In this document: positions 1 to 64,000 of the stretch, piece after piece | How the letters are laid out: every line of letters starts with the position of its first letter | Position numbering within the stretch: position 1 is the stretch's first letter | Origin: Strigamia acuminata | Taxonomy: Eukaryota | Length of the DNA stretch: 64,000 nt | Reading direction: 5' to 3' | Assembly: GCA_949358305.1 (NCBI GenBank) | Contig: OX442314.1 | Location: 8,494,001-8,558,000, forward strand | Made by a program: the position numbers and the translations under genes | The notes under the pieces: generated by a model | Databases searched by the model: none | Told to the model about the DNA's origin: nothing | Seen by the model: the letters and a program-made list of their open reading frames with translations, nothing else

Positions 1-13420: not shown

Positions 13421-13647
13421 CTAACCACATACACAAGTGTCGCCCAAACAGGTGCCTGTGTAAAAACCATTACCCTGACAAAATGGTACACACTCTTCCG
13501 CATCAGTGCAGGGCTGTTCATCATATGCCATTGCTAATAAGAAAGATAAAAGATAAAATATTTAAACAAAACTGAAATGTTTTGTCCAGAATAGAACTTA
13601 CCACTACACAGCATAAGACAGATTAACACGAGGACTAGATATTTCAT
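13421..13647 (-). CDS. Secreted CS-alpha/beta peptide 2, 52 aa; exons 13647-13602 and 13533-13421
   Basis: MKYLVLVLICLMLCS|AMAYDEQPCTDAEECVPFCQGNGFYTGTCLGDTCVCG*. C-x5-C-x3-C-x9-C-x4-C-x-C with GxC motif; TATATAAA at 13740-13747 (minus). Confidence 0.88.
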
Positions 13648-13940
13648 TTTCAACGATAGAAGAATTGAACTGCGGTAGCAAATAGCGAAGGAAGACTATT
13701 TTCTTGTTGAATGTCGGTACTGGGGTAGCGATGAAGCCGTTTATATACACATTTATTAATGGCCATATCTGAATGGTCTCCAATTGATTGCATTCAATCG
13801 GATTTATTAGACACTGTTAATTTTAATATTTCAATTAATTACAATTACAATGAATAGAGTATCAAATAGAGAAATTGATTTGACTGCAATAAAGTATTTG
13901 TAGAAGTATTACTGTATTACTGTATTACTGTATTACTGTA

Positions 13941-14399
13941 TAAGAGCGGCGGCTCTTATTACAATTGTTTTCCATATTTTGATTAAAATTTTAATTTTTT
14001 CATTGAAATTTCACTTTTTTACATTGAAATTTCACTTTTTTACATTGAAATTTCACTTTTTTCCATTGAAATTTCACGTTTTTCATTATTAAAATTTTAT
14101 TTTTCTCACAAGGCTTTGTAACCAAACAGGAAAAGGTTAATGAAACATTCGTCAATGATGATGGTTATATTTAGATGGAAATTTTTTTTAAAAAGGGTGT
14201 TATTTCAATGGTAAAAAATTAAATTTCACAGACTTGTGAGAAAAATAAAACTTTAATGAAGAAAATGATATATTCAATGGAAAAAAGTGAAATTTCAATG
14301 GAAAAAAGTGAAATTTCAATGAAAAAAAGTGAAATTTCAATGGAAAAAAGTGAAATTTCAATGGAAAAAAGTGAAATTTCAATGGAAAAAAGTGAAATT
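13941..14399. mobile_element. Foldback/MITE-like element, left part (resumes at 27239-27291); target of the gypsy insertion
   Basis: TIR TAAGAGCGGCGGCTCTT at 13941 matches the reverse complement of AAGAGCCGCAACTCTTA ending at 27291 (15 of 17). The arms are built of inverted 21-bp repeats (AATGGAAAAAAGTGAAATTTC). Confidence 0.65.
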
Positions 14400-15483
14400 T
14401 GCGGCGATCCGGGTTTTTACTTATTAAATTATATAAATTCAATAAGCAATCGTCGGTGAGATGCCGTACAGGACTTCTACTCTGTGGCTAAATGGTTGTC
14501 TAGGGGAATGATTTTTACACGGAGAGTAAAAGGAAAAATTAGATTGTTTTAATCGTTCTAAATACACCGGATATATGCAAAGGGAAAATAATAATAGTGT
14601 AATGACGGGGTTGATCTGGCTTCTCTTTGTACTTGGACACTCACAGTTGACCGTTGGCTCCAAAATGGCGTCGATGGCGTCGTGTGAGCGCGGGATTTTA
14701 GCGGAGTAAACTCAACGCTAAAATACGCCTCTAAATATTCTAAAATCCTCGTGGAGCACGCTCGACACGAGAATACGTCTTGCACACAGCGGTTCGATTA
14801 TTACGGAGCAAGCTCGACGTAACAATCGGTCTTTACACAAATCGCTTTGTGGAGTTAAACTCGACACAAAGCCTTCAAACTAACAGAGTAAACTCAATGT
14901 TAGTTTCACACAGAAATGGCTTAAATTACGTGTAGTAATTCAAGCTAGAAAGTTGCTATTCCGTACAGTGGGTACAGACCAGCGATGAAACTCAATTTGT
15001 CCAATATCACAGATCACACTTAGCAGTTTTTGGCATAAGTTTGACACAGTTGTGAACAGTTTGGAGGCAGAATCAAGAGTGCGGGAAGAGTGGGCCAAAA
15101 CCGTTTGGCTCACTCCTAAATCTGCTCAGAAAAGCTGCGCAGATGACGAGTTGCACATAGATCACACACGGCCGCCTTCGGGTCGTGTGCAACAATTGAG
15201 CCGGGCACGCACGAGGGGAAGGGATGCTCCGCCCAGGCACACGCCTAGCAGCATCATCAAAGCAATGCACGCTGCAGCGCGATTGGTTGACGCTGTTGCT
15301 GGGCCAAAACTTGCTGCAAAACACAATATTATTTGGGTAATATTGTGTCTTGTTTTATATTTTATTAATGTATGTTTTATTTCAATTTACATTGAAACAA
15401 AACATATAAGTTTGTTGAATATGTTTATAAGACAATTTGGAAATATGGTGCGCACTCAAATAGGAATATTTGAGGTCACCACA
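14400..15483 (-). repeat. 3' LTR of the gypsy element
   Basis: Direct repeat of 26155-27238; preceded on the minus strand by PPT AAAAGGGGGGGAAG (15484-15497). Confidence 0.97.
14695..14906 (-). promoter_or_regulatory. Array of five bulged RNA hairpins (TAR-like), 3' LTR copy
   Basis: Stems at 14695-14724, 14745-14774, 14795-14828, 14844-14872 and 14877-14906. Each is lower stem + UU/UC bulge + GAGY..RCUC on the minus strand. Confidence 0.8.
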
Positions 15484-15867
15484 CTTCCCCCCCCTTTTAA
15501 GAAAGAATCTTATTCTTTTCCAAAAAGAGACAGGTAAGTATAGGAATAAATACACAAGGTTTCAAAGTAAAATGAAACAGGATATATATTTATTCTTTTT
15601 CATTACAATATAAAAATAAAAAAGGAATCATTTTTAATAAACGGGCGTGTTCCCTAATTATTTCGGCAACATGTCCGTCGAATGATCGTTTGGATCTTTG
15701 TGCTCGGTGACGGTGCACAAAGGTCGGCCGGCGTTTGGTCCTGACCGGAAGCCAGGGTTGATGTGGAGCCACACTTGCTTGATGCGGTCCACACCATCCC
15801 TTCGTCCAAAACCCATCTCGAAGTACTCCTGCGGGTCTTGAGGCGTAATTCGAGCGAACACCAGGCG

Positions 15868-18494
15868 TTAGTGCAGGATCCACGACTGTTGTTCCTTGAT
15901 GTGGTTTTCCAGCCACGCGAGGACTCGGTTGCATAAATCCTCGCTGTTCTGGAGAATCGTTTTCGTCGCGCTCGTTATGTAGCAAAAGGCGTATAATGAG
16001 CGCAAACGTTGATAGGCGGTGAGGTAGGTGGCCATCTTTGATCCCCTATCTCTCGGTGGCGAATCCTTTGGAGGAGGCGGCGGTGGTGGCGACTTCTTGC
16101 AGATCGAGAGGGATCTGGATCTGCGCGAAGCCGGGGTGCGCGTTTTTGGTCTGGCACCGCTGGCCACAGGCACGACGAACTCGCGATCGTCGCTGTCGAG
16201 CCACTCCATTGGAGACGAGATGTCGCAACTCGGTGCCTCGGTTGCACGGGAAACACTCGACGTTGCCGTAATGGCAGCGTGGAGTGGATCTGCGGATGAC
16301 GGTGGTGCGCCAGCGGGACGGGCGGTAGCTCGTTCTGTTGCGCGCTGCTGCTTCAGTGTAGCCCATTCCTGCCGTAGTCGAATGGCGGATCCAGCCGGAG
16401 TTTCGCCAGTCGCCTCGGCTTGTTGTGTCAATTCGGCGAGCATCGTTGGAGGATCGGGGCGAACTGACTCCCAATCGTCCAGCAAGGCTCGTGGAAGCCC
16501 TAACGGCACGGTCCACAATCGAGTGGCGGCCGCCAGAGCAATCTGTGGGTCGGGAAAGACTCCTTGGAACAGGATTCGAAGAAGTCCCTCCGACAACTTC
16601 CTGTTCATCTTCTGCAGCGTCCGTTGCAGTTGCTTGTCGGACTTGCACGACGCAAGCTCTCGGGCAAGCCATTGCCATTCCTTCTCACCTTCGCGGATCT
16701 GAGCGAGTTGGTATTCGTCCAGATGCGCGAGGTACATCGCTTGGGCTGTCTTGGGAAACGATGAGAATCGCCTCCAGAGATCAGCGCACTCCTGTGCGGG
16801 AAATGGTTCTTGAGAGACGTATCCCTCAAAACGGATGACCGATGTCACGTGTGGCACGGGCACCGATGGGTCTGGTCGCATGTCGCTGGTGACTGGACGG
16901 CAAGCGAACGGCAAAGAGGTGTTGACGTCTCCTTGACCGGCTTGCAATGCGGCAATGCGTCGATCTTCTTTCGCTATCTCGTCCGACCAGTCAATCCGGC
17001 CGGAGGAGGAAGCGCTAAGCTGTGAAGCGTTGGACTTTTCTTCACGCGACGAGAGTGAACTCCTCGTGGAAGATTGGCGCGATTGCACTCGAGGTCGGCT
17101 TCGGGATGTGGGTCTCGACACGGACTTCGAATGTCTTTTTGGCGGCGTCGGCTCGCGTCGGTGATGTGAGCGATGACGAGCCTTCTGGAGTGGAGGTAAC
17201 CCTCCAATGGCGCCTTCCCCCGACGACTGTGTTGGGGAGGAGCGACGGCCACTGTAGGGCGACCTTGATGATCGTGACCTCGACGTGGAGCGCGGTGGCA
17301 CCACGTGGATGGTGGAAGCGACCTGTACCCGAGGCTCAGGCTCTGGATACGGGTTTGGCACGAAATCAGCATGGAAACATCCGCCCATGGCTAGTTGATG
17401 CATCTCCGATTGGCATGTCGGCACCCAACGTTTCTTTCCGTCCGTTGTTACACGGAAAGATTCGTGGTAGAGGCGTACAACCTCGGCCTTGGTCTGGTCA
17501 AGACGTTGGAAGATGTCCTCCAAAATCTGTCGACGCTCCCACGCAGGAGCGTTGAAGTAACGGCGATGGTCTCGCGTTTCTTGAGCGATCACTGTGAAGG
17601 CGAAGTCGAGCAACACGTTTCGCAGTGGTCCGAAGGTGTCGCGCTTCATTGCCCACTCGAGGGCGTCGCGATGACCGAATCCATCGATTAAATAGGCGAT
17701 CCGAAACTTCGTTCCCCATCGCTTGTTTAAGGCCTTGGAGAATTTGTGTCGGGCCGCCCAAAACGTCAGTCTTCCTTTAGACTTTATGATCTCCGGTGGC
17801 AAAGCGTGTCGCCAGACACCAGGAGCTGTCGGAACATCGGGATGCAGTTCGAGATGCGTTTCCCGAAGCTGGATGATCTGTAAAAATATTCGAAGAAATA
17901 ATTAAAATCCATTTTTTCGTTAAAATTAATTATTTCCGAATTTTCAGTGAATAAAATCACGGGTGAGATTTCATTCGACAGTTTAGATTCGTTAAACTTT
18001 TCAAAATATTTGAAAAATCGTGAAAAACGTTGTTTCCGACGGCTATGTTTCAGTGTTTGGAGCGTTACCATAGCAACGCCTCAAAAATGAGACACAGCGC
18101 CATCTGATGATAAAAATGGCGGCGCCTTCTTGCGAAGGCGTTACCAACGAACTTTTCGCTTTTTCCGAGTGAAAATGCACTTTTAATTACTTTTCATGAC
18201 TGAAAGGTAATTTTATTTTAATTTATTTACCCGGTCGTGTCTCTGTGCACGAGTTTCGCCGTTTGGATCGGCGAATAGGCCTCCTCGAAGTTGTGGTCGG
18301 GGCGGCGTGACTGGCAAACGGGCAGCAGCGTCGGCCAGAGCGGCTTGAGCTTCGGCGGACGCTTCGGCGGACTCTTCGGTGACATCCACGGATGCATTCG
18401 AAGTGTTTGCGGAACCAAGCAGCGTCGAATTTGTTTCTAATTCGAGGCTGTTGGCGCCGGCTTCGCTTCCTTCTTTCGGTTCCTCTCCTTCCAT
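15868..18494 (-). CDS. Spliced accessory gene (ORF3) of the gypsy element, about 757 aa; exons 18494-18231 and 17877-15868; function unknown, not env-like
   Basis: MEGEEPKEG...AQRHDR|gtaaat ... tttttacag|IIQLRETHLELHPDV... joins in frame (phase 0) to the 644-aa ORF. The exons are GC-rich and the 353-bp intron is AT-rich. It has Arg/Ser-rich tracts, and the same frame continues 69 codons past the TAA to 15658. Confidence 0.75.
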
Positions 18495-18702
18495 TTGAAC
18501 GACTAATCCAAATGGAAAAGAAAAAACGAAAATTAATTTATTAGTTTTTCTTTGGAAAATTCCAAAGAAAAAACTACTTACAATTGAAGATTCGGGAGAA
18601 TTTATCCAACGGTTTCTCTTTTGGTTTTGGGGATGAGCACTTAGCACACGTGTGAGATCGAAGTGAACTCAGACGCGAAGTGATCAGTTCAAATACCGGA
18701 AG

Positions 18703-20310
18703 TTACGTTTGGGTAACGTCGCGGTTAGTGACGTCATCCAATCTTACTGTTTGATTGGTTTGAGTATGGCTTGGGGAATTGCTCCTTACGTCATACGGCT
18801 GATCCCTGGATCTCGAGGTTAGCGAGGGGAGAAGACACATGTTGTTTTTTCCTCTCGGTTTACGAGTCCGAAGATTATATCTCTTTGTCGGCGAGGGATT
18901 TATTGTATTTAAATCGCCGTCTTCATTGTCATCGGAGACCGAGTCAGATGAGTCTTTTATTTCAGATGTTTTTTGTTTCTTTTCTAAAAACACCTTTTTA
19001 TTTAATTTTTTAGCAATTTCAAGCTTTTTGAAACTGTCACGAAGTTCAACGTCGTTATTCACGAGGTCTGACTCCATTTGTGGTTTGGATGAATTATCGA
19101 CAGGTATTTTCTTTAATTCATCGTCATCTAACGTATTAATTATATTTTCAGTTTTTTGACCGACTTCTTCGCCTTCTAACCATACTTCCTGGTCGAAACT
19201 CGGGAAATACGGAGTTAATTCAGACGAATGGACAGCTGGAAATATTTCGTTATTCTGTAGCTTTCTCAATTCTACCGAACCTCCCTGTAATACTTTGGTT
19301 ATTACATAAGGTCCTGTTCTTTTATCAGCGATGCCAGCTGCAATGCCGCGGGCAGCGCTCGACAAAACATGAGAATCTCTCCAAACTAAATCGTTTAATT
19401 TAAAATTGGAGAACTTCTCACCTTCTTTTTTAAGATTAACTCGTCTACGCAAATCTAGCACGTGTGACATCATGTGCTGATATGTTTCGGCGATAACAGC
19501 TTCCAACTTTTGCACGTATAAATGTGGGTTTTTTGGATCTACGACCAAAATTCCTTCAGGTATTCTTGGATCCCAAGGTACTCTGAGTTCGCGAAAAAAG
19601 TTAAGAAATGCGGGAGAGAAGTCTCTTCCTCTCGTCACCGTAGTTCTCAAACTAAATGCAAATTCACGCAAATATTCGTCCCATTTGGAATGAACAGATG
19701 AATAAATTGCAACCAAATATTTGATGTCACGGTTAACCCTTTCAACCGGGTTAGCTTGTGGGTGATACGTTGAAGTTGGTGTTGGAACCATCTTGAACTT
19801 TTCACAAAATTTTTTAAAGACTTGGGCACGAAATTGCGGGCCGTTGTCAGAAATAATTTTACGAGGGAATCCCATGCTCATGGAAAGGTGATAAATGCAA
19901 TTTGCTACTTTTCCAGTGGGGTTACACATTGGATATAATTCTGGCCAATGAGTTGCCACGTCAAGTATGACTAAAATATGTGTGTTGTTTTTGCGCGTCC
20001 GAGGTTTCGGGCCGGTCAAATCAACACTTAGGCAGTCAAATGGGCTGTAAGGACCCATTTGCGCTGCTTCAATTTGTCCTTTCGTTCGAGGCTTGCAAGC
20101 TTGACAACGCTCGCAATGTCGAATGAATCTCGCAATGTCCGATTTCATGCCTTTCCAGGTATAAATTCGGCGTGCTCGATAAAGAGTCCTTGCAATTCCT
20201 GGGTGGCCAGAAAGTGGGTGGCCATGCATTAGCCAAATAATTTTATACTTCAATGTCTGAGGTACAAAAACTTTGAGTGCTCTCCCATCCTCCCCCAATT
20301 CATCAGACAT
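18703..20310 (-). CDS. pol: Gypsy integrase (out of frame with upstream pol)
   Basis: HHCC (HGHPLSGHPG...CERC), catalytic SVDLTG, ISDNGPQF and NPVERVN, C-terminal GPY motif. Confidence 0.93.
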   Translation of the reverse strand: MSDELGEDGRALKVFVPQTLKYKIIWLMHGHPLSGHPGIARTLYRARRIYTWKGMKSDIARFIRHCERCQACKPRTKGQIEAAQMGPYSPFDCLSVDLTGPKPRTRKNNTHILVILDVATHWPELYPMCNPTGKVANCIYHLSMSMGFPRKIISDNGPQFRAQVFKKFCEKFKMVPTPTSTYHPQANPVERVNRDIKYLVAIYSSVHSKWDEYLREFAFSLRTTVTRGRDFSPAFLNFFRELRVPWDPRIPEGILVVDPKNPHLYVQKLEAVIAETYQHMMSHVLDLRRRVNLKKEGEKFSNFKLNDLVWRDSHVLSSAARGIAAGIADKRTGPYVITKVLQGGSVELRKLQNNEIFPAVHSSELTPYFPSFDQEVWLEGEEVGQKTENIINTLDDDELKKIPVDNSSKPQMESDLVNNDVELRDSFKKLEIAKKLNKKVFLEKKQKTSEIKDSSDSVSDDNEDGDLNTINPSPTKRYNLRTRKPRGKNNMCLLPSLTSRSRDQPYDVRSNSPSHTQTNQTVRLDDVTNRDVTQT

Positions 20311-23174
20311 TGTGAATGAAATTGCATTAATAAGTCATCTTCAATTAAGAAGGTGGTTGCGTGTTTTCTATATTGTTTCCTCTGGAGTCGCGTTGTGACG
20401 TCAGGCGGAAATTGATTACAATTTAAAAAATTACGCATCAATTGGCAAACTTTATCTTCTTTTTGGGCCTTGATTATGTCTTCCCTTGTGGGGGGTTCAC
20501 AATCAAGACGCTCTACAATTTTGGCGACAAATGCTTTTATTAAAACATTTGACGAAGGAACTTGGAATTTCCTTGAAATTTGCGCTCTTATGACGTCATC
20601 TGATTCCTCAGAGGGGTCATAGATTTTAGTCCAATAGTTGACGAATTCGTGATCTTCCTTTTCCTCCAGCGTGGAGACAGGAAGCTCATGAAATTTTCCC
20701 ATTTTCCAATTTCGTTGTGGTGATGGACAGTAAGATAATAATTCATCATTATCTCCATCATCTTCAGGATTTTCCGGTTTATCAATCGGTGATCTGGATA
20801 AAGCATCCGCTAAAACATTTAGTGGACCTTTAATATATTGTATTTCGAAAGAGTAGCGCATTAGCTCCATTTGCCAACGCGCTAACCTTCCGGCAGGTTC
20901 GTCTAACTGCATCAACCATTTTAATGCTTGATGGTCAGTCCTTACTATGAATGTTGTAAATTCCAAGTAATGTCGAAATTTACGTAATGCCCAGATTACC
21001 GCTAGGCACTCCAATTCTGTGGCGCTGTAATTTATCTCAGCAGGTTGCAAACTTCTGCTGGCATAAACACAAGGCACTTCGATATTTTGATCATCGATTT
21101 CCCTCATTTGCATAAGCGCGGCGCCAAGTCCTTTTCTGCTGGCGTCGGTATGCACAATAAATGGTTCTGTCAAATCAGGCATGGCCATTGTTTCTGCATT
21201 CGTCAAAGCATCTTTTATTTGATCAAAAGCTTCTTGATGAATTTCTGACCAAATAAATTCCACATCCTTTTTGAGTAAAGGACGTAGAGGTTCCGTCATG
21301 ACTGCTAGATTCTTGAGTAATCGGTGAAAAAAGTTCACCATTCCCAAAAATCTTTGCAACTCTTTCAAGTTTGAAGGAGCTGGCATTTCCTTAATAGCGG
21401 CGACTTTTTTAGGGTCGACGCTAACTCCTTGAACACTTAACTTGTAACCAAGAAAAGTTAATTCTTTTCTGCCAAATTTCGATTTTTCTGGATGAACATG
21501 AAGATTTGCATTTTCAAGTTTACTCAGAATTTCTTCCAGATGAATCATGTGTTCTTCAAAATTTTTAGATATAATGATTATATCATCGAGGTATGCCCAT
21601 GCAAATTTTCGATAGGCGTCCCCCAAAATTTTTTCTATCAACTTTTGAAAGGTTGACGGCGCATTTACGAGACCAAAGGGCATGACTCGGAATTGCAGTC
21701 GACCCAAAGGGCTCCAAAACGCAGTTTTAGCACGGTCGTTCGGATGAACCTCTATCTGCCAATAGCCTTTTGACAAATCTATTGTTGTGACCCATTCAAA
21801 CCTTCCGAGTTCTCGCAAGATTTCCTCAATGCTGGGCATTTGAGGAGGGTCGTATAATGTATGCGCATTGAGTGGTCTAAAATCAATGCAGAGTCTTGGA
21901 TCACAATCCGGACGCATCACTAGAACTATTCGCATCCCATAGTCTCCAGTGGCTTGTTCAACGTACCCATTATCCAACATATCTTGACAGATTTGACGGA
22001 TAATTTCACGTTTCTGTGGATTTACGCTTTTAAACGGAACTCTAATTGGAACTTTAGTGTCCAGTTTAATTTCATGCCTAACGAGGTGTGTTCTACCTGG
22101 TCGGCGAGATAAAATCTTTTCATGTTTCTTTAATACTCTTTCAAGCATTAAATTATTTTCCATTGACAAATTAGCGTCGCTAACAAGTCTTTGTACTATA
22201 TTTTCTTCATCGGCAACTTTAGCTTGACATGCAGTGGCGGAACCAGCTTTCATGTGATTTGCTTTAATAAAGTCGCGTTTCATGATTTCTTCGGGTGGAT
22301 CAAGGAACTCTTGATAACGATCAAGAATCGCTTGAGGAACAAAAGGTAAATCTTCTTTCAAAGACTTGACAAAATTCCAAGACATGGTCTTAGGATTTGG
22401 TTGAATATTGAGTCGATTCATGAAATCACATCCTAATAAAATAATAGGATATTTATTTCTTAAAATCATGAATGGATGACTCAACATCCCGTGTGTCCAC
22501 GCAAAAGAAAGTAGGAGAGTTCCTTCAGGGACTACATCTTCTGAAGCAGTCGTAACTCTCACATCCGGTCCAATTGGTCGAATTTCATTTTCCAGTTTCA
22601 GCGAAATTACTACGGAGTAGGCCATGAAGCTTCGATTAGCTCCAGAGTCTAACATCCCTGTTATCATACCGTTTGCCGTCTGCAATCGAATCGTCGGCAA
22701 ATCATTGCTGTTTGGTATGTCCGCGTATTTGCATTTAAAACGTCGCGGTGGTTTAATTTCTATCGGCGGATCCAATGGTAATTCGTCCAATAAATCATTA
22801 GTGACTAACGTTGTAGCCATTAATTTTTCAATACATTCATCAAGACCAGGTAAATCAATTTTATCTGATCCTTCAGTGATTTCAGGTGTTGGCCTAGTTT
22901 TTTCATCAAGTAAAGTAACAGCATCTTTTATTTTAGATTCCCAATCAACTTTTATTTGTTGAACTTTTTCTTTAAAAAATTCTTCAGTGATGTTTTCATT
23001 TTGCAGCACAAGCCTTAAACTGGAAACATCAATTTTTGGAAATACTAAATTATTTTCGATTTCTAATTTAATCTGAGTATTCAAAAATTCATCTAAAATT
23101 TGAGATGGTGTTAGTTCATTTTCCGAGGCGGTAGGCGTCGCATCCACTAGACCGTCTGGATGCGCGCTTACAAG
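20250..23174 (-). CDS. pol: Gypsy pol: aspartic protease, reverse transcriptase, RNase H (entered by -1 frameshift from gag)
   Basis: LDSGA protease, IDLSKGYWQ, MPFGLVNAP, YLDD, TDAS, ELECLAV, TDHQAL, ADALSR. Confidence 0.96.
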   Translation of the reverse strand, partial: LVSAHPDGLVDATPTASENELTPSQILDEFLNTQIKLEIENNLVFPKIDVSSLRLVLQNENITEEFFKEKVQQIKVDWESKIKDAVTLLDEKTRPTPEITEGSDKIDLPGLDECIEKLMATTLVTNDLLDELPLDPPIEIKPPRRFKCKYADIPNSNDLPTIRLQTANGMITGMLDSGANRSFMAYSVVISLKLENEIRPIGPDVRVTTASEDVVPEGTLLLSFAWTHGMLSHPFMILRNKYPIILLGCDFMNRLNIQPNPKTMSWNFVKSLKEDLPFVPQAILDRYQEFLDPPEEIMKRDFIKANHMKAGSATACQAKVADEENIVQRLVSDANLSMENNLMLERVLKKHEKILSRRPGRTHLVRHEIKLDTKVPIRVPFKSVNPQKREIIRQICQDMLDNGYVEQATGDYGMRIVLVMRPDCDPRLCIDFRPLNAHTLYDPPQMPSIEEILRELGRFEWVTTIDLSKGYWQIEVHPNDRAKTAFWSPLGRLQFRVMPFGLVNAPSTFQKLIEKILGDAYRKFAWAYLDDIIIISKNFEEHMIHLEEILSKLENANLHVHPEKSKFGRKELTFLGYKLSVQGVSVDPKKVAAIKEMPAPSNLKELQRFLGMVNFFHRLLKNLAVMTEPLRPLLKKDVEFIWSEIHQEAFDQIKDALTNAETMAMPDLTEPFIVHTDASRKGLGAALMQMREIDDQNIEVPCVYASRSLQPAEINYSATELECLAVIWALRKFRHYLEFTTFIVRTDHQALKWLMQLDEPAGRLARWQMELMRYSFEIQYIKGPLNVLADALSRSPIDKPENPEDDGDNDELLSYCPSPQRNWKMGKFHELPVSTLEEKEDHEFVNYWTKIYDPSEESDDVIRAQISRKFQVPSSNVLIKAFVAKIVERLDCEPPTREDIIKAQKEDKVCQLMRNFLNCNQFPPDVTTRLQRKQYRKHATTFLIEDDLLMQFHSQCLMNWGRMGEHSKFLYLRH

Positions 23175-23180
23175 TTTTTT
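23139..23180 (-). promoter_or_regulatory. Programmed -1 ribosomal frameshift signal (gag-pol)
   Basis: Slippery heptamer A_AAA_AAC (23180-23174) in the gag frame, one codon before the stop. It is followed by a stem CGCAUCCA/UGGAUGCG, and the -1 frame (KLVSAHPDGLVDATPT) is the pol frame. Confidence 0.85.
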
Positions 23181-34129: not shown

Positions 34130-34870
34130 GAATTTATTGACTGTTGATTATTAGAATAAATATGAAAGAGCAATAAGAAAAATACATTAAAACTATACTT
34201 GGCACGAGGCAAAAATTTTATAATTTTTATTATAAGTTTTTTATAATTTTAAGTTTTTCAAGTTTTCTCTAAATTGTTTCAAAAATTTTCAAATTTATTC
34301 CAAATTTTCAAATGTTTCTTCAATTTTTCGTAATTTCTCAGGCAATTTCGTCCATTTTATCATGAAATGGATTTTTTTCTTTTAAAAATGTTATTTTTTG
34401 GGTGAATAATTTTTTTATCACTTGAAAATGCATTTATTTTATTTCATTTTTAATTTTATTTTTTTTTGAAAATATACCAAACATAAATGCATTTTCATGT
34501 GAGAATAAAAAATTCACACAAAAAAGAAATATTTTCTTAAGTGCTAATAAGCTTAAGGGTTGTGGATGAAAATAGTATAATTTGTTAAAAATTTGAGAAA
34601 ACTTGAAAAAACTTAAAATTATAAAAAAAATTATAAAAAAAAAAATAAAAAAAGGTGTAATAAAAATTTTAAAAAAAATTGTAAAATGTTATAATAAAAA
34701 TTATTTAAAAAAATTGTAAAAAGTTATAATAAAAATTATAGAAAAAATTATAAAGAGTTATAATAAAAATTATAAAAATTTATAAAAACTTTGCCTCGCA
34801 CTAATCAAAAGGTATAGCTATAATGTAATTTTTTTATTGCTATTTCATATTTATTCTGGTAATCAATTAA
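34130..34870. mobile_element. Degenerate AT-rich foldback element
   Basis: Long imperfect inverted arms, e.g. CGAGGCAAA near 34205 vs TTTGCCTCG near 34790, and inverted GAATAAATATGAAA / TTTCATATTTATTC. Confidence 0.5.
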
Positions 34871-35109
34871 AATTTTCACAAGTAAATGTATATTTTATGA
34901 AATTTTTTTTTTAACTTTTTTAAAATATGTCAAATCTTTTAAAATTTTCTGCAATTTCTCACATATTTTTAAAACTTTCTTACATTTGTCACATTTTAGA
35001 CAAAAAGTTTGCCAATTTTCTCACTTTTCTTAATTTTGCCAAATGTTCAAAATGTTATTTTACTCGTGTACAGGTGGCGCTAGCAACGCCGGAAGTTGAA
35101 ACAAACAAA

Positions 35110-35940
35110 CATTCATGTCAAGTTGCTTAATTCATTCTGAATCCTCCATGATTGATTGGCAGTTTCTCATTGCCTCCACCGACCTCGATTTTAAAATTTC
35201 CTTCTTTTGCACTCATATCTGTAACTTACTAACTAAACACGCTTTCCCTTTGATAACCATCTCACTCCCACGTCTTTACTTCTTTGGGAAAACTTTCCAT
35301 TGGTCCTTCCCTGTTGGCGCTTTTCTCGTCTTACCTCTCCAACCGGTCGTTTCATATTGCCTCTGATCCCTTTGGATCTGTGTTTCCCACTACTCGTAGG
35401 TACTCGTGGGATTATCCAGCGCTCTGTGGTTGTTCCTTTACTTTTCAATTCTGTTTCTAATCCCATCCTTGACCTTCCGCTAAACTCGAACATTTGCTCT
35501 TATGTTGACGATAATTTCCTTTCTCGTATAACTCACGCAAATTCTAGTATTAATCCCTCTGACCTCTTTTCTGCTGATCTTTCCGTTTTAACTGAATGGT
35601 GTTCTGCTCATGATACGAGCCTCAACCCTACTAAAACCAAAATTGTGACTTTCCAACGAACCTCTAATGTGAGATCTTCCAGCCCCACTGACTTTATTTC
35701 CATTCTTGGACGTCTTTAAATTTTCGAGGACAAAACCATCTTTTGGATGTCCTTACAACAGCTCTAAGGACTAGTTTAATAATTGCGTCTTGGCATCCAA
35801 TTCCATGAGGGGCAGAGGTCATTTAGTCAAATATTACTTTGTCAAAAAATGTCGAATTCTTGACAAAGACTTTATTTTTCACAAATTTCAAGTCATCTTT
35901 GCGACACCGGTACTTATTGGGACCCGGCGCTTAATACCGT
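35110..35940 (+). pseudogene. Degraded non-LTR (LINE) reverse transcriptase fragment
   Basis: GIIQRSVVVPLLFN (GxPQGSxLxPxLF-like), YVDD, DLSVLTEWC...LNPTKTKIVTF. Confidence 0.75.
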
Positions 35941-35946
35941 GAAAAG

Positions 35947-38900
35947 TGTTAGATTGACAGGCGCCAATATTGCTACAGACATTAAAGGATTAGGAACAGG
36001 ACCTCGTGGACAAAGGGAGAGAAGAAGCGCAGGGTCGTGAACTGTCAGCGACCCCAACTAAACAACCAATGAGAGAATTTCGTTTTGACCCCACAAACTG
36101 TATTTAACCCCCCTGTTCAGAAATAAAACTCACTTGTCAATTTTCAACCTTTCAACACGTGTGTTCTTTTGAGATGTACAACAAATGGTAGCAGAGGCCA
36201 ATGGTTTAAGACACACAAAAAAGTATACAATTACAAGTCACGAGAGAAGCGGCTGAATTTTTTCAAACGAGGGAGCGATAAGACGTAAGTCGCTGAAAAA
36301 TCAACCAAAAACGTGAAGTCAAAAAAAAAAAAAAAAAAAAAAAAAATACACAACAAGATGACCACCACAAAACTCCATGTGGTTTCGAACGTGGAACTCC
36401 TGAACGACTCAAACTACACCCTGTGGTCAGAGAGAATTGAAACGATTCTGAGAGGACGAAAGCTGTGGCGAGCGGCCATCGCAGGAGCGGAACCCCCACA
36501 CGGTGTGGCCGACGCCGAGGACTTCGAGGCCAAAGAGAAAATATGGGAGACGTGGGACGACAAAAATGCCGAAGCGATCGAGATAATGATTGGCACATTG
36601 ACGGGCGACCAGGTGTTGAAGTACCGCGCTTCCCGAAACGCAAAAATTCTTTGGGAGAAGATCAAGGAAAATATGCAGACGGACAACACGCAGCTTCAAT
36701 TAGAATGCAACATGCAATTAACGCATTGCAAGATGGACAAGACGGAGACCATCGACCACTATTTGAACCGAATCGAAGCACTCCAGACGGAAAGCGCCCA
36801 ACTCGGTAAGGACATTACTGACCTGGAAGTGAGATTTTATGCCCTTCACGGACTGAGAGACGAATTCCACCCCACCGCATTGGCAATCAAAGCAAACAAG
36901 ACGCTTACAAACAAGGAGGCACGCGCGATGCTAAAACAAACCGAGACGAGGGGGCAGAAAGCCAACGAGACACGCGCACCAGATGCAGCTTACGAGACCA
37001 AGGTGAAAAGATTCGAGAAGGGCACGGGCGTGCGCAAGTGCTACAACTGCGACATGCCGGGGCACACGGCGGGAGAGTGCCGTAATCCCACGCTTTGCTA
37101 CAACTGCCGGGGAACTGGACACCGAGCGAGCGAGTGCAGACAGCCAAAGAGGGAGAATAAAAACGGCGGACGCAACGCAAAGAAGCCACACTCGAAGGGG
37201 CCACCAAGAACACTGCGTGCACGCGAAATCGGACCCGAGAGGCCACAGAGAATGCTGAGAGCGTTCGAAGTCGAAGATAAGGAACCACAGGAACCTATGG
37301 AGAGCATCGGGACACCTGAAGATGACGTAAGTGAAAAATTTGATGAAATATTAGAAGAAACATTAGAAGAAAATTTAGAGGAAAATTTAGAAGAAAAATT
37401 TGAAGAGAAAATAGTAGAGAAAATAGAAGAAAAATTAGTAGGAAAAATAGAAGAAAATTTAGAGGAAAATGTAGAAGAAAAATTTGAAGAGAAAATAGTA
37501 GAGAAAATAGACGGAAAATTAGTGGGAAAAATAGAAGAAAAAGGTTTCATTGCGACATGCGAGCGGGCGGGGCGTTGCGAAGAAAATAATGAGCAATGGA
37601 TACTGGATTCGGGCGCCACATCCCACATGGCGAAGTCAAGGGGTATATTCGCGACGTATACGCCGGAGAGCCGTGCAATTCAAGTAGCGGACGAAGGCAC
37701 GACGATTAGAACGAGCGGGATCGGGGATATCTGCGTGAAAACGACGACGAGCCAAGACGTGCTGCGACTCGAGCGGGTGTTGCACGTGCCAAGACTTGAT
37801 TCAAACTTACTGTCGGTGCCCAAGATCGTTGACAAGAAGATGAAAGTCCTATTTGAAGAGAAAAAGGCAACAATACTGTCAACAGAAGGGGAGAAAATCC
37901 TAACCGCACTACGAGAGGGAGACAGTTTCGTCATAAATTTAAAAATCGAGAAAAACGGAAACGCGCGACAAACGAAAGAAATAAACACGACATGGCACCA
38001 ACGACTTGGCCACCTGGCGCCCGACACGATGCGAACGATGATGAACGACCAACTGGTACGTGGATTGACATTAAATCGAAACGAGAAGGCAAAATGTGAC
38101 GCGTGCATTAGAAGCAAATTAACTCGCAAGCCACACAAGCCCGTGAACACACGACAATCAAGCGCTGTCATGGATTTGTGGCACGTGGACCTCATCGGGC
38201 CCCTCAAACCCGAGTCATTAGGAAAAGCAAGATTCATTCTCACCGTGGTGGACGACTACAGCAGGAAAACATTGATTGGAATTTTAAAAACAAAGGATGA
38301 AACGTCAGAAGAACTGAAAAATCTAATCACGAGATGCGAGCGGCAAACTGGGAGGCGACTCAGAAAAATTCGAAGCGACAACGGAGGGGAGTTCATCGTC
38401 GGGACCCTGAGCGCGTGGTTCAAGGAACGCGGAATTGACCACCAGCTGACCACACCTTTCTCACCTGCCAGCAACGGAGTCGCGGAGCGCCACAACCGGA
38501 CAATTATCGAGATGACAAGGACGATGTTGTGCGACGCGCAGCTGCCACTCAACTTTTGGGCCGAGTGTGCCACGACGGCGGCACACATACGAAACTCGTG
38601 CACATCCAGGGCACACGGAAAGACGCCATCGGAAATCTGGGACAAGCGGAAACCAACCGTGAAGTATTTGAAGCGATACGGATGTGTCGCGTACACACTC
38701 ATACGAGATGCAAACCGCACGAAGTTGGAACCGAAGGCGCAGAAAGGAATATTCGTGGGCTACTCACAAAATCGGAAAGCATACCGAATCTACAACCCCA
38801 ACACGAGGAAAATAAATGAAGAAAGAAACGTGAGATTCCTGGAACACGAGTTGGGAGCGACGCTGCTACACGGAGAAGCCCAACCCGAAACGACACACTG

Positions 38901-41090
38901 CAACGTACTATTTGAGTTTCAAGAAACTGATACAGAGGCTGAGAATGCACCACGAGACGAAAATGAAATCACACGACCCGAACAAGATGGAAACGAGAAC
39001 GAGCCCACACAAAACGAGAGCGAGCCGACACAAGACGAGAGGGAGTCGACACCAGACGAAAACGAACCGACTCGAGACAAGACCGAACCGACACAAAGCG
39101 GAAATGCAGCCAATACACAAGCGAATAAAATCGGACGACCAAAGGGCACCACCAACGCTGCAAATACAGAAAAATTACGCGAACAAAGGGCCGAATACGA
39201 GCAAACACTCGTGCAACAAGGCGCGCGCAGAAGCAGCCGAAAAAGAAAACATAGAGCATATAGATCGGAAGTTATTGAGCCCACGACGTACGACGAGGCC
39301 ATGAAGTCAATGAATTCCGAGGAGTGGAAGAAAGCCACGGATGAAGAAATCGCATCTATGAAGCACCACCGGGTCTGGAGAATTACGAAACTCCCCGCAG
39401 GAGGAAAAACTGTAAAATGCAAATGGGTATTTAAAATAAAATCCAATCCGAACACTGGGGCTCAACGATTCAAGGCGAGACTAGTCGCCGCCGGTTATAC
39501 GCAACGATGGGGCCAAGATTACGACACAACCTTCGCGCCCGTGATCCGAATCGAAACGATGCGTATGCTAATTAATGACGCAATAAAGCGGGGCGGGACA
39601 CTAAATCAATACGATGTAAAAGCAGCTTACCTACACGGCGAACTCGAGGAAACCATATTCATGGAACAGCCAACCGGATACACAGAGGGAGATGGGAAGC
39701 AGGTATGCCAACTTCTGAAGAGTATATACGGACTTAAACAATCAGGCCGCTGCTGGTACGAGAAGCTCACGGAAGTCTTGAAGGGAGTCAAATTTGAACA
39801 GTCACCAGACGACCCGTGCCTGTTTATTGTGCGCAGAGGAGAGGAATATATGCTGATGGGGGTCTACGTAGATGACGCCCTCGTATCCGCATCCAGCGCC
39901 AAATTTGAAAAATTAATAATTGGAAAAATTCGCGAAGAAATTGAGCTGTTAAGTATGGGACCACTGTCATCAATTTTGGGGATCCAAGCGACATGGGACG
40001 GAGGAGAAATCCAGTTGCACCAGACCAAATATATTGAGGACATATTACTGCAATACGGAATGGAGGATTGCAACCCCAAAAATACACCCATGGACCCCAA
40101 TCAAAAATTGGACGAACACGAAGAAAGCCCAGAAGTCGATCCAAAGTCATACCAAGAACTAATTGGAAAAATTATGTACTTGGCAACGAACACCCGTCCC
40201 GACTTGAGCTTCGCGATGAGCACATTGTCGCAGTACAATTGCAAGCCGAAGCAAATGCATTATTGCGCGTTGAAGCGCATCCTGAAGTATTTAAGAAGAA
40301 CAATCGATTACAGACTGACGTATCGAAAGGAGGCGAGAAATTTGCATGCCTACACAGACGCCAGCTGGGACCGGACAGAAGATGCGAAATCGTTTTCAGG
40401 ATTCATCATAATAGACGGGACAGCAGTCATAAATTGGAGGTGCAAGAAGCAGAGCACTGTAGCAGCATCGAGCACCGAGAGCGAGATGCATGCACTTTCA
40501 GAGGGCGTGAGGGACTTGGCGTGGACACAGAATCTAAACAACTTCATCACACCTCAACCACAAGAGAAATTGGCAACAGTGTTCTGCGACAGCCTGAACG
40601 CGACGCAACTGTTGCAGAGAGGGCCGCAAAAGGCAAGATCGAAATATCACAACCGGCGAATTCATCAGATCAAAGATGAAATTGAAGGCGGACGAATTAA
40701 TGTAAAACACATTCCTGGAGAAAACATGCTTGCGGATTTCCTGACTAAACCGCTAGCCGGACCACCATTGGAGAGAAACATGGTCGGACTGGGAATAAAG
40801 AAGAACGAATGAAGTATTCCATCGAGCAACATTGACGACCTGTAGGAGGGATTTGTTAGATTGACAGGCGCCAATATTGCTACAGACATTAAAGGATTAG
40901 GAACAGGACCTCGTGGACAAAGGGAGAGAAGAAGCGCAGGGTCGTGAACTGTCAGCGACCCCAACTAAACAACCAATGAGAGAATTTCGTTTTGACCCCA
41001 CAAACTGTATTTAACCCCCCTGTTCAGAAATAAAACTCACTTGTCAATTTTCAACCTTTCAACACGTGTGTTCTTTTGAGATGTACAACA
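35947..41090 (+). mobile_element. Intact Ty1/copia LTR retrotransposon
   Basis: 237-bp TG...CA LTRs (35947-36183 and 40854-41090; no differences seen), 5-bp TSD AAAAG, PBS TGGTAGCAGAGG (initiator tRNA-Met, 36186-36197), PPT AGGAGGG before the 3' LTR. Confidence 0.97.
36358..40812 (+). CDS. Copia Gag-Pol polyprotein (about 1484 aa from the first ATG)
   Basis: Two CCHC knuckles, WILDSGATSHM protease, WHQRLGH..CDAC, integrase DD35E (HVDL, RSDNGGEF, NGVAER), RT (KARLVA, LKQSGR, YVDD), RNase H (YTDASW, LADFLTK), in copia domain order. Confidence 0.97.
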   Translation: MTTTKLHVVSNVELLNDSNYTLWSERIETILRGRKLWRAAIAGAEPPHGVADAEDFEAKEKIWETWDDKNAEAIEIMIGTLTGDQVLKYRASRNAKILWEKIKENMQTDNTQLQLECNMQLTHCKMDKTETIDHYLNRIEALQTESAQLGKDITDLEVRFYALHGLRDEFHPTALAIKANKTLTNKEARAMLKQTETRGQKANETRAPDAAYETKVKRFEKGTGVRKCYNCDMPGHTAGECRNPTLCYNCRGTGHRASECRQPKRENKNGGRNAKKPHSKGPPRTLRAREIGPERPQRMLRAFEVEDKEPQEPMESIGTPEDDVSEKFDEILEETLEENLEENLEEKFEEKIVEKIEEKLVGKIEENLEENVEEKFEEKIVEKIDGKLVGKIEEKGFIATCERAGRCEENNEQWILDSGATSHMAKSRGIFATYTPESRAIQVADEGTTIRTSGIGDICVKTTTSQDVLRLERVLHVPRLDSNLLSVPKIVDKKMKVLFEEKKATILSTEGEKILTALREGDSFVINLKIEKNGNARQTKEINTTWHQRLGHLAPDTMRTMMNDQLVRGLTLNRNEKAKCDACIRSKLTRKPHKPVNTRQSSAVMDLWHVDLIGPLKPESLGKARFILTVVDDYSRKTLIGILKTKDETSEELKNLITRCERQTGRRLRKIRSDNGGEFIVGTLSAWFKERGIDHQLTTPFSPASNGVAERHNRTIIEMTRTMLCDAQLPLNFWAECATTAAHIRNSCTSRAHGKTPSEIWDKRKPTVKYLKRYGCVAYTLIRDANRTKLEPKAQKGIFVGYSQNRKAYRIYNPNTRKINEERNVRFLEHELGATLLHGEAQPETTHCNVLFEFQETDTEAENAPRDENEITRPEQDGNENEPTQNESEPTQDERESTPDENEPTRDKTEPTQSGNAANTQANKIGRPKGTTNAANTEKLREQRAEYEQTLVQQGARRSSRKRKHRAYRSEVIEPTTYDEAMKSMNSEEWKKATDEEIASMKHHRVWRITKLPAGGKTVKCKWVFKIKSNPNTGAQRFKARLVAAGYTQRWGQDYDTTFAPVIRIETMRMLINDAIKRGGTLNQYDVKAAYLHGELEETIFMEQPTGYTEGDGKQVCQLLKSIYGLKQSGRCWYEKLTEVLKGVKFEQSPDDPCLFIVRRGEEYMLMGVYVDDALVSASSAKFEKLIIGKIREEIELLSMGPLSSILGIQATWDGGEIQLHQTKYIEDILLQYGMEDCNPKNTPMDPNQKLDEHEESPEVDPKSYQELIGKIMYLATNTRPDLSFAMSTLSQYNCKPKQMHYCALKRILKYLRRTIDYRLTYRKEARNLHAYTDASWDRTEDAKSFSGFIIIDGTAVINWRCKKQSTVAASSTESEMHALSEGVRDLAWTQNLNNFITPQPQEKLATVFCDSLNATQLLQRGPQKARSKYHNRRIHQIKDEIEGGRINVKHIPGENMLADFLTKPLAGPPLERNMVGLGIKKNE

Positions 41091-41944
41091 AAAAGCAGGT
41101 ACACAAAGTGCAATTTTGGATGTTTATGGTAGTTTAGAAAGTAATAAATAATAATAAATAATAACAATAATAAATAGATGTTTTCTTTTTTACTTTAACC
41201 CTGGTGGCAAATGCTTGCAAATTGCTTATTGACTCGACTGCGGCGGTATAATGCGGATCAAGTGATTTTTTTTTTGCCGAAAAATTAAAAAAAAAATGCA
41301 GCATACGGCCCCATTCTGACAAAATTATGTGAAACTTTAAATTTAAAAATGAAGAAACGTTGTGATTTGTGGAAATATTTTCTGCCAGCAATACCGCAAA
41401 ACAAGTCGGCGGAATTCGTGCCTGGAATTGCCGGTGGAATTGCCGGTGAATCGATCGCGATGATGCTGTCACTCTTAGGCTTATATTTGGTCATCGAGTT
41501 TTTAGAATTTTTAGACTAAATAAAACAAGCAGCATAAGGTATACTGACACTCATTTTTAATCACCTTAAATTATACATACACACAAATATACATATATTT
41601 TTTTAAGGTGTGCATCATTAGCAAGGAATATCACCAGGTTTAGGTTTTTATAATTTTGAATTTAGTATTCCAAATTTGAAATGGAATTGAAGAACACCAA
41701 CTGACTATAAGGACTCAAATTTAATAGTTTTAATTAGTTTTTCGAATTAAAAACTGTATATATGTGTTGAAGAAATGTACAAAAATGTCAGATGTGGCCC
41801 AAAATGTTACCTAAAACATAGCAAATAACAAAATAAATAAATAAATAATCTGAGACAAGTGACTTTTTATTTTTTCATTTATAAATTCCATTTCTAAATG
41901 AACATGAAAATGACAAATTCCGCACGAAATAAATTATTTCTTCG

Positions 41945-46102
<4,158 letters not shown>

Positions 46103-47107
46103 AATTGCACAAAATGCGACAAAATGCACAAGTACGATGATCTTCTCGACTAAACCACGATGGTGTCACATTAATGCGCACGTGCGATACATCTTACGCC
46201 ATCTATTAGCGTAAAAGGCAACCTGCCATTACTCTTGCAGTTATACTGTTTTGATTCCAGCATTACACAGTATTACACAGTACATAGGTTGTCAGATGGA
46301 AATTTTTAAATGATTAATGTCTTATAAAGAAAGTACTATATTTAAAAATTAGATCTGCACAAGTTTTCATCGCTATCCTGCCAATCGGCCAATCACGGCG
46401 CTTCATCCATCTTGGGTAACAGATAGCGCCAAATTCATTTTTGATAAGTGTTTTTTTTTCTTTAAATTTTCACTTTTAAAGGCTTTTATTTTCCTTGACA
46501 TGAATTGTGGACTGAAAAAACAAATTAACTTGTAAAACTCTATGGGAAAACAGTGGCGCCATCTATATGTCAGACCTCGACTATCGTTTGAATTAATTTC
46601 CATTTTAATTTTTAGCAGGGATGCAGCATAAAAGCCTTTTTCCAAAAACGTAGTTTTTTTTGTTTTACTTGTTTTATTGAATCAAAAGGTTATATATTTT
46701 GATTATGGTTTCTATTATAATATTGGTCAGAGCTAATGGACATGTATTCGTATTGCTTCCACGGCGGAATGTCGGTAAAACTTGACATTGATTTCTAACA
46801 GCTTATAAGTTGTTTTTAAATCTTCTTTCGGAATCTGATTATAGTCCATCCACATTTATAAATTGCTCTTTTTTTGTTATTGGTTTCAAAATAAGTTGCC
46901 AAGGCTTTAAAGCCGATAACATTGAATACAAATACTGGCGTACCAGGTATTAAATTGCAAATTGTCGTGCTCTAGAGATTAATATGACTAGTAAAAGGTT
47001 GTGTAGTATTAGGCTTTCACCGCAGGATTACATTTACATTCAGTTTTATAACCGAACATGTGTATGTGTGCAGTATAATATACCAGTACTGTATAATAAA
47101 ATCTTGA

Positions 47108-50100
47108 TTATCTCGAGGTGAGCGAAACAATAATTCCGTCTTTCGGCTTCAGCACAATACCTGGAAGGATTTTCATTTCGAAAAAAGATTGTGTCGTCTC
47201 AATTTTAAAAGAACGTAATATCCATGCGAGGACAACTTTTTCTTCGAGCAAAGCAAATCGTTGTCCTGTTGTAATAAAAAATGTTTCATTAAACATGAAT
47301 TGTTAAGTAATAACTGTACCAATGCAATTTCTTGAGCCAGCAGAAAACGGAATATAAGCGAATGGGTGTCTATTACGAGAGTTTTCTGGCAGAAATCTTT
47401 CGGGATTGAACGATTTAGGGTCAGGAAATATGTCTTTATTTTGGTGCAAAGCCATAACAAAAATTACAGCAGTTACACCTGCTGGAACTTTGCAACCACC
47501 TGAAACAGAAAAGATTTAAAAATTAGCTTACTGTCGCCTAGGACGATTTACTACAGGACTTCACATCTAGTACAATTTAATTGCTGGACTGTAAAGCGAT
47601 TCTGTCTTGTGATAGTAGCGCCATCCGGCCGAAACGGCACAAAATGACGGTATTTTGCCGGTAAAACTGACATGACATCCCGCATTTGCATTTTTAGAGG
47701 ATTTTATGTCTAAGTTAAAAATGATGTCTGAAAATTATTTATTACATTTTAAGATATTATTTTTAAATCAAACGTTAAATAAAATTGAATTTCGTTATTA
47801 CGTCCGCCAAAAATATAAATGCGGGATGTCAATTGTCCGCCATTTGCACGCAAAAAGTTTGAGCATTCAGACGACAGATGGCATTTACTTCGTTTTTGTG
47901 CAGGACGCAGGACAACTTAGATTTAAAAAAATGGCGGATTCGAAGTCCTGTAGTAAATCGTCCTAGCCGTAGCTAACTTTTTAAATTCTTCTTACCCATT
48001 ACAGTCTCTTTTTTTAATTTTCGACTTATCGTTGGAATCGGAGGAGTAACCCGCAAAGTTTCCTATAGTTTAAAGATTTGAATTGTTTTATTAATTTTAA
48101 ATGAGAACTAAAAACAAAATTTGCATTCGTTCCTTAATTACACATTCCAAATACTTCATTCGTTTTGTGTGTTCAATTGTAATTGGTGTACTTTTATCGC
48201 CTTCTGTCAAAATATTTTCCAAATTTTCAATCCAATTTCATCTACAACTGCTTAACATGCTTTGATACCGAAGATCGAGTGTAGTTCTTCATGCACTTTA
48301 TTCTGTATATGGGGAAATGTTGCAAGTGCACATAAAGTCCACGAAATTGCAGATGCTGTTGTATCATGTCCTGCAGCCATAAATGTGTCGACTTCCTCAC
48401 GGATATCGAGGTCGCTTAATTGTCTTCCTTCGTCGGACGCTTCAATCAGCAAGTCCAAAAACGCTAATCGTTTTTTCCGACCAATCAGAGAGTTTTCAAT
48501 ATCAGTTGCGGGTTTGCCTTCAGATTTCCATTTAAGTTTTCTTTCTTGAATTACCTATTTTTACATATGTGTAAAGATTTTCTTTTACACTAATGGTAAA
48601 ATATTACTTTATCTGTGAATCCATGCAAAATCTTCAGACATTTTTCATGTTCCCGTCCGGATGGTGTCATATAAAATAGCCAGTCTGGCCGTAAGTAAAT
48701 TCTCAGTTGTCTCGACAGAATGATGTCTTTAATTCTATTAATAAAGAGAAAAAAAATAAAAATTGATATACTCTGGCTCATCGTAAGAGGGGGATTGGTT
48801 TCTATTGGCCGAGCCTGTTTACTTCTAACTGTTGCCTTTATACTACCACCAGGAAATGTAGTTTTGTTTTGTTTTTAATTTGTTTGATTATTGTAGATGG
48901 TTGAAATGATGTGAATTGACTTCTATTTAATAATACAATGTTTTAAAAAGTTTTAAAGCAATGTTTTAAGTTGTTACTTTTTCAAAATACATTTATCTTC
49001 AGTTCGTTCAGTTTATTGGCTTTGTCAGGAAAGCAAGCAATTTTTTAATTTTATGATTGATTGTTTTGTCTGGCAAGCACACAACATGCATTTTGGCCTA
49101 CTTTTATGTACACCTACACCAGTGAAATGGGCTCGGCCAATAAGAACTGGCCCCCCTCTTACGATGAGCCAGAGTATACTTTAATTTTGTGGATCTTACT
49201 TCTCGAATGCTGAAATATAAGCAGATTCTGAATTATTTTGTGCATTTATGTGGCAACCCATCATAGAATCTAAAGTTAAAACCAATTAATTGTATTGTAT
49301 TTTGTATAGTATTATCATTTTATCACACCAAAAATAATGTCCAAAGTGCACATCGTGATGAATGGGCAAATGTCAAATGATTTTTTCTCAGTTTGCTTCA
49401 TCAATTTTTGAATTAATATTTTACTTTGGTCATTAAACACTGAAATAAAATTTTCTAGTAATCGAAAATGAAAAGCCGGCGTCAGAAGCTTACGACGCAC
49501 CAGCCATTTGGATCCGTTGCTACGAAATAAATTTGGGGGAAATAATCATAACAAGTGTTATTTTAACTTGAAATACCTTGTAAGCAATCCAGTTCCTAGC
49601 ATGGGTTCTATAAATTTATACTCGCTGGATTTGTCATCATGGTTTGATAAAATAACCTGTAACAAAAATATATATTTTTAAATCGATGTAACAAATCTGA
49701 TATTTAACAATCTTCTGCACCTCAATATCAGCTGGTGAAAATGTAACCAAATAAGGATGACCAAGTAACCAAAATATAAACCGGTTAGGAAACATTTCAG
49801 TCCAATTGAGAAGTATACCGGGTAATTCTAAGTAATTGTAAAATGAATTAAAACAAGTAAATATCTGTAATGCATGGAAGCATTACATATTAGACTTCTA
49901 AATCCCTTCTACACTTTTCTGAAAAGAAATATATCTGTCCGTCTGTCCCTAAATTAAACACTGTGGTGATCTCAAAATATTTCACCAACTTAGAAGATAA
50001 ATTAATTATGTCTTCTAATTAATTTGATTGTGGCACACGCCAAGTCAGATCATGTGACCGAGAGGAGAAATCCTCTCTAGGCACATATCACCCCAGGTTG

Positions 50101-51562
50101 TCCAGGGTGAAAACGGCAATTAGCCGTTATGATGCAATATGGTGCAATAATCCTTTGTTGCACCAGTTTTAGCTAATTGCGCAGATTATCTGCGCAATAT
50201 TGAAGCGTGCCGGGCTCACGCCCTAGCTTCAATCGGGACTCTAATTCTAACATCACAAACCTCAACATCACTGCTTGTTCGCTCCAGAAAAGTATTGACA
50301 GAAGACCGTGATTGGACTTAGTTTCACCTGCTACCTTTGCGCACCAACGCACAAAGCCAGCAATTCAGCTTAAATTAGCCGACACTAATTTCAGCTATCG
50401 AGAAGTAGAAGTTCCCGCGCTCATCGTGAACCATCGCCGTCGCAAGTGCGCGAACACTTGCTGAAGCCATCGTACGCTGACCGGACGCCTGTAGCCGTGA
50501 ACCACCGCCGCCGAGCCGTCGTACGAGTTACAGAAGGACCCACGAGAACCATCGTCGCCAGGACCATCGTTCGTGAGTCGTTTCGTGAAGATTTCCGTCT
50601 TCGTAACAACGTGTAGTTGTCAAGCGCCATTTTGTCGCTTTTTATCATAATATTTCGTATAATTCCTAGTCATTTATTGTATTAAAACGAATAAATATAT
50701 TGTGTGATTTTTATCAAATAAACTGTGTTTTATTTTCCTACAAATTAACCCTAGATAATTTAAGGCTGCGATATAAGTCTTTTTAAGCATTCACCTGCGG
50801 TTTCCACTTGATTTATTAGAAATTAAGTGTGATAAAACCCGGATTGCAGCAACACCAAAATAAAATCACACAAATAAGATCGATTTTTGCTAATAAAAAG
50901 TCAACCGTTAATCCGATCGAAAAGTTATTAACACAGGAAACTTTGTTTAAACATTCTAATCGGTCCTTTTTTCAAAATATTGGGTTTTTTCTTGGTTGAA
51001 TCCAAATTTTGCATGAATTTCCTATTCATTCACCCGCTAAAATCGCCCGAATCGGTACTTTTTTACGACCGAATCGCAATAGAAAAATACACGCTTGAGT
51101 GGAATTGTCCGCTCTACAAAATGAGCTTGGTTTAAGAATTTTTGGACCTCATTTCGATACAGTAAACATCAACAGACGTATCGCAACGAAGATTTCAGCA
51201 TCCATTGTAGCAAACGGTATCCGCCAGGTGGCGCTCCGGTTTGTCATTTTCATATTACAAACTGCTTCCGGAATTGACCCGGAAGTTCGGACAGACAGAC
51301 ATGACCGTTTTAATACACTTTCTAAACATCAGGTTTAGAAGTCTAAAATTATACATTACGCTTTCTGTAATTAAATCTTTATATTACCTGAGGGTTCAAC
51401 GAGCAGATCCCACGCATTTCCAATGATTGGCCACGTTGGAGGTCCTGATATTTTATTTAATACTGACCAATATTTAATTCTGATGATGTAATAGCGTGAA
51501 AACAAAGCTATCACTACAGCAATTACTGTTCCCCATACCAGTTCTGTTGATAAGCTATACAT
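47108..51562 (-). CDS. Cytochrome P450, CYP4 clan, multi-exon
   Basis: N-terminal TM followed by [55 protein letters not shown] and heme motif [11 protein letters not shown]. One intron (48063-48132) has a non-GT donor, so functionality is uncertain. Confidence 0.9.
47538..47966. mobile_element. MITE in a CYP4 intron
   Basis: TIRs CTAGGACGATTTACTACAGGACTTC / GAAGTCCTGTAGTAAATCGTCCTAG. Confidence 0.75.
48771..49174. mobile_element. MITE in a CYP4 intron (TA/TATA flanks)
   Basis: TIRs CTCTGGCTCATCGTAAGAGGGGG / CCCCCTCTTACGATGAGCCAGAG. Confidence 0.8.
50029..50854. mobile_element. Possible solo LTR nested in another repeat (about 49891-51345) in CYP4 intron 1
   Basis: TGTGGCAC...GCAACA ends, GC-rich core and AATAAA, but no matching TSD found. 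The host repeat has TAGACTTCTAAA / TTTAGAAGTCTA ends and GTCY microsatellites. Confidence 0.3.
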
Positions 51563-53064
51563 TGCATCCAAATGTCGAAAATATGGTGAATGGTTTCGAA
51601 AATCGTCAAATTGAAAAATAGGTCGAGTCTATTATACTGTGTGTGTGGATAAAACAAGTAATAAAATTTCAAGTTTTAAAAATATTTAAAATAAAAAATT
51701 AAACTAAATTTATTTCCTTTCTGTTAAGCCTACTGTATAACTCTAATGCGGCAATGTGAATTATGCTGGTATTAATTTGACATAAAATGGAAAACCAACC
51801 AATATATTTTTTTATTAAAGGCTTTTATTTAACTTGACTTGAACATTTGTGTTTCAACTTCCGGCTTGTTTCAACTTCCGGTTTATGTAATGTGGAAAAA
51901 AACGAATTAAAAGAGTAATTATAAGATTGGACAGTAGACTTTTCTGATGTAGTTTTTGGTCTAATTTCCAAAAAATATCACAAAATTAAGATTAAATGTA
52001 GTTCAAAGGTAGAAAATGCTGATTTACGGCGAAATTTAATTAAATCGGAGCGCCACCTGGCGGAACCCGTGTCCTTTAATGGATGCCAAAATGTTTGCCC
52101 AATAAAAATTTTGATGTTTTTGGTACAAAAAAAGGATTTAAAAAGTCTGAAACCTGACTTATTCGATTGGAAATTGCATTCTACACAAGCCTGTGTGTTT
52201 TTTTTCAATGTGGTTATGATATTGCTTGAAAAGCATTAAATCTGCACGACATAGCAAATGGTGATGTGTCATTTGTTACAAGTACACGTGAACTGAGCTC
52301 CGCTCATTCACGTCACATGTATAAACACTCATACATGGTGGCACAATCTGGTGCCCAATTATAAAAAAATCATTAGTCACATCATTATATCATTACAGCT
52401 GTAAAAAAAAAGTACGTTTTTACGATCGTAGCCAGCTACTGAATTTTAATTCGACCATAAAAAACCAAAAATATAAAAAAAGAACTGATTGGAATGTTTA
52501 AACAAAGTTTCCTATGTAGATTATGTCGCTGAAAACGATGGTGCTAATAACTTTTCGATCGGACTAACGGTTGACTTTTAATTTGAAAAAACCGATCTTA
52601 TTTGTGTAATTTTATATATAAAAAAAAGAATGAAGAAAGTGGTTGGATAAAAAACAAAGAGAAAACAGCGATTTTCCATAGGGATACAGCAGAGATACAG
52701 CATAAAAGCCTTTTTCCTAAAACGTAGTTTTTTGTTTTACTTGTTTAAATAATAAATAATAAAAACCACAAATAGATTTTAATTTTTCTTTTTTAATTCA
52801 TTCCTGGTGGCAAATGCTTGCAAATTGCTTATTGACTTAACTGTGGCACTATAATGCCGAACAAGTGATTTTGTTGCCGAAAAATTATCAAAAATAAATT
52901 TCCTGTACACGGGCCCATTCTGACAAAATTACGTATGATGATCTTCTCGACTAAACCACAATGATGTCACATCTATGCGCACGTGCGATACAGTTTGAGC
53001 CATCTGTTGGCGTAAAAAGCAACTTGCCATTACTCTCGCAGTTATACTGTTTTGATTACAGCAG

Positions 53065-53131
53065 GTTTCAGACGAGTTGGACAAGGTTAAACAAGAGATA
53101 GAGAAGCGCGGATCGAGCATGACCGACGGAA
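53065..53131 (+). pseudogene. IFT57: Isolated IFT57 (HIPPI)-like exon
   Basis: cag|VSDELDKVKQEIEKRGSSMTDG|gtgagt matches the conserved IFT57 C-terminal segment (ELEKVKQEMEEKGSSMTDG) as recalled. No other IFT57 exons were recognised in the window. Confidence 0.7.
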
Positions 53132-53342
53132 GTGAGTGCTAGAATGTTTTTATTCAAGTTTGCTTACTTTATTTCATTTTTTCAACGTTTTTATTTCATT
53201 TGTTCATTTGAATGTTTTCTTTGATTTTAAATATGTTTTCCCTATGAATAATACTGGATGAAAACGAATAAAAATAAATAATAAAGCAAAACGAATAAAA
53301 CTGAATAAGAACGACTAAAAATGAATAAAAGCCGGCATTAAC

Positions 53343-53736
53343 CGTCGAAATTGAACTGCAGCAAATCCTTTCACTTGCCGAGAAGAACACATTGGTAATA
53401 TGCGCGCCACATTTCGGCACCACCGCCGAGGTCGTAACCGTGCGTTTGATCCCGTTTGATCTGGGTACAAACTCCGACCAATCGAAACATATCTGCAAAT
53501 ATTGAAATGAAAAGAAAATCTTTGATTAAGTCGGTTAAGTCGTCTACTTGAGGAACGGCAAATGTCTCAATACGCACGATGTCCAAAACTTGAACCTCGT
53601 GTTGCGGGACGTGTCTTATTTGGCTTTTTAGAAATCTTTCTAAATCTTTCAACGAAATTTCGTCCAATTTCTTGATTCCCACTGCAGATGTCCTTTCTTT
53701 CTCGTTTTCTTTAGCCATGTTGATATTAAACAACAT
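53343..53736 (-). pseudogene. Argonaute fragment (end of N domain plus linker 1/DUF1785)
   Basis: VGIKKLDEISLKDLERFL...VPQHEVQVLDIV and DLGGGAEMWRAYYQCV...K*KDLLQFNFD parallel AGO-clade VSIKWVSCVSLQAL...VPFETIQALDVV and PLGGGREVWFGFHQSV...WKMMLNID. In-frame TGA at 53371-53373; no PAZ or PIWI domain nearby. Confidence 0.7.
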
Positions 53737-54416
53737 CTGCAATATTGACACGCATAAAAATAAAAAGAAAAATCAAGTAAAAAGCAAAATTAATGCAAAA
53801 TATCGAATAAAACACGAAATAAACGTAAAAAAATCAAATAAGGACGTCCTAGATCCAGACACGAGGGAGCAATGCGCAAAAAATGAGCCAATGAAAAAGC
53901 GTGTCAGCAAGGTACCACACGCTTTTTTCGACCAATCACATCAAACTGATCAAGTGGCACTTTCGGTACTCATCGTCTGGCTCATTCTGTGCGCATCTCA
54001 CGGAAAATGGCGAACAAGGCAAAAATATGTAAGGTGATAATCTGATAAATTGAAAAATAGACGTTTTAGACGTTTTATATATAAATATTTTTTAGTGATT
54101 CCAGTTAAATCGTCAACTGTGAGGTTTGCAAATATGGCTGGCTGCGAATCAGCCATCAAAGTATGATACATTTTAAATTTTAAATTTTTTGACCATGAAA
54201 TTATTGTGTTTTATTTATGACGTTTTCTTAATTTCAGCACGTCAAAATGCTAATTACCCGCTTAATAGACCCAGATTTCAGAGTTTGGAAACACAAGCAA
54301 TCCAATACTAATAACGAAAAACGGGATTGATTTGTGGAATTTTCTGATTTTGAGGTATTTTATTTGTATAGAAATGAATTTATTTTGTGAAATTTATTTC
54401 CAAATTTTTTTTTTAG

Positions 54417-55339
54417 ACGGCTTTGGAAAGTGCAGTGCCATCGTTGACATGTGAAGGGTTTAGCAAGGTGTCGAATGTGACCTGGGATGACATGGGCAGG
54501 GTTCAAATTTGCGCGAATCAAATTTGCGCGACCCGAATTTGCGCGACCCGGTAAAAAAAATCCCAAGTTCGCGCAAATCAAATTTGCGCGATTCAAATTT
54601 GCGCGATTCAAATTTGCGCAGACCCAAATTTGCGCCGACCCAAATTTGCGCCGACCCAAATTTGCGCGAATTCGTTTGTTGCGAACGTGCGTGTGCAGGC
54701 GTGTTTCGTGCGTCGAACGTACGTGTGCGGGCGTCGGCGTAGAACGAGCGTGTGCGGGCGGCAACTTGCGTGTGCGGGCGTCGGCTTAGAACGTGCGGGC
54801 GTCGGCTTAGAACTTGCGGGCGTCGGCTTAGAACTTGCGTGTGCGGGCGTCGGCGTCGAACGAGCGTGTGCGTGCGCAGGCGAGCGTGTGGTGCTTGTGC
54901 GTGAATTTTTTAACTTCAACTAGTTATTTTTACAAAATTGAAGAAAACAATGGTAAGGAAGGACTCCCATTGGTGAGAGATAAACAAATTCAAAGAACTC
55001 AGAATTTGTGGGTCACAACAGGTCAGGCTCCTGCCGACCTATGACGCAAAGAGGCGGCCGCCTCTTGGTCTCATGGGTCGGCATGGCCCTGCAACAGGTG
55101 ATGGCCAGATGTGACAAATTTGCGCAAATTTGGACCGGCGCAAATTTGGGTCGGCGCAAATTTGGACCGGCGCAAATCTGGGTCGGCGCAAATTTGGTCC
55201 GGCGCAAATTTGGTCCACTTTGCGCCAATTTGAGTCTGCGCAAATTTGAGCCAAAATAAACACTGCGCAAATTTGGTGCTGGTCGGATGACATCGGGGTG
55301 TTGAAAGAAGTTAAGGAAGTACTGCGCTTGTGGATTTCG
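54417..55339 (+). pseudogene. Diverged inverted copy of NVL exon 43607-43729, interrupted by a transposon
   Basis: ag|TALESAVPSLTCEGFSKVSNVTWDDI[insertion]GVLKEVKEVLRLWIS|gt. Confidence 0.8.
54494..55284. mobile_element. Non-autonomous Mutator-like/foldback element
   Basis: 9-bp TSD GGATGACAT (54485-54493 and 55285-55293); imperfect G-initial TIRs; arms of inverted (CAAATTTGCGC)n sub-repeats; internal GC-rich tandem repeats. Confidence 0.8.
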
Positions 55340-55449
55340 GTAATTGAATGAACTGCGATGAATTGAATTGTTAATTTTATTTTTTTTAATTTATTAAGAA
55401 ATGAATTTTTTTTGTGATTTTTGTTTGATTAATTTTTCTTCTTACAAGT

Positions 55450-58400
55450 TGTAATGAGCTCAAATTTCACTATAAAATAATAGTGAAATTTCTTTCTCAT
55501 TGGTGCCGCATCGGGACTTATCAAAATTCTACTAAAACTCAACTCTAAAATCTTAACTGACTAATCAAAGAAGAAATAATCAGTAATTAGTTCTTAAATA
55601 AAGGAAAAAGATTTATTCTTGGCTTGAATAAACTAATAGTAAAATACAATTAAATAATAGGAATTAAAGGTAAAAGTAATAATAATTGAAGGTGAAATGG
55701 CGAAAATAATACAAAATAGCGGCGATGGCTTGTCGCTCGCTCTCGAACTTCGTTCTTCACTCGACGCTCGCTCTCGAACCTCGTTCTTCACTCGACGCTC
55801 GCTCTCGGACCTCGATACTCGCTCTCGGACCTCAATGCCCGCTCCAAACTTCAAAACGGCGTCCAAACTTCACTCTTTACTCACGATGTTCATTCCTGGT
55901 TAAACCGGACAAATTTCCGAATTCTTGGTGACTTGAACTCGGACACAATTCCGTTTCTTCTCTCTCAAAACTCGCAACAGATTCGGACACAATTCCAACT
56001 CTTCTTCCTTGATGACTCCGTGGTTGCGGCAAATTCCGCTTTATGTTGACTGGGACAAATTTCCCAATGAGGATTTCTCATCCAAACAATGGCTGCTTGG
56101 CAAGAATGATGATCTCTCCAAACAATGGCTGCTTGGCAAGATGAAAATCCCACTGATGAATATGCTCAATTAGCAAGATAAATTTCCCACTACTGGATGT
56201 ACACAGTAGCAAGAACTCCCACAATAACTTTATGTTATTGTAAGAAATGAGTCTCAATACTCAAGAACATCTCAAAACTGCTTTAGCAATTTGCAAGAAG
56301 GAGTCTAAATACTCAGGCAATCTTTCACCAAATCCACTTGAAGAATTGTATTTTCCCAGGGTAGATTTTGTGACTTGTTGCTCTCAAAGTTGATTTTTGA
56401 CTGAAGATTTTTCCTCATTCTCTGCAGGAAGCATTTCCTGTTACAGGAAGCTTATGGGCTGGTTGCCCTGGCAACCACCCTCATGTCTTCAAGTTATGCC
56501 AGACTTCCTGTTCAGGCATAAAAAATAAACTCAAATAAAAATATGAAATATATAAAATATTTCCAGACACATTTCTGTTCTTCATCTAGTGACCACTAGG
56601 GTCACTACACTTCCCCCCTTTTTGGGTAGTTAGTTCCTAACTTCTCTAAACTTCATCGTCGTATCCCGAGGCGAAATCCTTGATGGGGTTTCAGACTCGG
56701 AGACCGAAAACTTCAGGTTGTCTTGGGATTTCGTTGGATCATTCCTTGTCGTAACCGATTGATTCTGTCCAGCGATTACAGATGGTGTCCCGCTCCCAGG
56801 ACTGAAATCCTGCCATCCGCTTCTTCCGGCAGCTTCCTTCAAGTGACCGGTCCAGTTGGCTCGAACAGGCAATTGATCTTCAGTTGTGTGTTCAAATGAT
56901 CTGGAACAGGCATCTTGCAAAACTTTGCCTGAGTCATCTTGGTCATTCTGAGTTGCAAGATTCATCACTTGTGTTGTCACTGCTGATTGTTGTTGCACCG
57001 CTGATGCATTTGTGGCTTCAAAATTAAATGGCTTTTGGCTTTCGATTGTTGTGGTTTCATTCACTGCAATTTTCTCAATTCCGAGCCTTTGCTTCTGGAT
57101 TTCCGGTTGACTGTTCGGCAAATCTTCATGTTGAATTCTGAACTCCTCCAATAAAAAACTTGCAACTGGCTGTTTTCCTTCAGATGTACTCTTAATTGTA
57201 ACTGTAGTGGGCACTGTAGCTCTGCTGTCTGAATTGCTACAATCAGATTTTTTAACAGTATCTGAAAAATTAATCTTGGACTTATTTCCAATTGCAACTG
57301 CACTGACAATATGTTTCTGTAGGTCAGTTGATTCAGTGTAGTTTGCGTGACTAAGCTTCATTGCAGTTTTAACTTCACTGGACTCCATGAAGTGTTGATC
57401 AACTTGGATTATTTGATTTGGTTGCTTTTCCAATAAATTAATTTTTGAAATGTTTTCAGTTGTGATTGAGCTGGCAGCAAATTTTGGTAACTCAATTGAT
57501 TGAGTGTTGTGTTGCTTCAAGTCAATTCTCTGCAAAGTTTTTTCCAAAATTCTGTTTTCTTTTTCTGTTGGTCGTGGACCTTGTTTTTCAATTTGACCAA
57601 TTGATGTTAATACTTGGCAATCTTGATTTTCTGGTCGTTCTTTCAATCCTGTATTTGTATGCTGTTTACTGCAAAGCATCTTGTAATCATCTGTTTGTAG
57701 AGGTTTTTCATTTTCATGTTCACTCCTTGTATCTCCAGATGTTTGGATTGTTTCTACCAGTTTAACTTCAGACCTTTCCTCTAATTGAATCAATTGCTGT
57801 TTAGCTTGGATTCTTTTCTTTGGCAGCTTCTCCACTTTTTCTTTGGTGTCTTGAGTTTCATTTGCCAAATCCAGTCGCTGATAACAATTTTTGATCAAAA
57901 TTTTCACTTCCTGTAGGTCCTCAGAAGTTATATTTTCCAGTATGTTCTTCAGAGCCACGATGAAATATTTGGAGGGCCACTCTGAATTCTGCCGACATAA
58001 TTTCGGTGAAAACGTGGAATCTTGTAACATTGCATTATCTGTCAGTCGTTTGATCACTTTTCGAAGTTGTTTTCGAACAATTTTCGTTTCTCGAACCAGA
58101 CATTTATTTTCTGATTTTCTAGGATTCCTGGATGAATTTTGATTCTTTTTCTCTTTTTCCATCACTCTTCCCCCCTTTTTTGGAAATGGTTGAACTTGTT
58201 CATCAGTTTCAAAATCTACACTTTTTGGAAAAAGCAATGGATTTTCTTCTAAGTTTTCAAAAATCAAATTTTCTGTGTCCGATTCGATAATTTTTTCTGC
58301 AATCTGTGCATCATCTTGGTTCTTCTTATCATCAGAATTTTGTGTATCCTGTAGAGGTTGCGCATTTTTGTGAGCTTGCATTTTGTCCGATTTGGACGCA

Positions 58401-61400
58401 CTTTGTGTAATTCCTGTATTTTCAACAACCTGTGTGTCTTCTGCACGTTGTGTGTCGTCTGTACTGTGCACACTTTTTTCTTCTTGTTGTCTACCATCTA
58501 TGGCTGTTTTTTGATCACTCAAATTTTCAAAAGCAATTGCTCTTTGATGGTGACGATCATTTTCGTTTGGCCAGCCTTCCCTGCATGTGTCAACTTGTGT
58601 TTGATCAATTTCTCTGTTCGTTTTGGACACTCTGATGTCATCTGGTTCTAGAATGGTGTCACTTGTTGCAGGTTGATCATGACCCAATTGAACTTGATTG
58701 TTCGACTCACGTTGGAGGTTCTGCTGGTCCATGACATCAAATAACTTTTTCTTTGGCGACGTTACTGTTCGTTTATGTTTTCTACGATTTTCTGCATCGT
58801 CATTCCCTCGCTTTACTGAATTTCCTGCCGAATCTGCAGTTGTCTGTTCAACTTTCGACTGATGCATGACACTTGCTGTATTCCTAACTGGTGGACACTG
58901 TGACTGTGTCATGAACCGCAGCTCTTGTGAATATTGTTTTGCCTTTTTTGCGTCTTCCTGAGCTGGTGGAGATGCTTTACGACAAAATTCGTTATTAACA
59001 TGCAATGATGATTCCATTGTCTTCTCTTCTACGACGAGTGCTTGGTTAATGCTGTCAGTCTTTTCCATTTTTTCAGAAGGTGTTTTTTTTGCAAAATTAA
59101 TCGAAAATGTTTTCATTTCTAGAATTAAGCTTTTCCTCGATTCAGACATTGTTTCTGTTTCTTCACCAGATGTAGATAACCTTTTTAATGCCTTCTTGAC
59201 TGCATCCATTGCTACTGGCAATGACAATTTTTTGGCAACTTCAGAAAATCTTAAGTCCACTGGTGAGTTGTGTCTTTTCCTTGTGGTTACCTCAGCACTG
59301 GTCCCATATTTTAAAATTTTCTGGTCATCTCTGGATTGACGTTTCGTCTCTGCAGGACTGTCTCTAGTTTCGGTCTGTAAACGGCGACGTACTTCTTGTA
59401 ATTTAAGTCGGGTTGGCGAGCGTACTGCTGATAATGCCGTGCTGTCAACTGATTTTCTGGTCGAAGTCTTCTTATCCGCCTTTATTAAACAACCTCTTTC
59501 TTCGGTTATTTCGATTGGTTCTTCGAACAACAATTTCGTGAGATCGCTTTTGCTTCGTGGAATGGATTTTGCATTTTCAGATAATGAACGTACTGGAGAT
59601 GTGGTGCGCGATACGTAATGTCTTCGTGATTGTACTTTGTTGGCTTCGAATTTATTTTGTGTTTCGCGTATTTCAAGCTCCATTCTTATTTGCGCGAGTT
59701 TATTGTCCAATTTGGTTTCACGTTCCTTGCGCTCTTCCACAAGTAATTGTTCCTGTAGTTTTTGCTCTTCTAATCTGTAACATTCCCTCCGCTGATCTCG
59801 ATCATTCGCCGCAGCTATCCATGCAGCATATTCCTCGTGGGACATTGGTTCATTTATGTGGCAATAACATGCTTCATGCGTAATGTCTAGCATCCGGTCT
59901 TGTACTTCTCGCAGCTTGAGACGTGTTGGCGAAATTATTCTTTTCAACTGTGTCAAGTCGGTCCTGCAACTGGGTGAGAATCTTGCGCGATTTAGCAATA
60001 AACACTTTTGACATGTGGCACGTGGTACGCATTGTTTTGGTGATTGCACTGTTTGCATTGTTAAATCCACTGATTCCTGGGAACTCGAGGGAGATTTTGC
60101 TAGACTTTCATCCGTTTGTTTCAAGACGAATTCTTGTTCTTTTATTGCGTTTGCTGGTGAACCAAAGTTATACGACTCATTTCGATAAGAGTAACCATAC
60201 TCGTTTTGCTGACACGCTTTGTCTTTGAAATGTGATTCACTTTTCTGGCGGGCTTCGTCCTGATAACGCGACTCATTTCGCTGATTTGAGTCCTCGTTTG
60301 GACGTGAGTTGTTCTTAAAACGTGATTCACTTCTGTGACAAATTTCGTCATGATAATGCGACTCATTTCGCGGATCTGAATTTTCGCGTTGACGTGATTC
60401 GCAACAATAACGCGACTCGTTTCGTGAATGTGAGTCCTCTTGTTGACACTCTTTGTCACGGTAGTGCGACTCATTTCGCGACTGGAAGTCCTCGTATTGG
60501 CGGAAATCGTCTTTGAGCGAATGTTCTCGTGACGTAGAAGGACCATGTTCTTCTTTTCTTTGATTAACTTCGCTTCGACTATCAAGTCCCGAATCATTTC
60601 GGTTATCATATCGAATGTCGTATTTTGGTATATCCTGATCTCGTTGATCGCATCTTCTTTGATAGTTCTGTGGTGAAGAAGAATGACGCATTTCATTTTT
60701 ATCTCTTGATTGCCGTGTCTTATGGATTGTTAATGTACCACTTCTACTCTGGCTGGCTTGTAGTTGGTGGTCAGCCATCTTGATTGTAAAATCTTGGAAA
60801 AAATTTTCTTGATCCCGTTGAACAATCTTGGAATGTTTTCTGTCATCTGTGTTCTTAATGGCAATCGGAGACGACATATCTTCTGTGTGGTGTAACAATC
60901 CCAAATGTGGTGGCAAACTATATCTTTTCAATCGCAATGATGATTGTTGAACTTCCATGGTTGGTCTTTGTACTTGTTTCTTATGATGATCAGACATGAT
61001 GTTAATTTTTAGTAGATAGGATAATGAAGAAAGAAATAGTTTAACTTAGAAAAATATCTTCTAAACTCTGTTAACCATTTTCCCCCTTTTTTGTTTGAGA
61101 ACCAAAAAAAAAAAATTCACACCTATTCTTACTACAAATCAAAAAATAGAAGTTCCTCAATCTAATTAACCTATCACAAAACAATTTTCCAAACAAATTA
61201 GGTCCTTCAACTAAATAAAAGTTGTTAAGGTTCAAATCTTTCAGGCCCAGGCCCCCAAGTGTAATGAGCTCAAATTTCACTATAAAATAATAGTGAAATT
61301 TCTTTCTCATTGGTGCCGCATCGGGACTTATCAAAATTCTACTAAAACTCAACTCTAAAATCTTAACTGACTAATCAAAGAAGAAATAATCACTAATTAG

Positions 61401-64000: not shown

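Follow-up and report, generated by a model that had tools for sequence, protein, structure and literature searches.

A probable spliced accessory gene downstream of pol in an abundant Ty3/gypsy element of Strigamia acuminata

A Ty3/gypsy element of 12.8 kb lies on the minus strand of the 64,000-nucleotide stretch of Strigamia acuminata DNA analysed here (the window), with the gene order gag, protease-reverse transcriptase-RNase H-integrase and ORF3. The last of these occupies the position of env, and the locus raises the question of whether ORF3 is a gene at all and, if so, what use an LTR retrotransposon could make of a protein that is readable only through splicing. The first-pass annotation had proposed a spliced, non-env accessory gene, with a regulatory role for its product in the handling of the element's RNA.

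Element, gene model and coding evidence

Membership in Ty3/gypsy is based on paired LTRs with TG...CA ends, a CCHC-bearing gag and the pol order of protease, reverse transcriptase and RNase H followed by integrase. The main parts of the element are the following:

27238-26155, minus strand: 5' LTR, 1084 bp with TG...CA ends, from LTR-LTR alignment
26152-26135, minus strand: primer-binding-site-like 18-mer, 2 nt past the 5' LTR, by reading
26062-23168, minus strand: gag (Pfam Retrotrans_gag, E = 2.9e-9; zf-CCHC)
23219-18703, minus strand: pol, with protease, reverse transcriptase and RNase H as well as integrase (Pfam RVT_1, RT_RNaseH, Integrase_H2C2, rve)
18702-18495, minus strand: spacer separating the stop of pol from the ATG of ORF3, 208 nt, GC 0.36
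18494-18231, minus strand: ORF3 exon 1, 264 nt, 88 codons, GC 0.60, by reading
18230-17878, minus strand: ORF3 intron, 353 nt, GT at 18230-18229, AG at 17879-17878, GC 0.33
17877-15868, minus strand: ORF3 exon 2 in the window copy, 669 aa and stop, GC3 0.60
15867-15658, minus strand: ORF3 frame beyond the stop of the window copy, 69 codons and stop, open in other family copies
15483-14400, minus strand: 3' LTR, from LTR-LTR alignment

The two LTRs are in direct orientation and share 99.5% identity across 1084 bp. AATT or AAATT is found on either side of the element, and the target-site duplication is ambiguous because these flanks sit inside a tandem repeat of ~20 nt. The 18-mer next to the 5' LTR presumably resembles the site at which tRNA-Pro serves as primer in murine leukaemia virus. 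In gag, an N-terminal extension of ~640 aa precedes the capsid-like domain, and the N-terminal 641 aa gave no Pfam match, while the protease domain of pol is a weak Pfam match (E = 0.005, below the curated cut-off). The closest relatives of pol are animal sequences with 33-39% identity. The family is young, very abundant and recently active, its LTRs being young and its copies very numerous. The copy in the window is slightly damaged relative to other family copies, as it carries two lesions of its own, the stop at 15870-15868 in ORF3 and a frameshift near 20315 which breaks pol into two frames; at 20315, all covering contigs from the sequencing runs X1-X3 differ from the window copy by one base in length.

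Reading of the sequence confirmed the gene structure proposed in the first-pass annotation, in which an ATG exon at 18494-18231 is connected through a 353-nt GT-AG intron, in frame, with the long frame at 17877-15868. Exon 2 is in phase with exon 1 and sits in a stop-to-stop frame of 677 codons (17901-15868), the spliced product of the window copy amounts to 88 + 669 = 757 aa, and retention of the intron leads to a stop after 5 codons. The ATG, at 18494-18492, is the first one after a candidate acceptor at 18504-18503. The stop at 15870-15868 is absent from every X1, X2 and X3 contig covering the site, and in other copies ORF3 extends to 15658, giving ~827 aa. The lower boundary of the gene had been placed at the same coordinate, which proved to be the same-frame stop reached once 15870-15868 is read through.

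The base composition changes at the edges of the proposed exons. At the donor edge a GC content of 0.57-0.72 gives way to 0.28-0.30, and at the acceptor edge 0.17 is followed by 0.53, the intron being as AT-rich as the surrounding genome; further on, values of 0.47-0.68 persist to 15641 and are followed by 0.12, a step located near the stop of the extended frame. GC at third codon positions (GC3) is 0.51 in exon 1, 0.60 in exon 2 and 0.65 in the extension, versus 0.31 in gag, 0.33 in pol and 0.37 in the integrase region.

Furthermore, family copies were compared with the window by means of contigs from runs X1-X3, over 3401 nt of which exons represent 73%, and differences were counted among the best-supported 40 of 106. 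All eight listed indels are situated outside exons; three length differences are listed in the spacer at 18702-18495, and two length differences together with eight substitutions in the intron. Synonymous changes make up 18 of the 27 listed coding differences, compared with 8.8 expected (binomial p = 3e-4), with 6 of 10 in exon 1 and 11 of 16 in exon 2, where no indels are listed. The comparison of gag, pol and integrase gave 20 synonymous among 24 differences. Exon pieces diverging by 8-10% from the window align free of gaps. One antisense frame ties at 11 of 16 synonymous differences, and the sole ground for setting it aside is that it does not stay open across the region. Judged from this excess among the listed differences, the ORF3 frame is under purifying selection, the absence of which among copies had been named beforehand as a ground for refuting the proposal.

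It is scarcely credible that no gene exists here and that the open frame and its intron arose by chance in GC-rich DNA. Stops are few in GC-rich DNA, and the opposite strand indeed has frames of 224 and 178 codons, but 677 codons far exceeds what chance would give at such composition. Four independent signs, the avoidance of exons by all eight listed indels, the synonymous excess, the GC steps at the splice sites and the existence of an exact intron-less copy, described below, also speak against it. ORF3, encoded by the element and located downstream of pol, is very probably a real protein-coding gene with at least two exons that is expressed by splicing, and the view that it is readable only in this way is supported.

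Splicing and the LTR hairpin array

Features bearing on the expression of ORF3, apart from the intron itself, are found in the spacer and in the LTRs:

26680-26440, minus strand: array of five hairpins with a shared apical motif, in the 5' LTR, fold z = -3.7
26399-26394, minus strand: candidate leader splice donor GTGAGT, in the 5' LTR, close to the hairpin array on its downstream side
18581-18576, minus strand: candidate spacer donor GTAAGT, 79 nt upstream of the AG at 18504-18503
about 14925-14685, minus strand: second copy of the hairpin array, in the 3' LTR

One contig of run X1 joins 18231 to 17877; the piece left out measures exactly 353 nt and, on the coding strand, begins with GT and ends with AG. 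This joint comes from one contig of one run, has a depth of 506 beside ~59,000-87,000, and its shorter side is 27 letters long, with extra letters possible between the two sides. The runs look like DNA, as the internal region shows an even depth and the LTR a depth 2-3x higher. The intron-less form could, in principle, be an older state instead of copied-back spliced RNA. Another GT..AG joint, from 18361 to 18669 in one X2 contig (depth 117, shorter side 30 letters), was rejected as chance or a plain deletion, considering its poor splice-site context, the loss of the ATG and its occurrence among ~24 joints. Among sequencing runs recorded as RNA, none was listed as containing the stretch, and runs X6 and X4 (another organism) gave nothing at >= 90% likeness; neither result is proof of absence.

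In regard to the region upstream of the ATG, the pyrimidine tract and AG reported earlier are present as a T-rich tract followed by the AG at 18504-18503. The donor at 18581 and the acceptor at 18503 delimit a candidate mini-intron of 79 nt. Apart from the donors at 26399 and 18581, the sense strand of the 5' LTR and internal region has no GTRAGT site. A depletion of strong donors on this strand was considered and dismissed as not significant, since shuffled sequences had 3.0 sites on average and two or fewer in 213 of 500 cases. Among the 15 contig joints listed of ~24, none was found at donors 26399 or 18581, and none led from the leader to acceptor 18503; the latter would be unexpected in DNA because such an RNA would be without the primer-binding site. 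A multiply spliced subgenomic ORF3 mRNA, generated via the candidate donors, is plausible.

The intron was also considered as a special structured element, given its fold z = -6.6. However, when 353-nt windows across the element were scored with 10 shuffles each, 6 of 35 reached z <= -6, and the idea was abandoned.

The apical motif of the hairpins, TYGAGYNTRCTC, has eight exact matches in the window, all within the two LTRs, versus 0.13 expected, and the loop motif was found nowhere in the window outside the LTRs, the intron included. The array is located upstream of the candidate leader donor 26399 and inside no intron; if transcribed, it would consequently be carried by spliced and unspliced RNA alike, and for this reason it cannot mark unspliced RNA as RRE does. 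The LTR hairpin array does not fit the Rev/RRE design.

The ORF3 protein and its comparison with known systems

The product of exon 1 comprises 88 aa and is acidic (pI 4.4) and rich in Ala, Glu and Ser, while the product of exon 2 is basic (pI 9.95). The RS- and Arg-rich tracts described in the first-pass annotation are indeed present, and within a 105-residue RS-like tract (exon 2 residues 191-295; 19 Arg, 30 Ser) there are 16 RS/SR dipeptides vs 6 in the other 564 residues. The overall layout is that of predicted helical blocks around the serine/arginine-rich tract. Other traits of the protein are a His/Arg run at exon 2 residues 233-241, four loose NES-like patterns of a commonly occurring kind, and nine Cys scattered over the 669 residues of exon 2, with no CxxC pair. 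Hydropathy revealed no membrane segment or signal peptide-like stretch, the highest 19-residue Kyte-Doolittle mean being 1.09, and a search of Pfam gave no match at E <= 0.01 or E <= 10, the lone row (Transglut_core3, E = 0.8) representing noise; the opinion that this is not a typical env is thereby upheld.

Relatives were likewise not found outside the family. A phmmer search of ORF3 against 1.84 billion representatives returned 0 matches, and no relative was detected among PDB sequences at E <= 1, in a word-indexed search for proteins of 367-1171 aa, in the ESM Atlas with the whole protein and with residues 20-175, or in JGI metagenome contigs and IMG/VR. A captured host gene, a clear match to which, if unrelated to RNA binding, had been named beforehand as refuting the proposal, was thus not recognised among the representatives or in PDB. 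The orphan status may partly reflect genome sampling, as the best pol relative in the same libraries is 35-39% identical. Comparison with gag, pol, integrase and a 1471-codon frame at 56630-61045 disclosed no similarity, the best E value with gag being 0.75 over 20 residues, for the extension.

Exon 2 and its central block were folded with AlphaFold2, as had been suggested for the ordered blocks, and this was followed by Foldseek, but the models were weak and no fold match emerged. The whole of exon 2 had a mean pLDDT of 39.6, and for the central block (residues 350-525) the best model reached pLDDT 66.9 and pTM 0.53, with the other four at 45-54. Foldseek of the weak model against PDB and BFVD gave no match at E <= 0.001 (TM <= 0.30), and in the wide VIA-align search the best Z was 7.6, to unrelated helical proteins and below the stated background for helical models. 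Taken as a whole, the searches and composition support ORF3 as an orphan serine/arginine-rich protein that is neither an env nor a recognisable captured host gene.

The closest known analogue of ORF3 is CERV, encoded by Cer1, a Ty3/gypsy element of C. elegans. In Cer1, the ORF in the env position belongs to a spliced mRNA, and CERV is located in the nucleus and is necessary for the export of unspliced genomic RNA, needs phosphorylation at S214 and diverges fast between Caenorhabditis species (PMC10309623). CERV and ORF3 are alike in the env slot and spliced reading (for ORF3, through the intron and the X1 intron-less joint), in having no relatives outside their own element lineage, and in the combination of structured blocks with flexible linkers, one of which contains Ser-Pro sites; both elements also keep working splice sites in their genomic RNA. 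On the other hand, phmmer detected no sequence likeness between them (0 matches, with the presence of CERV in the library uncertain), and CERV has 517 aa whereas ORF3 has 757-827 aa. The first exons of CERV are in the gag frame, while the only upstream coding exon found for ORF3 comes after pol. CERV possesses a Cys-rich loop (a possible C4 finger) within its M domain, which multimerises, and also a G-protein-like domain, while ORF3 has no CxxC pair and only predicted helices, from weak models which could miss a domain, and it differs from CERV in its dense RS-like tract. Finally, the function of CERV was established by genetics, and that of ORF3 is proposed from composition and analogy.

Rev/RRE and Rex/RxRE resemble the present case in that an accessory protein is produced from spliced RNA by an element which must export intron-containing RNA. 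Rev and Rex also share with ORF3 Arg-rich stretches (here at exon 2 residues 233-241) and NES-like patterns, of which the four in ORF3 are loose and common in proteins. However, Rev is a protein of ~116 aa and ORF3 is seven times larger, the hairpin array lies outside every intron with its motif absent from the ORF3 intron, and the fold of that intron is unexceptional. The env genes of gypsy, ZAM and other errantiviruses, and the env-like ORFs of further LTR elements, have the slot and the expression by splicing of the genomic transcript in common with ORF3, but ORF3 is without a signal peptide, a transmembrane anchor or a match to a fusion protein. Ogre elements of plants contain a spliced intron. 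In plant Ty3/gypsy elements (Tat/Ogre/Athila), env-position ORFs of unknown function are described as common (PMC10309623). The present element differs from these in that its nearest pol relatives are animal, at 33-39% identity, and the phmmer search showed no sequence likeness of ORF3 to any protein. SR and SR-related proteins resemble ORF3 in their RS-dipeptide-rich tract with Pro-directed Ser, and tracts of this kind act as targeting signals for nuclear speckles and for the splicing machinery. The SR family combines an RRM with a C-terminal RS domain, whereas in ORF3 the RS-like tract is located in mid-protein and no RRM or other Pfam domain was found.

Proposed function and alternatives

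Composition and the analogy with CERV make it possible, as the best but tentative reading, that ORF3 is a nuclear regulator of the element's own RNA, acting on splicing or on the export of unspliced RNA. Its mRNA would be subgenomic; either the leader donor (candidate 26399) would be spliced to the AG at 18503, or transcription would start at a promoter inside the 208-nt spacer. The protein would be directed to the nucleus and the RNA-processing machinery by the RS-like tract, its helical blocks would serve for binding to RNA or to host factors, and the packaged RNA would almost always be unspliced. This last step is suggested by the presence of the intron in nearly all copies despite possible copy-back, spliced genomic RNA being a template that can be reverse-copied into DNA. 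To our knowledge, Cer1 is the only LTR retrotransposon with an accessory protein shown to export intron-containing genomic RNA, and the element described here would be a second, unrelated candidate. It has the advantages of an abundant, recently active family, a clean gene model and an RS-like tract as a protein-level handle, to which the repeated RNA hairpin of the LTR and the rare intron-less copies, as a natural read-out, could be added. If the proposed function is true, solutions of the Rev type would have evolved several times, with proteins unrelated to one another as their starting point.

A more elaborate form of the proposal, which we regard as improbable, is that a system like that of complex retroviruses evolved independently in an invertebrate-type gypsy element, built on an SR-like ORF3 with the hairpin array as its docking platform. 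The ORF3 mRNA, fully spliced and GC-rich, would be export-competent, and the protein would re-enter the nucleus via its RS tract, where it would hold back splicing, or license export, of the AT-rich intron-containing genomic RNA. The five LTR hairpins, presenting one loop motif on covarying stems, would dock ORF3. Such a system would explain why >99% of copies keep an intron which reverse transcription of spliced RNA could otherwise erase.

The tentative role as a nuclear regulator has to be weighed against other origins and functions of the same protein. ORF3 could serve the particle as a structural protein or a chaperone, that is, as a second nucleic-acid-binding protein which is packaged, or aids assembly, through a phosphorylatable Arg/Ser tract. 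Arg/Ser-rich tails bind nucleic acid in hepatitis B core and coronavirus N, and the basic exon 2 (pI 9.95) with its dense Arg/Ser tract, the similar His/Arg/Ser runs in the disordered part of gag and the constraint on ORF3 in all copies would suit such a component. We nevertheless hold it to be unlikely, as gag already has a CCHC knuckle, similarity of ORF3 to gag is lacking (the E value of 0.75 over 20 residues given above) and a minor spliced mRNA would not be expected to supply a bulk protein. It can be added as a separate observation that RS-rich tracts occur in capsid-type proteins too, and for this reason a regulator cannot be told apart by such a tract. That ORF3 is the relic of a degenerate or much diverged env that lost its membrane parts is very unlikely. 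Peak hydropathy of 1.09 leaves it with no signal peptide-like or transmembrane stretch, no env family of Pfam appeared at E <= 10, and the predicted viral structures in BFVD held no match at E <= 0.001 for the weak query model; besides, the purifying selection on the ORF3 frame argues against a relic.

A further explanation, which we consider rather doubtful, is that ORF3 was captured from the host or from another genome and counters small-RNA or chromatin silencing by the host instead of handling the element's RNA. The protein is unlike that of any retroelement, and the sharp break in codon usage (GC3 0.60 vs 0.31-0.37 in gag and pol, next to an intron as AT-rich as the surrounding genome), the spliceosomal introns in ORF3 and the very high copy number with young LTRs are in line with such an origin. 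However, RNA-mediated capture normally loses introns, and 1.84 billion representatives and PDB contain no host-like relative, although these libraries also lack the element's own proteins and the host is possibly not covered there. If ORF3 does counter host silencing, it would add a new class to the counter-defence genes of animal transposons.

The Ty3/gypsy element and the layout of ORF3

ORF3, the gene that follows pol, belongs to a minus-strand LTR retrotransposon of 12,839 bp, whose coding order is of the Ty3/gypsy type:

27238-26155 and 15483-14400, minus strand: LTRs, 1084 bp each, 99.5% identical, starting with TG and finishing with CA
first in order: gag frame, 983 codons (Pfam Retrotrans_gag at residues 665-750, CCHC knuckle)
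second in order: RT/RNase H frame, 989 codons (Pfam)
third in order: integrase frame, 543 codons (Pfam integrase zinc-binding and core domains)
18494-18231, minus strand: ORF3 exon 1, ATG at 18494, 264 nt or 88 codons
GT at 18230-18229 to AG at 17879-17878, minus strand: ORF3 intron, 353 nt
from 17877, minus strand: ORF3 exon 2, in frame with the ORF at 17901-15868, which spans 677 codons from stop to stop

AATT/AAATT is found on both sides of the element, within a tandem repeat of about 20 nt, so that the target duplication is ambiguous, and an 18-mer two bases past the 5′ LTR is one that we take to resemble a tRNA-Pro primer site. The closest pol relatives, in a search of 5.8 billion protein clusters, share 33-39% identity over 44-65% of the query, and those with names are mostly from animals (e.g., spider, fish, lacewing and flatworm); with such distant neighbours, the lineage is poorly sampled, and an invertebrate host is probable. 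The gag frame carries an N-terminal extension of about 640 aa (24140-26062, minus strand) with no Pfam match, composed of a long Glu/Lys/Gln-rich, helical-looking part and of His/Arg/Ser runs resembling those of ORF3. Direct repeats that are 87-88% identical lie on either side of the element (13132-13906 and 27776-28797), whose insertion site may have been an older repeat or another element.

All coordinates of the first-pass annotation, read on the minus strand for the ATG, the GT/AG pair and the exon 2 frame, were correct, as was its product of about 757 aa, which is the exact length in this copy. Retention of the intron leads to a stop after five codons. The pyrimidine tract and AG it had placed before the gene are also present, as a T-rich tract and an AG at 18504-18503, and the first ATG past this AG is that of ORF3.

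The stop at 15870-15868 is absent from every contig covering the site in three public sequencing runs that contain other copies of the family (X1-X3), and without it the frame extends by 69 codons to a stop at 15660-15658. The former stop is thus private to the window copy, and the family protein has about 827 aa compared with 757 aa here. The annotated lower boundary of 15658 coincides with the end of the extended frame, where GC collapses. The break that separates the RNase H frame from the integrase frame is likewise private, as all contigs spanning 20315 are of a length that differs from this copy by one base. The window copy is consequently slightly damaged, by an early ORF3 stop and a frameshift at 20315; both defects occur despite LTRs that are 99.5% identical.

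Evidence for a spliced gene

Four independent lines, namely composition, copy variation, substitutions and splicing, make it very probable that ORF3 is a real spliced gene. In regard to composition, GC3 is 0.51 in exon 1, 0.60 in exon 2 and 0.65 in the downstream extension, compared with 0.31 in gag, 0.33 in pol and 0.37 in IN. GC is 0.33 in the intron, 0.36 in the spacer ahead of the ATG and 0.28 in the 3′ untranslated part, values that match the AT-richness of the surrounding genome. Measured in 40-nt steps, the drops and rises in GC coincide exactly with the predicted splice sites and with 15658.

Copy variation was read from X1-X3, which come from one organism and two studies; in these runs the element is covered very deeply and is split over short variant contigs that number in the thousands. 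None of the eight length differences listed between 15400 and 18800 falls in the predicted exons, which make up 73% of that stretch; two are in the intron, three in the spacer and three at the 3′ end. Those listed in gag/pol, except at 20315, are of 3 and 9 bases, and keep the frame. Among the best-supported 40 of 106 differences, 27 lie in the coding frame, and 18 of these are synonymous; the codons and the transition/transversion classes would predict 8.8 (binomial p = 3e-4), and the excess speaks for purifying selection among copies. One antisense frame sharing third positions scores the same synonymous count, and is broken by stops. With 20 of 24 listed differences synonymous in gag/pol/IN, ORF3 is constrained, somewhat less tightly than pol.

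Removal of the intron is recorded directly, at the annotated 18231/17877 junction: one X1 contig joins 17877 to 18231, omitting exactly 353 nt. This joint is known from a single contig of a single run, at a depth of 506 against summed depths of about 59,000-87,000 beside it, with 27 letters on its shorter side and with extra letters between the sides possible. Depth in X1-X3 is level from ORF3 through gag and 2-3 times higher in the LTR, so the runs are read as DNA, and the simplest reading of the contig is that of rare copies (<1%) reverse-transcribed from intron-spliced genomic RNA. If X1 were RNA instead, this contig would represent spliced RNA directly; in either case, the predicted splice sites are used.

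Expression and the LTR hairpin array

The sense strand of the 5′ LTR and internal region holds only two GTRAGT donor-like sites, which is at chance level (shuffles average 3.0). These candidates and the hairpins of the LTRs are located as follows:

26399, minus strand: candidate leader donor, in the LTR, directly past the hairpin array
18581, minus strand: candidate spacer donor, 79 nt ahead of the AG at 18503
26440-26680 and 14685-14925, minus strand: LTR hairpin array, five hairpins per LTR, about 50 nt apart

A leader exon ending at 26400, if spliced onto 18502, would make the ATG of ORF3 the first in the message, a classical retroviral design that would correspond to the multiply spliced mRNA of the first-pass annotation. 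No joint listed in the runs supports splicing from the leader donor to 18503; such RNA would lack the primer-binding site and is not expected as DNA anyway. Equally possible would be an internal promoter in the spacer. The candidate 79-nt mini-intron contains a perfect 13-bp inverted repeat (18545-18572).

The hairpin array is real: its stems differ yet pair, below a common 12-nt apical motif with eight exact matches within the window, all in LTRs, against 0.13 expected. It looks like a repeated, putative protein-binding site, and could be a docking site for ORF3, its partner as proposed in the first-pass annotation, or for Gag. Neither the 353-nt intron nor ORF3 contains the apical motif. Since the array precedes the candidate leader donor and falls inside no intron, it cannot distinguish unspliced from spliced RNA, unlike the RRE, the retroviral response element for Rev. 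The fold of the ORF3 intron is strong (z = -6.6); as a special structural signal it was rejected, with 6 of 35 element windows at z <= -6. Near the outer end of the LTR, at its start (27072-27161, minus strand), a TATA-like and an AATAAA-like stretch lie between two near-perfect AT-rich hairpins with stems of 16 bp and 15 bp.

The ORF3 protein and its possible roles

The exon 1 product is acidic (pI 4.4) and Ala/Glu/Ser-rich, while that of exon 2 is basic (pI 9.95), with predicted helices in three blocks (residues 37-139, 361-518 and 611-668) set apart by long non-helical stretches. The RS/Arg-rich tracts annotated between such blocks are present: within residues 191-295 there are 19 Arg, 30 Ser, Ser-Pro sites, a His/Arg run and 16 RS/SR dipeptides, compared with six such dipeptides in the rest of exon 2, and residues 575-610 form a second RS patch with a Pro run. 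In cellular proteins, RS-like tracts are an address to the nucleus and the splicing machinery. No relatives were found by sequence, Pfam, PDB, ESM Atlas or metagenome/viral contig searches, direct comparison showed ORF3 to be unrelated to gag and pol of the same element, and the predicted structures (weak models, structure searches without a significant match) gave no fold assignment.

The only tested precedent for a function of this kind is CERV, the accessory protein of the C. elegans Ty3/gypsy element Cer1. According to PMC10309623, its ORF occupies the env slot and is included in a spliced mRNA, without relatives beyond its lineage and with structured domains connected by linkers; the protein localises to the nucleus, depends on phosphorylation at a Pro-directed Ser, and is needed for unspliced genomic RNA to be exported. 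ORF3 resembles CERV in its env-slot position, splicing, orphan status and block-and-linker build, and has an RS-like tract in addition. Nearly all copies of the element also retain the ORF3 intron, even though copies without it can arise, which is what one would expect of packaging that almost always takes unspliced RNA.

On these grounds the preferred reading, held tentatively and at less than even odds, is that ORF3 acts in the nucleus to regulate RNA of the element itself. A particle protein or nucleic-acid chaperone is an unlikely alternative for this orphan product, and we would put at a similarly low level an acquired gene that counters host silencing, a reading favoured by the break in codon usage. 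A relic env is very improbable: ORF3 has no hydrophobic segment (maximum hydropathy 1.09) and is thus not an envelope protein, which bears out its annotation as non-env. A chance feature, set beside the four lines of evidence for a gene, is scarcely credible. Ty3/gypsy elements with a spliced accessory gene in the env slot are already known, though thinly studied; what is new here is the much larger, unrelated protein with its RS-like tract, its setting in a young and very abundant family, and direct sequence evidence of intron removal.

Over the whole window, no Rfam family scored up to its gathering threshold. An uninterrupted Ty1/copia gag-pol frame of 1507 codons (36289-40812, plus strand; Pfam Retrotran_gag_2, CCHC, rve and RVT_2) lies in a strongly A-rich region (AT skew +0.37 to +0.40). 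The coding strand is also strongly A-rich in a 1471-codon open frame (56630-61045, minus strand) with no Pfam match, rich in Ser/Arg/Glu/Asn and with repeated RNES(H/R)Y-like units, which may be a gag-like gene of another retroelement. An A-rich array at 10001-10400 has a 10-nt period, with about 26 overlapping copies of AAAATAAATC / AAAATAAAGTC units, and the sole tRNA gene of the window is a tRNA-Val (GAC) at 30902-30974 (plus strand).
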